This document shows positions 1 to 64,000 of a stretch of DNA of 64,000 nt, piece by piece (position 1 is the stretch's first letter; each line of letters begins with the position of its first letter). The notes under the pieces are model-generated. The model was not told the origin of the DNA. It searched no databases and saw nothing but the letters and a program-made list of their open reading frames with translations. Source of the stretch: an uncultured Armatimonadetes bacterium (GTDB lineage Bacteria > Armatimonadota > UBA5829 > DTJY01); contig OY970325.1 of NCBI GenBank assembly GCA_963717145.1, forward strand, positions 2,848,001 to 2,912,000, read 5' to 3'. The translations under genes and the position numbers were made by a program.

Positions 1-1
1 C

Positions 2-349
2 GAGTACTCCCCTGGGCGGTATGTCCTGCTGCACCACAACAACGATGGCCGTGTTCGACGGGCACACCCGGAGGAGACGCATTTCAACCGTCATCCTGCG
101 TTCATCGCACTCGGCGAGTTCCGGCCTGACGCCGAACAGCCGATCTGGTTCAGCGAGTCGAGGCAGTTCATGGACAACGACGGTCAGGAGATAGGTCCGC
201 TGAAGCGGCTCGACATCGGGGTCTATCCGAGCGTGACGAACCGCAAGGGCAACTTCATCCTATGTCACCCCGACCGCAAATTCTTCCTGCTCGGCAAGCG
301 GATCACAGAGGAATGGCTTTCGTCACTCTCCCACGTGGATAGCAAATAG
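2..349 (+). CDS. 3' end of a gene entering from the left; possibly sialidase/BNR-like protein
   Basis: Frame 2 is open from the window edge (EYSPGRYVLLHHNNDG...HPDRKFFLLGKRITEEWL...) to TAG at 347-349; family guess from recalled C-terminal motif only. Confidence 0.55.
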   Translation, partial: EYSPGRYVLLHHNNDGRVRRAHPEETHFNRHPAFIALGEFRPDAEQPIWFSESRQFMDNDGQEIGPLKRLDIGVYPSVTNRKGNFILCHPDRKFFLLGKRITEEWLSSLSHVDSK

Positions 350-408
350 ATCACCGGCGGATTCATCCCGAAAACCTGGTAATTATACCTGATTTTCGTG
401 ACAACACG

Positions 409-437
409 TTGACAAAGGGTTCACAACGCGTTACATT
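409..437 (+). promoter_or_regulatory. sigma70-type promoter
   Basis: TTGACA-N17-TACATT about 100 bp upstream of the S8 gene. Confidence 0.6.
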
Positions 438-533
438 TGGGAAAGTATTGTCGTGCCCTCGCCAAAATTCTTAAGCACGCCGATTGCCCGGTAGTTCAAG
501 GTTCGGTTGGCTGGGTAGAGACGAGAGTGCAGA

Positions 534-3035
534 TTGAATCGCCGTAGTCTAATATTCCTGACGATCTTTGCCCTTCTTTCGATCACGGCTGCCTCATCAT
601 CCATGAGTGGAGCCGTTCCTGCACCCGGCGCCCACGCCCGAATTGCTCCCATGCTCCTGTCACTCGCCGCGATGTCCGCTTCCGACCGATCAGCAATGGC
701 CGGTACGTTCGGCGTGACGTCCTCCGGAACTGGGGACGAACTGGCGGTCATCATCGACTACTCCGGCGATCTGGGCGACCTCAAAGCATTGGGCGTCAAG
801 GTGAGGACTCAGCTCGGCGGCATCATCACGGCGGACATCCCTGCCGATTCCGTCAGTCTGATCGCGAGCCTCCCCGGCCTGGAGTACATACAGCCCGCAG
901 AGCAGTTGTACCCGATGCTCGATCAGAGCGTTCCGGACACCCACGCCACCAATGTCCGGTCAGGCGTGCCCCCGAACTGGACCGGCTATACGGGCAAGGG
1001 TGTGATCATCGGCATGGTCGATACCGGGGTGGACGTCAATCATCAGGATCTGAGGGACGCCGAGGGCAACTCGCGCATACTCTTCATCTGGGACCAGACG
1101 ACTGGAGCCGGCGGGGCTAATCATCCTTCGACGTACACTTATGGCACGGAATGGACCAAGGCTGAGATCGATGCCGGCCAGTGCACTGAGCGCGACACCA
1201 ATGGCCATGGGACGTCGGTGATCACCACCGCCGCCGGCGGTGGATCAGCAACGGGGAACGGATGGCCCGCATACCGCTATGTCGGCATGGCTCCGGAGGC
1301 GGATATCATCGTAGTCAAGGGCACCTTCCTGGACGACACGATCATCGATGGGATGAACTACATCAAGAACAAGGCTACAGCGCTCGGCAAGCCCTGTGTG
1401 ATCAATCTCAGCATCGGCACTCAGATGAGCGCGCACGACGGCACCGCCGCTATCGAGCGGGCCATAGATCAGATCTCAGGACAGGGGGTAGTCGTCTGTA
1501 CTGCGAGCGGGAACAGCGGCACCACTGACCCTGCCCGCTACGTCCACGCCCAGTGGAGCACCCCATCCCGCGACTCACAGGTCACCGCCGGAATCAATGT
1601 GACGGCAACCCGAGCCAGCCCTTTCTACATCGATCTGTGGTACCAGGGTCAGGACTCGATCGACATCACGGTGACAACGCCGAATGGTTACAGCGTCACG
1701 AAAGCAACCGGCGACAGCACCACCGGCTACTTCTCGACCGCCGACGGGGGTATCCAGATCGAGAACGCGCCTGGGAGCGGCACGAACCCCTACAACGGTG
1801 ACCACGAATGCATGATCTTTATTCAGGATGCTCTGGCGGGCGCGTGGAGTCTCACCGCAACCGGAAAAACCATCCGCGAGGGCGGGACCTGCGACGCCTG
1901 GCTCGAATCCGGCCACAACGTCTTCTGGTCCACCTATGGTACCAACACAATGTCATGCACGATCCCAGGGACCTCAAACGCCGTGATCACCACTGGTGGC
2001 TACCAGACGAGATCGTGGTGGACGAACCCTGACGGAACGGTGCAGGGCTGGTCGAGTCCGTTCGGGTCATTCCATTCGCTGAGCGGCGAAGGTCCGACTC
2101 GCGACGGAAGGCAGAAGCCTGATCTCTGTTCGCCAAGTTCCAGGATCGTGAGCGGCCGCTCGGCGAATTCCAACCCAACTCCAACCAATATTGCAGAAGA
2201 CGGAGTGCATGTGGTGCTGAGTGGAACGAGTGTGGCGGTCCCGCATCTGAGTGGAGCCGCAGCTCTTCTTCTCCAGAGAGATCCTACGGCGACCGCCTCT
2301 GAGATCAAGAGCTACCTGATGTCCACCGCCAGATCCGACGCCTTCACCGGCGCAGTCCCCAACACGAAATGGGGAGTCGGCAAGCCCGACGTCCAAGCCG
2401 CGATGGGCGTTACGCCCATGTACACCGAGATCCCCACAGCCCGTTTGCAGGCGGATGGCACACCAGTGAAGCTCCCGAGCCAGGTCGTCACTGCCGGCCT
2501 CAACCAGTTGACCGACAGATTCTACATAGAGAGCGCCGACCGGTGCGCGGGAATCCAAGTGCGCACCGGCACAGGGACCGGCATTCAGGCAGCGGAAGGC
2601 GGCAAGGTCACAGTCAAGGGGATACTCGGAGTGGCGGATGGAGAACGCGCGGTACTCAGCCCTATCGTGACCCCCGCAGGTAACGGGACGGTTCCTCGAC
2701 CGCTCGGAATGGCGGGCCGCGCCATCGGCGGCGAGTTGCTCGGCAGTTACATCCCGGGGGTCAGCGATGCCACCGGGCTCAACAACATCGGTCTGCTTGT
2801 GACCGTATCGGGCAAGGTGACCTACGTAGGCAGCGATCACTTTTATGTCGACGACGGCACGGGGCTGGCATACACTCCCGGTCGCACCGGGCTCAAAGTG
2901 TTCTGTGGCAGTCTGAGCAAGCCTGTTTTCAACCATTCAGTGGTGATCACCGGCATCAGTACTCTCTCATGGGACGGTTCGACAGCGAGACCGGTCGTGC
3001 GCGCGCGGAAGCAGTCCGATCTGAAGTACTACTAG
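534..3035 (+). CDS. secreted subtilisin-family (S8) serine protease with inserted beta domain and C-terminal shared module
   Basis: Signal peptide; triad motifs VDTG, HGT, SGTSVAVPH; oxyanion ASGNSG; last ~200 aa shared with two neighbouring proteins. Confidence 0.9.
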   Translation: MNRRSLIFLTIFALLSITAASSSMSGAVPAPGAHARIAPMLLSLAAMSASDRSAMAGTFGVTSSGTGDELAVIIDYSGDLGDLKALGVKVRTQLGGIITADIPADSVSLIASLPGLEYIQPAEQLYPMLDQSVPDTHATNVRSGVPPNWTGYTGKGVIIGMVDTGVDVNHQDLRDAEGNSRILFIWDQTTGAGGANHPSTYTYGTEWTKAEIDAGQCTERDTNGHGTSVITTAAGGGSATGNGWPAYRYVGMAPEADIIVVKGTFLDDTIIDGMNYIKNKATALGKPCVINLSIGTQMSAHDGTAAIERAIDQISGQGVVVCTASGNSGTTDPARYVHAQWSTPSRDSQVTAGINVTATRASPFYIDLWYQGQDSIDITVTTPNGYSVTKATGDSTTGYFSTADGGIQIENAPGSGTNPYNGDHECMIFIQDALAGAWSLTATGKTIREGGTCDAWLESGHNVFWSTYGTNTMSCTIPGTSNAVITTGGYQTRSWWTNPDGTVQGWSSPFGSFHSLSGEGPTRDGRQKPDLCSPSSRIVSGRSANSNPTPTNIAEDGVHVVLSGTSVAVPHLSGAAALLLQRDPTATASEIKSYLMSTARSDAFTGAVPNTKWGVGKPDVQAAMGVTPMYTEIPTARLQADGTPVKLPSQVVTAGLNQLTDRFYIESADRCAGIQVRTGTGTGIQAAEGGKVTVKGILGVADGERAVLSPIVTPAGNGTVPRPLGMAGRAIGGELLGSYIPGVSDATGLNNIGLLVTVSGKVTYVGSDHFYVDDGTGLAYTPGRTGLKVFCGSLSKPVFNHSVVITGISTLSWDGSTARPVVRARKQSDLKYY

Positions 3036-3068
3036 GAGGGCTTGTAGCCGCAGGCTTTATGTCTGCGG

Positions 3069-4532
3069 CTAAGCTTGTCCGATCCCGTACAGCTTCGTGC
3101 TTCGGCTCCTCAGCAGCAGCTTGATCCTCCTCCCGACCAGCGCAGACAGATCGCTGTGCCCATTCCATCTCAGAACACAGCACGTGTCGTTGCCCTGGAT
3201 CCGGTCTGAGTCCTCAAGTGTGTAGCCGGGAATCGGTGAGCCATCTTCCGTGAGAAGCGCCGCATGGGCGACGCCGCTCGCCGAGGTGTCGATATTGAGC
3301 GACAGGTTTGCGTCATTCAGGCTGAAGGGCTTGGTGGTAAGTGAGCCGCCGGTATAGGCGCTGTCCGCGGAGACGAAGCCGTCGACCCGCTGCTCCAACC
3401 GGTGTATGATAGGGTCGCCGACCGTGATGGGCCGATCGATCCTCGTATCGGCGGCAACTCTTCCCTCACCATGGCCGTGCCTTCCGCCGATGTGGTACTG
3501 GCTGAGCCGATCGCCGTGAGGCGCCATGCCGACCAACATGTGCATCATCTTCGTGCATGGTCCGTCGGGCAGATCGAGTCGCACATAGGAGCCCCTGAAG
3601 TCCCTCTGCCAGGTGATTCCTTCACTGCTGGTGGCGAACTGCAGATCGAGGATGCCGTCGTTTATGAACCCCTCCGGAGCCCAGGGATGATGGTAGTATA
3701 GGGAAGGGAACGCCAGATAGACATCGGGCAGATACTGCACTCCGACCAACTGGTAGATGTCGGCCTCGGGCGGATCGAGATCGTCCGGTCCCAGCACGGT
3801 AGGCAGTTCCTTGTTGACTCTGCGCATGTCATGATGACCGAGTCCCTCCCACTTCTTCGAGAGCGGCCAGGGGTCGGGAGCGTTCTCATCGAACGGAATC
3901 GGGGAGAACAGATCGTCGGTCTCGATGCGTAAGACGGTCCTGCTGCCGGCCATGGGAGGAATCGGGCGCGATCTATCCCACCCTCGGGAGTAGATCACAT
4001 ACTTGCCGATGCGTTCGTCGTAGAAGGAGGTGTTGTGGTTGTCGAGTATGAAGGAAAGGAGGTTTCCCGGGTGGCGTCTGAAGCTCAGGCCGTCCGGTGA
4101 GGTCATGACGTACATGCCTCCCTCGTACTGGCTGTGGCCAATCAGCTTGAAGCGCTGGTCTTCGGGCGCACTCGGGTCGACGAACACACACCCCTCATTC
4201 TGATTGCATCCTTCGATACTGACGAGGTTGTTGGCCGTCGAACCGTTGAACTCAACGAGTCCGAGATCGGGCCGGTCCCATGAAATACCGTCCCTGCTGA
4301 AGGCCACCGCCAGGCACTTCACGGCCTCCTCCAGAGTGATCTGGTAGTAGAACCGGAAGACGCCTTCCCACTCGACGACACAGAGACCGCGAGCGCCCTC
4401 CATCTCCCATTCCTTCTCGATGAAGAGGCACGGCCCGCATTTCACGGCGGGATTCATGGACAGCGATACGTTCTCGCTGGATTCTATGTGCCTGTGGTCG
4501 ATGAACAGCAGTCGTCCGTCGTTGTAGAGCAT
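3069..4532 (-). CDS. putative beta-propeller glycoside hydrolase (GH32/43-like)
   Basis: ATG at 4532 after AGGAG; LLFID N-terminus, Asp-box-like SRDGISW and SSEGITW, C-terminal DGFVS...G.LTTKP sandwich. Confidence 0.65.
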   Translation of the reverse strand: MLYNDGRLLFIDHRHIESSENVSLSMNPAVKCGPCLFIEKEWEMEGARGLCVVEWEGVFRFYYQITLEEAVKCLAVAFSRDGISWDRPDLGLVEFNGSTANNLVSIEGCNQNEGCVFVDPSAPEDQRFKLIGHSQYEGGMYVMTSPDGLSFRRHPGNLLSFILDNHNTSFYDERIGKYVIYSRGWDRSRPIPPMAGSRTVLRIETDDLFSPIPFDENAPDPWPLSKKWEGLGHHDMRRVNKELPTVLGPDDLDPPEADIYQLVGVQYLPDVYLAFPSLYYHHPWAPEGFINDGILDLQFATSSEGITWQRDFRGSYVRLDLPDGPCTKMMHMLVGMAPHGDRLSQYHIGGRHGHGEGRVAADTRIDRPITVGDPIIHRLEQRVDGFVSADSAYTGGSLTTKPFSLNDANLSLNIDTSASGVAHAALLTEDGSPIPGYTLEDSDRIQGNDTCCVLRWNGHSDLSALVGRRIKLLLRSRSTKLYGIGQA

Positions 4533-4539
4533 GATGCTC

Positions 4540-6030
4540 CTAGCGCAGGTATTCCACGATATCCGACTGGCTGCGCGGTCGGAGAGCAGGTATGATGTTC
4601 GTGCCGGAGGTCCTGCTCGAGGCGATGCCGGCGACAGTGACAGCGGAGTTGTACGCAGGCAACGTGAGGTTGTTCCCGATCGGGCGACCCCCACAATAGA
4701 CCTGCACTCCCACCTGCCCTGATCCGTCTCTCAGTTGGCACCCGTCGTCCACGTAGAACAGCTTCGTCGTCGTGTTGACATAAGTCACGATGCCGCAGAC
4801 CCGCACCACCAAACCGGTATTGTTAAGAGAAAGGTTGCCTGTGACACCCGGCGTATAGGCATTCAGCGACCCGCCCGACACATTCCTGGTCAGCATACTC
4901 AGCGGCCCGGGAACGGGATACGGGAGGGCAGCCGGAGTCACCGTCGGGAGGTTGATCACGCGTTCTCCATTCGATGTGCCGAGAGTCCCCTCGACCAGCA
5001 CGCCGGTCCCATCATTGGCCGAGATTCCCGATCCATACACCTTGATGGCCGAAGACCGGTTCTCCTCTTCGATGTATATCGTCGAGGCGAACTGGTTGGT
5101 ACCGGCGGTGACCGTCTTGGCGGTCAGTGACACTGGCGAGGTGTCTGGAAGCTGCTTGATAGCCGCGATGGACGTGTCCTGCTGTGGGACCGAATAAGAC
5201 CAGCTATCGATCACCGCACCGGTGTCATCTTTGGCCGTGCAGGACACGTTCAGCCCGTTGATGTCTACCACCACGTAGTGATACTTGGAGATCGCCCCTG
5301 CTGCAGTATAGAGCGGCGCCCCGCAGGTCCCGTTGATCACCTGGTAGATGCTCCCGTGGAGAGCCCTCGCGTAGAAGTGCTCGTGCCCACAGAAGAATAT
5401 GCGCGCCCCTGCGTTGGTCATGATGTTCCACAGATCATCCCGCTCAGTCGGGTACACATCGAGCGAGCTGCCTATGTGCGACCCGATGGGGTACGCCGGC
5501 TCATGAGCCATGACGAACTTGTGCGGCTTGGTGGCGCTCGCCAGGTCCGTGGTGAGCCAGGACCTCTGAACGTGGTGATACTGACCATGGTGGTTGCTGT
5601 CCAGAGCCACGAAATGAGCATTCTCATGGTCGAACGAGAACACCGTTTCCTCGTAGCCGGCGGGGCCGTTGAGAGGCATGCTGACCTTCGACCGGATCAC
5701 ATTCGCCGAAGTCGCCGTCGCGATCTCGTGGTTGCCCACGGTATAGTACCACGGGCAGTTGAGGGTGTTGATGACTCCCAGCCAGGTGTCCATCTGGGAA
5801 CCGAGAGTGGTGTCGCTGCTCGAACCATTCACCGCATCGCCCTGGAAGATGACGAGGTCAACGTTCTCAAGGTTGATGAGGTTGACAATGGTAGTAAACT
5901 TCGCGGTGTTGACTCCATTAGTGCTTCCACGGCTGTCCGCTATCGAAACGAACTTCCATGCAAACGCCGGTGAAATGGAGATCACCAGTAGAATGACGAT
6001 ACAGAGAATCGAATTCGCTCTACGGATCAA
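4540..6030 (-). CDS. secreted calcineurin-like metallophosphoesterase with C-terminal shared module
   Basis: Signal peptide; ADSR, GDAV, GNHE, AHEP and GHEH motifs. Confidence 0.85.
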   Translation of the reverse strand: MIRRANSILCIVILLVISISPAFAWKFVSIADSRGSTNGVNTAKFTTIVNLINLENVDLVIFQGDAVNGSSSDTTLGSQMDTWLGVINTLNCPWYYTVGNHEIATATSANVIRSKVSMPLNGPAGYEETVFSFDHENAHFVALDSNHHGQYHHVQRSWLTTDLASATKPHKFVMAHEPAYPIGSHIGSSLDVYPTERDDLWNIMTNAGARIFFCGHEHFYARALHGSIYQVINGTCGAPLYTAAGAISKYHYVVVDINGLNVSCTAKDDTGAVIDSWSYSVPQQDTSIAAIKQLPDTSPVSLTAKTVTAGTNQFASTIYIEEENRSSAIKVYGSGISANDGTGVLVEGTLGTSNGERVINLPTVTPAALPYPVPGPLSMLTRNVSGGSLNAYTPGVTGNLSLNNTGLVVRVCGIVTYVNTTTKLFYVDDGCQLRDGSGQVGVQVYCGGRPIGNNLTLPAYNSAVTVAGIASSRTSGTNIIPALRPRSQSDIVEYLR

Positions 6031-6133
6031 GATGCACTTCCTTTCCCATTGAGCGCGATAGCAGTAGCCATCAGATCGCGCATGTCTGTCTTCGGCACGG
6101 GATGGCGGTGTTTCGCAGCAAAAACTTCGTGGA

Positions 6134-6625
6134 TTACTTCATCTGCCTGGCGAGCATATAGGACACTTTTCGGTAGATCTTCTGAACGTCCTCATAGTCG
6201 AGGCCATACTCATCCGCCACGGCTCTGAAGGCCTGGGTTCCAGCGCCAATGGATTCAACATCGACTATATCCCTCTGAACGTCAACGCTCTGGTCGCGCT
6301 GCTCCGACCGCATCGTCTGGACGACGGCGGCGAAGATCTTTCTTTCGAATGGGAGTACCTCTTCCGAAAGGTAGTTGTTACGCGAATCGATCCGCACATC
6401 GTACATTTCTCCCGTCGGTTTCGGCGGGAAGAGCCGTCCTCGCAAGTGGAACTTGGCCGCCCCCGCGAGTGCCGAGGCCAGGAATGCGATCAGCAGGACT
6501 GAGACTAACGCCTTGATTCGCAAGGTGCGCGGTGATTTCCACAACAGAATCAAACCGAGCGGAGGCACGATCACCAGCGACGGAATGATCAGCCGGAAGC
6601 TATACCATGGTTGTCTCTTCTTCAT
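6134..6625 (-). CDS. hypothetical membrane protein
   Basis: 163 aa with two N-terminal hydrophobic segments; extended -10 TGATATAAT at 6676-6684 on minus strand. Confidence 0.65.
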   Translation of the reverse strand: MKKRQPWYSFRLIIPSLVIVPPLGLILLWKSPRTLRIKALVSVLLIAFLASALAGAAKFHLRGRLFPPKPTGEMYDVRIDSRNNYLSEEVLPFERKIFAAVVQTMRSEQRDQSVDVQRDIVDVESIGAGTQAFRAVADEYGLDYEDVQKIYRKVSYMLARQMK

Positions 6626-6771
6626 CGAATGCTCGCTCCCAGTGAAATGCTGAGTTGCCGTTTCACCAGTTCTTCATTATATCATATCTGGAGGTAACTC
6701 GGCAAGAAAAAGGAACGCAGACACAACGCAACCGCTATGCTTCGGGCCGCCGGGCATAGTATAATGCACCC

Positions 6772-8214
6772 ATGTCCACGGAAGAAAAGCAGAGCGATAC
6801 GGAGTGCCCCTCGGCCAAACACGGGCGCGACCTGACCACAGGGAGCATTCCACGTCACCTGATCGCATTCTCGATCCCGATGCTGATCGGCAGCGGCCTG
6901 CACACTCTCTACAGTATCGTCAACGCAATCTGGGTCGGCAAGGGACTGGGCAAGACCGAGTTAGCGGCGGTCACTGTGAGCTTCCCCGTCTTCTTCTTCC
7001 TCATGGCGGTGGCGGGCGGACTCACTATGGCGGCGAATATCCTGGCGGCGCAGAGCTGTGGTGCGAAGGACTTCGATCAGCTCAAGCGAGTCGTGCGCAA
7101 CTCGGTGGTGCTGACGATCACGGTAAGCCTCGCGTGCGTGGTCTTCGGGCATTTCTCGGCAACCGGCATCCTGAAGCTGATGGATACTTCGCCGGAGGTC
7201 CTTCCGATGGCGGCGCGATACCTGCAGATATTCCTTCTCTCGATGCCTTTCATGTTCGGCATGTTCCTGATGGCATCTCTCCTACGCGGAACCGGCGACT
7301 CGAAGACCCCACTCTACTTCCAGGGAGCCGGCGTCATCGTGACCGCCATCCTCGACCCGCTGCTGATGTTCGGCTGGCTCGGATTCCCCAGGATGGGGCT
7401 GAATGGTACCGCGGTCGCGACGGTGATCGGCAACTCCGGCGCGCTGATCGCGGTCCTGATCTACCTCCAGAGAAAACGCAATCTTGTCACACCGGACTGG
7501 CGGCATCTCGGCATCGATTGGGACATGAGCTGGCTGACCCTCAAGATCGGCATCCCATCGATGGCTCAGCAGGCGCTCGTCTCGATCGGGATGGTCGTCA
7601 TGGTCAAGCTGATCAACGCCTACGGGGAGAACGGAACGGCGGCGTTCGGGGCGGCGATGCGGATCGATCAGATCGCCTTCATGCCGGCGATGACGATCGG
7701 CATGGCGGTCTCGACTCTCGCCGGGCAGAACATCGGCGCGGGGCGGTTCCACCGGGTAAACGAGACTCTCAAGTGGGGGATGATCAGCGGCGGGGGCATA
7801 ACGCTCCTCATATCGGCGTTCGTCGTCGCGTTTCCGGCGTTCCTGCTGAAGATGTTTCTGAATGACCCGAAGGTGATCGCGCTGGGGGTCTCGTACCTGC
7901 ACATCGTCGGCGCGGCATACGTGATGTTCGCGGTGATGTTCGTATCGAACGGCGTCATCAACGGCGCGGGGCACACTCTCGTCACCACGCTCATCACGCT
8001 GCTCGCACTCTGGGGCGTGCGCGTCCCTCTGGCATACTATCTTTCGACGACCACGCACCACATCGAGGGAGTCTGGTGGGGCATGGTGTCGGGATTCAGC
8101 CTCGGCGCGCTGATGAGCCTCGCATACTACCTCTCGGGGCGCTGGAAAAAGCCGATCATCCGGAAGACGCCGGTCGTCCCGGTCGATCCCGAGATCGTGC
8201 CGGCCGCGGAATAG
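6772..8214 (+). CDS. MATE family efflux transporter
   Basis: DLTTGSI...FSIP start, LRGTGDSKTPL, LDPLLMFG, GQNIGAG; about 12 TM segments. Confidence 0.92.
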   Translation: MSTEEKQSDTECPSAKHGRDLTTGSIPRHLIAFSIPMLIGSGLHTLYSIVNAIWVGKGLGKTELAAVTVSFPVFFFLMAVAGGLTMAANILAAQSCGAKDFDQLKRVVRNSVVLTITVSLACVVFGHFSATGILKLMDTSPEVLPMAARYLQIFLLSMPFMFGMFLMASLLRGTGDSKTPLYFQGAGVIVTAILDPLLMFGWLGFPRMGLNGTAVATVIGNSGALIAVLIYLQRKRNLVTPDWRHLGIDWDMSWLTLKIGIPSMAQQALVSIGMVVMVKLINAYGENGTAAFGAAMRIDQIAFMPAMTIGMAVSTLAGQNIGAGRFHRVNETLKWGMISGGGITLLISAFVVAFPAFLLKMFLNDPKVIALGVSYLHIVGAAYVMFAVMFVSNGVINGAGHTLVTTLITLLALWGVRVPLAYYLSTTTHHIEGVWWGMVSGFSLGALMSLAYYLSGRWKKPIIRKTPVVPVDPEIVPAAE

Positions 8215-8234
8215 CCGGAGTCCCGACACGAGTG

Positions 8235-8243
8235 TGGTATAAT
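8235..8243 (+). promoter_or_regulatory. extended -10 promoter
   Basis: TGGTATAAT about 70 bp before the ATG at 8315. Confidence 0.55.
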
Positions 8244-8314
8244 GGACTGGAGGCGCTGACGAGATTGGCTCACCGGGGCTGCCACTCCGGCTGACCCCTC
8301 ATTCGGGGAATACT

Positions 8315-11300
8315 ATGCGTACTGTCACCTCACGATATCTGGCCGTGGCGATCCTTATAGCACTTCTGTCTTCGTCCGCATTGGCCGCGAGTTTCAGGGT
8401 AGTTGCCCTGCCGGACACACAGAACTACAGCGAGTTCCACCCCGGCATATTCACCGAACAGACGAACTGGGTGAAGGCGAACGTATCCGGCCTGGACATA
8501 GTGTTCGTCACCCACCTCGGCGACATCGTCAATGAAGGCTGGAAAGACGCACAGTGGGACAGCGCCCTCACCGCGATGAATGTGCTGAGGGGATATATGC
8601 CGTTCGGCCTCTGTCCCGGCAATCATGACCTGAGATCGTCGGACCCCGATACGTATGACTCCACCAAGTTCGTCACGAACTTCGGATCGAGCTACTTCAG
8701 CGGTTACAGCTGGTACGGCGGCGACTCGCCGAGCGGCTTCAGCTCGTACCAGATGGTCACGGCCGGCGGATACGACCTTCTGTTCCTGCATATGACTTGT
8801 GACTCCCCGGACAGCGAGATCACGTGGGCCAAGTCGGTCCTCTCCGCCCACAGCGGCATCCCGACCATCGTGACGACGCACGAGTACTTGACCAGCTCAC
8901 AACGCGACCGGTTCAACACGATCCCGGGCGGCAACTCCGGCGAGGCAGTGTGGAACAAGCTGATTCGTCAGTACGATCAGATCTTCGCCGTTCTCTGCGG
9001 ACACGTGTTCAACCCGGACGGCTGGCACAGACAGATCTCGATCAACAACGCCGGCCGCAAGGTCTACGAGATGATGTCGGACTACCAGGACATCGGGAAC
9101 GGGTGGCTGCGGATCCTGCTCTTCGACACCGTGACTGGGAAGCTCAGCGTTACCACGTATTCCACACATCTCGACAGCTACATGAACGACTCCGGGAACA
9201 AGTTTACTTACGATGTCGGTATCGGCGAGCGCTTTGCCACCGACGTCGACACGAAGATCCTGAAGCCTGGGGTGACTTCGGCATTCGCATCCGGCATGGA
9301 TAGCTGGACGAAGATCGGCGATGCGGACTCCACCATGGTTCGCAAGTCCGACGCTGACGGGAACGGCTATCTGCTCCTCACCGACGGAGCAAGTGGGGCC
9401 GCCGACTACTTCGTCGCCCCATCCAAGTTCCGCGGGAACCTGAGCGCCTACGACGCGATAACCTTCGATTGTCGGTCGTTCTCGGGCGACGACCCTGATC
9501 CCACCCACATCCGGCTCTACAGCGGCTCGGAGTACTATCAGTGGACCAACACCGAGATAGTCACCGACAGCGGCCAGTGGGAGCGCCTGACGGCATCGCT
9601 GAAAGACGCTGACCTCTGGACTCCCGGAGGCGGCGCGACGGAAGCCTTCGCCGGCTTCATCACCCACATAACCGCCGTGCAGCTCTGCGCGGATGTCTGC
9701 GGCGGGACCGAGCAGATGGGCTTGGATAGCTTCTCGCTGGCCTCCCACGAGGTGATGACCGGTGCCCTCGCGACCAGCACCTTCGATTCGGGCAGAGACG
9801 GCTGGACGGTCGACGCCGACGGAGACCAGGGGTGGGACAACCACGGCTCGCTCAATGGCACTGACCTAAGCACCGGCGGGACATGGTACTTCTGCGCCCC
9901 GTCCAAGTTCCTCGGAGACAAGTCGCTCTCCTACCGGGGTACGCTCCAGTTCGATCTGAAGCAGGCGGAGGTGGACAGCCCATTCGACCGGGACGAGATC
10001 GACCTCTCGGTCGCCGGACTTACGCTGGCGATGAACTACCCGTCGGCATCACACCCGAACGCAGCATGGACCCACTACACTGTCCCGCTGAACGAGTACG
10101 CCGGCTCGGATCAACCAGTCCACCGGACTCGCACCGACGGCAGGTCAGTTCATGGCAGTGCTCTCCTCGCTGACCAGCCTGCGGATCAGGGGCGAGTACC
10201 GATCAGGGGCGGACAAAGCGTGGCTCGACAACGTGGCCATGACCCTGGCAGAGGCCGTCCCCATAGGAAGCATCGCGGACACCAGGGACCTCGTGGACGG
10301 AATCACCGTCAGCATAAGCAACCCAGCCGTGGCCACGGCCTCATCGAGTACGTTTACGGATGGGAGCTACTACCTCGAGGCGGAGGGCCGAAGCTTCGGG
10401 ATCAAGATAGCGCCCGAGCCCGGTCTTGAGACGGTGGCCGTAGGAGACCTGGTCACGGGAACAGGGATGGTCAGAACCGACTCCAATGGCGAGCGCTACC
10501 TGTCCCTCACATCGGTCAGCCCGACCCCCGGCACGCCCGTGCGCCCACTGCTGCTGACGAACAGGTCGCTGATTGATGGGATCGATCCCACGGGTCTGCT
10601 CGTTACCATCTATGGCTGGATTCTCTACGCAGACCCTGAGCCGTCCGGCCCGCGTTACGTCTATATCGACGACGGGAGCAACGTCGCCCTCGAATCACAG
10701 CCCGGAGTGAAAGTGATCCTCGACGGCCTCGCCTCGCCGATAACCAAGGGGCTTGGATGCGATGCGCTCCTGGTGACCGGCATCATGTCGCTGGCGGAAG
10801 GCGAGAATGGCGTCATCCGAGTGATCCGGCCCAGAGGAAACGCCGACATCATCACGATCGGCGACAGCACCGCCCCATCCGTGCCGACGAACCTCGCAGG
10901 TGTCGCGATCTCGGCGACTCAGGTGAACCTGACTTGGACGGCCTCAACCGACAACGTGGAGGTAACAGGATACCGCATATATCGAGACAGCCTGCCGATC
11001 GGAACGAGTGCCACGACGGCTTACGCCGACGTGACGTGCCAACCGAACACGTCATATCTCTACAAGGTGTCGGCATACGATCTGGAGGGGAGCGAATCCG
11101 CTTTGAGCACGGGGACGACGGTCGCGACCCCGCCCTACGTGGACGTGATCCTCGACAACCCGAGCGCTTCCTTCACCGGCGTGTGGCAACTCGGCACGAC
11201 CGCGACGGGGAAGTACGGGGCCGACTACAACTGGAGTTACTCAGCGGCAACTGAGACCGCCACCGCGACATGGCGGCCCACCATCGGCATTCGTGGGCAC

Positions 11301-11828
11301 TACGCTGTCTACTGCTGGTATCCGCAGGGCACGAACAGGTCCATCAAAGCCCCCTACACCCTTACGTACGAGGGCGCGCAGCAGACCGTGCTCATCAACC
11401 AGCAAGCCGGAGGAGGTCAGTGGATCGAACTGGGCACGAAGAAGTTCTCGATCGGGACCACCGGCAATGTGAAGTTGGGCAACGGAACGGCGGAGGCATC
11501 GAACGTCGTCGTGATCGCCGACGCCGTCAGGTTGCTGCTCGTCTCGACCGACGTGAACTCACCGAGCATCCCAACCGGTTTCACAGCAACGGCAACCGGG
11601 CCCGCGGCGGTCTACCTCAGTTGGACCGCCTCCACGGACAACGTGGGTGTAGCCGGCTACAATGTCTACCGCGCCGGGGCCTACCTGGGCAACTGCACGA
11701 CGACCAACTACACCGACACCGGGTTGTCGCCGAGCACCACTTACTCCTACCAAGTGTCGGCATACGATGCTATCGGCAACGAGTCGTACAAGAGCGCGAC
11801 GCGCACCGCTACGACCCCGGCGAACTGA
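8315..11828 (+). CDS. large secreted metallophosphoesterase with 2 laminin-IV-like domains, shared module, FN3, golvesin/CBM-like domain and FN3; split by a 1-nt frameshift at ~10107
   Basis: LPDTQ, HLGD, GNHD, THEY, CGH motifs; APSKF.G repeats; removing C10107 gives ...YAGWINQSTGLAPTAGQFMAVLSSL and joins ORFs 8315 and 10152; WTASTDNV.V.GY FN3 motifs. Confidence 0.8.
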
Positions 11829-11975
11829 GCGGCGGAGGGCACGGCCTGCATGTGTCGAGATCAGCGGTCCCATCGGGTTCCTCTCTCCCCGGAACAGGAT
11901 TATGTCTGCGGGTGTCTAATACATGACACGTAGCTACTGCTTGGCTAGTCTCAGCAAGCACCTGGGAGGGCCATC

Positions 11976-13844
11976 ATGAAGCATGTCGGGTTAGTCATCC
12001 TCGCGGTACTTCTCCTATTCGCCCCCTCCACGTGCGGCGCAGCTCGCATAGCTGAGGAGCAGGCCGCTGAAGCCGTGCGCGCGTTCGAAGGTGATCCGAA
12101 CCTGCAGTTCTGGCGGATCGAGGTCTACGAACAGAACGAAGGGCCGTCGTGGTCACACTTCGCCAACTACACTCTGGAGGCCGGCACGCACGATAACCCA
12201 ATCGCGGACTATTCCGTCGATACTACCACAGGTGAGGTCAATGTCACATATCGCCTGCGGGGGCAGCACCCGATCAAGGAGGCCGCGGAGACTCTTACCA
12301 AAGAACAATGCAAACAGACTGCTGAGGCATTTGCCAGGGCCAAGTACCAGGGCTTCGAGAGCATGGGTTTCTCGCTGAAGACTGAGCTGCTGGATGAAGG
12401 CACTTGGCGTTTCCGCTGGCAGCAGGTTCTGGACTACGGCGCCATGTCGATGAACTATGTGGAGGTCGAGATACGGGCTGCAGACGGCCGTGTCAGCAGC
12501 TATGATACTGCCCGTTATCCGGTAGTACGGCCGCAAGAACCTCTGATATCCTCTGAGCAGGCTGTCCGGACAGCCATGCATAGCGCTGGGATAACGGATA
12601 TGACGGAGGTGCCGGAGACGGCCCTGAGAGTCGACCCTATCGGAACGACATTCTGGACCATTTACATCCAGGGCCTCAATGCGGAGGGATTCGATGTCTG
12701 CTATTATGCAGACGTCGACGCAGGGACTGGCGAGGTACTCAGAAGCGAACGCACGGACTACGGTGCCGACCCTGAGCTTGACACTCCCAGAGACCCGCCG
12801 GAGGTCATACCGCCTGGAGAGGCAAGGGAAGCCGTCAAGGCATGGGAGAGCAATCAGGATCTGGTGCTCATCTGTCGTAAGCTGGACGCGACCGGAGGCA
12901 GCGGTCACTGGGATGATGAGTGGTTCTATGACGTCGATGACCGGGACAACGACGATCGAAGCTGGCAAGTCAGTGCTGTAACAGGCGAGGTCACCCACTT
13001 CATCGATCTGGCCGCATTTCCTGATGAGGAGTGGGAGGAACCAGCGGGCAGATTGACCTCAGGGGAGTGTCAGGAGATAGCCGAGCGTTTTGCCCGGGCC
13101 AAGTACGGCGGATTTGCCGATGTGAGCTTCATTGCTGACGATCCGGAGTGGGAACGGGACGGTTGGCGGTTCAGCTGGAACGAGAAGGTCGAGTGCGAGC
13201 CGTGTGTCTCGAGTTACGTCAGCGTTACGGTGAACGCAGAGGACGGCCGCATTGAGAGCTACGGGGCAAGCCGTGTCGCTCCGTTCACTCCCCTCGAGGC
13301 ACGGGTCACCGCTGAGCAGGCGGTGGAACTGGCAATGACCGCCACAGGGATCGTGAGGTTGGGTAACGATCCTGAACCGGAACTCTCGGCGTACCCGGGG
13401 GCTACGATCTGGTACTTCGACGTCCAGGGACCGGATGCCAAAGGCAGAACTCAGGACTATGCGGCCAAGGTGAATGCCGTGACCGGCGAGATAATCGGCC
13501 TCTATGAGGCTTACGGCGCCAGTGCAGGCGCTCTTGCCGAGGCATCGTCCCATCGAGCCGACACTGAAAGCGAAGAGCTGATGCCGATACGCGAGCTGGT
13601 GGCGCAGATCCCTGGTGCCAGCGTGCACTGGCTCGGGAAACAAGGGGCAAAGATCTTCAGCGGCAGGAACAGATATCACCTCCTGCCTGGCAGCGATACC
13701 ATCGAATGGACCGGCGGGCAGATCAAGCTCTCCCGGAAGATGATACTGGAGGATGGCCGCCTGATGGTCTCTACGGAGCTGGTCCAGGCTGTGGTGAAGA
13801 CTTTGCTACCCCCCACTCCTCCTGAAGCGCCTTCAGACGAATGA
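11976..13844 (+). CDS. secreted acidic protein with a tandem ~245-aa duplication (PepSY/YcdB-like)
   Basis: Signal peptide; FARAKY.GF, DGR..SY, EQAV..AM and A.TGE each occur in both halves. Confidence 0.7.
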   Translation: MKHVGLVILAVLLLFAPSTCGAARIAEEQAAEAVRAFEGDPNLQFWRIEVYEQNEGPSWSHFANYTLEAGTHDNPIADYSVDTTTGEVNVTYRLRGQHPIKEAAETLTKEQCKQTAEAFARAKYQGFESMGFSLKTELLDEGTWRFRWQQVLDYGAMSMNYVEVEIRAADGRVSSYDTARYPVVRPQEPLISSEQAVRTAMHSAGITDMTEVPETALRVDPIGTTFWTIYIQGLNAEGFDVCYYADVDAGTGEVLRSERTDYGADPELDTPRDPPEVIPPGEAREAVKAWESNQDLVLICRKLDATGGSGHWDDEWFYDVDDRDNDDRSWQVSAVTGEVTHFIDLAAFPDEEWEEPAGRLTSGECQEIAERFARAKYGGFADVSFIADDPEWERDGWRFSWNEKVECEPCVSSYVSVTVNAEDGRIESYGASRVAPFTPLEARVTAEQAVELAMTATGIVRLGNDPEPELSAYPGATIWYFDVQGPDAKGRTQDYAAKVNAVTGEIIGLYEAYGASAGALAEASSHRADTESEELMPIRELVAQIPGASVHWLGKQGAKIFSGRNRYHLLPGSDTIEWTGGQIKLSRKMILEDGRLMVSTELVQAVVKTLLPPTPPEAPSDE

Positions 13845-15424
13845 ACGCGGGCTTCGGGGAGCAGTCGCCTCGGAGGAGGCCTCCGTAGGGCCAGAAGGAG
13901 ACCGCATCGGCGAGATCCCACCATGTAACGCCCTCGATGTACGGCTTGCTGTATGCGATCGTGTAGACCGCCTCGACCCAGTCCGCCTGCATCTCCTCCG
14001 TCCATGGGCCGTGCCAGCCCTTCGATGCCCGCTGCCTCATCCCACTCGGATCGATTCCCGGCGCGGACGAGCAGCCCATCTCGGTAATCTGGATCGGCTT
14101 CCCGAGGGTCGAGAAACGATCGAAGAGCCGGTCGATCTCGAAGAGGTCGTATTCCGGATAGTATAACTGCAGGCCGACGATCTCGAACTCCGCCCCCGCC
14201 TTCAGGCAGTCCTTCATGTATGCCATCGGTGAGCGCTTCACCCCTCTCAGGACGCCAAGGCTCGCCACATACTCGCCCCAGAGGTGGCAGGAGTTGATGA
14301 TCCGCTTCACCTTCGGATCGGCCTCCCGCGCGGCGTCGGACGTGACCTTCGCGAGAACGGTCAGTTCCTCAGGCGACAGACGCAGCGAATTCGTGTGGTC
14401 GTGCGCCTCGTTCATGATCTCGCAGTACTCAGTCTTGCCCTTATACCTCAGGACGGTCTCATAGGTGAGGTCGTGAGCGATCTTCGCGATCTGGGGGAAA
14501 GACTTGGTCTTCAGCCACTCGGGCGTGACTCCGCTCGCCATGTAGAACGGCGGGCACGGCTTGACCGCCATGCCGTTCGAGAGCAGCCATTCCGTCTCGG
14601 CGTCGGTGCGCTCGTAATCCCGCGATGTCTCGGTCGGGGCGAAGTGGCTGAGGTAGACATTCGTGACGCCAACGTTGAAGACTTCCTTGAACCGCTCCTG
14701 ATAGACCGGGCCGCGCCCCGGGTATCCGAACGCGTTGCACCCAAAGATGAAGTCCTTGCGCGGGGCAGCCAGCTTCTCGATACGATGCTTCGCCCGCTCG
14801 ACGGTCAACTCCTCACCGGCGGCGAGTGTGATCGCCAGGGACTCGTAGGGCGGGAGCTTCTCCGCCCGATCGAGCTTCTGCCCGAACTCCACCGGCATCC
14901 GGACTCCCTCACCCTCCGAGGCCTTGAGAGCCGCTCGAACGCGCATCAGCCTGGTCGCGGCGGCGTCCGCAGCGAAGTCGATCGTCCCGGCCTTCGAATA
15001 GCCCTTGCCCTTGCCATCCGCGAAGACCGCGACCTCACCGAACTTCGGGACGTTCAACATCATGCAGACCTGGAAGGGGATGGCGTCCTCCGGCTTCGCC
15101 GCCGGCTTGGCGACCTTGTCCGGCTCGGTGCGCCCCGCGTACCCCTTCTGAGGAGCCCGCGCCTCCACCTTCAGTCCCGGCGCCTGGTCGAGACTTGTCG
15201 GGTGTCGGCAGCACGACCGTCACCGAACCGTCGTGCGGAACGATCAGCGTATACATCGGCTCGTCGGAGAGGTCGAGGATATGGCACCGGTCGACCGCCT
15301 CACTGGGGATCGGCTTCCCCGCCGCATCGACGATCGTGACGCGGAGCTTCATGTTCTCCGGCGTCTGGGCGTACCCCGCGGATACCGCGAGGATGAGTAT
15401 GATAATAGGGAGAAGTTTGCGCAT
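13771..15424 (-). CDS. secreted GH10-like glycoside hydrolase, frameshifted near 15190
   Basis: Signal peptide MRKLLPIIIL at 15424; FIFGCN, IMNEAH (acid/base), IQITEMG (nucleophile), GLLR.D.SPKPAF. Confidence 0.75.
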
Positions 15425-15546
15425 GTTGTTGCCTCCGACTACACTGTACCGCCTGGTCCCGAAACTGTCAACAGCCCACGGAGGATTGCCGTCCTTGGCG
15501 AACGAACAGACCGGTAAGCAATCATACACTCATGGGGGATGGATTC

Positions 15547-16695
15547 ATGGACAAGGTACGGATCGGTGTCGTCGGCGTCGGCGGGATGGGAAGCCATCAT
15601 GCCAACTACCTCTCGAAGGGCGAGATCGCGCGCGCGGAGTTGACCGCCGTCTGCGATGTCGAGAAGGAGAAGCTCGGTCGGTGGGAGGGAGTCCGCGAGT
15701 TCACCGACAGCCGTGAGCTGATCCGCTCGGGCCTGGTCGATGCAGTGGTGATCGCCACTCCGCACTACGACCACACGACGATCGGCATCGACGCCATGAA
15801 GCAGGGCATCCACGTCCTAACCGAGAAGCCGATATCGGTCCACAAGGCCGACTGTCAGCGGATGATCGACGCGCACAAGGGCACCGGCCTCGTCTTCGGC
15901 GCGATGTTCCAGCTCCGTACCGATCCGATCTACAAGAAGTTGAAGGCGCTCCTCGATTCAGGCGAGGTCGGCGAGATCTTCCGCGTGACATGGACCGCCA
16001 CAGACTGGTTCCGCTCCGAGGCGTACTACGCGAGCGGCGGTTGGCGCGCGACGTGGAGCGGCGAGGGCGGCGGCGTCCTGCTCAATCAGTGCCCGCACAA
16101 CCTCGACCTGATGCAGTGGTTCTTCGGGATGCCGTCGAAGGTCCGCGCGTTCTGCGGGTTCGGCGTGAAGCATGACATCGAGGTGGAGGATCAGGTCACG
16201 GCTTACCTCGAATACCCCAACGGCGCGACCGGCCACTTCATCACCACGACCTGCGAGTCGCCGGGGACGAACCGCCTGGAGGTCGCCGGCGAGCGAGGGA
16301 GAGTCGTGATGGAAGGCGGGAAGATCAGCTTCATCCGCAATGAGACCCCCATGACCGAGTTCTCCCGCACGACCGACAAGGGGTTCGCGGTTCCCGACAA
16401 GTGGATCATCGACGTCCCCTTCCACGGGCCGCCTCCCCATCACCAGAACGTTACCCGCGCCTTCGTGAATGCGATCCTCGACGGCACGCCTCTGGTCGCT
16501 CCTGCCGAGGAAGGGATCAACTCGGTCGAGCTGGCGAACTGCATGCTGTACTCTGCCTGGACCGACACGACAGTGAACCTACCGCTCGATGGGGCTGCCT
16601 ACGAAGCGGCGCTCAAGGAGCGGATCGCGACCTCGCGCTACGTCAAGAAGACAGTCTCCGAGCGGGACGAGGACATCTCAACGTCATTCAAGTAG
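15547..16695 (+). CDS. Gfo/Idh/MocA family oxidoreductase
   Basis: GVVGVGGMG Rossmann motif, ATPHYDH, EKP, GGGVLLNQCPHNLD. Confidence 0.92.
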   Translation: MDKVRIGVVGVGGMGSHHANYLSKGEIARAELTAVCDVEKEKLGRWEGVREFTDSRELIRSGLVDAVVIATPHYDHTTIGIDAMKQGIHVLTEKPISVHKADCQRMIDAHKGTGLVFGAMFQLRTDPIYKKLKALLDSGEVGEIFRVTWTATDWFRSEAYYASGGWRATWSGEGGGVLLNQCPHNLDLMQWFFGMPSKVRAFCGFGVKHDIEVEDQVTAYLEYPNGATGHFITTTCESPGTNRLEVAGERGRVVMEGGKISFIRNETPMTEFSRTTDKGFAVPDKWIIDVPFHGPPPHHQNVTRAFVNAILDGTPLVAPAEEGINSVELANCMLYSAWTDTTVNLPLDGAAYEAALKERIATSRYVKKTVSERDEDISTSFK

Positions 16696-16720
16696 GAGTC
16701 CTGAGTACGCCAACTCCAGG

Positions 16721-16841
16721 AACCGTAGTCCTGAGTACGCCTCTGGGCGTGTAACGAAGGACGGCCTGCGGAGCATCGAGGTTGGGTGGAGATGCGACCG
16801 TCCTTCGTTACACGCCCAGAGGCGTACTCAGGACTACGGTT
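16721..16841. repeat. palindromic repeat family A, copy 1
   Basis: Perfect 44-bp arms 16721-16764 and 16798-16841; related copies at 29962 and 31610. Confidence 0.9.
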
Positions 16842-16851
16842 ATTCCTCTTT

Positions 16852-16935
16852 CACTCCCGTACTCCCACACTCCCACACTCCCACTCTCCCACACTCCCAC
16901 ACTCCCATTACTCCCATACTCCCCCACTCCCACCC
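16852..16935. repeat. octamer tandem repeat (ACTCCCAY)n
   Basis: About 10 degenerate units; same unit at 19127, 30700 and 49920. Confidence 0.85.
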
Positions 16936-17046
16936 CAACATTTTCCCGCCTGCCAGGCTTGACAGCCTGCAAGTAAGGGTAGAAACGTATCAGTGCTTGC
17001 ATTCCAGGGATGGCGCAGGCTCAATCTCGAAGGGAGTGCAATACTG

Positions 17047-17955
17047 ATGAAGAAGTTGCTTTTGCTGGCCGTGGCAGTCATGCTGCTGTCAGCCGTACTC
17101 GGCATGCCCGCCACCGCCCAGATCGGCGTCGGCGGTCTGGAGGGGATCACGACCTGGGGCTGGCTGTGGCAGTTCCAGGCATTCGGGACCGTCGGCTTCG
17201 GGACTGACCTCTCATATCTCGGAACGTTCTACGGCAGGTACGGCAGCACACCGCTCTCGTGCAGGGCCACCGTCAACGGCATCAGCAAATCCGGCGTCCC
17301 GGTCAGCTTCACCGCCAAGACTCTCTGGGGCGTAAGGAGATCGACTTCATTCACCATGACCAGTGGTCAGGGGACCGTCGCCGCCAGGGTCAACTGGGGC
17401 CCCGACGTGTATGAGATCGTGGTGAAGAGCAGCGACGGCGCCGTCTCATCGCCCGCCGCATTGACGATCTACAGCACTACTGGGAGCACCACATACGCAG
17501 GCGGCACGCTCCTCTTGGGCACGGAGCGCAGGAGGGCCACGTTCGGCCTCCGGTACGGCACCTCGCCGTCCGTTCTGAGCGGACTCTTGTTCCTCGATCC
17601 GGACGAACCCGCCGGCTTCACCAGGATCACTTCAACCAGTTTCCGGCGGATCGCATCACCGGCCGGCACGAGGAAGTACGCAGGCGTCTGCACGTTCCAG
17701 GGTCCCGGGCAGCCCCCCGTCGGCGCGAACCTCTTCCTCACCACGAGCACTCAGACGACAGGCTTCACGTTCTCGATCAAAGTCGTCGCCGTGTGGATGG
17801 AAGTGCTCTACGATGTCACCGGCAAGACCGTGAACAGCGGAGCGAAGTGGGGCCGTAGGGCCGGAATCCTACTCGTACTCCTAATCGTAATCGTGCTCGC
17901 CTGTCGACCGACGACATATCGTCACGCCCAGCCGTCTGGCGACCCCTGCGCCTGA
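17047..17955 (+). CDS. secreted hypothetical beta-rich protein
   Basis: MKKLLLLAVAV signal peptide, Gly/Thr rich; last ~30 aa run through a hexamer repeat so the true end may be earlier. Confidence 0.65.
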   Translation: MKKLLLLAVAVMLLSAVLGMPATAQIGVGGLEGITTWGWLWQFQAFGTVGFGTDLSYLGTFYGRYGSTPLSCRATVNGISKSGVPVSFTAKTLWGVRRSTSFTMTSGQGTVAARVNWGPDVYEIVVKSSDGAVSSPAALTIYSTTGSTTYAGGTLLLGTERRRATFGLRYGTSPSVLSGLLFLDPDEPAGFTRITSTSFRRIASPAGTRKYAGVCTFQGPGQPPVGANLFLTTSTQTTGFTFSIKVVAVWMEVLYDVTGKTVNSGAKWGRRAGILLVLLIVIVLACRPTTYRHAQPSGDPCA

Positions 17956-18053
17956 GAATCAGCCGCGCGTTCTCGGTATGCTGTCCGTTTCGACGCAGAT
18001 GTATGTGTTCCTTCCCACGAACCCCGAGTACGAGCACGAGTACGAGTACGAGC
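17869..18053. repeat. inverted pair of hexamer tracts (CTCGTA)n and (TACGAG)n
   Basis: Tracts at 17869-17899 and 18025-18053 are approximate reverse complements. Confidence 0.7.
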
Positions 18054-18060
18054 GGGAATG

Positions 18061-18090
18061 TTGAATGGGCAGCCGTCTTTCTGCTATGAT
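18061..18090 (+). promoter_or_regulatory. sigma70-type promoter
   Basis: TTGAAT-N18-TATGAT with extended TG. Confidence 0.45.
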
Positions 18091-18200
18091 GGCGGTGGTG
18101 TCCTGAGACGCCGGGCTGTTTTTGGCGAAATCCACCAGTGTGCGTGTTCTGCTGGTTGAAGACCTGTCTGGACTCAGCAGAACACTGATGATCGGCAGGG

Positions 18201-19127
18201 ATGAGCGTGTCACCCGCGCAATTCACGGTCTTCAGCCAGGAACTCTACTACGACGAGAGCATCCGAGCGATCGAGTCGTATGCCGATGCGCCACGCCGAC
18301 GGGAACTCCATGCCCGAATCGCCGAGCAACTCCCCTACCCTTCCGCCACGATGAGGGACCGCGTCGCCAGCAAGATCATCCAGCGCTTCTTCGTGAACCC
18401 GCCCACCGGAACACCCCACCCCAACCCTCCCCGCAACGGAGAGGGGGTAGCTCCCTCTCCGTTGCGGGGAGGGCTGGGGTGGGGTAAACGATCCGGCTCG
18501 TACCCGGCGACCGCGTTCCTCAGGCTGGTGGCGGGCATCAAGCGGGACGACCTCCGGCGCGATCTGCTCTATTGGCGCGCGGCACGGACGGACGCGATCA
18601 TCGAGGCGCTGGCCGGCGAGCTGTTCTACCCGCACTTCGTGCTCGGGCAGATCCCTATGGGCTACTCGGAGGCCGAGTTCCACGCGACGAACACCGCGAC
18701 GCTCTTCTCGATCGACGGAGTGATCACCCGGGACTTCGCGATCGAGTACGCGCGGAAGGTCTGGGAGTTCGACAGCCCGCGGACGATCGCCCTCGCGCTC
18801 CGGATCATGCGGCAGGCGGAGGTCGTGGATGCGACCTCGGTCGTGCTCGGGCGCAGGCGGGTTCATGGGTATTATCCACTGTCGCACACACCGCGGGTCG
18901 AGGCGTTCGCGTATTGCATCTATGAGGAGTTCCTCGCCGAGGGGCCGGTCGTAGCGATCGACCAACTGCGGAACTCGGCATTCGCGAAGGTGTTTCTGCT
19001 CGGCGGGCTGCAGGTGGATTCGCTCGTGAAGTCGGCGGAGCGGCAGAAGCTCCTCACGGCGGACGGGCGGCATATGCGGCTGGCATACGGAAGCCTGGGG
19101 GAGCTGGTGGAGGCGTTGAAGGGATAG
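18201..19127 (+). CDS. BrxA-like (DUF1819-like) protein with an in-frame palindrome insertion
   Basis: S.T.R.R....I.QRF, LLYW....TD.II..L..E.FYP, AFAY..YE, VFLL and Y.SL.ELV pattern recalled from long BrxA proteins. Confidence 0.55.
   Translation: MSVSPAQFTVFSQELYYDESIRAIESYADAPRRRELHARIAEQLPYPSATMRDRVASKIIQRFFVNPPTGTPHPNPPRNGEGVAPSPLRGGLGWGKRSGSYPATAFLRLVAGIKRDDLRRDLLYWRAARTDAIIEALAGELFYPHFVLGQIPMGYSEAEFHATNTATLFSIDGVITRDFAIEYARKVWEFDSPRTIALALRIMRQAEVVDATSVVLGRRRVHGYYPLSHTPRVEAFAYCIYEEFLAEGPVVAIDQLRNSAFAKVFLLGGLQVDSLVKSAERQKLLTADGRHMRLAYGSLGELVEALKG
18413..18485. repeat. palindromic repeat family B, intragenic copy
   Basis: ACCCCACCCCAACCCTCCCCGCAACGGAGAGGG...CCCTCTCCGTTGCGGGGAGGGCTGGGGTGGGGT; same core as 29822, 33218 and 35752. 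Confidence 0.92.
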
Positions 19128-19207
19128 GGAGGGAGTATGGGAGTGTGGGGGTATGGGAGTATGGGAGTCCGGACACCCATACCCCCACACTCCCATACTC
19201 CCACACA
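19127..19207. repeat. inverted octamer tracts
   Basis: (GGGAGTRT)n followed by (AYACTCCC)n. Confidence 0.8.
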
Positions 19208-19224
19208 TTTTCGAGGAGGACAAC

Positions 19225-20070
19225 ATGCACGGAACCATCATCAAGAATGTGGCGGCGATGTACAAAGAGGCGACGCGCGACTGCGAGCAGGTGAGCCAGG
19301 CGATCATGGGGCAGCCGGTCGAGATCGAGAAGGAGGACGGCAACTGGCTCTACATCCGCACGTGGGATACGTATCACGGCTGGATCGAGAGCCGCTGGGT
19401 ACAACGGGGCGAGTGGAATCCGGCGCAGATCGCCACGGTCGTGACGCAGTTCAGCTTTGCATACAAAGCCCCCGATGCCGGGTCGCTGCATCACACCATC
19501 CTCGTCATCACCGGTGTGATGGAGGCACTCGGAACCGGGCAGGACCGCGGTCTCGCAACCGATAGTGCCGATGAGAAACACCATGGGAAGTTCACACGCG
19601 TTCGGCTGCCTGATGGACGTGAGGCGTGGGTGCCGTCGTCCGATGTCGCGATCACTCCCGCGGGCGACCAGGTCCTCCCGCTCGGGGCGATCGGCGCGGA
19701 GTTGATCAAGACCGGGCGGCGGTTCCTCGGGGTGCCGTATCTCTGGGGCGGTTGCAGTCCGTTCGGGATCGACTGCTCCGGGTTCGTTCAGTTGTGCTAC
19801 AAGCTCAACGGCGTGCAGCTTCTCCGTGACGCCGACATCCAGGCGCACGACCCGCGCGCGATCCCTGTCGAGAAGGCCGATCTCGTCGCGGGCGACATGG
19901 TCTTCTTCGCGGGCGGCCAGGATAAGACGCGGATCACGCACATCGGGATGGCGATCGGCGACGGAACCTTCATCCACTCCGCCGGCGGCGCAGGCGTCTC
20001 GATCAACAACCTGACCGACGTACCCTTCGAAGCCAACTACTGGGGAGCCCGCCGCATGCCGGGGGTCTAG
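19225..20070 (+). CDS. NlpC/P60 (C40) peptidase with SH3-like N-terminal domains (YkfC-like)
   Basis: PYLWGG, DCSGFVQ, HIGM, FIHS; RBS GAGGAGG. Confidence 0.9.
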   Translation: MHGTIIKNVAAMYKEATRDCEQVSQAIMGQPVEIEKEDGNWLYIRTWDTYHGWIESRWVQRGEWNPAQIATVVTQFSFAYKAPDAGSLHHTILVITGVMEALGTGQDRGLATDSADEKHHGKFTRVRLPDGREAWVPSSDVAITPAGDQVLPLGAIGAELIKTGRRFLGVPYLWGGCSPFGIDCSGFVQLCYKLNGVQLLRDADIQAHDPRAIPVEKADLVAGDMVFFAGGQDKTRITHIGMAIGDGTFIHSAGGAGVSINNLTDVPFEANYWGARRMPGV

Positions 20071-20094
20071 GGCACGGGAGGTACCTCTTCGCTG

Positions 20095-20124
20095 TTGACT
20101 GCATGCCATCAGTTGCAGTAAGAT
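20095..20124 (+). promoter_or_regulatory. sigma70-type promoter for the R-M locus
   Basis: TTGACT-N18-TAAGAT. Confidence 0.5.
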
Positions 20125-20163
20125 AGCGATACCATCCACCATCCATCCCAGGAGACCGCCGAC

Positions 20164-20220
20164 ATGCCGGAACATGAAGCTGAATGGAAGGACTGGAAGC
20201 CAGCTATGGAGAGAGCATGA
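20164..20220 (+). other. 18-aa leader ORF coupled to mod; possible hsdR N-terminal remnant
   Basis: AGGAG RBS, MPEHEAEWKDWKPAMERA; its TGA overlaps the mod ATG (ATGA). Confidence 0.4.
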
Positions 20221-22139
20221 AGAGCAACTACGATCATCTATCCAAAGAGGACCTGGTCGCTCAGCTTATCAAACGGGATTCGGAGCGAAAGCTGGGCTTG
20301 GTGTGGGAACGTGATCAGATCGAACACGAGCGTGCCCTGAACAATGATTTCGTGGCATTGGATCTTGTCCCGGAGCTCTCGGTGGGCGTTGCCCCATACC
20401 CGGACCTTCTTATCGAAGGCGACAACTTCGATGCCCTTCGGTACCTCCACATTGCATACAAAGGCCGGGTCAAGTGCATCTACATCGACCCTCCGTACAA
20501 CACGGGCAAGAATGATTTCATCTACAACGATAAGTTTGTCGATGAGGAAGACTCCTTCCGGCACTCGAAATGGCTGGAGTATCTCTTCCGGCGTCTCGAC
20601 CTAGCCAAAGACCTGCTGACGGACGATGGTGTGATCTTCGTGTCCATCGGCGAGACGGAGTATGCCAACCTTTCCCTCCTGATGGAGCAGATCCTCCCAG
20701 GCATGCGAGTCGGCACGTTTGTTTGGCGGCGTAGGAGTGGCGCAAACGACGCCAAGGAGTGGTTTCTGAGTGTCGATCACGAGTATGTGCTCTGTTATGC
20801 GAACAAAGGCTTCTCCTTCGCAGGCCAGGCGAAGAACCTGGGTGCGTACAGCAACCCGGACAACGACGAGCGAGGCGACTGGAACAACGACAATCTCGTC
20901 CAGGGGAAGAACTACAAGCAACGCCCCGACGCTTACTACTCCATGGTCAACCCGGAAACAGGTGTCTGGTACCCATGCGACCTGGACAACACTTGGCGTT
21001 TCGCCACCGAGGCACGGCTTCAGAATGGTAAGAAGATACGGACCAAGCCTATGGAGCAGATCATCGCAGAGAAGAGAGTTCTCTGGCCCAACGATGAGGA
21101 GACTGTTGTCTACAACACTGTGGCGGAACTGAAGCGGGCCATTGATGAGGGGAATGCCCCCAAGAACCTTCGAGTCTACCTGACTCTTGATGAGCTTCGC
21201 GAGCAGGTTGAGGCAAAGCAAGCTCCTGAGAGACTCCTTGGCTATATCGAGCCTCTGGAGAACTGGGTCGGTCGCGAGATCGGCTACGGCAAACCGCGCT
21301 ACAAGCGATTCCTCTGCGATCTGAAACGCACCGAGAGACCCGTGTCGACCTGGGTCCTTCCTTCATCCATCAAGAAGGAAGACTTGGAGATGCTCGACCT
21401 CGGCGAGGTCGAGGCTTTTCAGGTTGGGTTTACGAGTGAAGGGACAACGCTGCTGAACCAGATGATCGGCAACAAGGATTTCTCCTATCCCAAGCCCCTA
21501 AGCCTTCTAAAGTCGCTCATCGCCCAAGCCACGGATGCTGAATCGGGTCACATAGTGCTGGACTTCTTTGCGGGGAGTGGGACTACCGCACACGCGGTGA
21601 TGGCCTGTAATGACGAGGATGGCGGTAATCGGTCGTATATTCTGGTTTCGTCTACCGAGTCCACCGAAAAGGAACCGGATAAGAACGTCTGTCGGGATAT
21701 CACCACGAACCGTCTGCGAGCTGCGATAGACGGGTATTCGTATAGGGCACCGAAGGGAACTGTGGCCGTCGAGGGGCTTGGCGGCGAGTTCGCCTATCTA
21801 CGGACTCGGCGGATACCATTCGAGTCCCTCTACCTCGACATCCAGCATGATCAGATATGGTACGCATTGCAGCTCCTACACACCAGTGGCATTGCTCCGT
21901 ATGTCGCGCATGCGCCCTACCAGGAACGCGAAACAGATGCTGGGAATGTCGTCTACATTCCCGAACTCCAATCGCCCACGCTTGAGGCCATCCTGGAGAT
22001 AGCCAATGCCGCCCTCTCTCCGCTTGTGGTCTACACATGGCAGCCAGGACTGCTAACGCAGAGCATATACAACGAGCAAGTCTGCATCGAACCGATCCCT
22101 GAGTATCTTATCCAAAGGTTCGGGAGAAATGCGAGATGA
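20217..22139 (+). CDS. mod: type III R-M methyltransferase (Mod, beta class)
   Basis: LIEGDN, IYIDPPYNTG, HSKWL, YPKP..L, DFFAGSGTT. Confidence 0.9.
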   Translation: MKSNYDHLSKEDLVAQLIKRDSERKLGLVWERDQIEHERALNNDFVALDLVPELSVGVAPYPDLLIEGDNFDALRYLHIAYKGRVKCIYIDPPYNTGKNDFIYNDKFVDEEDSFRHSKWLEYLFRRLDLAKDLLTDDGVIFVSIGETEYANLSLLMEQILPGMRVGTFVWRRRSGANDAKEWFLSVDHEYVLCYANKGFSFAGQAKNLGAYSNPDNDERGDWNNDNLVQGKNYKQRPDAYYSMVNPETGVWYPCDLDNTWRFATEARLQNGKKIRTKPMEQIIAEKRVLWPNDEETVVYNTVAELKRAIDEGNAPKNLRVYLTLDELREQVEAKQAPERLLGYIEPLENWVGREIGYGKPRYKRFLCDLKRTERPVSTWVLPSSIKKEDLEMLDLGEVEAFQVGFTSEGTTLLNQMIGNKDFSYPKPLSLLKSLIAQATDAESGHIVLDFFAGSGTTAHAVMACNDEDGGNRSYILVSSTESTEKEPDKNVCRDITTNRLRAAIDGYSYRAPKGTVAVEGLGGEFAYLRTRRIPFESLYLDIQHDQIWYALQLLHTSGIAPYVAHAPYQERETDAGNVVYIPELQSPTLEAILEIANAALSPLVVYTWQPGLLTQSIYNEQVCIEPIPEYLIQRFGRNAR

Positions 22140-24634
22140 GTAGCCAGACGCTTCCGAAGGCATTTCAGCAGGAGTGCATAGATAACGCGTTCAGTGTCCT
22201 CTCAACATGCTTGGACAACATCGACAAGATTGCTGGAACCCCGAATGAGCCTTCCAGCAGGGAGCTGATAGTTGCCCGCAGCGGCAGTCTGCTCTTTGAG
22301 GCCCCGACTGGCACAGGCAAGACCCTCATGGCAGGTAACACCGTCGAACTGTTGAGTCTCAAGTATGACATCGTCTGGTTCTGGTTTGCGCCGTTCGCAG
22401 GTCTGATCGGTCAGACTCGGAAATCGATCAGAGGCGAATTCAGAAACCTGCGGGTGAAGGACCCGACAACAGATAGGTATGTGGAAACCGCCAGGTCTGG
22501 AGATGTGTTTGTCACTACATGGCAGAGCGTAGCAGTGGCCAACAAGGCGAGCCGTAAGGTCCGGCAGGACTCAGAAACAATGCTTTCCATCGATGTGGCG
22601 ATCAGCCGACTAAGGTCTCTCGGCTTCCACATAGGGGTTGTCATCGACGAAGCCCATCACTCCTTCAGAGGCAATACGCAGGCATTCTCGTTCTACCAGG
22701 ATGTGCTCTCGCCAGATGTCACTATCCTGGCGACCGCCACCCCTCGTGACCGCGACATCGAGGAGTTTGTCACGAAGACCGGGATTGCTCATCTAAGCCG
22801 CATTTCAGTATCTCGGAGCAGAGCCGTTGAATCCGGGCTGATAAAGAAAGGTGTCAAGGTCGCCGTATTCAAGGCGACGCAGACTGGAGTTCAGAGTCTC
22901 ATCAACTTCAAGCGGACCGCGCTGCAGTGCGCCGTCACAACGCATAGCAAGCTGAAGCAGGAGCTATCGGATGCCGGGCACTCCGTCGTTCCACTCCTGT
23001 TGGTCCAGGTTGATTCTAGCCCTGGCAGCGTAGAGACCGCAGTGGATTGGCTTCGTGAACTTGGTTTCACCGGTGAGCACCAAGTGAGTACCCATACTGC
23101 AGACGAACCGGATCCCCACTTGCTGGCCCTGGCGCAGGATGAACGAGTGGAGGTCCTGGTTTTCAAGATGGCAGTGGCAACGGGATTTGACGCCCCTCGG
23201 GCGTTTGCTCTTGTTTCCATGCGAACATCGAGAGATGCTGACTTCGGCACTCAGATTGTTGGCCGTATCATGCGAGTCGACCGCAGGCTGCAGGGAGCCG
23301 CCGACCTCCCGGAAACCCTGCAGTATGGTTACGTCTTCCTGTCGGACAACGCATCGCAGGAAGGACTCACCACTGCGGCACAGCGCATGAATGCGGTCAG
23401 GGATGAGTTGGCGGACGTTACAGATAATGTGGCTGTTGTGACCGTCGGTGAAGAAGGCCCTACCGCACAGATGACAGGCAGGGACGGGCAGACGTATCTG
23501 TTCATCCCCGTTCGGCCGGATATCGGCGAGTCCACCGAGCAAGAGGGTCGATCAGGCACCCACGTGTCGCCTGAGGTCCAGATTCTCGAAGGCTTCAACT
23601 TGATCGGCACTACCCACGCAGACAACGGCAACGGGGGCTCAGTAACCACACCGGGGACCGTCGTGGTATCGCCCGGGCAATACCGCTATCCTCTTCGGAC
23701 CGATCTGTCGTTTCCCAGGCGATTCAGGCGCGCGATTGTATCCTCGGACCAGACGAACCTTCTAGATGAGGTCCTAAGCCTGTTCCGATTCGACGACGCG
23801 CTCGTCCACACCGCGCAGCAGATTTCGACCAAAATACTCATGGAGTTGCTAGAGATATTCGGCAACAAGTCTGACCGCCCAAAGGAGATCCAAGCGGCGC
23901 TTGCCCAGCGTGAGATCGGCATTCAGGCTCAGCTCACCTTGATCTCTTTCAACGAGGATGGCCTGCTCGATATCAGGGCGCTACATAGGGCGTTGGGTGA
24001 ACAACTCAACAGAGAGCTGGGCAATCGCGGATTGCCTCATTTGGAGGAGGGACAGCCGCTACGGGATGGCGTAGACAAGATCCTGGCGCTCCGTCCAGCC
24101 AGTCTCAAGGAGGCGATCGTTGAGGCAACAAGACGCCATGTTGAGAGCCAGGAAGCAGCGGACATTCCCGAGGACCTATGCAGCACAAGAGAACTCGCTC
24201 TATCGCGCTTCAACATCTACGGCGTGTATCCCGAGGGTCTGAACACCTGGGAGGTCGCATTCGGTGAGCTATTGGACGCGGACCTGTCCGGGACCGTTCT
24301 ATGGTGGCACCGGAACCCTTCACAGAAGCCATACTCAGTTTGTACGCCGCTACCGGGCCAGATTCGTCAGAACAACTACTACCCGGATTTTGTCGTTGGC
24401 ATCAAGGGCAGAGCCCGTCCGGATAATATCCTTCTCGTCGAGACTAAGCGGGTACTAAACGACGAAGAGGGCAACGCCAGGGCGAAAGCTCAGATCGAGC
24501 ACCCAGACTACAAGAAAGTCATGATGCTCTACTGGGAGCGGGAAGAGCGGTGGATGGTAGTGGAGTATGATGCCACACAGGATAGGAATGTCCCAGATCG
24601 TGTATGGAGGACTGGATTGATGGTTGCTTTCTAG
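22136..24634 (+). CDS. res: type III R-M restriction subunit (SF2 helicase plus PD-(D/E)xK nuclease)
   Basis: EAPTGTGKT, IDEAHH, TATP, GFDAPR, QIVGRIMR, YYPDF...VETK; 4-nt overlap with mod. Confidence 0.85.
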   Translation: MSSQTLPKAFQQECIDNAFSVLSTCLDNIDKIAGTPNEPSSRELIVARSGSLLFEAPTGTGKTLMAGNTVELLSLKYDIVWFWFAPFAGLIGQTRKSIRGEFRNLRVKDPTTDRYVETARSGDVFVTTWQSVAVANKASRKVRQDSETMLSIDVAISRLRSLGFHIGVVIDEAHHSFRGNTQAFSFYQDVLSPDVTILATATPRDRDIEEFVTKTGIAHLSRISVSRSRAVESGLIKKGVKVAVFKATQTGVQSLINFKRTALQCAVTTHSKLKQELSDAGHSVVPLLLVQVDSSPGSVETAVDWLRELGFTGEHQVSTHTADEPDPHLLALAQDERVEVLVFKMAVATGFDAPRAFALVSMRTSRDADFGTQIVGRIMRVDRRLQGAADLPETLQYGYVFLSDNASQEGLTTAAQRMNAVRDELADVTDNVAVVTVGEEGPTAQMTGRDGQTYLFIPVRPDIGESTEQEGRSGTHVSPEVQILEGFNLIGTTHADNGNGGSVTTPGTVVVSPGQYRYPLRTDLSFPRRFRRAIVSSDQTNLLDEVLSLFRFDDALVHTAQQISTKILMELLEIFGNKSDRPKEIQAALAQREIGIQAQLTLISFNEDGLLDIRALHRALGEQLNRELGNRGLPHLEEGQPLRDGVDKILALRPASLKEAIVEATRRHVESQEAADIPEDLCSTRELALSRFNIYGVYPEGLNTWEVAFGELLDADLSGTVLWWHRNPSQKPYSVCTPLPGQIRQNNYYPDFVVGIKGRARPDNILLVETKRVLNDEEGNARAKAQIEHPDYKKVMMLYWEREERWMVVEYDATQDRNVPDRVWRTGLMVAF

Positions 24635-24644
24635 ATCGTTCATC

Positions 24645-24782
24645 GGAAGAGGCTCGACGTAGGGGAGCAGAGGGGGGCGCACCTACGAGCCCGCCTCCAT
24701 CCTCCTCGCCCGCATCCGCCAGGAACTCGCGGAGCAGGAAGCATCGAAGCCGAAGCGCGGGAAGGGCAGAAGCACATGCTAG
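24645..24782 (+). pseudogene. hsdS: C-terminal remnant of a type I R-M specificity subunit
   Basis: RTYEPASILLARIRQELAEQEASKPKRGKGR then TAG at 24780-24782; EPAS.LL.RI plus basic tail is a typical HsdS end; no start codon in frame. Confidence 0.65.
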
Positions 24783-24854
24783 CTGTATTGGCCCCGGTAG
24801 ACGGTGGGGAGAATTCGTCTCCATCTGAGCAGTTCGTTCATGAAGGGAGATAAC

Positions 24855-25304
24855 ATGGTCTGGCTTGAAATGTGGGCATTCGGTATGGCGTTTTTGACAC
24901 GTAGCGCGGTAACTGCAGGTATCGTCGCGCTAGTCGCCTATCTTATCTGGGCGAAGATCAAGGAGGACGCATCTCCCAAGAGCAGACACGGAACGGCCAT
25001 CTTCTTGGCAGCGTGGCTCGTGACCCTTGCCTTTATGGCCTTCGGCCAGGGGCGTACGCTCTTGGCAGCGCATTTCATCGATGGTACTTCCGCAGAGACT
25101 GTGGCTGCCTCTCTGCCAGCCGCACAGGCCCAGGCCTCCGGCATGGCGATCAGGCATGTGCTCCCTGCTGCCATAGTGTTTGGTCTTGTCGCCACGCCGC
25201 TTCGGCTGATCAGACGGCGATGGGTGCAATGGTTGGTCGCCATGGCCGCCTACGCCAGCCTATGCACCTACTTCGGCTTCCTGGATTCTCTCCTCGCGGC
25301 ATGA
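24855..25304 (+). CDS. hypothetical 4-TM membrane protein
   Basis: RBS AGGGAG; four hydrophobic segments. Confidence 0.65.
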   Translation: MVWLEMWAFGMAFLTRSAVTAGIVALVAYLIWAKIKEDASPKSRHGTAIFLAAWLVTLAFMAFGQGRTLLAAHFIDGTSAETVAASLPAAQAQASGMAIRHVLPAAIVFGLVATPLRLIRRRWVQWLVAMAAYASLCTYFGFLDSLLAA

Positions 25305-25360
25305 TTCGTAGTGACCCGCAAGCCGGCTGGTGAGAGCATCGTAGATAAGGGGCAAAGAGA

Positions 25361-26329
25361 ATGATAGTACCGAAACTCGGGCGGTTGGAGAATATCGACC
25401 TACGAAGCGTCTTCAACTCGGAGAGTCAGGCCTTTACGCCCTGGCTTGCTCAGAGCGAGAACCTCGCGCTGCTTGGCGAGCGCATCGGCCTCGCCCTCGA
25501 TCTTGAATGCACCGAAAAAGATGTCGGGCCGTTCAGGGCCGACATCCTCTGCAAGGATTCCTCCAGCGATGCGTGGGTGCTGATCGAGAACCAGATCGAG
25601 CGCACCGACCATGCCCACCTCGGGCAGCTTCTTACCTATGCCGCTGGTCTGGAGGCAATCACGATTGTCTGGGTCGCGCAGAAGTTCACTGAAGAACACC
25701 GCGCGGTCCTCGACTGGCTGAACGAGCGGACCGACGATAAGATCAACCTCTTCGGGCTCGAAGTGGAGCTGTGGCGAATCGGCGAGTCCGAAATCGCCCC
25801 CAGGTTCAATGTTGTCAGCAAACCGAACTACTGGACGAGATCGGTCAAGCAGGCTGCGGAGGGAAAGATCACCGAACATAAGCAACTACAACTCGACTTC
25901 TGGACAGCCTTCCGCGAATACATGGAGAAGAACAGCAAGATCAAGTGCCAGAAGCCCTCTCCACAGCACTGGATGAACCACGCCATCGGCACGAGCGGTG
26001 TGGGACTAAACTCGATCATATCAACCTGGAATTCCGAATCTGAGCGTTTCGACGATCCTGAACTTCGGGTTGAGCTCAGTCTTCACGATGCCGACGCGAA
26101 GGAGAGATTTGCCGCATTGGAGAGCAGGAAGTCCGAGATCGAGCAGAAACTCGGGATGTCGCTCACATGGCACAATCCGGAGGAGAAAAACTCCTGCCGT
26201 ATCTACACGCGCATCGACGGAGACTTCCGGAACCGGTCGCTCTGGCCCGAACATCACGCATGGCTTAGAGAGAACCTGGAAGCGTTCCAGAAGGTCTTCG
26301 CCCCGCTGGTCAAGAGCTTCCAGAAGTGA
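25361..26329 (+). CDS. DUF4268 domain protein with N-terminal PD-(D/E)xK (NucS-like) nuclease fold
   Basis: E...FTPWL, ADIL, IENQ..TDH.HLGQLLTYAAG; C-terminal FW..F and LE..K.EIE..LG..L.W. Confidence 0.8.
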   Translation: MIVPKLGRLENIDLRSVFNSESQAFTPWLAQSENLALLGERIGLALDLECTEKDVGPFRADILCKDSSSDAWVLIENQIERTDHAHLGQLLTYAAGLEAITIVWVAQKFTEEHRAVLDWLNERTDDKINLFGLEVELWRIGESEIAPRFNVVSKPNYWTRSVKQAAEGKITEHKQLQLDFWTAFREYMEKNSKIKCQKPSPQHWMNHAIGTSGVGLNSIISTWNSESERFDDPELRVELSLHDADAKERFAALESRKSEIEQKLGMSLTWHNPEEKNSCRIYTRIDGDFRNRSLWPEHHAWLRENLEAFQKVFAPLVKSFQK

Positions 26330-26491
26330 TTCCGGCCCGCTCCCCCCATGTCCGGTCTCATGGGCGGGCGGGAAACGGGGGGAACGGCCTTCCTTGTTCG
26401 GTCATGTCGCCTCTTGATTGTGATCCCGCCGGAGTGCGCCGAGCAGGGCTAGCAAGTGCCGCATCACGTGCTAGCTTCTCGGAATCGGGTA

Positions 26492-26500
26492 TGGTATACT
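26492..26500 (+). promoter_or_regulatory. extended -10 promoter
   Basis: TGGTATACT about 40 bp before the ATG at 26542. Confidence 0.5.
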
Positions 26501-26541
26501 GTCATTGAGAAGGGGGGCTGACCACACTGATTCACCCTGCA

Positions 26542-27522
26542 ATGCGCGACATCTATCAACGCCTAAGAGAGCAGAAGTTCGACGCCGCTTTCGTGAGGAA
26601 GTACATACTTCCTGAGTGGTGGGAGGACAAGCTTGCCGAGATTCCGGCGAACCGCCAGTACGCCGAAGCGGTCATATCTCGTCAACTCGGCATAGAGATG
26701 TCCAGCCTCAGAGACAAGGATGCGCCCCTCAAGTTCCGCCCGGCAGCGCAGTTCAAGCTGAAGAGCAGAGGCGGCGCGACCGCGAGCGATCTCAGGGTGG
26801 CCCGCATACTCGGGGAACGCATCGCGAAGATTGCGGCCTCCACGCTGGAGACGAAGCCCGACCTCGGCGATCTCGACGCCTCCTCCATCCGGCAGACGAT
26901 ACTCGCGTCCGGTGCGAAGTGGGTGGGCTTTCACGAACTCCTCGATTTCTGCTGGAGCATCGGCATTCCTGTGGTTCACCTGTGTGCAAAGCTGCCCACG
27001 GGAAACAAGAAGCCTGATGCAATGGCGGTCTGGACTGAAGAACGTCCGGTTATCGTCATCGCGTCCGGCAAGACGCACCCTGCCTGGCACATATTCATCA
27101 TCGCCCATGAACTAGGGCATATCGCGCTCGGCCATCTCTCGCAGGGGGAGGTCAGCATCGATTCGGCAGTGGAGTTCGACTCCGGTGTGAGAGAAGAGGC
27201 AGAGGCGAATGCATTTGCGGTCGAGCTTCTCAGCGGAGATCCCGATCTCCGTTTCAGCCCTCCACCGCGCAGGATCAATGCGCGCGGGTTGGCCGCAGTT
27301 GCCGTCTCGATCGGTGAGAAGCTCTGCATCGATCCCGGCTTTCTCATGCTCAGCTACTCTCGCAGCCAGGCCTTCTACCCGCTGGCCCAAGCCGGACTCA
27401 AGGTCCTGAGTTCGGAGGCGAATGCCTGTCGCCTGTACCAACAGCCATACGAACTACTGAGCATTGACGAGATGACCGAAGATAACCGGCATGTATTCGA
27501 GTGCCTCACGGAGGCCGCGTAG
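26542..27522 (+). CDS. ImmA/IrrE (M78) Zn-metallopeptidase
   Basis: FIIAHELGHI (HExxH) and EAEANAFAVELL; no obvious XRE HTH. Confidence 0.85.
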   Translation: MRDIYQRLREQKFDAAFVRKYILPEWWEDKLAEIPANRQYAEAVISRQLGIEMSSLRDKDAPLKFRPAAQFKLKSRGGATASDLRVARILGERIAKIAASTLETKPDLGDLDASSIRQTILASGAKWVGFHELLDFCWSIGIPVVHLCAKLPTGNKKPDAMAVWTEERPVIVIASGKTHPAWHIFIIAHELGHIALGHLSQGEVSIDSAVEFDSGVREEAEANAFAVELLSGDPDLRFSPPPRRINARGLAAVAVSIGEKLCIDPGFLMLSYSRSQAFYPLAQAGLKVLSSEANACRLYQQPYELLSIDEMTEDNRHVFECLTEAA

Positions 27523-27527
27523 ACTCC

Positions 27528-28163
27528 GTGGGCGATCTCATCTTCGCGGATAACGATATCCTGCTGAAGCTTGCAGAGTACGACCTGCTGCAACACGCCT
27601 GCACTGCTCTATCTACCACTCCCTCCAGTATCAGATTCCAGCCCGCCACAAAGCATGTGATCCTCCACATGCGGGACAAGGCGATCAAGGGCAAGGAGTC
27701 GCCGTATTCCCAGAGGGCATTCGATCGGGCGATCGCCTTTGTCGAGAGCGCGTCCTACCCCACAGATCGCCCCAATATCGACTGGGCGGAGGGCAGCGAG
27801 GGTATCGACTTCGGCGAGGCGCAGTTGGCGAGTTGGGCGGTCGAGGCGGATGACAGCCTCCTCCTCACCGGCGACAAGCGCTTCATGAAGGCCCTGGCGG
27901 GTTCGCCCGCGGCGAGGCACATCTTCGATGGACTGCGTGGTCGAGTGGTATGTCTGGAAGAGATTCTGCGGGCGATTATGCGTACAGATGGAGTGGATTG
28001 CGTCCGCAAGGCGGTGAAGCATGCTCCGAAGTGCGACCAGGCGATAAGCTTCGTCTTCGGCAGCCGGTTCGATCTCCCGGACGAGCAGGTGTGGGATGGA
28101 ATCGACAACCTCCTGCGGGAGATCACGGCGATAGTCGGCGTCGGCTGGCTCAGGCGTATCTAG
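27528..28163 (+). CDS. PIN-like domain protein (putative RNase toxin)
   Basis: GTG 5 nt after peptidase stop; acidic motifs ADNDILL, IDFGEAQL, LLLTGDKR. Confidence 0.6.
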   Translation: MGDLIFADNDILLKLAEYDLLQHACTALSTTPSSIRFQPATKHVILHMRDKAIKGKESPYSQRAFDRAIAFVESASYPTDRPNIDWAEGSEGIDFGEAQLASWAVEADDSLLLTGDKRFMKALAGSPAARHIFDGLRGRVVCLEEILRAIMRTDGVDCVRKAVKHAPKCDQAISFVFGSRFDLPDEQVWDGIDNLLREITAIVGVGWLRRI

Positions 28164-28223
28164 CCGTAGATGCCGGTCTTCGGTGATCAGTAGCCTGTGG
28201 GCCTGCGGGAGTCAGCCGGACGT

Positions 28224-28483
28224 GTCACTTCCGCGGAAGTGACGCCTTGGTTCTGCAGTAAGTGCCCACCTCTTCTGCTGTCGGTGCCCACCTCTTCTGC
28301 TGCCGGTGCCCACCTCTTCTGCTGTCGGTGCCCACCACTTCTGCTGTCGAGGCCCACCACTTCTGCAGTCGGAGCCCTACTCTACTGCAGTCGGAGCCCT
28401 ACTCTACTGCTGCCGGAGACCATCACTTCTGCGGTCGATGCCCACCACTTCTGCAGTCGGTGACCATCACTTCCGCAGTCGGA
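28224..28483. repeat. 20-bp perfect palindrome followed by 10+ degenerate 22-bp tandem units
   Basis: GTCACTTCCGCGGAAGTGAC at 28224-28243; units start every 22 nt from 28251 to 28471, typical unit TTCTGCTGTCGGTGCCCACCTC. Confidence 0.92.
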
Positions 28484-28682
28484 AGGCGTCCGGGAGTGAG
28501 CGGACGGTGTCCCGACGGTAGAGAGTACTGATTCCGGACTTAGTAATTCTAGGTTCAGCAACCGCAAATATACGGCTGGTACCCTGAGGTTACCGGGATG
28601 AACCGCCGACAATGATATACGGGCGGCTAATCTGTAACACAAGCCGCCCGAGGTTCTTGTGGGAGTTCACAGTCAAGGATAG

Positions 28683-28858
28683 CGGATGTCATTCTGAGCG
28701 GAGTACTGCGTCGCAAGCGCAGTTGTTTCCGCCGGAAGGAAACTCCCAACTGGGTGGGCGGGCGGGTACAAACTCCGGGAACCGGCCGCCGCATCCGGAG
28801 TTTGTACCCGCCCGCCCACCCAGTTGGGAGTTTCTTTCTCGGGAGCGAATGACATCCG
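28683..28858. repeat. nested inverted-repeat element
   Basis: 12-bp outer IR CGGATGTCATTC/GAATGACATCCG around a perfect 40-bp stem (28739-28778 with 28795-28834). Confidence 0.85.
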
Positions 28859-28926
28859 TGTGGACTCACAGGGATCCTGATCGATCTGTGTCGGAATGAC
28901 ACATCGGAGACACTGGAGGTGTCAGA

Positions 28927-29604
28927 ATGTCTGATTACTTACCAAACAAGGATGTTGATTTGCAGCTATGGACGGCCCGGTTTGTGGCCTATGTGAGTTC
29001 GAACCTGGCTCACCTGGGCCTCGTGGCGGGGGATATAGTCGACCTGGCGGCCGCCGAGCCGGAGTTCAGCGGCGCGCGCATTGCGCTCGATACCGCGTAC
29101 ACTGCCTACAAAAGCGCCCTCTCGGAGAGGGACCTCAGGCGCGAGTCGCTGGTCGATGCAATCAGGCCGCTGGTCGCCCGCATCCAAACCAACCCTGAGA
29201 CGACGAATGTCGATCGGGAGGCAATGTGGATCCCGCTCAGAGGCAATGCGCCGTCCGCTCAGACCGTTGCAGAGGGATCGCCGGATAGACCGACCGCCAG
29301 CATCGACATCCGGGCGCTGCTCACGCATACGCTCCGCATCGAGAACACGGATGGGACCACCACGACTAAGGGGAAACCCGAGGGCGTGAAGGCGGTCGAG
29401 GTCTGGGTCAAGGTCGGGGAGCAGCCGACGGGAGAGCCCGAGACGGACATGCGGTATGTGAACATGTCGAGCAAGAACACGATGGCTGTGCCGTTCACAA
29501 CCGTAGATGGAAACAAGCAGGCGCATTACAAGTTGCGCTGGGTCTACAAGAACGGCATCAAGGGCGGCTGGTCCGACCTCCAGAGCGCGACGATAGCGGC
29601 TTAG
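28927..29604 (+). CDS. conserved hypothetical protein: N-terminal helical bundle plus C-terminal FN3-like domain
   Basis: RBS GGAGG; DYLP.KD..L..W...F start, KPEGV..VEVW, Y.LRW....G.KG.WS end; no signal peptide. Confidence 0.8.
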   Translation: MSDYLPNKDVDLQLWTARFVAYVSSNLAHLGLVAGDIVDLAAAEPEFSGARIALDTAYTAYKSALSERDLRRESLVDAIRPLVARIQTNPETTNVDREAMWIPLRGNAPSAQTVAEGSPDRPTASIDIRALLTHTLRIENTDGTTTTKGKPEGVKAVEVWVKVGEQPTGEPETDMRYVNMSSKNTMAVPFTTVDGNKQAHYKLRWVYKNGIKGGWSDLQSATIAA

Positions 29605-29608
29605 GGGG

Positions 29609-29703
29609 GATGGTTGATGGTTGATGCCGGAGATGGTTGATGGCTGATGGCTGATGCCGGAGACCGGAAACCGCAGACGAATGCGGATTGGGGAATGCGG
29701 AAT
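29609..29703. repeat. heptamer tracts (GATGGYT)n and GAATGCG units
   Basis: Directly visible; same heptamer at 40878-40980. Confidence 0.7.
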
Positions 29704-29761
29704 ATGCAGACCGCCGACCAAACCGCAGAGGCACAGAGAAGACAGAGGAATAGGAAGAATC

Positions 29762-29797
29762 GGGCGGGGCGTTTCGGCGCTCCCGCCCTCTTTTTTT
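29762..29797 (+). terminator. intrinsic terminator
   Basis: GGGCGGGGCG-TTTCGG-CGCTCCCGCCC stem followed by T7. Confidence 0.75.
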
Positions 29798-29821
29798 CAT
29801 TACCAGACCCCGATCCGGAGA

Positions 29822-29913
29822 ACCCCACCCCAGCCCTCCCCGCAACGGAGAGGGAGCACCCCCGCCAGCCGCGAGCAGCTCCCTCTCCGTTGCGGGGAGG
29901 GCTGGGGTGGGGT
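29822..29913. repeat. palindromic repeat family B copy
   Basis: CCCTCCCCGCAACGGAGAGGGAG and CTCCCTCTCCGTTGCGGGGAGGG arms. Confidence 0.9.
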
Positions 29914-29961
29914 CTCCGGATCCGGAATGCGTCCGTTCCCTACATGGCATCGAAGCCACCT

Positions 29962-30076
29962 ACCGTCAGTCCTGAGTGCGCCGGTGAATGACGGCGTGTA
30001 TCGAAGGACGGCTCAATGCAGCAAGGCCGTCCTTCGATACACGCCGTCATTCACCGGCGCACTCAGGACTGACGGT
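29962..30076. repeat. palindromic repeat family A, copy 2
   Basis: Perfect 51-bp arms with 13-nt loop. Confidence 0.92.
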
Positions 30077-30080
30077 GGTT

Positions 30081-30620
30081 TTATCCTGCCGCAAGCTCTG
30101 CGCCTCGGCGGAGGGCTTTTTCGTTGAGCGGGATGAGCTTGTGGCGGTGGGATGGCAGCACCTCGGGCAGGGCGGCGATCAGCGAGTCCATCGAGACGAT
30201 GCCGGTGGACTGGACGTATGCGCCGAGGACGATCATGTTCGCCGCGCGGATGTTGCCGATCTCCTCGGCGATGGTGTTCGCGGGGACTTCAAGGCGATCG
30301 ACATCCTGGCGGGTGGCGCCGGTGTCGATGAGCGAGGTGTTGATGACCAGCTTGCCGCCGGGCTTCACGTTCGGCTGGAAGCGGTCGAACAGGAGTTGGT
30401 GCATGCCGATCAGCGTGTCGGGGTTCGATGATATCGGCGACCCGATCTCATCGGACGAGATGATGACGGTGCAGTCGGCGGTGCCGCCTCGGGCCTCCGG
30501 TCCATAGGACGGAAACCAGACGACGTGCTTGCCCTCAGACATCGCCGCGTGAGCCAGCAGTTGCCCCATGATCATGATCCCCTGGCCGCCGGTCCCGGCC
30601 ATGACTATCTCTTCGTGCAT
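30081..30620 (-). CDS. 2-oxoacid:ferredoxin oxidoreductase gamma subunit
   Basis: AGTGGQG, PSYGPEARGGTA, ANMIVLGA. Confidence 0.92.
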   Translation of the reverse strand: MHEEIVMAGTGGQGIMIMGQLLAHAAMSEGKHVVWFPSYGPEARGGTADCTVIISSDEIGSPISSNPDTLIGMHQLLFDRFQPNVKPGGKLVINTSLIDTGATRQDVDRLEVPANTIAEEIGNIRAANMIVLGAYVQSTGIVSMDSLIAALPEVLPSHRHKLIPLNEKALRRGAELAAG

Positions 30621-30636
30621 TTCTCACCTCTCCAGA

Positions 30637-30829
30637 GAACACAGAAGCACGGAAGCAGAGGAAGCACAGAAAGGACTTCTTATCGGGAAGCCGGGAACGG
30701 GAGTGTGGGAGTATGGGAGTGTGGGAGTCCGGAGATCGAGTCCCATTCCCTTCTTGTTTTCCTGAATTCCTGGTTTCCTGCTATACGCCTTTTTCCGTGT
30801 GATCCTCTGCCATCTGTGTTATCTGTGTT

Positions 30830-30830
<1 letters not shown>
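30637..30830. repeat. intergenic element with imperfect terminal IRs and internal octamers
   Basis: GAACACAGA...GCAGAGG versus CCTCTGC...TCTGTGTTC. Confidence 0.55.
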
Positions 30831-31573
<743 letters not shown>

Positions 31574-31609
31574 CTGATCCACCTTCTCTTTCGTTGCTCT
31601 TTGCATCGA

Positions 31610-31722
31610 CCGTCAGTCCTGAGTGCGCCGGTGAATGACGGCGTGTAACGAAGGACGGCTAGCTGCACCAAGGCCGTCCTTCGTTACACGCCGTCATTCA
31701 CCGGCGCACTCAGGACTGACGG
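31610..31722. repeat. palindromic repeat family A, copy 3
   Basis: Perfect 50-bp arms; followed by a CCCAAAA/ACACCCA heptamer tract at 31739-31797. Confidence 0.92.
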
Positions 31723-31802
31723 ATTGCTGTTCCGGCTGCCCAAAACCCAAAACCCAAAACCTAACACCCAACACCCGACACCCAACACCTGACTCCCAGA
31801 CC

Positions 31803-32976
31803 CTACCCCGTTTCGGACGGGGTGTTCGTCATCACTGTTTCGGTCGCGGACGGGGTACCGAGGCCGTTGCCATCGACGAGCCGGCCATCGACGAGCGCCT
31901 GCGTGAATCCCGGGAACACCGGGCGCATCAACAACTGCTCGATCTGCCCCAGGATCTCCGGCGGAGTCATGATCACCCCACCGAGCCTCCCATAGAAATC
32001 GACCTGTGAGACGCCGTTGACCGCGAGGCGCACGTCCTCGACCATCTGTCCGGCGCTCAGCTCGGCGACGAGGAACCGCTTCCCCGCGAGGGCGAGTGCT
32101 GAGAGTTGAGCGCTCGGGAACGGGAAGAGAGTGACCGGCCGAAAGAGTCCGACCTTCAGGCCCTTCTTCCTCGCGAGGCTCATGGTCGTGCGGCAGATGC
32201 GGGCGGTGCTTCCATACGCCACGAGCACGATGTCCGCGTCCTCAGTCTCATATTCATCCCATCGGACGTCATCCCGGCAGGCGGCGGCATACTTCGCCTG
32301 GATCTGCAGATTGATCGCCTCCAGGTCCTCCGGAACGATGTACAGGGAGGTGACGTATTCTGCTCGGTCGCCCCTTCGCGCCGGTCGTCGCCCACGGTTT
32401 CTCGGGGATATTGGTCTCGATCGTCTCGGGCAGTTCGATCGGCTCGAGCATCTGGCCGACGATGGCATCCGAGAGCACCATCGCCGGGTTGCGATACTTG
32501 TCGGCGAGATCGAATGCGAGCGCCGTGTGGTAGAACATCTCGGGGACAGACCACGGTGCGAGGGTCAGCAGCTTGTAGTCGCCGTGTCCCCCACCCTTCA
32601 CTGCCTGGAAGTAGTCCGCCTGCGAGGGAGCGATGTTTCCGAGACCGGGGCCGCCTCGCTGGACATTCATGACGACGCAGGGGAGTTGAGCGCCCGCGAT
32701 ATACGAGAGTCCCTCCATCTTGAGGCTTACTCCCGGGCTTGATGAGGAGGTCATCGCCCGGACGCCGGCACATGCCGCGCCGTAGACCATGTTGATCGCC
32801 GCGATCTCGCTCTCGGCTTGCACGAACACGCCGCCGGCCTTTGGCATATAGAGCGACATGTACTCCGGCACTTCGTTCTGTGGGGTGATCGGATACCCGA
32901 AGAACGCCCGGCATTGAGCGGCTATGGCGCCCCGCACGGCGGCTTCATTGCCTTTCATCAAAACTCGCTTTGCCAT
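31803..32976 (-). CDS. vorB: 2-oxoacid:ferredoxin oxidoreductase alpha subunit (VorB-like), frameshift at ~32355
   Basis: MKGNEA, GYPITPQ, QAESE, TSSSSPG; one extra base in AGA ATA C GTC ACC TCC CTG TAC; continues to [11 protein letters not shown]. Confidence 0.8.
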
Positions 32977-32977
32977 G

Positions 32978-33196
32978 TTACTTATACACCTCGATTGCCA
33001 CGTCGGGGCACATCATCGCGCAGATGGCACACCCGCCGCATTCCTCCGATTCCTGGCCCTGAATCAAACTTGGGGTGGCGGGATGATGGCCCTTGGTGTT
33101 GAAATCTTCCGATATGGATATGAGCTTCCTGGGGCAGAACTCCACGCAGAGCCGGCAGCCCTTGCATCTTTCGATGTCGATTGTTATGTTAGCCAA
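32978..33196 (-). CDS. 2x[4Fe-4S] ferredoxin-type delta subunit
   Basis: TTG start after [19 protein letters not shown] and [12 protein letters not shown]. Confidence 0.88.
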
Positions 33197-33217
33197 TTCT
33201 GTGAACCCCTTTCGTCC

Positions 33218-33315
33218 CCGCTGACCCCACCCCGGCCCTCCCCGCAACGGAGAGGGAGACTGATCCGCTACCCACTCCCTCTCCGTTGCGGGGAGGGCCG
33301 GGGTGGGGTCAGCGG
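33218..33315. repeat. palindromic repeat family B copy
   Basis: Same core; right arm contains the stop codon of the adjacent gene. Confidence 0.9.
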
Positions 33316-35651
33316 TTGCCGAGATCCGCACAGGCCGCTCGCACTGCGATGATGTCCGTGAGCGGGCGATCATGGCGGGTCAGCATCAGATCTTTCGCCT
33401 GCGAACCATCCGAGCGCCCGACGATTCGTCCGGCGGAATCGGTGGCTCGGTATGCAAACTGGGAACTGGTTCCGCCGTCGAGCATGAATGCTCGCGATAT
33501 CTTCAACCGACGCGGGTAGTCATTGAACCGTCCAAGCATACCGCGCATCGCATCCTGGAGCCCGCCATCCGACGCAAGGAAATCAGCCATCCTGGACCAG
33601 GTACACGAACTTGCCGAAACGAGAAAGAAATGTCGCCGGCCTCCGCCGACATCATCCGAGAAAGCGATCGCCGTCCGCTGCAGTGGCAGGTCCACTGATA
33701 GGGACGAGCCCGGAAGGATCGGCGGCCACCACGGCGGAGGGTCCTGGGATCCCCCATCCTTCACCAGCAGGCCTACTGCCCCGCGCCCGTACGGATACGC
33801 CACCCTGATGCTTCGGGGCGCATGATAGGCGTCCGTCAGCTTCCGTTTCTCCCAATCAGAGAACACAAGCGACTTCTCGACTTCCGCCGAGGTGAAACCG
33901 CCGCCCGACCGCTCCATGCTAAACGCCCATAGCCCGGGCCTGAAGCTTGGCAGATGATAGTACCACCCGGCATCGGAAGCCATGTCGCCGACCGGTTGTA
34001 TCACCGGCAGCCCGATCAATCCGCCGTTCACCGCCGCACGGATCTCGCCCTTGCCAGTGCCGAACATCTCCGGCCCGACCTGGGTCGTTCCGCGCTTTAC
34101 CAGGAGGACTTCACGAGGCTCGTCTCTGACCCACGATATCGCGGCGCCCCCCATACCTGAGTTCGCCTTCCCGATCAGTTGTCCTCCCGGGGACGCTCTC
34201 TCAGCCCATCCGACATCGATCACTCGCTTGGCAATATCGTCAATCGCCTCCGCCCGGCACCAGGCCACGTAGAACTGCCCGGTTCGGAAGCCCTCGATCC
34301 GGTACCGAGGCGCGAGCACGGTGATCGGGAGCGCCCATCGGCTGGTCTGGTTCCTGTAGCGGAAAGCATAGTCGTCCAGGAAATCGAGGACGAACCGATA
34401 AGTGCCGTCGGGCGGCATCAGCTTCCTGGGCACACGGACCAACAGCGAGTGCTGAGCGCCTCGCGCGGAAGCATCGAGCCCATCGTGTCTGCCATTGTGC
34501 TCGCGGCATACCAGATCGGCGATATTCCACCGGAACAGCAGCTTCAGGCGAGGATCGAGCAGCCGAAGCTGTCCTCCTATGGCGTCGGCATCCTCGTTGT
34601 CCCTCAGCCGGTAGGAGACATAGTACTCGAAGAAATCATCGTCCGGCTTCCCGAGAGTGCCGTTATCCCGCTCGCCGACAAACTCCGCCTCATCGGTCAG
34701 GCGACCGTCATCCATGCGCGCCCGTCCCGCCGTCAAATGGGGCCGCGACCGCCCGTTCGCGAAATCGCCACTCCGATACGATGCGGAATCACCGTCCGAC
34801 TCCTGGGTGACCTCGACCTCATAGGTATATACGCCAGGGCGCACGTATGAGTTACGGCTATCCTTGCCGTCCCACTTGAAAGTCCACGTCAGCGACCTGG
34901 CCTGCGGGTCGTGGCCGGCGATGTTCGCGGTGAACGTCCGAAGGGGTCTCTCGTAACTGGCGGCGACTTCGGTCGGGTATAGCTTAAGGGTCAGTCTGAC
35001 CGGATCGCCATGGAGATCGTCATCCTTCAGGTGTATGGTGATCGGCCGAGTACGGCCTTCCTCGCCCTGCCACAGCACGAACGACTCGGGATCACAGGAC
35101 GAGACTTCCAGGTCGAGGATCGTGAATATCTGCTCGGCGAAGGCATTCGCGTTGCCGGCATCTGCGTCCACGCGCAGCACGTACTGACCGTTTGGCACAG
35201 ACCGGGTGTTCCACTCCCAACTGTAGACCGCCGTGGTGGTTCCCGAATCGCCGTCGGTCCTGGTGGAGTCGGGCTGCGGGGGAGCGCCCTTGCTCAACTG
35301 AGTCCAGTTCGAGGGCCACTTGGGACTATCCTGGCCGATCCTGACGCTGAGGCCCGAGAGATCGGCGTCGCGGGTGACAATCCTGATCACGATGTTGACA
35401 TCGCCTCCCACCGACCTTCCACTCGATGGGCTGACAACCGCCACCTCAGCAATACTGTCGGAACCGGACTGACCGCCGGTCCGACCGGCATTCTTCCCAT
35501 TGGCCGGCGGGGCCTGCGTACGATCTTTCTTCGAAGTGGATGGCGCTCTCAACGCCGAGGACAGGAACAGCAGACCGAGGATGACGACCATCGAGCCGAC
35601 CACGATGGCAGGCGTTCTGATGGCCGAGTTTGCGCGAAAAAGTCTCATCAT
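33309..35651 (-). CDS. membrane-anchored protein with Ig-like and FlgD-like domains and a phosphodiester-glycosidase-like C-terminus
   Basis: N-terminal TM; WNTRSVPNGQYVLR, WDGKD...V.PGVYTY, RTAIA, AFMLDGGTSSQ. Confidence 0.6.
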   Translation of the reverse strand: MMRLFRANSAIRTPAIVVGSMVVILGLLFLSSALRAPSTSKKDRTQAPPANGKNAGRTGGQSGSDSIAEVAVVSPSSGRSVGGDVNIVIRIVTRDADLSGLSVRIGQDSPKWPSNWTQLSKGAPPQPDSTRTDGDSGTTTAVYSWEWNTRSVPNGQYVLRVDADAGNANAFAEQIFTILDLEVSSCDPESFVLWQGEEGRTRPITIHLKDDDLHGDPVRLTLKLYPTEVAASYERPLRTFTANIAGHDPQARSLTWTFKWDGKDSRNSYVRPGVYTYEVEVTQESDGDSASYRSGDFANGRSRPHLTAGRARMDDGRLTDEAEFVGERDNGTLGKPDDDFFEYYVSYRLRDNEDADAIGGQLRLLDPRLKLLFRWNIADLVCREHNGRHDGLDASARGAQHSLLVRVPRKLMPPDGTYRFVLDFLDDYAFRYRNQTSRWALPITVLAPRYRIEGFRTGQFYVAWCRAEAIDDIAKRVIDVGWAERASPGGQLIGKANSGMGGAAISWVRDEPREVLLVKRGTTQVGPEMFGTGKGEIRAAVNGGLIGLPVIQPVGDMASDAGWYYHLPSFRPGLWAFSMERSGGGFTSAEVEKSLVFSDWEKRKLTDAYHAPRSIRVAYPYGRGAVGLLVKDGGSQDPPPWWPPILPGSSLSVDLPLQRTAIAFSDDVGGGRRHFFLVSASSCTWSRMADFLASDGGLQDAMRGMLGRFNDYPRRLKISRAFMLDGGTSSQFAYRATDSAGRIVGRSDGSQAKDLMLTRHDRPLTDIIAVRAACADLGNR

Positions 35652-35751
35652 ACCTGTGATCCGATCCCCGCCAAATACGCCATAATCCTCGCCTCTCGAC
35701 AAGTCGATGATAGCGCATTCGAGCATCGGATTGCAAGCGAAGTACAAAGTG

Positions 35752-35858
35752 CCGGAATACCCCTCCCCAGCCCTCCCCGCAACGGAGAGGGAGTTGCTCG
35801 CGGCTGCCGATGGTGCTCCCTCTCCGTTGCGGGGAGGGGCTGGGGAGGGGTATTCCGG
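35752..35858. repeat. palindromic repeat family B copy
   Basis: Same core; loop resembles the reverse complement of the 29822 loop. Confidence 0.9.
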
Positions 35859-35874
35859 GCTCTCTCAGGCGTGG

Positions 35875-37155
35875 CTAAGACTCCTGGGTGGCTGACCACC
35901 GCTCGTATGCGAGACGCCATTTCCAGTAGAGGACGGCAGCCGTGAATATGACGACCAGGCCCATCATGAGCAGGATGGCGCTGCGGCGATGACTCGCATC
36001 GAGCGCCGCCGCGGCGGCTTTGCTCACGCTGCTGATGGTGGCAATCGCAGGGCTGATCGCCTCCTGGACCTTGGCTGTAGTGACTGTATGCTGCAGAGCC
36101 CGAGCCGAAACGAGGTTTGTGCGGGCATTCTCCAGTTCCGCAACCTGGTCCTGCACGTCCATGTTGGCGGCTTCGGCTCTTTTGAGGGCGGCGGCCGCCC
36201 GATTGTAGTCCTCTTCTAGCCCCTGGATCAGCCCGTGGATCTTCGTTGCCTCGCGAAGCGCGGGAGTCCCCTCTTTGTGACAGCTCCCGCAGTGCCGAGC
36301 GCTGTCCCCGACGAGCATGTCATCCGTCGGCTTGATGATGGCATGGTTATCGTGGCAGTTGACACATCTCGGAACGCCGGTCTTCTGGAAGGCCATGTTA
36401 TGCGCGCCCTGGATAAAGTACTCCTGCGTCTTGGAGTGGCAAGTTCCACAGACGTTCACCACCTCTTTCACACCGGGAGGAGTTGCGCCATGTGTGCCAT
36501 GACAGTCTGAGCACGCCGGAGCGGAAAGGTCTCCATCCTTGAACAGCTTCTGAGCATGGTAGCTCTTCATGTAGTTCTCATACTGGTCCGTCGGGATGCC
36601 GTAGGATGCCATGTGCTTCGGATCGGCGTGACACTTTGCGCATGTCTTGGGGATGTTGGTCTTGTAGACTGAGGAAAGAACGTCATCCTTCGCCCGAATG
36701 CCATGTGTTCCGTGGCAGTCGGTGCATGCGGCGACTTTGACATCGCCCTCCTCGAGCAGGCGTTTGCCGTGGACGCTCTGCTTGTACTCGGCGAACTGGC
36801 TCATGGATGAAACGTTGAACTGCCGCATGTACTTGGGATTGGCATGGCATTTCGCGCACAGGGCCGGGATATCCTGTTTCCTGGGGGTGCCTTTGAAGTC
36901 CGGCGCATTCCTCATCGCTCCCATCGACGGGTCGCTGGAATTGCCTCCATGGCAGTCCGTGCAGAGTATGCCCTTCTTGGCATGGATGCCGTCTTTCCAC
37001 TCCGCCACTACGCGGAGCGACGCCCTGCCCATGTAGCTGTGACAGTCCAGACAACTGTTCCTGGTCGCCGCCTGGGCCGGGCCGGTGGCCGTCAGGGATG
37101 CTGCCAGGACGGATACTGCAAAGCAGATCAGCGTTCGCCTAATACCTTTTGTCAT
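35875..37155 (-). CDS. nonaheme cytochrome c with coiled-coil stalk and C-terminal TM anchor
   Basis: Signal peptide; 9 CxxCH motifs counted; C-terminal hydrophobic helix. Confidence 0.9.
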   Translation of the reverse strand: MTKGIRRTLICFAVSVLAASLTATGPAQAATRNSCLDCHSYMGRASLRVVAEWKDGIHAKKGILCTDCHGGNSSDPSMGAMRNAPDFKGTPRKQDIPALCAKCHANPKYMRQFNVSSMSQFAEYKQSVHGKRLLEEGDVKVAACTDCHGTHGIRAKDDVLSSVYKTNIPKTCAKCHADPKHMASYGIPTDQYENYMKSYHAQKLFKDGDLSAPACSDCHGTHGATPPGVKEVVNVCGTCHSKTQEYFIQGAHNMAFQKTGVPRCVNCHDNHAIIKPTDDMLVGDSARHCGSCHKEGTPALREATKIHGLIQGLEEDYNRAAAALKRAEAANMDVQDQVAELENARTNLVSARALQHTVTTAKVQEAISPAIATISSVSKAAAAALDASHRRSAILLMMGLVVIFTAAVLYWKWRLAYERWSATQES

Positions 37156-37173
37156 CGCCGTCACTCCTACCTA

Positions 37174-37620
37174 CTACGAGTACTTGCCCCAGAACATCAA
37201 GAATAGTACGGACGCGATCCCGATCACGCCTATCGCTATGGCAAAGGGCCGCTTCCTGGGCTTCCTCTCCGGGTTGCGGTCGATGAACGGTATCAGCACG
37301 AGGATCAGCATCACGAGGCCCTGAAGGATGATCGAGAAGGCGCGCCCTTCCCCGAGGATGACCTTGACCCCCGGGATCGAGTTCAGCACGGGCATCTCGG
37401 GAGGAAAGAGCTTGAGGAACTGGTAGGGCGCGAGGAAATACCACTCGGGCTTGATGTGCGCGGGTGTCGTGATGGGATCCGCCTTGGGATGCAGTTGGGG
37501 CGGGAGAAGGGCAAGCAATACCAGCAGCAGACCGAAAACCAGGTATGCCGCGGTCACTTCCTTGGTAATATGGTTCGGAAAGAACGGTTCTCCAGGTACG
37601 TAGTCTTCGTGCTCAGCCAT
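37174..37620 (-). CDS. petD: cytochrome b6-type complex subunit IV
   Basis: GEPFFPN, HIKPEWYFL, PFIDR. Confidence 0.85.
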   Translation of the reverse strand: MAEHEDYVPGEPFFPNHITKEVTAAYLVFGLLLVLLALLPPQLHPKADPITTPAHIKPEWYFLAPYQFLKLFPPEMPVLNSIPGVKVILGEGRAFSIILQGLVMLILVLIPFIDRNPERKPRKRPFAIAIGVIGIASVLFLMFWGKYS

Positions 37621-37627
37621 TATCGTC

Positions 37628-37826
37628 CTCCATTCCCTGTAGGGGCGAGCCTTGTGCCGCCCCCTACCATCTCCATTCCTGTAGGGGCGTGCCTTGTGCC
37701 GCCCCCTACCATCTCCATTCCTGTAGGGGCGTGCCTTGTGCCGCCCCCTACCATCCCCATTCGTGTAGATGCGAGCCTTGTGCCGCCCTCATCATCTTGC
37801 TGGGCGGCGCAAGGCACGCCCCTACA
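37628..37826. repeat. GTAG-type REP cluster, 42-bp tandem units plus one inverted copy
   Basis: GTAGGGGCGWGCCTTGTGCCGCCCCCTAC three times, a degenerate fourth, inverted copy at 37802-37826. Confidence 0.88.
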
Positions 37827-37834
37827 GCCCTTCC

Positions 37835-38578
37835 TCAAAGCGGACCGGAAATCCCCTGACGTCGGATCATCAGGAAGTGCAAAGCGAGTAGAAGTATGGT
37901 AGCCACCGGTAGGATGATGACGTGACCGGCGAAGAAGCGAGTCAGCGTCTCGCCCGTTACCATCTCCCCGCCGCGCATCATCAGAAGCATGGGTTCGCCC
38001 ACGAGGGGAACCGCTCCGGCTATCTGGCTGCCCACGGTCGTAGCCCAATAGGCAACCTGGTCCCATGGCAGCAGGTAACCGGTAAAGCCGAACGCCAGCG
38101 TTATCCCCATCAGCCCGACACCGACCACCCAGTTGAGTTCTCTGGGGGGCTTATACGCCCCATAGAAGTACACCCTGAACATGTGAAGCAGCACCATGAG
38201 GATCATCCCATTGGCTGCCCAATGGTGGATCCCGCGAATCAGCCAGCCGAAAGTCACATGGTTCGTGATGTGCCGAACGCTCTCGTATGCGCCATCCGGG
38301 GTCGGCCTGTAGTAGAGAGTAAGCAGAATCCCCGTGAAGACCTGAATGATAAAGAGGAAGAAGGTGAGCCCACCGAAGCAGAAGCTCCAGTTGATGTGCT
38401 TGGGCACAGGCTTCTTCATTGCCTTGTTGAGTGCATCTCGGAACTCGAGCCGTCTGTCGAGCCCACCGTATATCAGGCCCGAGGCAGACAGAAGCCAGCC
38501 GAGAACCTGGTTCACGTCTATCCGCTCATTGAACCAACTGTACAATCGCGAGAGAAAGCCCTTGTTTTTCTTCATCAT
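37835..38578 (-). CDS. petB: cytochrome b6-type subunit
   Basis: FCFGG, four His ligands, PRELNW, GYLLPWDQ, RRQGISGPL end. Confidence 0.92.
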   Translation of the reverse strand: MMKKNKGFLSRLYSWFNERIDVNQVLGWLLSASGLIYGGLDRRLEFRDALNKAMKKPVPKHINWSFCFGGLTFFLFIIQVFTGILLTLYYRPTPDGAYESVRHITNHVTFGWLIRGIHHWAANGMILMVLLHMFRVYFYGAYKPPRELNWVVGVGLMGITLAFGFTGYLLPWDQVAYWATTVGSQIAGAVPLVGEPMLLMMRGGEMVTGETLTRFFAGHVIILPVATILLLALHFLMIRRQGISGPL

Positions 38579-39066
38579 GCCCACCCTCCGATATAGATTA
38601 TACAGCCGTCGATGATGACCTTGAGTTCGGGAAGAGGCTTCGGTGCGGGTCCCGAGACGACCTTGCCGTTTGCATCGAAAACAGCGGCATGGCATGGGCA
38701 GAGAAACGTCTTGCTCTTGTCCTCCCACACGATTGCGCACTGAAGATGCGTGCAGACCCGACTGAATGCCTTGAACTTACCGCCAACATTGACGACCGCA
38801 CAGGGCACGCTATTGTAGACGAAGCTCTTTGACCCTCCGTCCGGTATCTCCGTAGTCTCACCGATCTCGACCTTGTCCGAGGTGCCGCCGATCGCCTGTT
38901 TGGGCGGGATCAGGTAGCGAACTACCGCGTTGAGTATGCTAATGCCGGCCCCGACGAACGTTGAGGCAACAAGGAGATTTGCCAGAAACTCTCGGCGCGT
39001 TATCCCTTCAATCTGCTCCGGGGTCGTATTGCCGGGACTCATAGGAACGTCTGTCATATCGGCCAT
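38575..39066 (-). CDS. petC: Rieske 2Fe-2S subunit
   Basis: Tat motif TRREFL; CTHLQC and CPCH. Confidence 0.9.
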   Translation of the reverse strand: MADMTDVPMSPGNTTPEQIEGITRREFLANLLVASTFVGAGISILNAVVRYLIPPKQAIGGTSDKVEIGETTEIPDGGSKSFVYNSVPCAVVNVGGKFKAFSRVCTHLQCAIVWEDKSKTFLCPCHAAVFDANGKVVSGPAPKPLPELKVIIDGCIIYIGGWA

Positions 39067-39118
39067 TTCCCGAACCACCTCCCTGGCCGTGATGGGTATC
39101 TACACGGCCATCGCGCTT

Positions 39119-39153
39119 TTGTGAATTTTATAACATTGCCGCCAATATTGCAA
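39119..39153 (-). promoter_or_regulatory. promoter of the Rieske operon with possible overlapping Rex site
   Basis: Minus strand TTGCAA-N17-TAAAAT; TTGTGAATTTTATAACAT at 39119-39136. Confidence 0.5.
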
Positions 39154-39165
39154 GAGATAGTTTAA

Positions 39166-40866
39166 CTATTTTTCACGAACTTGCGGACGATGAACGGGCG
39201 TCTTGAGCATCTCGCGAGCGTGAGAGACCGCCGTCTCGGTTGGAGTCACCCCGCCAAGCATCCGGGCGAGTTCCTCGACGCGCTCCTCATCTCCCAGCCG
39301 TCTGACCCGGACGACGGTTCGACCTTCCGCGAGCTGCTTCTCGATCTGGAAGTGATCCGCCGGCCTGCTCGCGATCTGAGGCAGATGTGTGATGCAGAGC
39401 ACCTGCGAGTTCCCCGACAGCAACTGGAGCTTGTCGGCGATGACTTCGGCGGTCCGCCCGCCGACGCCGACGTCGATCTCGTCGAATATGAGCGTTGGAA
39501 GCCTCTCCGCCGATGCGATCACCGACTTGATGCCGAGCATGATCCTGGACATCTCGCCGCCGGACGCGATCTTTGCGAGCGGCTTGACCGGCTCGCCGGG
39601 ATTCGCCGAGATCAGAAACTCGATCTTGTCTATACCCATCGAGTCAATATCCTTATCCTCGCGGGAGACTTCGAATGAAGCGCTGGGCATGCTCAGGCTC
39701 TCGAGTTCCTTGACGATCCGAGTCGCGAAATCCTTCCCGCCACTGCAGCGGATATCGGAGAGCTTGCGCGCATGTTCCACGGCCTCGGTCCTTACGCGCT
39801 CGATCTCCGCGGCCAGCTCTTCGGTGCGTTCCTCGCTGTGCACGAGGGCATCGAGTTTGCGCTCGATCTCCTGTCCGTACACGAGGACCTCCTCGATGGT
39901 CTCTCCGTACTTGCGCTTGAGCGTCCGGAGCAGGTCGAGCCGCTCCTCGACGGTTTCCAGGCGCTCAGGGCTGAACTCGACGGCGTCCCGGTAGCTCCGA
40001 AGCTCGCGGGAGGCGTCCTCCACCTGATAGAGCGCGGACTGCAGGCCTTCGACTGAGGGCTGGAGCTGCGGTTCCAGTGCCGCCAGATCCTGCAGGGCAT
40101 TCACGGCCTCACTGAGCTTGTCGAGCGCGCAGACATCCTGCGCTCGGTCGCCGATGGCCTCAAATGCCGTCGACGCGGCGGAATGGAGCTTCTCTGCGTT
40201 GGCGAGCCGGGTCCTGTCCGCCTGGAGTTCGTCTTCCTCGCCGGGCATCAGTCCGGCGCTCTTGATCTCCTCGATCTGGAACTGGTAGAGGTCTATCGAT
40301 CGGGCACGCTCGCGCTGGTCGTTCTCGAGCTGCGTCACCTCGTTCTGCAGGGCCCGAAGGCGGGCATATGCCTCACTGACGAGCGCGCGCTCCGTGAGGG
40401 CGTCCGGGCCGCACCATTCGTCGAGCATATCGAGGTGGCGCTCGGACCGAAGGAGCGACTGATGATCGTGCTGGCCGTGGATATCGACGAGGCGGTCGGT
40501 GATCGCTTTGAGCAGGGAGACTGTCGAGGGGCGTCCATTGATCCGACACTGCGACTTCCCGCCCCGTAGCAGTTCGCGGCTCACGATGATGCGCCCGTCT
40601 TCCGGGGCAAACCCGGCCTCATCGAGCGCAGACCTCCCCTCGATGTCCAGTGCGGTGACATCGATGACCGCCTCGATGATCGAGCGGTCACACCCGCTTC
40701 GGATCGCCTCCGTGTCGGCCCGCTCCCCGAGCGCTACGTTGATCGCATCCACGATGATCGACTTGCCCGAGCCGGTCTCGCCCGTGAGGATGTTGAGCCC
40801 CGGACCAAACGTAAGGTCGAGGCTGTCGATCACCGCGAAGTCTTTGATATAGAGCTGCTGAATCAT
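39166..40866 (-). CDS. recN: DNA repair protein RecN
   Basis: TGETGSGKS, IHGQH, ASGGE.SR, FDEID.GVGG, ITHLPQ. Confidence 0.97.
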   Translation of the reverse strand: MIQQLYIKDFAVIDSLDLTFGPGLNILTGETGSGKSIIVDAINVALGERADTEAIRSGCDRSIIEAVIDVTALDIEGRSALDEAGFAPEDGRIIVSRELLRGGKSQCRINGRPSTVSLLKAITDRLVDIHGQHDHQSLLRSERHLDMLDEWCGPDALTERALVSEAYARLRALQNEVTQLENDQRERARSIDLYQFQIEEIKSAGLMPGEEDELQADRTRLANAEKLHSAASTAFEAIGDRAQDVCALDKLSEAVNALQDLAALEPQLQPSVEGLQSALYQVEDASRELRSYRDAVEFSPERLETVEERLDLLRTLKRKYGETIEEVLVYGQEIERKLDALVHSEERTEELAAEIERVRTEAVEHARKLSDIRCSGGKDFATRIVKELESLSMPSASFEVSREDKDIDSMGIDKIEFLISANPGEPVKPLAKIASGGEMSRIMLGIKSVIASAERLPTLIFDEIDVGVGGRTAEVIADKLQLLSGNSQVLCITHLPQIASRPADHFQIEKQLAEGRTVVRVRRLGDEERVEELARMLGGVTPTETAVSHAREMLKTPVHRPQVREK

Positions 40867-40877
40867 CGTTCCACCGG

Positions 40878-40980
40878 AATGTTGATGGTTGATGGTTCAT
40901 GGTTCATGGCGGACGGAAGCCGGATTCCCATTAACCATTCCCCTACCCCATCAACCATAAACCATCAGCCATCAACCATT
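40878..40980. repeat. inverted heptamer tracts
   Basis: (GATGGTT)n then (AACCATC)n. Confidence 0.75.
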
Positions 40981-41847
40981 CTCGCAGTCAAATCTTCCGC
41001 CCCAGCGAAGCCTGCTCTGGAGCTTGTCGAAAAACGTCGTGTCGCCCACCTTGACGAGCCGCGCCTTGAACTCCGCCTCGCCGACGAGCACCTCGTCATC
41101 CTCCTCCAGATGCACGCCGACCTGGCCGTCCACCGTGAGCATGACCTCTTCGTGAATGTCGCCGCAGATCAGGACTTTGACTGTCTCCCGGCTCGACACC
41201 AGGAGTGGGCGAACGTTCAGGGTATGCGGACAAATGGGGGTGATGATGGTCACGTTCAGGTCCGGCGTCACGAGCGGTCCGCCGGCGGACAGGGAGTAGG
41301 CGGTCGAGCCGGTGGGAGTTGCGATGATGAGGCCGTCCGCCTGGTAGGCCGTAATGTACCTGCCCGAGACGTAGGTCTCCAGGCGGAGCATCCGGGCGAG
41401 CGGACCCTTCCCGATCACCACCTCGTTGAGCGCCGAGGCTTCCGAGATCGTCCGGCCGGCTCGACGCACAACAGCGTTGAGCATCGTGCGTTCCTCGACC
41501 TGATAGTCACCGTCGAGGACGGAGTTGACCGACGCCTGGGCGTTGGCGGGCTCGATGTCGGTCATGAAACCGAACCTGCCGAACCGGATCCCCAGCATCG
41601 GGACGCCCGCGGGCGCCATCATGCGGCTCGCGCGGAGGAGGGTCCCGTCACCCCCTAGCACGAGCGCGAGGTCGGCTGACACCAGTTCCTTCTCCTGGCG
41701 CGAGAGATGCGGGAAGCCGGCCACTCTCGCGGCGTCCGGCTCGATGACGACCCCGACCCCTCGCTCCTCCAGGTTCGGGACGAGCGTCTTCACCAACTCG
41801 ACGGCGTCGTGCTTCTCCGGGTTCAGTACGATTGCGATGGTCTTCAT
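40972..41847 (-). CDS. nadK: NAD kinase
   Basis: GGDGT, LNE, DGLIIATPTGSTAYSLSAGGP; extended -10 TGCTATAAT at 41879-41887. Confidence 0.95.
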   Translation of the reverse strand: MKTIAIVLNPEKHDAVELVKTLVPNLEERGVGVVIEPDAARVAGFPHLSRQEKELVSADLALVLGGDGTLLRASRMMAPAGVPMLGIRFGRFGFMTDIEPANAQASVNSVLDGDYQVEERTMLNAVVRRAGRTISEASALNEVVIGKGPLARMLRLETYVSGRYITAYQADGLIIATPTGSTAYSLSAGGPLVTPDLNVTIITPICPHTLNVRPLLVSSRETVKVLICGDIHEEVMLTVDGQVGVHLEEDDEVLVGEAEFKARLVKVGDTTFFDKLQSRLRWGGRFDCENG

Positions 41848-41920
41848 AGATGTAGCTCGATACGCTTCGAATCAGTTGATTATAGCAGATGCGCCCCGGC
41901 CTTACAACGACCGACCTACC

Positions 41921-43831
41921 TCAAGGAGGGGAACTGGTAACCAGCACCAACTCCGAGAGCTGCTGGTCGTCGCCCGTGAACTTCACGAAGAGCCGGCCGC
42001 CGACCCACGCGCCGAGATCCACCTTGTGCCAGGACCGATCGCTCTTCCCCGAGAGCACCATCTCCCACGTGACCCGGTCTCGCGAGACGAGCACCTGCCA
42101 CTCCTTCGCCTGATGCGCCCCCACGTTCAACTCCATCGTCGCCCCGACCGCCTTCGACAGGTCGAACTTGTAGGTCCACATGCCGTTGAACCGTACGCTC
42201 GGCGCAGCGCCGCTGCCCTCATTCTCCACCAGGTAGCGGCCCTCGGTGACGCTGTTCGCGAGGAACTCGATCACCCGTCCCTCCGCCATGCGCACCGGCA
42301 TCTCGATCGGCGCGAGAGGACGCTTGTCGGCCGACCCCTGAATCCGCAGTTCGGTCATGCCGAGCTTGGCGTTGGCGGGCACCTGGAACTTCAGCTCGAC
42401 ATCCGCGACCTCACCGGCCTTTACGGAGAACGGCTTCCTCGATCCCCCGAGCGAGCCGATGTAAGGTTCGAGCCGCACTTCCACCGGCCCGTCGGAATCG
42501 TTGTGCACCTTGATGGGAAGCAGTCGACGCCCGCCCCGGATCACATATGGCCGAGAGGTCTCCTCCGGGACGGACACGCTCAGCCAGACGTCCCTGCGGT
42601 AATAACGATCGCCGGGCTCCATGCGAGAGAAGGGCCCGGAGGAGAACGAGCCGTCCGAGCTGAGCACGAAGACCGGTTCCGGCCCGACCTCGATGCTGAG
42701 CGCCTTGACCGGCTCCGTGCCGCCGAGCCGCCTGATCTCCGTCCAATGCTTCTCCTTCGGCAGATCGAGCGTCGCCGTCCCCTTCCCCGGATGCCACGCC
42801 GCCAGGAGTACCTTATTGTCCGCGCTCTGGAACCGGTGACATCGAAGCGTCTCATGCTTGAGAGCGCCGAGATACTGATAATCGGAGAGCATACCCGTCA
42901 CCAGCCGGTACGCCTCGAACGCCGGCTTCCGAGTGCCATCTGGGCGGATGAGGCCGTGCCCCGGGCCGACCCAATCCTTCACGGAGAACCAGAACGCCTT
43001 GGCGACATCCATATCCCCGCACGTCAGGCTCGTGATCATCGCCTGCTGGAGGAGCCGCGCCTGGACCTCCTCCGTGATCCCTTTGTCGCCGGTCGACCAT
43101 CCGAGTTCCGTGAGCCAGATCTCCTTGTGCAGGTCGCGGCGCTTGTCCATCAGGTCGCGCAGATTGCGCAGTTGGAGGGTGAACCACGCGTCGTCGAACG
43201 TCTCGCCCCACTGATACGGGTGGACCGCCATCACGTCGAAGAAGTACTGGCCGCCGGTGTCGTAGACGCGCTCGATGAACGGGAGGTTGACGCCCGCCGT
43301 CCCGCCGAAGACGACCTTGCACTCGGGGTCGGCCTTCTTCGCGGCGACGTAGGCGCTCTTGAGAAGATCGGAGTACTGCTCGATCGTGCCGGTCCAGAAG
43401 CCGATGTCCGGCTCGTTCCAGACCTCCCAATACTTGACTTTGCCCTTGTAGCGGGAGACGACCGCATGGACGAAGTCGGTCCAGTCCTTGAGGGATCGGG
43501 GAGGCGCGCTGTTCTCGCCGTTCGGGCCGGACGACGCCCATTTCGGAGTATATCCGAGGATGACGAGCAGATCGACGCCCTCGTCCCTGATCCAGCCGTT
43601 GACCTCGGCATCGGCGTTCGTCCAGTCGAAGACGCCGCGTTCCTTCTCGACCGCGCCCCAGTCGAGGGCGGAACACCCTGCCCCGGCTCGGACCCACTTG
43701 ATCCCCGCGTCCTTGATACCGGGCCAGGAGCAGATCACGCCGAACGGGGACTCGGAGGTCCGGACGACATCGGCCGCCGTGGGAACAGCGAGTAGAACGC
43801 ACAAGAGTAGAACTCCGGACAACCGTCTCAT
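41921..43831 (-). CDS. secreted clan GH-A glycoside hydrolase (GH39/GH5-like) with C-terminal beta domains
   Basis: Signal peptide MRRLSGVLLLC; WEVWNEP, VHPY, IWLTELGW; extended -10 at 43856-43864. Confidence 0.8.
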   Translation of the reverse strand: MRRLSGVLLLCVLLAVPTAADVVRTSESPFGVICSWPGIKDAGIKWVRAGAGCSALDWGAVEKERGVFDWTNADAEVNGWIRDEGVDLLVILGYTPKWASSGPNGENSAPPRSLKDWTDFVHAVVSRYKGKVKYWEVWNEPDIGFWTGTIEQYSDLLKSAYVAAKKADPECKVVFGGTAGVNLPFIERVYDTGGQYFFDVMAVHPYQWGETFDDAWFTLQLRNLRDLMDKRRDLHKEIWLTELGWSTGDKGITEEVQARLLQQAMITSLTCGDMDVAKAFWFSVKDWVGPGHGLIRPDGTRKPAFEAYRLVTGMLSDYQYLGALKHETLRCHRFQSADNKVLLAAWHPGKGTATLDLPKEKHWTEIRRLGGTEPVKALSIEVGPEPVFVLSSDGSFSSGPFSRMEPGDRYYRRDVWLSVSVPEETSRPYVIRGGRRLLPIKVHNDSDGPVEVRLEPYIGSLGGSRKPFSVKAGEVADVELKFQVPANAKLGMTELRIQGSADKRPLAPIEMPVRMAEGRVIEFLANSVTEGRYLVENEGSGAAPSVRFNGMWTYKFDLSKAVGATMELNVGAHQAKEWQVLVSRDRVTWEMVLSGKSDRSWHKVDLGAWVGGRLFVKFTGDDQQLSELVLVTSSPP

Positions 43832-43873
43832 ATCGGCAATCCTCCCGTCGCCGGCATTATAGCAGGTTGCCGC

Positions 43874-44172
43874 GGGAAACACGAATGGGACGAATGGACG
43901 AATAGATGGGGAGATGGGATTGTGGTCTTCGGTTGGTTGCGGCGTCATCCGGTAGCTCATGCTCTCAAGGTAACGGAACACGAATGGGAAGGCGAATGGC
44001 TTGGGTTTCGGACCTTCGCATATTGGCGCTGCTCGTATTCTCCGCCCGGATTCGGTCTGTATTCGTGTGCCCCCACCTTGACACCATGACCCACTCGGGG
44101 ACAGCACGAGTTGTCGAAGGCCACGAGCCTGGTTTTCCCGATATTCGTCCATTCGTGCCATTCGCGTTTCCC
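43874..44172. repeat. MITE-like element with imperfect 31-bp terminal IRs
   Basis: GGGAAACACGAATGGGACGAATGGACGAATA and TATTCGTCCATTCGTGCCATTCGCGTTTCCC. Confidence 0.65.
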
Positions 44173-44185
44173 GAGAGATGAGCGC

Positions 44186-44214
44186 TTGACATTCCATACC
44201 AATTATGGCATTCT
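44186..44214 (+). promoter_or_regulatory. sigma70-type promoter
   Basis: TTGACA-N17-CATTCT with extended TG. Confidence 0.5.
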
Positions 44215-44254
44215 TGATGGGGGACGCGGCGCCTCCGACTGGCAGGGAAAAAAG

Positions 44255-45454
44255 TTGTTCGACGCACTCGGATACCGAAACTACCGGCTATATTGGAGCG
44301 GAATCTTTCTGTCCGCAATCGGTAGCTGGGTGCAGAATACCGCGCAGGGCTGGCTGGTCTACGATCTGACTCACTCCAAGCTCATGCTCGGCGTCGTCGG
44401 GTTCGTCGGCTCGCTGCCCGTGACGTTCCTCACGCTGCTGGCCGGCGTGCTGGCGGACAGGGTCGATCGCCGCAAACTGCTCTTCGGCACCCAGGCGGTG
44501 CTGATGCTTTCGGCGTTCATTCTGGGCCTGCTGACATCCCTCGGGGTCGTGGCAGTCTGGCACGTGATGATGCTCGCGCTGATGTCGGGCTTTGCATCGG
44601 CATTCGACATGCCGGTCCGCCAGTCGGTGGTGCCGACGCTGGTCGGGAAGCACCACATCATGAACGCGATCGCGCTCAATTCGACGGCGTTCAACAGTGC
44701 GCGGATCATCGGCCCGGCGCTCGCGGGGATCCTGGTGACGAGTATCGGCCTCGGCAAGTGTTTCTACGTGAACTCGGCGAGCTATCTGGCTTTCATCGCG
44801 GCAATCGCGATGATCCGGATTGAGACCTTCAGGCCCATCGAGCAGCAGCCGAGCATCTGGACCGATTTTCGATCGGGCCTGCGCTATGTCGTCGGCCACA
44901 AAACGGTTCGCAGTCTCGTGTGCATGGCGGCGGTCCCGAGCCTGTTCGCCATGCCGTATGCCATGCTGATGCCGGTCTTCGCCAAAGAGGTTCTCGGCGT
45001 CGGGATCGCGGGCCTCGGATGGCTGATGTCGTCGGTCGGCATCGGCGGGCTGGCGGCCGCACTGACCCTGGCGATGCTCAGCAAGTCCGAGCGCAAGGGG
45101 CTGATCCTGACGACGGCGTCATTGCTGCTTCCGGTGGTGCTGATCCTGTTCGCCAACTCGCACCACTTCCGGTGGTCGCAGTTGTTCCTCGTCGGAGTCG
45201 GGTTCAGCAATCTGGCGTACCTGGCAAGCCTGAACTCTCTGATCCAGAGCATCGTGCCGGACGAGTTGCGCGGGCGAATCGTCGGCATATACATGTTTGC
45301 ATTCGTAGGGCTCGCGCCGCTGGGATCGTTGGTGATGGGAGCGGTCGCGCAGGTGGTCGGCGCTCCGATGGCTTTGACGGCGGGCGGGATCATATGTGCA
45401 ACGTGCGCCCTGCTGGTGCTGATCTTCCAGCCGCAGGTGCGCAGACTGGCTTAG
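44255..45454 (+). CDS. MFS transporter
   Basis: RNYRLYW, GVLADRVDRR, FD.P.RQ, NAIALNS, LRGR; start codon (TTG) uncertain. Confidence 0.9.
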   Translation: MFDALGYRNYRLYWSGIFLSAIGSWVQNTAQGWLVYDLTHSKLMLGVVGFVGSLPVTFLTLLAGVLADRVDRRKLLFGTQAVLMLSAFILGLLTSLGVVAVWHVMMLALMSGFASAFDMPVRQSVVPTLVGKHHIMNAIALNSTAFNSARIIGPALAGILVTSIGLGKCFYVNSASYLAFIAAIAMIRIETFRPIEQQPSIWTDFRSGLRYVVGHKTVRSLVCMAAVPSLFAMPYAMLMPVFAKEVLGVGIAGLGWLMSSVGIGGLAAALTLAMLSKSERKGLILTTASLLLPVVLILFANSHHFRWSQLFLVGVGFSNLAYLASLNSLIQSIVPDELRGRIVGIYMFAFVGLAPLGSLVMGAVAQVVGAPMALTAGGIICATCALLVLIFQPQVRRLA

Positions 45455-45471
45455 AGACAACACCCGGAGAT

Positions 45472-46548
45472 ATGATGATTAGGAAGTTCGCGATCATTCT
45501 GTTCGTTCTATCGGCGTCCATCTCCCAGGTTATAGGCGCGGATACCCCGCCGACGGAATGGTTGGCGGACGGGAGCAAGATCGTCGTCGCGGCGAAGCTC
45601 GCCGAGGGACAGGGTCTCTACATCCTCGACCCCGAAGGCCGCAGGGACGGGTACATACCGTTCGCCCACGAAATACTTGCAGTAAAGTGGCCACACAAGG
45701 ATGAGGCCATGTGCCTTCTCGCCCGACAATCGGACGGCCGCTGCTACCTCTGGCTCGCGAATCCGACTGGCATCATCGCTCGGCTCTCCAACCGGTCCGT
45801 CTATATCGGCGATACACCGAGCGCCGACCTCTTCGATTGCTCTCCTGACGGGCGGTACATCGTCTTTCCATCCGGTTCGGGCGCCAACGTCGATCTCTGG
45901 CGCGCGGACACGGAGGGCCGCACCGAGAAGCAGCTAACGAACGCCAAGGGCAGAGACCTGAGCCCCGCATGGTCGCCAAACGGGCGATTGATAGCGTTCG
46001 AGAGCGAGAGAGGCGGGACTCGCGGGATCTGGGTCATGTCGCCCGATGGAGGCTCCGTCCGCCGTGTCGCAGACGGTCCTGATGCCGAGCGGTGCCCGAC
46101 GTGGTCACCGGCGAGCGACAGCCTGGCGTATCTCGTGAAGGGGAAAAGCGAGGGGATCTACGTCTCCCCCGTGTCGGGCGGAAAGAGCAAACCGATCGCG
46201 ATCGGCGGAAAAGGATATGCGGCGCCCGTGTGGTCGAGCACCGGCAAATGGATTGCATTCATCTACGGAAAGAGCCCGGCCAACATCTACTGCACCCCGA
46301 TCGAGAAGGCCAAGGGTTGGGGTCCGTATTATCAGACAACATTCGACCGCTCGAAGGACACTCGCACGCATCTGCGCGCGCCCAACTGGTCGCCTGCGTG
46401 TGACCAGTTGGTGTTCACGACCTTTGAAGACGGCAAGATGAGCATTCGACTCGCAAACATGTCCACGAGCTACGGCGCGGTATACCGAGAAGTCTACACG
46501 GCGACGGGAGCAGGTCCCGCCGGCAAATCGGGAGGCCGTGACAAGTGA
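45472..46548 (+). CDS. secreted TolB-like PD40 beta-propeller protein
   Basis: Signal peptide; repeated P.WSP.G..I.F units. Confidence 0.82.
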   Translation: MMIRKFAIILFVLSASISQVIGADTPPTEWLADGSKIVVAAKLAEGQGLYILDPEGRRDGYIPFAHEILAVKWPHKDEAMCLLARQSDGRCYLWLANPTGIIARLSNRSVYIGDTPSADLFDCSPDGRYIVFPSGSGANVDLWRADTEGRTEKQLTNAKGRDLSPAWSPNGRLIAFESERGGTRGIWVMSPDGGSVRRVADGPDAERCPTWSPASDSLAYLVKGKSEGIYVSPVSGGKSKPIAIGGKGYAAPVWSSTGKWIAFIYGKSPANIYCTPIEKAKGWGPYYQTTFDRSKDTRTHLRAPNWSPACDQLVFTTFEDGKMSIRLANMSTSYGAVYREVYTATGAGPAGKSGGRDK

Positions 46549-47624
46549 CCCACAGAGGTGTAGCGCCTTACGATAGGATTGTCCGGGATTTCAGGCAGTT
46601 GGATGCCTCGGAGATGCTGCGGACCACGTGGGATGTCGAGCGGCTGATCCACATGCAGTCGGTCCAGGGTCATGCACACGAAGGGCACTGCGCGTTCTAC
46701 GGCATCAAGTACCCGAACACGATGATGGACGACATCTCGCGGGCGCTTCGTCTCGATCCCGATGCCATTCGTGCGGACCGTCAGCGCCTGATCGATGAGA
46801 TCGAGCAGTACATCGACCGCGTCCTGGCCGGCGAGGAATTCCCGCCCCTGCATAACGATCGTGGGGATCCTCTGCTCAGTTCCGCCTCGCTGCGTGACCT
46901 CGAACTCTCCGGCAAGGAGGTTCTGCGGGGACTCTACGCCGGTGGCCTGCGCGACGACGCCGAAGTCCGCTTCGACATGGAATCCCGATACGGCATCAGG
47001 ATCGGAGGCGGGAAATGCTACCTGGTGAACACCAGGGTCATGGATAGCATGGATCTGAACGGTGACATCCTGGCCCACGGCGCCCATGAGGACATGATCG
47101 ACTACTACCGCGAAGTGGGTATGATCGTCGGCGACGAGGGTCCGGATGGCCCCAACGTCGAGTACATGTACATCCGGCATCGTCGAGGGCGAGGCGCTTC
47201 CGATGATGCGGCCATCCTGTTCGCCGGGATGCTCTGGGGACCGGGTGCGACTGTGGGAGCGTTTCTGGCGGATGCGGTCGATACCCTGGAGAAGCACGTT
47301 CCGGTCTTCGGGAATCAGGATAGCAGGCTTGCGCACAAGATCAGGAATGGCATGAAGGACTTGGGCGTTTCGGACGCGGACGTGAGGCATCTGACGTATC
47401 TGTCGGCAGTGCCGGAGGATGCGAGAATCGATGTCCCGGATAGCTCGCTCAGGTGTCTGCTCCTCATCGACCGCCAGCACGACATAACCGCGATTGAGAG
47501 CCACCTGCTATTCGTCGAAGGCAGGCGCTGTCCGCCCTGTCGGATAGGCCATGAAGAAGTCTCTAACAGAGATTTCTATGAGTACGCAGCCGAGCGCTTC
47601 CGGAGGTCTCCCGGGGCGCTGTAG
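46545..47624 (+). CDS. conserved hypothetical protein
   Basis: 359-aa ORF overlapping the upstream stop (GTGA). Confidence 0.75.
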   Translation: MTHRGVAPYDRIVRDFRQLDASEMLRTTWDVERLIHMQSVQGHAHEGHCAFYGIKYPNTMMDDISRALRLDPDAIRADRQRLIDEIEQYIDRVLAGEEFPPLHNDRGDPLLSSASLRDLELSGKEVLRGLYAGGLRDDAEVRFDMESRYGIRIGGGKCYLVNTRVMDSMDLNGDILAHGAHEDMIDYYREVGMIVGDEGPDGPNVEYMYIRHRRGRGASDDAAILFAGMLWGPGATVGAFLADAVDTLEKHVPVFGNQDSRLAHKIRNGMKDLGVSDADVRHLTYLSAVPEDARIDVPDSSLRCLLLIDRQHDITAIESHLLFVEGRRCPPCRIGHEEVSNRDFYEYAAERFRRSPGAL

Positions 47625-47637
47625 TATCCGTTCGTGG

Positions 47638-47958
47638 TCAATCGGTGATTCGGAAGACTTTGGGCAGTCCGGAGATCTGAAGTACCCTCAGCACCGCACC
47701 ACTCGCGCCACTGATGGTCACCTCACCGTCCTCGCCCAGGGTATTCCTGAGCCTGATGAGTACCTTGATCCCCTCGGAGTCCATATAGCTGACCTCCGAG
47801 AGATCCACCTGCACGTCCTTGTGCCCCTCGTCGGCTACTTCCTGTAGTCGTTCGCCCAACTTCGGCGCAGTCAGAGCATCGATCTCACCGCGCACCGCCA
47901 CAATCGGTACGCCCGCTCCGCTGTCGAGTTCCAGACTGAGATCCATGGTATCCTCCAT
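47638..47958 (-). CDS. STAS anti-sigma factor antagonist
   Basis: VRGEID, DLSEVSYMDSEG; promoter TTGACA-N17-TATCAT at 48025-48053 on minus strand. Confidence 0.88.
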   Translation of the reverse strand: MEDTMDLSLELDSGAGVPIVAVRGEIDALTAPKLGERLQEVADEGHKDVQVDLSEVSYMDSEGIKVLIRLRNTLGEDGEVTISGASGAVLRVLQISGLPKVFRITD

Positions 47959-48117
47959 GATCCGCTGCGCATACCACGAGCAGCAAACACCTCAACACGC
48001 TGGGCTGTCGGACTGAAGCGATACATGATAGCACATGCTCTCCTGATTGTCAATAGCCTGTTTTTACCCACACATTAGAAGCGGATGTAAACGTTAACAT
48101 CAGGGGCAACGCGAACC

Positions 48118-49914
48118 TCATTCCCGGCAGACGCCACATCGCCGGCACGCGCCGACCTTGCACTGCGGGGTCACCGCCGCACTTATCGCACGCTCGTACT
48201 CCGAACGGAGGTAATCCTTCCGGACACCGAGGTCCAAATGGTCCCAGGGGAAAACCTCATCCTCGCGCCTCGGTCGCTGGGCATAGAAATGAGGATCGAT
48301 CCCAGTTCTTCGGAATGCTTCTCGCCAGTTGGCGTCCTCCCGGGCCACGATGAGCAGCGCATCCCTGAGTCGTCGGTCCCCACGCGCCAGGACGCCCTGC
48401 ACGACAGACTCCCGCGGGCTCTCACCCACGACCTCGACCGGCTTCACCGGGCCGAGCGCACGTCTTATGACCGCTCGCTTGCCCGATAGAGACCTCTCCT
48501 CGTCCATCGGCGCCCACTGGAACGGCGTCCAGGGTTTGGGGACGAAGCAACTCACCGAGACGATCACTTTCTCCCAGGGAAACATGCGGGCGATGCGGGC
48601 GGCCAGGTCGGCTATGCCGTCGATGTCTTCCGCGGTTTCGGTGGGCAGACCAACCATGAAGTAGAGCTTGATGCGCCGGAAGCCGGCGTCCCAGGCGATC
48701 GTCACGGCCCGGAGGATCTCATCGTCGGGCATACCCTTGTTGAGTACCAGTCTAAGGCGCTCCGTACCGGCTTCAGGCGCGATCGTCAGGGTTTCGTGCC
48801 CACCCCGGCGTAGTGTCTCCGCGATGTCCCGGTTGAGTGTGTCCGCCCGCATGGATGATATCGAGAAGAGCCTCTCACGTTCGAGAAGCGCCTTGCAGAT
48901 CAGCAGCGATGACGGATGGTCGAACACTGAGGCGCTCACCAGTCCAGCCCGCGGAGGAGCGCCCCCTCCTCCCTCGGGGTGCGGTGGCTCGACACCGCCT
49001 TGTCGGGGCACCTCGTCGAATTCCGCCGCCGGCACAGCGGTGCCGAGCCACCGCACTCCGAGGGCTGAGAGCACGCTTTCGGCCGATCTGGCGCGCGGGG
49101 GCAGGAACGCGTACCCGGCTGCGCAGAAACGGCACTGTCTCCCGCATCCTCTGGCGACCTCCGCCAGCAACATGTTCGAGAACTCCGTGTCGGGGGTGGT
49201 GATGACCGTGACGGCATCGAAATCCTCGAGACGACGGACCCACCGGCGACTGATCCGCTCGGGTGCTCCGTTCAGAGTCTCCGTCCGCTCGGTAGTTCCG
49301 TCCGCATGGTAGATAGGCCGATAGAGGCTCGGCACGTAGACCCCTTCGATGCGACTCAGGGCTCGAAGCAACTCCTCCCGATCATGGAAGCCCATCTCCC
49401 GAAGCGTCCCCACTATCTCGGGGAGGACCTCCTCCGCCTCGCCCAGCACGAATGCATCCACGAATGGGGCGAGCGGCTCGGGGTTGAACGTGACCGCCGG
49501 CCCTCCAGCGATGACGAGCGGCTGATCCGGTCCGCGTTCGCCGGCAACTTCATCTATCCGGGAGAGAGCGAGGATTCGGAGCAGGTTCGGGTAGTCGAGT
49601 TCGAAGGATACGGAGAAGGCAACGACATCGAAGTCTCGGACAGCCGTCTGGGATTCCATGGTGATGAGCGAGTCGCCCGTTCGTCGGAGTTCCGCAAGTT
49701 CGGGTGGATCGGGCAGGAAGACCCGCTCGCACATCGAGCCATCGGTGTCGTTGAGCAGGCCGTAGACGATCTGGAAGCCGAGACTCGACATCCCGACGTA
49801 GTAGGTGTTCGAGAACGCCAGGGCAAAGCGGATGTTCCCGGCATGGGTTCTGTGTATCGTGCCGGTCTCCCTGGAGAGCCGCCCTCGGGTCTTCTCGATC
49901 AGTCGTCTGGACAT
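48118..49914 (-). CDS. B12-binding-like radical SAM protein with in-frame palindrome insertion
   Basis: NTYYVGMSSLG, RGCGRQCRFC, TIAPEAG.ERLR, KLYFMVGLP, FVPKPWTPFQW. Confidence 0.88.
   Translation of the reverse strand: MSRRLIEKTRGRLSRETGTIHRTHAGNIRFALAFSNTYYVGMSSLGFQIVYGLLNDTDGSMCERVFLPDPPELAELRRTGDSLITMESQTAVRDFDVVAFSVSFELDYPNLLRILALSRIDEVAGERGPDQPLVIAGGPAVTFNPEPLAPFVDAFVLGEAEEVLPEIVGTLREMGFHDREELLRALSRIEGVYVPSLYRPIYHADGTTERTETLNGAPERISRRWVRRLEDFDAVTVITTPDTEFSNMLLAEVARGCGRQCRFCAAGYAFLPPRARSAESVLSALGVRWLGTAVPAAEFDEVPRQGGVEPPHPEGGGGAPPRAGLVSASVFDHPSSLLICKALLERERLFSISSMRADTLNRDIAETLRRGGHETLTIAPEAGTERLRLVLNKGMPDDEILRAVTIAWDAGFRRIKLYFMVGLPTETAEDIDGIADLAARIARMFPWEKVIVSVSCFVPKPWTPFQWAPMDEERSLSGKRAVIRRALGPVKPVEVVGESPRESVVQGVLARGDRRLRDALLIVAREDANWREAFRRTGIDPHFYAQRPRREDEVFPWDHLDLGVRKDYLRSEYERAISAAVTPQCKVGACRRCGVCRE
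48971..49064. repeat. intragenic REP-like palindrome
   Basis: 28-bp arms 48971-48998 and 49037-49064 with 2 mismatches. Confidence 0.85.
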
Positions 49915-49919
49915 AGGCA

Positions 49920-50008
49920 GAGTATGGGAGAATGGGAGTATGGGTGTGTGGGAGAATTGGAGTGAGGCGATACGATCACCCCCACACTCCCATACTCCCA
50001 TACCCACA
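49920..50008. repeat. inverted octamer tracts
   Basis: (GGGAGTAT)n then (ACTCCCAY)n. Confidence 0.75.
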
Positions 50009-50018
50009 TACATGAGAA

Positions 50019-50065
50019 ATGAGCAAGCCATCCGGTTCGTGGGGTGAATCGGTCGGCTTGCTCAT
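50019..50065 (-). terminator. hairpin downstream of ftsZ
   Basis: ATGAGCAAGCC and GGCTTGCTCAT stem; weak U tract. Confidence 0.45.
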
Positions 50066-50090
50066 GTATATCAATCACTGAAATGGCAGA

Positions 50091-51128
50091 CTATCTGCGG
50101 CGAAGGAACGCCGGGATGTCGAGTTCCTCGGTTCCCGCGGCGACTGGAACGCTCTCACGCCCACCCATGCGGTCGCTCTTGATCGGCCTGCTGCCGTCGA
50201 ATCCGGTAGCAAGGACGGTGACCTGAACCGCGCCTTCCATGCGGTCACTGATGACCGTGCCGAAAATGATGTTGGCGTCGCGCTCGTCGGTCGCCTTGAA
50301 GATGACATCAGCCGCCTCGTAGACCTCGGACAGCGTGAGATCGGATCCGCCGGTGATGTTGAGCAGTACGCCTCTCGCGCCGTCGATGCTCGACTCCAGG
50401 AGCGGGCTCGAAATCGCTGACTGGGCCGCCTCTATCGCGCGGTTTTCGCCGGTCGCATAGCCGACGCCCATCAGCGCCGAGCCGGCATCCGCCATGATTG
50501 CCTTGACATCTGCGAAGTCAACGTTGATCATGCCGGGAATGGTGATGATGTCCGACACGCCCTGAACGCCCTGTCGAAGAACGTCATCGGCCATGCGGAA
50601 GGCTTCCAGCAGCGTAGCCTTCTTCTCGGTGATGCCGAGCAGCTTGTCGTTCGGGATGACGATGATCGTGTCGACCTTGTCCCGGAGAGTCTCGATGCCG
50701 TCATCGGCTGATCGAGCCCTGCGCGGTCCCTCGAATGCAAAGGGCTTCGTGACTACACCGACCGTCAGCGCGCCCATCTCCTTGGCGATCTCGGCGATCA
50801 CGCCGGCCGCTCCGGTCCCAGTACCGCCGCCCATGCCCGCGGTCACGAAAACCATGTCCGCGCCTTCCAGGGCCTTCTTGATCTCCTGCTTGCTCTCCTC
50901 AGCGGCGCTACGTCCGACCTCGGGATCGCCTCCGGCGCCGAGCCCCTTGGTCAGGCTCTCGCCCAACTGAAGGTGCACCTCAGCCGACGACATGCCCAGA
51001 ACCTGGGAATCCGTATTCATCGCCAGGAAGTTCACGCCGGACACACCGCACTCGATCATACGGTTGACGGCATTCGTGCCGCCTCCACCTACACCCACTA
51101 CCTTGATCTTTGCGTACTGCTCTGCCAT
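50091..51128 (-). CDS. ftsZ: cell division protein FtsZ
   Basis: [34 protein letters not shown]. Confidence 0.99.
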
Positions 51129-51162
51129 TTCTCTTTGCCCCCCTTTGATTGTTTTGAAAGCA

Positions 51163-52401
51163 CTAATCCCCGCCTACGCGGGCAAAAACCTCACGAAGCC
51201 GCCGAAACACTCGATGCAAAACAGCTTCGTCATCCACATTGTGAGCTTGCCTTGCCTCATGCCTGGCCCAAAACCGCACAAGACCCACGGCCGTCGCACA
51301 AGCAGGGCTGCTCACCGATTCCACCAATCCCGTAACACCTGCAGGCGACCCGATTCTGGCCGCCATGCCGATAGCCTGTTCCGCAAGCTCCGGCAATCCC
51401 TCGAGCAGTGATCCGCCGCCCGTCAGTACCAGTCCCGCGGGCGCTTTGTCGGCGCATCCTGCCTTTTCTATATGCCCCCGCACCATCTGCAGCAGCTCGA
51501 CCATTCGAGGCTCGATGATCTCTGCGAGCACTTTCCTGGGCAGTTGTCTCGGCCTCGAAGTACCGAGGCCGGTGAACTCAAACGTTTCGTTCTGCCCATC
51601 CGATCCCGACAGCGCACTGCCAAAACTTGCCTTGACCCGCTCAGCCTCCTCAATGGAGGTTCGCAGGCCGATCGCGATGTCTCGGGTAACGTGGTTACCG
51701 CCGACCGGCACGACGCCGGAATAGTATATACTACCTCCGATGTAAATGGCAAGGTCTGTTGTTCCGCCGCCGATGTCGACCAGAACGACCCCCAGATCCG
51801 TCTCGGCCGGGGTGAGCACACTCTCCGCAGCGGCGATCGGCTCCAGCACCGTGGCATCGACTGCATATCCGGCCTGGTGAACGCATTTCACCACGTTCTG
51901 GATGAAACTGCTCATCCCGGTGACGATGTGCGTCTCCACCTCGAGACGGTTGCCGTGCATTCCCACCGGCGCGTGTATGCCGTCCTGGCCGTCCACCGAG
52001 TACCATCGTGGTATCGCGTGTACGATCTCCCGGTCGGGCGGGATCACGATCACCTTGGCCGTTTCGAGCAGACGGTCCACATCACTCTCGCTGATCTCAC
52101 GGTCCGAGTGCGTAATAGCGATGACACTCCGGCTGTTCAGGCAGGCGATGTGCTCGCCAGTCACGCCTACGACAGCGGAGTGGACCTCCTCACCGGCCAT
52201 TCTCTGAGCCTTCTGGACTGCGCTTCGGATGGCCTCAGTCGTGGCCGCGAGGTCGACTACTACGCCTTTCTTGAGTCCCATGCAGGGGCTCGTCCCCACC
52301 CCGATAACCTCGGGCAGAGAGCCGGGCACGATGTCGGCGATCACCGCGCAGATCTTGGTGGTACCGATATCCAGTCCTGCGATCATGTAGTCCTGCGACA
52401 C
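51163..52401 (-). CDS. ftsA: cell division protein FtsA
   Basis: [20 protein letters not shown]. Confidence 0.97.
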
Positions 52402-52427
52402 AGCCCACCTCTGCCAATCGCCTACCC

Positions 52428-52594
52428 GTAGGGGCGACCTTCGACGGTCGCCCGCGGGAGGCCATTGAAGGCCTCCCCTACGGTGCGCGAGCGGGAGGCC
52501 GTTGCAAGGCCTGCCCTACGGTGCGCGAGCGGGAGGCCGTTGCAAGGCCTGCCCTACGGTGCGCGAGCGGGAGGCCGTTGAAGGCCTCCCCTAC
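52428..52594. repeat. GTAG-type REP cluster, ~38-bp tandem units
   Basis: GCGGGAGGCC...AAGGCCT.CCCTAC four times, preceded by an opposed GTAGGGGCGACC copy. Confidence 0.85.
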
Positions 52595-52950
52595 TCTGCG
52601 ATCCGCTTCGCCAGAGCGATCTTCGTCAGCCACTGCCGTCTGATGAGCGACAGGTTCAGGAACACCCGACCGCCGAGCGCCACAACAGCGGCCAGGAACA
52701 GGTCCACCCCGATCTGATCGCCGAGATAGGCGAGCAGCGCCGCGAGCAGCGTATTGACGACGAACCCGGACAGGAAGATATCCGCCTCGAACTTGTCTTC
52801 GATCCCCGCCCTGATTCCGCCGGACACCGAGTCGAGTCCCGCGAGAGCCGCGAGCGACAGATAGCTGGCGATGCCTCCGGGCACTGGAAGATCGAAAAAG
52901 TATATCGAGACGAAACCTATCAACAGGCCCAATAGAGGGAGCAATGTCAC
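52591..52950 (-). CDS. sbp: small basic protein (DUF1290)
   Basis: YLS.A.LA.LDS..GG.RA, F.SGF..N, N...IRR. Confidence 0.88.
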   Translation of the reverse strand: MTLLPLLGLLIGFVSIYFFDLPVPGGIASYLSLAALAGLDSVSGGIRAGIEDKFEADIFLSGFVVNTLLAALLAYLGDQIGVDLFLAAVVALGGRVFLNLSLIRRQWLTKIALAKRIAE

Positions 52951-53723
52951 AACTTCACCTCGTTCCCTGTCTTGGCCGGTCTGGCATACTGGAACCGCGT
53001 GCTGCCGGAGAAGGCCGGCACCACCAGGCGCTTGGTCTTCTCGATCTTGATCATATCCGAGAGATCCTCGAGGATGCGGAAGGAGTCCACTACCCCACCG
53101 CGCATTGTGAGTCCGTTCTCCATTTCGTCCGCAGGGCCGATCGCTCTGACCTCGAAAGGCGGCGACATCGGCGCATTGTTGATCAGGATCCGCGTCCCGG
53201 CGCAGCGGATGGGCGTATTTGCTATGATGCGCTGGTCGTTTACGGCCATGGCCTCGGCCCCGCTTGCCAGCAACTCGTTCACGAAATCGCGGATATCATA
53301 GTCATGGATGAGGTAGTCCTCACTCAACTCGGGACCGGCATCGTCGGGCGGCCGCCTCTTGCTATCCCTGAGAGTAACGATGATACCTTCACCCTCAGCC
53401 TCGATCAGTCCGGCATGGAACTTCGCGCTCTCCAACTCAGCGCTGAGCACTCCGCTCGACGAGCCGCCCTCACCAAGGGCCTGCTCGTACCGCCTGACCT
53501 TTCCGCGAAGGTCCCTTATCTCTTTCTCCAGGCTCTGATTTCGCTCCCTTTCATCGGCCCAGGCCCGGGCGAGCTGGGGGAACCGCGTCGTAGGGAGGCC
53601 GGACGTGGACTTGATCGTCTGTTGTGTTTTCAACGCGGCCGCGAGCAACATGCCCAGCACGAAGCTGAGCAGGGTCACGTGCCAGAGCCAAGAGCTTCTC
53701 TTGAGGCCGAACGGCGAGATCAT
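52947..53723 (-). CDS. DUF881 family protein
   Basis: AGL....GEGI.VTL.D, IHD.D....VNEL..SGAEA..VN.QR. Confidence 0.88.
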   Translation of the reverse strand: MISPFGLKRSSWLWHVTLLSFVLGMLLAAALKTQQTIKSTSGLPTTRFPQLARAWADERERNQSLEKEIRDLRGKVRRYEQALGEGGSSSGVLSAELESAKFHAGLIEAEGEGIIVTLRDSKRRPPDDAGPELSEDYLIHDYDIRDFVNELLASGAEAMAVNDQRIIANTPIRCAGTRILINNAPMSPPFEVRAIGPADEMENGLTMRGGVVDSFRILEDLSDMIKIEKTKRLVVPAFSGSTRFQYARPAKTGNEVKL

Positions 53724-53886
53724 GATCGATGTATGCCTCCGGTGGGATGTCACCCACCGCGGAGAGGTAGCAAGCGTCCGCATGGCGGGCAGGCTCACTT
53801 ACCGGAATTCGCTCATCCGGTTCGACCGGTCATGGCCGGCACGAAGGCACGGCCACTACAGGCCAATCCGTTTGAGCGAGGTGTAG

Positions 53887-54678
53887 TCAGGATGGATTGG
53901 AATCCGATTGCTTTGGCTTCAACGCCGGGGCTTCCGGACAGGTCACGTCGACATATTCCAGATGAGGCACGAGGTTTATGGTCTGTTCGGCCTTCTCGAG
54001 CTTGCCCTCCATCTGCTGCGGTTGACCCAGCCGTATCAGGATTCCATCCTGAACATTTAAGCATAAATCGTTGTTCGGGTCAACCGTGATTTTTCGGACC
54101 GAGAGTTTTCCAAACGGCTGTGCCAGACGCAAACATCTCGAGGCCAATTTGAAGGCCGGAGCGGTGATCGGCTTACCAAGAGCGATCGCCTTTGGGACCG
54201 TACACGACAGGACCGGGAGCTTCGGATCCGGGCTCGCGACGGTTCGGAAAGGTATGCCGGCGGCATCCGTCTCATAGAACCTGCCTTGAGCGCTGAGCAC
54301 GGCATAGGGCTTGCGCTCGGTGATCCGGACGACCAGCGTGTTGGGGAACTTGCGATGGACCGTGACGCCCTTGATGATCGGATTCGGACGCAGGCGGTCG
54401 GCAATGCCGCGCGTCGGGAACGTGAAGATGTTGCTCTTGTCCGGTATCCGGGTGCTCTGGACGACAAACTTCCGGTCGACGAGCTTCCGGCCCTGGACGA
54501 CGACACCCCTGATCTCGAACCAGGGCAGTTTGAGGACGGCAAGCATGCTCTCGCCCGCCAGCAGGATCAACAGGAGCGACAGGATGAGCCTTGGCGCGTT
54601 GATCCTGTAGCGCCTGCGTCTTTCCGGCCTGCGCGCGGCCCGCTGCACCGGCTTTGTTCGCCGTCTTGAGGATTTCAT
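53887..54678 (-). CDS. ftsQ: cell division protein FtsQ/DivIB
   Basis: Basic N-tail, TM helix, POTRA (V.V.RKFPNTL.V.I.ER.P); dcw position. Confidence 0.88.
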   Translation of the reverse strand: MKSSRRRTKPVQRAARRPERRRRYRINAPRLILSLLLILLAGESMLAVLKLPWFEIRGVVVQGRKLVDRKFVVQSTRIPDKSNIFTFPTRGIADRLRPNPIIKGVTVHRKFPNTLVVRITERKPYAVLSAQGRFYETDAAGIPFRTVASPDPKLPVLSCTVPKAIALGKPITAPAFKLASRCLRLAQPFGKLSVRKITVDPNNDLCLNVQDGILIRLGQPQQMEGKLEKAEQTINLVPHLEYVDVTCPEAPALKPKQSDSNPS

Positions 54679-54686
54679 CGGTTCGA

Positions 54687-55595
54687 CTACCATTCTCCTA
54701 CTATCTGAACTTCCGTTTGTAGTTCGATCCCGCAACACTCGCGCACCATGTCGCGCACCCGACTTATGAGTTCCCGAATGTCCGACGCGGTTGCGTTCTC
54801 CACGTTGAAGAAGAAATTCGCATGATGGATTGAGACTTCGGCGCCGCCGACCCTCATTCCTTTGCAGCCGACCCTCTCGATCAACTCCCCGGCGTGCTCG
54901 CCCGGCGGGTTCTTGAAGGTCGATCCGGCTGTGCCTAATGCACAGGGCTGAAGCTTTCTGTTCTCGAGCAACTCGACGCATCTCGCACGGATGTCGTCCG
55001 CCGATCCTTCGCAGAGCCGGAAGACGGCCTCGGTGATGACCAGACCTTTCTCTCCGACCCTGCTCGAACGATACGCGAGCCCGAGGTCCTTCGCCTCGAT
55101 CCTATGACGGACGCCGGTCATGTCCACGGCCTGGACGAACTGCAGCGTGTTCTCGACGTATCCGTACCGAGTGCCGGCGTTCATGTAGACCGCCCCACCG
55201 ACCGTGCCGGGCACTCCGGTCAAACCCTCGAGGCCCGAGAGTCCGGCGCAACTGGCCCTGTCGACCAGGCTTGGAAGCTTGGCCGAAGCGCCTGCGGTGA
55301 TCGTCTCGCCCTCGACGATGATCCTGTCGAACCCTTGGCCGAGCTTGATCACCAGCCCGCGGACACCTTTATCGGAAACCAGAAGATTGTAGCCCCCTCC
55401 GAGCACCATGACGGGAATCCCGCCCACACGCGCCCATTCAAGGAGCGCACACAGCTCGCCCTCGTCCTCCGGGACCGCGAGCATGTCCGCCGGCCCGCCG
55501 ACGCGGAACGACGTGTACGGCGACAGCGGTTCGTCGAACAGGACCTCGCCCTTGATCGATGGTATGCTCATCCCCCGGTGCTCCAAGGTGGTCAC
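54687..55595 (-). CDS. murB: UDP-N-acetylenolpyruvoylglucosamine reductase
   Basis: TSFRVGGPA, PGTVGGAVYMNAG, AGSTFKNP, HANF. Confidence 0.96.
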   Translation of the reverse strand: MTTLEHRGMSIPSIKGEVLFDEPLSPYTSFRVGGPADMLAVPEDEGELCALLEWARVGGIPVMVLGGGYNLLVSDKGVRGLVIKLGQGFDRIIVEGETITAGASAKLPSLVDRASCAGLSGLEGLTGVPGTVGGAVYMNAGTRYGYVENTLQFVQAVDMTGVRHRIEAKDLGLAYRSSRVGEKGLVITEAVFRLCEGSADDIRARCVELLENRKLQPCALGTAGSTFKNPPGEHAGELIERVGCKGMRVGGAEVSIHHANFFFNVENATASDIRELISRVRDMVRECCGIELQTEVQIVGEW

Positions 55596-56977
55596 GACTC
55601 CTTCACCCGCTCGCCCTTCCTGAGAAGAGACACAAGCGCCTCACCGGCCACACGGATGTCGCCCGCGCCCATGACGATCACCAGGTCACCGGGCCGAAGC
55701 TCGGGGAGAAGCGACTGTGCGACCGCATTCTTATCCGCGATGAAGATGACCAGCTTCTCAGGATGCCGCGATCGGATGATGTCACCGATCATCGACGAGC
55801 TGACCCCTGCCATCGGCTCCTCTCGCGCGGCGAAGATCTCTGTCAGAACGACAACATCGGCCAGGCTGAGGCCCTCGGCGAATTCGTCCATGAACGTCAC
55901 CGTCCGGCTGTACTGGTGAGGTTGGTAGACCACGACCACCCGGCGGTTGAAGGCACGCGCGGCTTCGAGGGTGGCGCGGATCTCGGTCGGATGATGAGCG
56001 TAGTCATCGGCGACCATGATCCCGGACTCCTCGCCGAGAACATCGAAACGCCGCTCGGCCCCCTGGAAATCCGCGAGCGCGGCGAACATCACGTCGAAGC
56101 CGAGTCCGAGTTCGTGACCGGCCGCCAGCGCCGCAAGGGCGTTCTGAACGTTATGCTCGCCTGGAACACGAAGCGTGACCCGCCCGCAGTCGGCGCCATC
56201 GTGTACGATCCGAAAAGATGGTGTCGGGGACGCAAGATCGGCATCCACGGCGCGAAGGTCCGCGTCGGGGCTGAGCCCGTAAGTGATCGTTCGCCGATCG
56301 ACCCCTGGGAGCAGCTCCCGGACGTGCGGGCTGTCGATGCACATTATCGCGCAACCCTCGGGCTGAACCTGCGACAAAAACTGCTTGAACGCGGCGATTA
56401 CGCCTTCCAGCGAACCGTAGAACTCCAGGTGGTCCGCCTCGACGTTTGTCACGATGGCGATCGTGGGACGCAGTTCCAGGAACGAACTGAACGCCTCGCA
56501 CGCCTCGGTGAGAAAGACCTCACCCTTACCGAGCCTGGCATTCCCCTGCAGGCGCTCCAGGTCGCCGCCGATGAGGATCGTCGGGTCGAGCCCGCCGGCC
56601 ACGAGGACATCCGCCAGCATCGAGGTCGTCGTCGTCTTGCCGTGCGTGCCTGCGACGGCGACTCCCAGCGTGCCCTCCATCATCATGCCGAGCAGTTGGG
56701 CGCGGCCGAGGATCGGGATGCCCTTTTCGCGCGCGATCATCAACTCCGGGTTGTCCGGCGGCACGGCGGCCGACGCGATCACCACATCGGCGTCACCGAC
56801 GTTGGCGGCGTCGTGACCCTGCGCGACCTCCACACCGAGCGACCGAAGTCTCTCGGTCGTCGGGGAAAGCTTCAGATCCGAGCCGGAGACCTTGCAACCC
56901 TTCTCCGCGAGCACGGCCGCGAGTCCGCTCATCCCTACCCCGCCGATGCCGATCATGTGGATGTGTTTCTTAGTCAT
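55592..56977 (-). CDS. murC: UDP-N-acetylmuramate--L-alanine ligase
   Basis: GIGGVGMSG, AGTHGKTTT, DDYAHHPTE. Confidence 0.97.
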   Translation of the reverse strand: MTKKHIHMIGIGGVGMSGLAAVLAEKGCKVSGSDLKLSPTTERLRSLGVEVAQGHDAANVGDADVVIASAAVPPDNPELMIAREKGIPILGRAQLLGMMMEGTLGVAVAGTHGKTTTTSMLADVLVAGGLDPTILIGGDLERLQGNARLGKGEVFLTEACEAFSSFLELRPTIAIVTNVEADHLEFYGSLEGVIAAFKQFLSQVQPEGCAIMCIDSPHVRELLPGVDRRTITYGLSPDADLRAVDADLASPTPSFRIVHDGADCGRVTLRVPGEHNVQNALAALAAGHELGLGFDVMFAALADFQGAERRFDVLGEESGIMVADDYAHHPTEIRATLEAARAFNRRVVVVYQPHQYSRTVTFMDEFAEGLSLADVVVLTEIFAAREEPMAGVSSSMIGDIIRSRHPEKLVIFIADKNAVAQSLLPELRPGDLVIVMGAGDIRVAGEALVSLLRKGERVKES

Positions 56978-58086
56978 CAGTTGTCAGTTATCAGTTCAAA
57001 GGCCGCGCGGGCGACATCGTGAGCGGCGTTCGGGCGACCGAGCTTCTTGCTCGCCTCGGCCATCCTCTGAAGCTCCTCGGGCGCGTTCAGGAACCGCTCG
57101 ATGTGATTCGCCAGCGCATCGCCGGTGAACTCGGCATCCTCGATCACGGCCGCGCCGCCATGATCGGCGACGTACTTCGCGTTGAGCCGCTGCTCATTCG
57201 TGATCGCGAAAGGATACGGCACGAAGATCGCCGGCAGACCGACGATTGTGATCTCGCAAACGGTCGATGCGCCCGAACGACATACAATCAGGTCCGCCGC
57301 CCCATACGCCGCCGCCATATCTTCGACGAAAGCGCGCAGATGGTAGTCAGCCCATCCCGCGGACTTCGCGCTCTCCTCCGCCTCGCCGAAGTTGCGTTTC
57401 CCAGCCTGATGGAAGAGCTGGATAGGCATCCCCTTCAGCCTGGGCAGCGCGGAAGCCACCGCCCGATTGAGCGTCTGAGCGCCCTGACTCCCGCCGAAGA
57501 CAAGGACCGTGAACTTCTCAGGATCGAGCCCAAGCTTCCGTCGCGAGACCGTCCTCTCGGGTACCTTCAGCAACTCAGGACGAACCGGCAATCCGGTGAA
57601 GACGGTCCTACCCGCTGGGAAGCACTTCAGGGCATCTTCGAACGAGACGCATATCCGGGATGCAAACTTCGCGAGCAGTGAGTTCGTCCTGCCGGGGACC
57701 ATATTCTGTTCGTGGATAAGACTCTTCCCGCCTCGGAGCGCCTGTGCGAGCACCACCGACGCAGCCACGTACCCGCCGGTACCGATCACGAGGTCCGGCT
57801 TGAATCGCCGCAAGGTCCCGAGCGCCTCGACGAATCCTTTCCCGAGGCTGAGCGCGGTCAATATTGTATCAAAAGAGAGCATCCGGCCCAGCTTGCGGCT
57901 CGTCAGTCCGACGAACGGTATCTCAGCGCTGGCGGCCATCCCCTCTTCCATGCCGTTCCGGCTGCCGATGTAGAGCAACTCGCAGTCCGGCACTTCGGAG
58001 CGGATTGCCCGACCTATGCTAATAGCCGGATAGGCGTGACCCCCGGTTCCGCCGCCGGTAAGGACGATCCTCATCTTCTCCACCAT
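56977..58086 (-). CDS. murG: lipid II GlcNAc transferase
   Basis: GGGTGGH, GGYV, HEQN, GGSQGA, RSGAST. Confidence 0.97.
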   Translation of the reverse strand: MVEKMRIVLTGGGTGGHAYPAISIGRAIRSEVPDCELLYIGSRNGMEEGMAASAEIPFVGLTSRKLGRMLSFDTILTALSLGKGFVEALGTLRRFKPDLVIGTGGYVAASVVLAQALRGGKSLIHEQNMVPGRTNSLLAKFASRICVSFEDALKCFPAGRTVFTGLPVRPELLKVPERTVSRRKLGLDPEKFTVLVFGGSQGAQTLNRAVASALPRLKGMPIQLFHQAGKRNFGEAEESAKSAGWADYHLRAFVEDMAAAYGAADLIVCRSGASTVCEITIVGLPAIFVPYPFAITNEQRLNAKYVADHGGAAVIEDAEFTGDALANHIERFLNAPEELQRMAEASKKLGRPNAAHDVARAAFELITDN

Positions 58087-59188
58087 TCGGGTATTGCGAT
58101 ATCCCGAGCAGGATGCCCACGATCATCAGGTTGAGCGCCAGTGACGATCCTCCATAACTGATGAACGGCAGCGGCACACCCGTCGCCGGGACGCTCGATG
58201 TCACCACCAGCATGTTCAAGAGCGCCTGGCCTGCGATCAGGCAGGTGATGCCGGTTGCCAGAAACTTGCCGAAGTTGTCTTTCGTCTTCTTCGCAATCTT
58301 GAACCCTCTGATTGCGAACAGCAGAAAGAGCGTCGCGAGCCCGACCGTACCGATCAGACCCGCCTCCTCGCCGAGTACGGCGAGTATGAAATCGGTGTGC
58401 TCAGCGGGGAGGTAGAAGATCTTCTCTCGTCCCTCGCAGAGTCCCACACCCAACGGCCCGCCGGATCCGAGGGCAATCAGCGATCGGCAGATCTGATAGC
58501 CGTTTCCACTGTAGTCGGCAAACGGGTTCAGGAACGCCATCAGTCTCGCGACCCGGTAAGGCTCTATCGCGATCAGGACTGCACCCAGGACTACCGCTGT
58601 GGCGATTATAAGCGTCATGTGACTTCTGCGCGCGCCGGCCACGTAGATGAGAATAATGCCCGCGGCGCAGGTTATGATAGTCGTGCCCATGTCCGGCTCA
58701 GCCATGACGAGTGCGGCGATAACGCCGATCGGAGCCAATACCGGGGCCAATCCGGACCAGAAATCCCTGATATCGATCTTGGTGCCGGACAGCCGATGTG
58801 CCAGGTACAGAACGAGCGCGAGCTTCGCAAACTCGGACGGCTGGATGTTGAACATCCCATTGCCGATCCATCTCGTCGCACCGTTGACGTTCCTGCCCAC
58901 TCCCGGAACGAAAACCGCGCCGAGACCGATGATTCCCAGCAGAAGGAGGATCCCTGTATACGGCTTCAGCCGCCAGAACGGTACCCGCTGGGCGAGGAAC
59001 ATCGCGATCAGCCCGATCACGGCGAAGACCGCCTGTCGCTTCACGAAGTAGTAGCTGTCTCCACCGGTGAACCGTGCCTGACCCGCGCGCGCATAGCTGG
59101 CGTCGAACACCATGAAGATGCCGATCACCAACAGCGCGATTGTGATCCCAAAAAGCCAGATATCGGGAGACCGCTTGTTACCTGTCAC
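58019..59188 (-). CDS. ftsW: SEDS peptidoglycan polymerase FtsW
   Basis: NGATRW, QPSE, PD.GT, HTDFI, GEE.G, P.TG..LPFISYGGSS. Confidence 0.95.
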   Translation of the reverse strand: MTGNKRSPDIWLFGITIALLVIGIFMVFDASYARAGQARFTGGDSYYFVKRQAVFAVIGLIAMFLAQRVPFWRLKPYTGILLLLGIIGLGAVFVPGVGRNVNGATRWIGNGMFNIQPSEFAKLALVLYLAHRLSGTKIDIRDFWSGLAPVLAPIGVIAALVMAEPDMGTTIITCAAGIILIYVAGARRSHMTLIIATAVVLGAVLIAIEPYRVARLMAFLNPFADYSGNGYQICRSLIALGSGGPLGVGLCEGREKIFYLPAEHTDFILAVLGEEAGLIGTVGLATLFLLFAIRGFKIAKKTKDNFGKFLATGITCLIAGQALLNMLVVTSSVPATGVPLPFISYGGSSLALNLMIVGILLGISQYPNGGEDEDRPYRRRNRGSRLSGY

Positions 59189-59191
59189 CGA

Positions 59192-60594
59192 TCAGACCCC
59201 CACTCGCGCGGCCAAGCCCCTTACCGCGTCCTTGAAGACACGGCCCCGGTGCTCGAAATCATCGAACATATCGAAACTGGCGCACCCCGGCGACAACACG
59301 ACCGTATCGCCGAATTCGGCATGCTTCCATGCCTCTTCCACCGCCGTCTCCATCGTCGCGGCATTGCTGATCCTGCTGAAACCGGCCTCGCGGGCCGCCT
59401 TCTCGATCAAGGGCGCATCCTTGCCGATCAGGACGACGTGCTTCGCGTACCGGACGAATGCCTCGCCAAGCAGCCGATAGTCAGCGCCTTTATCCTTACC
59501 GCCGGCGATCACGATCGCCGGCCTTCCGATAGCCTCCAGCGAACTGACTGAGGCCCGCACGTTCGTACACATCGAGTTGTTCAGGAACTCGATGCCCTGA
59601 ACCATCGCGACCGGCTCCAATCTGTGCTCGGGTGGCTCGATTGTGTCCACCGCCTCCTGGACGGCGTGGCGACTCGCGCCGAATGCGATCGCCGCCGCCG
59701 AAGCCGCGAGGACGTTCTCCAGGTTGTGCCGCCCACGGAGCTTCATGTTGGCCGTGTCGCAGACGAACGACTCGCCCTCCGGAGTGCGAATCCACACCTC
59801 AGTCCCGCGGGCGAACGCGCCAACTTCGACCTCGTGCGTGCCACTGAACTGCCAGACCTGGCTCTGGATTCCGGGAGCGAACTTCATGACGACCGGATCG
59901 TCGGCGTTGAGTATCGCGTAATCGGCCGGCTGCTGGAACTCGAAGAGCCGCGCCTTGGTCGCCGCATACGACTCGATATCGGGGTGGCGGTCGAGATGAT
60001 CCTCGGTCACGTTGAGGAGCGCCGCGACCCTCGGGCGGAAGGAGGTCACCCATTCGAGCTGGAAGGAGCTGATCTCGGCCACTATCACGTCAGACGCCGA
60101 TGCCCGATACGCCGCGCGAACGAGCGGTAGTCGCGTCTCGCCCGCCACGATGTTCCCGGCGACGTAGGTGTGCCGCCCGTCGGCCTTCATGATCTCGCCG
60201 ACGAGCGCGGTCGTGGTCGTCTTGCCGTTTGTGCCGGTGATGGCGATGATCGGCGCGGGCGAGATCCGATATGCCAGCTCGATCTCGGAGAAGACCGGAA
60301 CGCCGTGCTGCCGAGCCGTGACAAGGCCGGGACACGTCTCGGGGACTCCCGGGCTGGTGACGACGACATCGGCGCCGAGATGCCCTCATATGCCTCGTCG
60401 CCAACACGAGTCGCGAGTCCCAGTTCGACTGCCCGCTTCATCGCGTCGGTCAGTGCGCCTGCTTCCTTTCGGTCGTGCATGGTGACCTGCGCACCGAGAG
60501 CGGTCAGGACCTCAGCGGCGGCCAGTCCGGACCTGGCCATCCCAATGATGTGCGCCCTCTTGCCATAGAAATCCGTCTGTTTGTCTAACGCCAT
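59192..60594 (-). CDS. murD: UDP-MurNAc-L-Ala--D-Glu ligase, apparent 1-nt deletion at ~60379
   Basis: GMARSG N-terminus; after the shift SPGVP...SEIELA...ITGTNGKTTT, EISSFQL, HLDRH, LSPGCASFD. Confidence 0.93.
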
Positions 60595-61559
60595 AGATCA
60601 AGCACCCCCGCGTAGTTGAGGACCGCAACTGCCAGCAGTCCTCCGATCAACCAGAATCTGACCACTATCTTCTGCTCGGGCCATCCCACCAACTCGAAAT
60701 GATGGTGGATCGGCGTCATCTTGAAGATGCGCTTGCCCGTTAGCTTGAATGACGCCACCTGGAGCATCACCGACAGTCCCTCGATGACGAACACGAGCGC
60801 AAGGACCAGGTACAGCAACTCCATCTTGCCCGCAACCGCGATCCCCGCGGTCGCTGCCCCGAGCGCCAATGAGCCGGTATCGCCCATGAAGACCTTCGCC
60901 GGATTCGAGTTGTACCACAGGAATCCGAGGCACCCACCTGCGATCGCCCACGAGAGCACCCCGAGGCTGCCCACGCCGGGCAGGAAGATCAACATCGCAC
61001 CGAGGGCGAGACACAGGATCAGAGAGAGCCCGCCCACCAGACCATCGAGTCCGTCCGCAAGGTTGAACGCATTCGACATCCAGACCACGCCCAGGACCGC
61101 GAGCGGGTAATACGCCCACCCCAGGTCCCAGAACTCAGGCCGTCCAAAATGTAGTACGGTCGTCGCCGGCGTTCGGTTACTGTACACCCACCACATGAAC
61201 AGCGCGGCGATGACGAACTGCCCGACAAGCTTCTGCCTCGCCTTAAGCCCGAGGGACTTGCCTCTCAACGCGATCAGGTAATCGTCCAGGAAGCCCAATG
61301 CCATCATCGCCAGAGTGAGCAGGATCACCGCTGTCACCCGGCTGTGTCCCACGCGGGCAAAGGCCAGCCCGACCGCCGCCCCCAGGAAGATGATGAATCC
61401 GCCCATGGTCGGCGTCCCCTGCTTGGCTCGGTGTCGCTCCGGAACGTCCTCGCTGATCGTCTGGCGAACCTTCAGCCGCGCCAGCATCCGGATGAGCACC
61501 GGCCCGACCAAGAGTGAGACGATCGACGCGACTATGAATGCGATCGCCGCCTCATACAC
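60585..61559 (-). CDS. mraY: phospho-MurNAc-pentapeptide transferase
   Basis: KQGTPTMGG, DGLDGL, FMGDTGS, PIHHHFE. Confidence 0.97.
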   Translation of the reverse strand: MYEAAIAFIVASIVSLLVGPVLIRMLARLKVRQTISEDVPERHRAKQGTPTMGGFIIFLGAAVGLAFARVGHSRVTAVILLTLAMMALGFLDDYLIALRGKSLGLKARQKLVGQFVIAALFMWWVYSNRTPATTVLHFGRPEFWDLGWAYYPLAVLGVVWMSNAFNLADGLDGLVGGLSLILCLALGAMLIFLPGVGSLGVLSWAIAGGCLGFLWYNSNPAKVFMGDTGSLALGAATAGIAVAGKMELLYLVLALVFVIEGLSVMLQVASFKLTGKRIFKMTPIHHHFELVGWPEQKIVVRFWLIGGLLAVAVLNYAGVLDLWR

Positions 61560-62937
61560 TTAGCAGAATCCTCACGATCTCTTCCATTCTCATCGCGCGA
61601 GAGCCCTTGACCAGCACCGCGTCACCGCTCTTGACCTGAGACTTGAGGCCGGCGGCGGCCGACAAGCCATCGGGATACCACTCGATGTTCTCCTCCGGGT
61701 AGCCGGCGCTCTTCGCGCCTTCCACAATGTCAGCGGCGAGTTCGCCCACCGCCACGAGCTTGTCCACTCCGCTCCTCGCAACCGTCGACCCGATATCCCT
61801 GTGCGCCTTCGGCGCGTAGTCACCCAGTTCGAGCATGTTTCCCAGAACGACGATTTTCCGGTCGTAGCCGGCAAGGGCCTGCAGAGTCTTCAGGGCCGCA
61901 CATACCGAGGCGGGACTCGCGTTGTATGCATCATTCAGCACGGTGAAGCCCTGCCTCGATCTGATCAATTCCATGCGCATCGAAGGCTGAGTGAAGTTCT
62001 CGAGTCCATCCTTGACCGTGGAGAGGTCGACTCCCATGCCGATGGCTACTGCTGCGGCCGCCAGCGCATTGAACACATTGTAGTTGCCGATCACCGGCAA
62101 GGAAACCTTGATCGTTGCGCCTTCCTTCATGATCGCGCAAGTCCAGCGCCCTTCCTTCGACTGCTTGATCCGCGCGCCGACTATGTCCGCGTCCTGCGAC
62201 GATCCAAAGCTGATCACCCGTCCGCCAAAGCGGTCTCTCATCACGGTGAAGTATCCGTCCTCCGCGTTCAGGATCGCGAGACCGTCGGGTGGAAGCTCCT
62301 GCAACAACTCCGATTTCGCTTCGGCGATCGCCCCCTGTGAGCCCAAGCGCTCGATGTGCGAGATGCCAATGTTCGTTATCACGCCGATCTCCGGCTTGGC
62401 GATCTGAGCGAGTCGGCGTATCTCTCCTATGCCTCGCATCGCCATCTCGAGCACGGCCACCTCATGGCTCGGTTGTAACTGGAAGAGCGTCAGGGGAACC
62501 CCGATCTCGTTGTTGTAGTTCATCTCATTCTTGAGCACTCGCCACTTGCGCTCGAGGATGGCCGACAGCATCTCCTTCGTGGTCGTCTTGCCAACGCTTC
62601 CCGTGATGCCTATCACCCGGACATCGAACTTCGAACGGTAGTAGGCCGCCAGGTCACCGAGCGACCAGAGCACGTCCTGCACCTTGACCACCGGCTTGTC
62701 GAGGCCAGTGGGGACCGCTGACTCATCCGAGACGATCAGTCCGCCCGCGCCGGCCTCGAGCGCGGTGACGATGAACCTGTGCCCGTCGGAGTTCTCTCCC
62801 TTGAGAGCGAAGAACAGATCGCCTGCTTGCAGAGTGCGAGTATCTATGCTGACTCCGGTGATCGCGGAATCCATATCTCCGGCGATCAGCGCGCCGTCCA
62901 CGGCTTGCGTAACTTCTGCAAGTGTCAGCTTTTCCAA
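61552..62937 (-). CDS. murF: UDP-MurNAc-tripeptide--D-Ala-D-Ala ligase
   Basis: ITGSVGKTTTKE, NNEIGVP, NDAYNASP, VKGSR. Confidence 0.96.
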   Translation of the reverse strand: MEKLTLAEVTQAVDGALIAGDMDSAITGVSIDTRTLQAGDLFFALKGENSDGHRFIVTALEAGAGGLIVSDESAVPTGLDKPVVKVQDVLWSLGDLAAYYRSKFDVRVIGITGSVGKTTTKEMLSAILERKWRVLKNEMNYNNEIGVPLTLFQLQPSHEVAVLEMAMRGIGEIRRLAQIAKPEIGVITNIGISHIERLGSQGAIAEAKSELLQELPPDGLAILNAEDGYFTVMRDRFGGRVISFGSSQDADIVGARIKQSKEGRWTCAIMKEGATIKVSLPVIGNYNVFNALAAAAVAIGMGVDLSTVKDGLENFTQPSMRMELIRSRQGFTVLNDAYNASPASVCAALKTLQALAGYDRKIVVLGNMLELGDYAPKAHRDIGSTVARSGVDKLVAVGELAADIVEGAKSAGYPEENIEWYPDGLSAAAGLKSQVKSGDAVLVKGSRAMRMEEIVRILLSV

Positions 62938-62953
62938 GTGTTCCTCAATCGTT

Positions 62954-63068
62954 TGTAGTGGCCGTGCCTCAGTGCCGGCCATACACCCTCGCTGGCCGGC
63001 ACTGAGGCACGGCCACTACATCAAACACTACATCCGCCTGCTGGCCGGCACCGAGGCACGACCACTAC
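62954..63068. repeat. GTAG-type REP cluster
   Basis: TGTAGTGGCCGTGCCTCAGTGCCGGCC with perfect inverted copy 62994-63020 and a third copy; also at 53834-53860. Confidence 0.85.
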
Positions 63069-64000
63069 GGTTTGCAGCCCAGCATTTCACGGACGACTTC
63101 ACGGTCGTCGAAATGGATCGTTCGATCCTTGAATATCTGGTACGTCTCGTGCCCCTTGCCGGCGATGACTACGATATCTCCCGCCGATGCCGCTTCCAGG
63201 GCGCGTCCGATCGCATCACGCCGGTCCGCAACCACTTCGACCGACGCCCTTCGGCTGCCGTTGATCCCGGTGAGCACCTCATCGATGATCGCTTGCGGCT
63301 CTTCGGTCCGCGGGTTGTCTGAAGTGACAATGCACACGTCAGCCAACTCGGATGCGATGCGGCCCATGATCGGCCTCTTCGCGCGATCTCTGTCGCCACC
63401 GCAGCCGAAAACCACCAGCAGCCGGTTTCCCGCGATCTCCCTGGCCGAGCGAAGGACGTTCTCCAGGCCATCCGGAGTATGGGCGTAGTCCACGATCACC
63501 GCGAAGTCCTGCGCGCAGTCGACCGATTCGAACCTGCCTGAAACCGCCGGAACCGCCTCGAGTCCCGCTCTGATCTCATCAATGTTCAGGCCGAGCGCCA
63601 CCCCGACTCCGATCGCAGCGAGGGAATTGTACACATTGAAGAGACCGCCGAGCCTCATTTGGACGTCGAACTCACCCGCCGGGCAGACCGCGTGGAACTC
63701 GATTCCCCGCGCGGTGGCATTGATCCCCGAGGCGCGGATGTCGGCCGGTCCGCGGACACCATATGTCAGCGCCTTGCCGGCGGTCGCATGTACGACCCGC
63801 TCGCCATAGGGATCGTCGATGTTCACGACACTGGTGAATGGCTTGTCGGAGGACTTCGGGTACTCACGGAAGAGCTTCAGCTTGGTGTCGAAGTACTCGT
63901 CCATGGTCTTGTGGAAATCCAGATGGTCCTGCGTCAGATTGGTGAAAACGCCGATATCGAACTCGCATCCGACCGTGCGCTGCATGTACAGCGCGTGCGA
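63065..64000 (-). CDS. murE: UDP-MurNAc-dipeptide--meso-DAP ligase, 5' part outside window
   Basis: FTNLTQDHLD, VDYAHTPD, DNPR, AGKGHE. Confidence 0.96.
   Translation of the reverse strand, partial: SHALYMQRTVGCEFDIGVFTNLTQDHLDFHKTMDEYFDTKLKLFREYPKSSDKPFTSVVNIDDPYGERVVHATAGKALTYGVRGPADIRASGINATARGIEFHAVCPAGEFDVQMRLGGLFNVYNSLAAIGVGVALGLNIDEIRAGLEAVPAVSGRFESVDCAQDFAVIVDYAHTPDGLENVLRSAREIAGNRLLVVFGCGGDRDRAKRPIMGRIASELADVCIVTSDNPRTEEPQAIIDEVLTGINGSRRASVEVVADRRDAIGRALEAASAGDIVVIAGKGHETYQIFKDRTIHFDDREVVREMLGCKP

Follow-up and report, generated by a model that had tools for sequence, protein, structure and literature searches.

A 22-bp tandem array ahead of a helix+FN3 gene in an uncultured Armatimonadetes genome: one copy of a candidate phased-array module

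Described tandem-repeat systems and the present locus

The iterons of plasmid R6K are 22-bp direct repeats that lie beside a gene, and some of their units follow one another without spacers. The locus described here, which lies in a window of 64,000 nucleotides (the whole stretch of DNA that was analysed), likewise has direct repeats of about 22 bp adjoining a gene, but it is chromosomal (5.37 Mb), has neither a Rep initiator nor an origin context, is present in 25 copies and encodes a protein with helices and an FN3 domain. An earlier note on this DNA had drawn the iteron analogy; the 22-bp spacing behind it holds, but membership in the class does not, since there is no Rep gene and tblastn of the protein against plasmid and phage collections gave no match.

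The partition centromeres parC of R1 and pSK41 and sopC of F are also tandem repeats, and are read by the product of the adjacent gene. The array studied here resembles them in lying directly upstream of a gene and in having a locus-specific sequence, but neither a ParA/ParM-type NTPase nor a ParR/ParB-type protein is found beside the 25 copies, and the adjoining protein is acidic. Operators of the LytTR and AraC types consist of direct repeats with a centre-to-centre distance of about 21 bp and are located upstream of promoters. Direct repeats and a 21-bp period are shared with them; however, a search of the 98%-complete genome for the LytTR domain (Pfam PF04397), which did find matches in control genomes, returned 0 matches, and a LytTR reader is thereby ruled out.

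In Bordetella, phosphorylated BvgA (BvgA~P) occupies Pptx as six head-to-head dimers that follow one another every 22 bp along the same face of the helix, according to excerpts of PMC7250471. The sites of this NarL/FixJ-type regulator at Pptx and Pfha resemble the present array in that several dyad-type sites, some of them possibly weak, follow one another at a 22-bp spacing (same excerpts of PMC7250471). The 22-bp spacing is present here, and the dyads of the array are weak, with 4-bp arms. The BvgA sites differ in that, as the excerpts of PMC7250471 present them, they are not a true tandem repeat and abut the -35 element, whereas the array ends 101 bp before the promoter-like motif of its gene and so does not abut a -35 element as the BvgA sites do. 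Furthermore, one BvgA regulator serves many promoters (excerpts of PMC7250471), whereas here each locus has its own unit and the genome contains only 8 GerE-type matches.

BrickBuilt of Porphyromonas gingivalis is a minisatellite MITE, present as one sequence at 19 loci beside unrelated genes, and PMC4596501 gives it a unit of about 23 nt, inverted-repeat ends and promoter activity. The array is a spacer-less intergenic tandem repeat of the same general kind, but its unit is locus-specific and tied to one gene family. The 22-bp unit occurs at 2 places in the genome, namely the present locus and genome 546374-546477, which rules out both a dispersed minisatellite MITE of the BrickBuilt type and an ordinary VNTR, the latter having been named in the earlier note as the finding that would speak against a module. 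A likeness to REP, BIME, REPIN and MITE elements is confined to the palindromes at 28683-28858 and 29800-29930, which are dispersed, and does not extend to the 22-bp array.

Organization of the locus

The features of the locus are listed in Table 1. The palindrome, array, AT-richer stretch, hairpin, nested inverted repeat, gene, ribosome-binding site and terminator that had been read from the letters in the earlier note are all present.

Table 1. Features of the locus (positions in the window)
Feature	Position	Strand	Basis
Single 43-bp-type unit, apparently a relic: CGGGAGTCAGCCGGA then 20-bp palindrome	28206..28247	+	Palindrome search, BLAST, by-locus unit comparison
Tandem array, period 22 bp, non-coding	28251..28482	+	Tandem Repeats Finder, units in register
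Fragment similar to the first part of another 43-bp-type unit, CCGGGAGTGAGCGGACGGTG	28490..28509	+	By-eye comparison with printed units
Bipartite promoter-like motif, CCTGAGG + 17 nt + CGACAAT, family-specific, oriented	28583..28613	+	Paralog upstream regions
Small GC hairpin	28621..28649	+	Folding against shuffles, paralog alignment
Nested dispersed palindromic repeats within the leader	28683..28858	.	Inverted-repeat search, genome-wide matches
Ribosome-binding site GGAGG, 8 nt 5' of ATG	28915..28919	+	Read from sequence
Gene for 225-aa protein, helical N-domain + FN3 domain	28927..29604	+	ORF call, homologs, predicted structure
Heptamer-type short tandem repeats GATGGTT, CCGGAGA, directly after the stop	29609..29678	+	Tandem Repeats Finder, BLAST
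Intrinsic-terminator-like GC stem + seven-T run	29762..29797	+	Read from sequence

Tandem Repeats Finder describes the array with a period of 22, 10.5 copies, 84% matches, 0% indels and a score of 240. Printed in register, it consists of ten full units and one partial unit, at the exact 22-nt period originally proposed, and the neighbouring units 2-4 and 6-7 are the most alike, as had also been noticed. The units abut without spacers and without indels, which rules out a CRISPR array. The consensus, TTCTGCAGTCGGTGCCCACCAC, holds the internal dyads CTGCAG and GGTG..CACC, both of them weak. The arms of an imperfect inverted repeat of 27 nt flank the array on both sides (28216-28242 and 28467-28493), its 3' end lies 444 bp before the ATG of the gene, and the GC content behind it is slightly lower (0.627 to 0.577), so that the AT-richer stretch is real but slight.

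The palindrome 5' of the array is a perfect 10+10 repeat at 28224-28243. Judging from the comparison of units between loci, it is a relic of the 43-bp unit of a sister-type array, that of the closest paralog, whose upstream array is built from such a unit. The 43-bp units at genome 459592-459915, 546484-546997 and 1805383-1805672 have GGGAGTCAGCCGGAG and an ACTTC..GAAGT palindrome in common, and BLAST of 28196-28250 also matches genome 546348-546389. The fragment of a possible second unit lies directly 3' of the 22-bp array. The relic unit is also terminator-like with respect to the upstream gene, which ends at 28163.

The bipartite motif starts 101 bp 3' of the array end, and was compared between paralogs by aligning its contexts, running a spacer-length control and mapping the layouts. 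Of the upstream regions of the 25 paralogs, 19 have it on the sense strand and one has it on the antisense strand, and we infer a promoter role. Genome-wide the motif has no direction (166 sense versus 172 antisense occurrences ahead of 2550 large ORFs), and because of this a CGATAAT-type motif as a general -10 element is ruled out; given the same figures, CCTGAGG-17-CGACAAT may be something other than a promoter. The hairpin begins 8 nt after the motif and folds at -18.5 kcal/mol (z = -3.9 against shuffles), close to where the earlier reading had placed it (about 28620-28650). Its loop, CTAATCTG..CAAG, is common to the three closest paralogs par00, par01 and par02, the leader of par01 being the sole BLAST match of 28600-28660, and several paralogs have a stable hairpin behind the motif.

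The nested inverted repeat had been regarded as a structured leader of the gene. A perfect 40-bp stem is indeed present: the inner arms (28735-28778 and 28795-28838) are 44 nt long with 98% complementarity, which by eye amounts to one mismatch followed by 40 perfect pairs, and the outer arms (28683-28694 and 28847-28858) match at 100% over 12 nt. Specificity for the gene does not stand, however, since the genome has the inner palindrome at 10 places and the outer-left part of the repeat at 13, and the leader of par03 has the same outer arms around a different inner hairpin. By this distribution, that of a palindrome present at many intergenic places as in REP or MITE-like elements, it is evidently an unrelated mobile palindromic repeat inserted in the leader. 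A further palindrome at 29800-29930 is also dispersed, and together with those of 28683-28858 it is found at 10-29 genome places. All Rfam families stayed below their gathering scores in the window, which also contains no tRNA or tmRNA genes.

The ribosome-binding site claimed in the earlier note is the GGAGG of Table 1, and similar GGAGG sites precede most paralogs. The 225-aa frame opens with ATG; its homologs are described below. No match to Pfam, PHROGs or NCBIfam, DNA-binding families included, was found for the protein, nor a Pfam fn3 match at E<=0.01. The structure model (pLDDT 89) nevertheless agrees with the helical and FN3-like character first suggested from the translation: N-terminal helices, in which the acidic N-terminus is placed, are followed by an FN3 domain at residues ~118-225, which superposes on 6rpx_A by VIA-align (Z = 11.2, rmsd 2.1 over 92 residues). 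Many FN3 chains follow 6rpx_A in the VIA-align list, and the domain has the seven-strand FN3 beta-sandwich. The best Foldseek match of the protein has E = 1.3e-4, while the N-domain gave no significant fold match (best E = 5.1).

In addition, the protein is predicted to be dimeric. The modelled homodimer is antiparallel and two-fold symmetric and scores 0.70, against 0.00 for the best of 3 controls, with a contact agreement between runs of at least 91% and a partner pLDDT of at least 85. Among 30 proteins solved as same-chain pairs, 20 reached this mark, as did 1 of 23 single-chain structures, counts that serve only as a rough guide here, since a separately made alignment was used as input.

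The heptamer-type repeats behind the stop codon resemble those behind the stop codons of par01, par04, par08 and par09, and BLAST of 29600-29700 matches 17 places, including 460951-461093, 525017-525062, 481145-481183 and 4663745-4663771. The claim that the gene has its own terminator agrees with the GC stem and T-run further downstream; a simple terminator scan omitted this element, perhaps because its loop exceeds the limit of the scan. The C-termini (ATIAA or similar) were also considered as a degron by comparison with the tmRNA tag ALAA, a reading that is weak because an AA ending is present in just 48 of 149 library homologs.

Recurrence of the array upstream of the gene family

The genome contains 25 intact paralogs of the 225-aa gene, and a profile built from them recovers exactly those 25 ORFs at E<1. 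Against a protein library the same profile finds 6555 representatives at E<=0.001, and none of those that were looked up has a functional name.

Upstream regions were scored as periodic when their top period was 21, 22 or 42-44 bp at an autocorrelation of at least 0.65. This was the case at 22 of the 25 loci of the genome itself and at 16 of 18 homolog loci in the related genomes G001, G005, G006 and G010, against 15 of 1500 random 900-bp genome windows. Tandem Repeats Finder calls such arrays at 20 of the 25 paralog loci. The genome has 57 arrays of this period class, of which 19 are located in the 900 bp ahead of a family ORF, against a chance expectation of about 0.24, and a twentieth lies inside an open frame ahead of par19. 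Among more distant homologs of the same phylum, the periodicity threshold was passed at only 2 of 10 loci. For the paralogs and the homologs in the four related genomes, the search of flanks for tandem arrays that the earlier note had proposed shows a strong enrichment at the same period, which favours its suggestion of an undescribed module made up of array and gene. The link between them at this locus, which had previously rested on proximity, is now strongly supported by comparison of sequences.

The unit sequences differ from locus to locus, and periods of 22, 43, 41 and 24 bp are all present within the family; a period of 21-22 or 42-44 bp has been retained among paralogs that are 24-60% identical and in five genera. 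Relics of one unit type are found at both of the closest paralogs, par00 and par01, and par10 and par12 have units in common, which suggests that array and gene were duplicated together. The neighbourhood is not shared in this way. Apart from the family itself and antisense shadow ORFs, no gene is found in common beside the 25 paralogs, the upstream M78-peptidase pair included, and the position at the edge of a defence island, which the earlier note had mentioned, is thus incidental.

About eight further 21-bp dyad arrays adjoin other genes, among them those for LarA, a NanM-SSF fusion, a GH99-like protein, a beta-helix protein and GHL10, and some of the arrays beside non-family genes have unit cores in common with family arrays. 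The phased-array element would thus be a class that is not confined to the helix+FN3 family. A match to the promoter-like motif near the LarA array was left uncounted, because it is 382 bp away and inside a large ORF.

The analysis points to a gene-control element of the phased-array type that has so far gone undescribed. Literature searches returned no description of the module, and the main text of the Geobacter genome paper PMC2700814 does not describe it.

How the array might be read

The reading we favour, with a probability of roughly one half, is that the array provides a putative reader with a series of phased sites on the DNA, beside a family-specific promoter-like motif, and that the expression of the gene is set thereby. 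Array and gene are one copy of a recurrent module, consisting of the non-coding array, the promoter-like motif, a leader, the gene for the predicted helix+FN3 dimer and a terminator. The period is fixed at about two turns of DNA (21-22 bp, with 42-44 bp for double units), and the sequence is free to change between loci. The array would act at the DNA level as a set of phased sites, many of them with a short dyad, to which the putative reader would bind cooperatively on one face of the helix, and the bound array would set the expression of its particular paralog. Protein binding and any effect on transcription are both what we infer.

Several observations count against phased sites. Among them are the weak dyads of the present array and its distance from the motif, the lack of direction of the motif genome-wide, the 2 of 10 periodic loci among more distant homologs, and the small number of candidate regulators. 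In addition, the dyad arms are not better conserved than the spacers, with 116 of 1200 variant cells in the arms and 194 of 1936 in the rest of the unit (Fisher p = 0.76); the arms vary less than the remainder of the unit in 13 of 21 arrays. Furthermore, the side of the motif on which the array lies is not fixed, since it is upstream in subfamily A, which includes the present locus, and downstream, in the presumed leader, in subfamily B.

Known regulators were considered as the putative reader. The genome has 8 GerE-type and 6 OmpR-type matches for at least 25 unit types, which is too few to supply each array with its own regulator of the NarL or OmpR type; nor do the numbers of these genes track those of the family across 31 genomes. 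Sigma-54 promoters have a -24/-12 consensus of GG-N10-GC, and two rpoN genes are present. The best scores for this consensus ahead of the 25 paralogs do not exceed those of 3000 random windows, and the locus itself has no candidate, so a sigma-54 enhancer/promoter arrangement is rejected for this genome.

Alternatively, the module may be self-contained, the helix+FN3 dimer reading its own array, as ParR reads parC or Rep reads iterons, for autoregulation or for tethering to a chromosomal address. This is unlikely, but several observations speak for it. One array type per paralog, linkage in cis and joint duplication are what a cis-encoded specificity determinant would predict; the classical regulators are too few for one per array; and the predicted two-fold symmetric homodimer would suit dyad sites. 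Against it, the family proteins are mostly acidic (median pI 6.0 for the whole protein and 5.5 for the N-domain), the protein matches no family of DNA-binding proteins in Pfam, PHROGs and NCBIfam, a significant fold match for the N-domain is lacking, the C-domain is an ordinary FN3 fold, and arrays of the same class precede unrelated genes with no family member alongside. A stricter version, in which the dimer or a recruited reader recognizes only its own array, so that there would be dozens of orthogonal pairs, 25 of them in this genome, is as doubtful. Such self-addressed pairs, if real, would amount to a bank of independently switched, insulated genes or of chromosomal docking addresses, and to a new, so far undescribed programmable system of DNA-protein recognition.

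Somewhat less probable than self-reading is that the array works as RNA, transcribed within a long leader and acting either through repeated structured units or as an RNA to which proteins bind. In subfamily B, and also at several loci of relatives, the motif is followed first by the array and then by the ribosome-binding site, so that the array would be transcribed; many units have inverted repeats, and a stable hairpin is present behind the motif of several paralogs. At the present locus and in the rest of subfamily A, however, the array is upstream of the motif. In addition, the centre measures 0-2 nt in 16 of 21 unit dyads, leaving too little room for an RNA loop, and dyad-arm mismatches are G-T in 26 cases and A-C in 21, so that the sense strand has no wobble bias and the RNA-array role entertained in the earlier note gains no support from this asymmetry test. 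A strict period of two DNA turns would have no obvious meaning for an RNA, and, as noted above, the window has no Rfam match. Codon phase gave a signal in 0 of 16 arrays, and the arrays are non-coding.

A purely structural role, in which in-phase bends would make the array a stretch that is curved or responds to supercoiling, or else one where a general nucleoid protein lands, and that modulates the promoter independently of sequence, is more improbable again. It would fit a conserved period with unconserved sequence, dyad arms that are no better kept than the spacers, and the fact that a matching set of specific regulators was not found. However, it leaves unexplained both the tie of the arrays to one gene family and the dyads in most units; the units at the locus are GC-rich and have no A-tracts, and periods of 22 and 24 bp would lose phase over ten units.

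Least probable of all is a functionless, slippage-prone minisatellite, inherited with gene duplicates and homogenized by concerted evolution, for although adjacent units are the most alike, copy number differs between two species of one genus (9.7 versus 8.8, with unit variants spread within each array), selection on the dyad arms is not detectable and the genome is rich in tandem repeats (836 arrays at a score of at least 50), a neutral array should neither hold one period while its units diverge beyond recognition among paralogs of 24-60% identity and across five genera, nor persist at 22 of 25 old paralogs. The orthologous arrays of G005 and G010 come from genomes too similar (gene identity 92-93%) to reveal selection.

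If a protein does read the arrays, as in the phased-site reading, they would represent a widespread and unnoticed cis element that is defined by helical phase rather than by sequence, attached to a large protein family of 6555 library representatives. The genome offers a natural test bed, with 25 copies that have different units, two layouts around a common promoter-like motif, and sister arrays ahead of carbohydrate-related genes. Knowledge of the reader would make sense of the arrays as well as of the protein family, and could yield orthogonal operator/reader pairs.

The arrays also matter for annotation. They break short-read assemblies, contigs with homologs being mostly about 1 kb long, and the N-terminal extensions of some library homologs may be open frames that read through arrays.

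Arrays upstream of a helix-FN3 gene family

The module, in which a non-coding tandem array, a promoter-like motif and a leader precede a helix+FN3 gene and its terminator, is real, and the link between array and gene, which in the earlier note rested on proximity, now rests on a family-wide association. A six-frame search of the 5.37-Mb chromosome yields 25 family copies (par00, the gene of the window, to par24), none with an internal stop, and a profile built from them recovers exactly these 25 ORFs and nothing more at E<1. Tandem Repeats Finder places arrays of period 21, 22, 24 or 41-44 upstream of 20 of these paralogs, about 60-700 bp from the start codon, with unit sequences that vary between loci. 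When periodicity is defined as a top autocorrelation period of 21, 22, 42, 43 or 44 with a score of at least 0.65, it is found in 22 of the 25 upstream regions versus 15 of 1500 random 900-bp windows, the exceptions being par07 (period 24), par23 (period 41) and par14 (no array). The whole genome contains 57 arrays with periods of this class; 19 of them lie within 900 bp upstream of family ORFs, where simple arithmetic predicts about 0.24 by chance (these regions cover about 0.4% of the genome); the twentieth family-linked array sits in an open frame ahead of par19. The enrichment beside homologs that the earlier note had proposed to look for also extends to related genomes, with 16 of 18 loci from four genomes showing the periodicity. 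In more distant genomes only 2 of 10 loci pass the threshold, and the top period is 21 or 42 in 6 of 10. Within this lineage the association is thus very strong, and farther off it is weaker or less readily seen.

The family itself is large, widespread and unnamed, since a complete scan of 1.84 billion representatives with the family profile gives 6555 matches at E<=0.001 (688 at E<=1e-30), and name-bearing look-ups returned "hypothetical protein" or nothing, hence no functional name. When 5.8 billion protein clusters were searched by indexed words, just 14 relatives emerged, and six of these came from this genome, the query protein included. Family members are present in 5 of 30 related genomes (13, 5, 2 and 2 copies and one partial match) and in 9 of 81 genomes of a broader phylum sample, this one counted. 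Full-text literature searches found no description of an array plus helix-FN3 module, and the main text of a Geobacter genome paper does not describe it. This genome contributes the largest single-genome module set seen in the analysis, together with two layouts and a family-specific promoter-like motif.

No neighbour gene other than the family itself recurs beside the 25 paralogs, which makes the previously suggested defence-island setting incidental. The upstream row at 20184-28163 (an N6/N4 DNA methylase, a type III restriction Res-like helicase, a DUF4268 protein, an M78-peptidase/repressor-like protein and its 220-aa partner, phrog_15597) does look like a defence island, unrelated to the array module.

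Organization of the locus and its two layouts

Features of the locus (window positions) and related arrays elsewhere (genome positions)
Feature	Position	Details
Palindrome	28224-28243	perfect over 20 bp; inverted-repeat search
22-bp tandem array	28251-28482	Tandem Repeats Finder: 10.5 copies, 84% matches, no indels
Fragment like start of second 43-bp unit	28490-28509	directly 3' of array
Promoter-like motif	28583-28613	101 bp past array end; small hairpin begins 8 nt further
Small GC hairpin	28621-28649	-18.5 kcal/mol, z = -3.9 (folding)
225-aa ORF	28927-29604	GGAGG 8 nt 5' of ATG
Heptamer repeats	29609-29678	GATGGTT and CCGGAGA types; just after stop codon
Terminator	29762-29797	intrinsic-terminator-like GC stem + T-run, 3' of the gene
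Large palindromic repeat	29800-29930	past the terminator; 29 genome places; REP/REPIN-like
Non-family 21-22-bp dyad arrays	genome 571408, 895089, 1161107, 1189080, 1285229, 2306615, 4826975, 546374	adjoin carbohydrate-related or unknown genes; two have a core in common with family arrays

Every element that had been noticed by eye is present, among them the palindrome, the small hairpin and the gene with its strong ribosome-binding site and own terminator-like stem. Tandem Repeats Finder and a register print likewise agree with the described array of ten full units and one partial unit at an exact 22-nt period, directly abutting without spacers, and units 2-4 and 6-7 are most alike. The nested inverted repeat of the leader was also correctly described, its outer arms being 12 nt long with 100% complementarity and its inner arms 44 nt with a single mismatch, which leaves 40 perfect pairs in succession. 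Its reading as a structured leader gives way to that of a mobile repeat. Copies of the inner 104-bp palindrome are present at 10 genome places and of the sequence with the outer left arm at 13, and the par03 leader has identical outer arms enclosing another inner hairpin. These inverted repeats are dispersed palindromic repeats inserted into the leader, incidental to the module.

The 20-bp palindrome, which also scores terminator-like for the upstream gene, forms together with the preceding CGGGAGTCAGCCGGA one relic copy of a 43-bp unit. This unit type builds the array ahead of par01, the closest paralog (60% identity), and further arrays at genome 546484 and 1805383. The 22-mer does not behave as the ordinary genome-wide VNTR that the earlier note had considered, as it recurs at one other place only (genome 546374-546477), itself adjoining a 43-bp array. 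Because par00 and par01 share the 43-bp unit type and the second 22-bp copy adjoins a 43-bp array, array and gene were duplicated jointly, and the arrays diverged afterwards. The composite orphan array at genome 546348-546997 runs from a palindrome-like unit through 4.7 units of the 22-mer to twelve 43-bp units; it adjoins no family gene and is flanked by a GHL10 gene and a dispersed hairpin repeat. Downstream of the stop codon, heptamer repeats similar to those of the window are found in par01, par04, par08 and par09 (subfamily A), and may belong to the 3' end of the module.

The motif C(C/G)A(T/C)AAT lies within 420 nt upstream of 19 of the 25 paralogs on the sense strand versus 1 of 25 on the antisense strand, with CCTnnAG at a fixed distance of 23-24 nt ahead of it. 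Genome-wide, the bipartite pattern with a 17-19-nt spacer has 171 matches, 12 of them preceding family members, compared to 110-128 for control spacers. A general promoter element is ruled out by 166 sense versus 172 antisense occurrences before 2550 large ORFs, and the motif may instead be a promoter that a dedicated sigma factor recognises. Despite two separate sigma-54 (rpoN) genes (genome 2168979-2169425 and 245951-246367), the regions upstream of the paralogs contain no conspicuous -24/-12 promoter, and a sigma-54 promoter is rejected for this genome.

The array precedes the motif by 26-142 bp in subfamily A (par00-par14). The order is reversed in subfamily B (par15-par24) and at several relatives' loci, where the motif comes first and the array occupies the stretch from motif to ribosome-binding site. 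No model on offer accounts simply for both layouts; in one of them a bound protein could work from upstream, by activation or looping, and in the other it could be a roadblock.

Possible function of the arrays and the protein

Of the readings considered, a phased array of binding sites on DNA has the best support, at roughly even odds. Most units contain a short dyad, and dyad centres would suit a dimer on DNA rather than an RNA loop, because 16 of 21 are 0-2 nt long. Among the dyad-arm mismatches 26 are G-T and 21 A-C, so wobble pairing is not favoured on the sense strand. A coding role is disfavoured by the lack of a codon-phase pattern in each of 16 arrays whose period is 21 or 42, and family arrays also have periods of 22, 41, 43 and 24. 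Variation in the dyad arms equals that in the remainder of the unit (9.7% versus 10.0% of cells, p = 0.76), which counts against selected binding sites, and the window array's own dyads have just 4 bp per arm. In two congeneric genomes array copy number differs and different unit variants have spread within arrays, which is concerted evolution.

The nearest working analogue of the array geometry is BvgA~P at Pptx, reported to bind as six dimers arranged head-to-head at a 22-bp spacing on a single face of the helix (PMC7250471). Iterons and partition centromeres share the array-beside-gene layout, but their defining genes are missing here. BrickBuilt, described as a single 23-nt unit dispersed as a MITE (PMC4596501), is the opposite of the module's locus-specific units.

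As for a reader, the hypothetical protein that would bind the arrays, the negative results from this genome narrow the search. A LytTR reader is rejected, as the domain is absent from the genome. Potential regulators include 8 GerE-type and 6 OmpR-type matches, and these counts do not track family copy number across 31 genomes. About eight further 21-bp dyad arrays lie beside other genes (LarA, a NanM-SSF fusion, GH99-like, beta-helix and GHL10), the beta-helix neighbour being NosD-like. The par15 dyad TACAC..GTGTA occurs again at genome 895089 and the par08 core at 4716195; since some non-family arrays thus share a core with a family array, there are hints of small regulons, each with one family member. 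Shared cores would be as compatible with a trans-acting reader as with a family protein that acts in trans.

The structure model (pLDDT 89) bears out the suggested helical/FN3-like protein, with helices at 9-25, 34-88 and 94-100 and a sandwich from about residue 118 that is clearly predicted to be FN3 (Foldseek E = 1.3e-4; VIA-align Z = 11.2, rmsd 2.1 over 92 residues). Fold searches with the N-domain modelled alone (pLDDT 93) gave nothing better than E = 5. In the predicted homodimer two copies run antiparallel along the long helix (score 0.70 versus 0.00 for the best of 3 controls; contact agreement between runs at least 91%, partner pLDDT at least 85). Of proteins solved as same-chain pairs 20 of 30 attain this score, against 1 of 23 for single-chain structures; the counts are only rough because the analysis supplied its own alignment. 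The paralogs are mainly acidic (median pI 6.0) and do not look like DNA binders. Most end in ...ATIAA, ...LAA, ...LVA or ...GG, the tmRNA tag ends in ...YALAA, and a tmRNA gene is located at genome 169206-169558; a C-terminal degron is a weak reading, because AA ends only 48 of 149 library homologs.

Other repeats in the window and the genome

Short tandem repeats are unusually abundant in the genome (836 arrays at score >=50; period peaks at 7, 8, 14, 16 and 21), examples in the window being 16852-16933, 19131-19206, 30693-30728 and 49920-50011. In addition, 8-mers such as GGGAGTAT frequently occur in opposed pairs around genes. Hairpin-unit arrays of 3.8 copies each are found at 37628-37788 (42-bp units) and 52454-52594 (38-bp units). 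The units of the former, together with those of comparable 40-44-bp arrays elsewhere, are found at >100 other places, and these hairpin-unit arrays are a class apart from the gene-linked 21-22-bp arrays.
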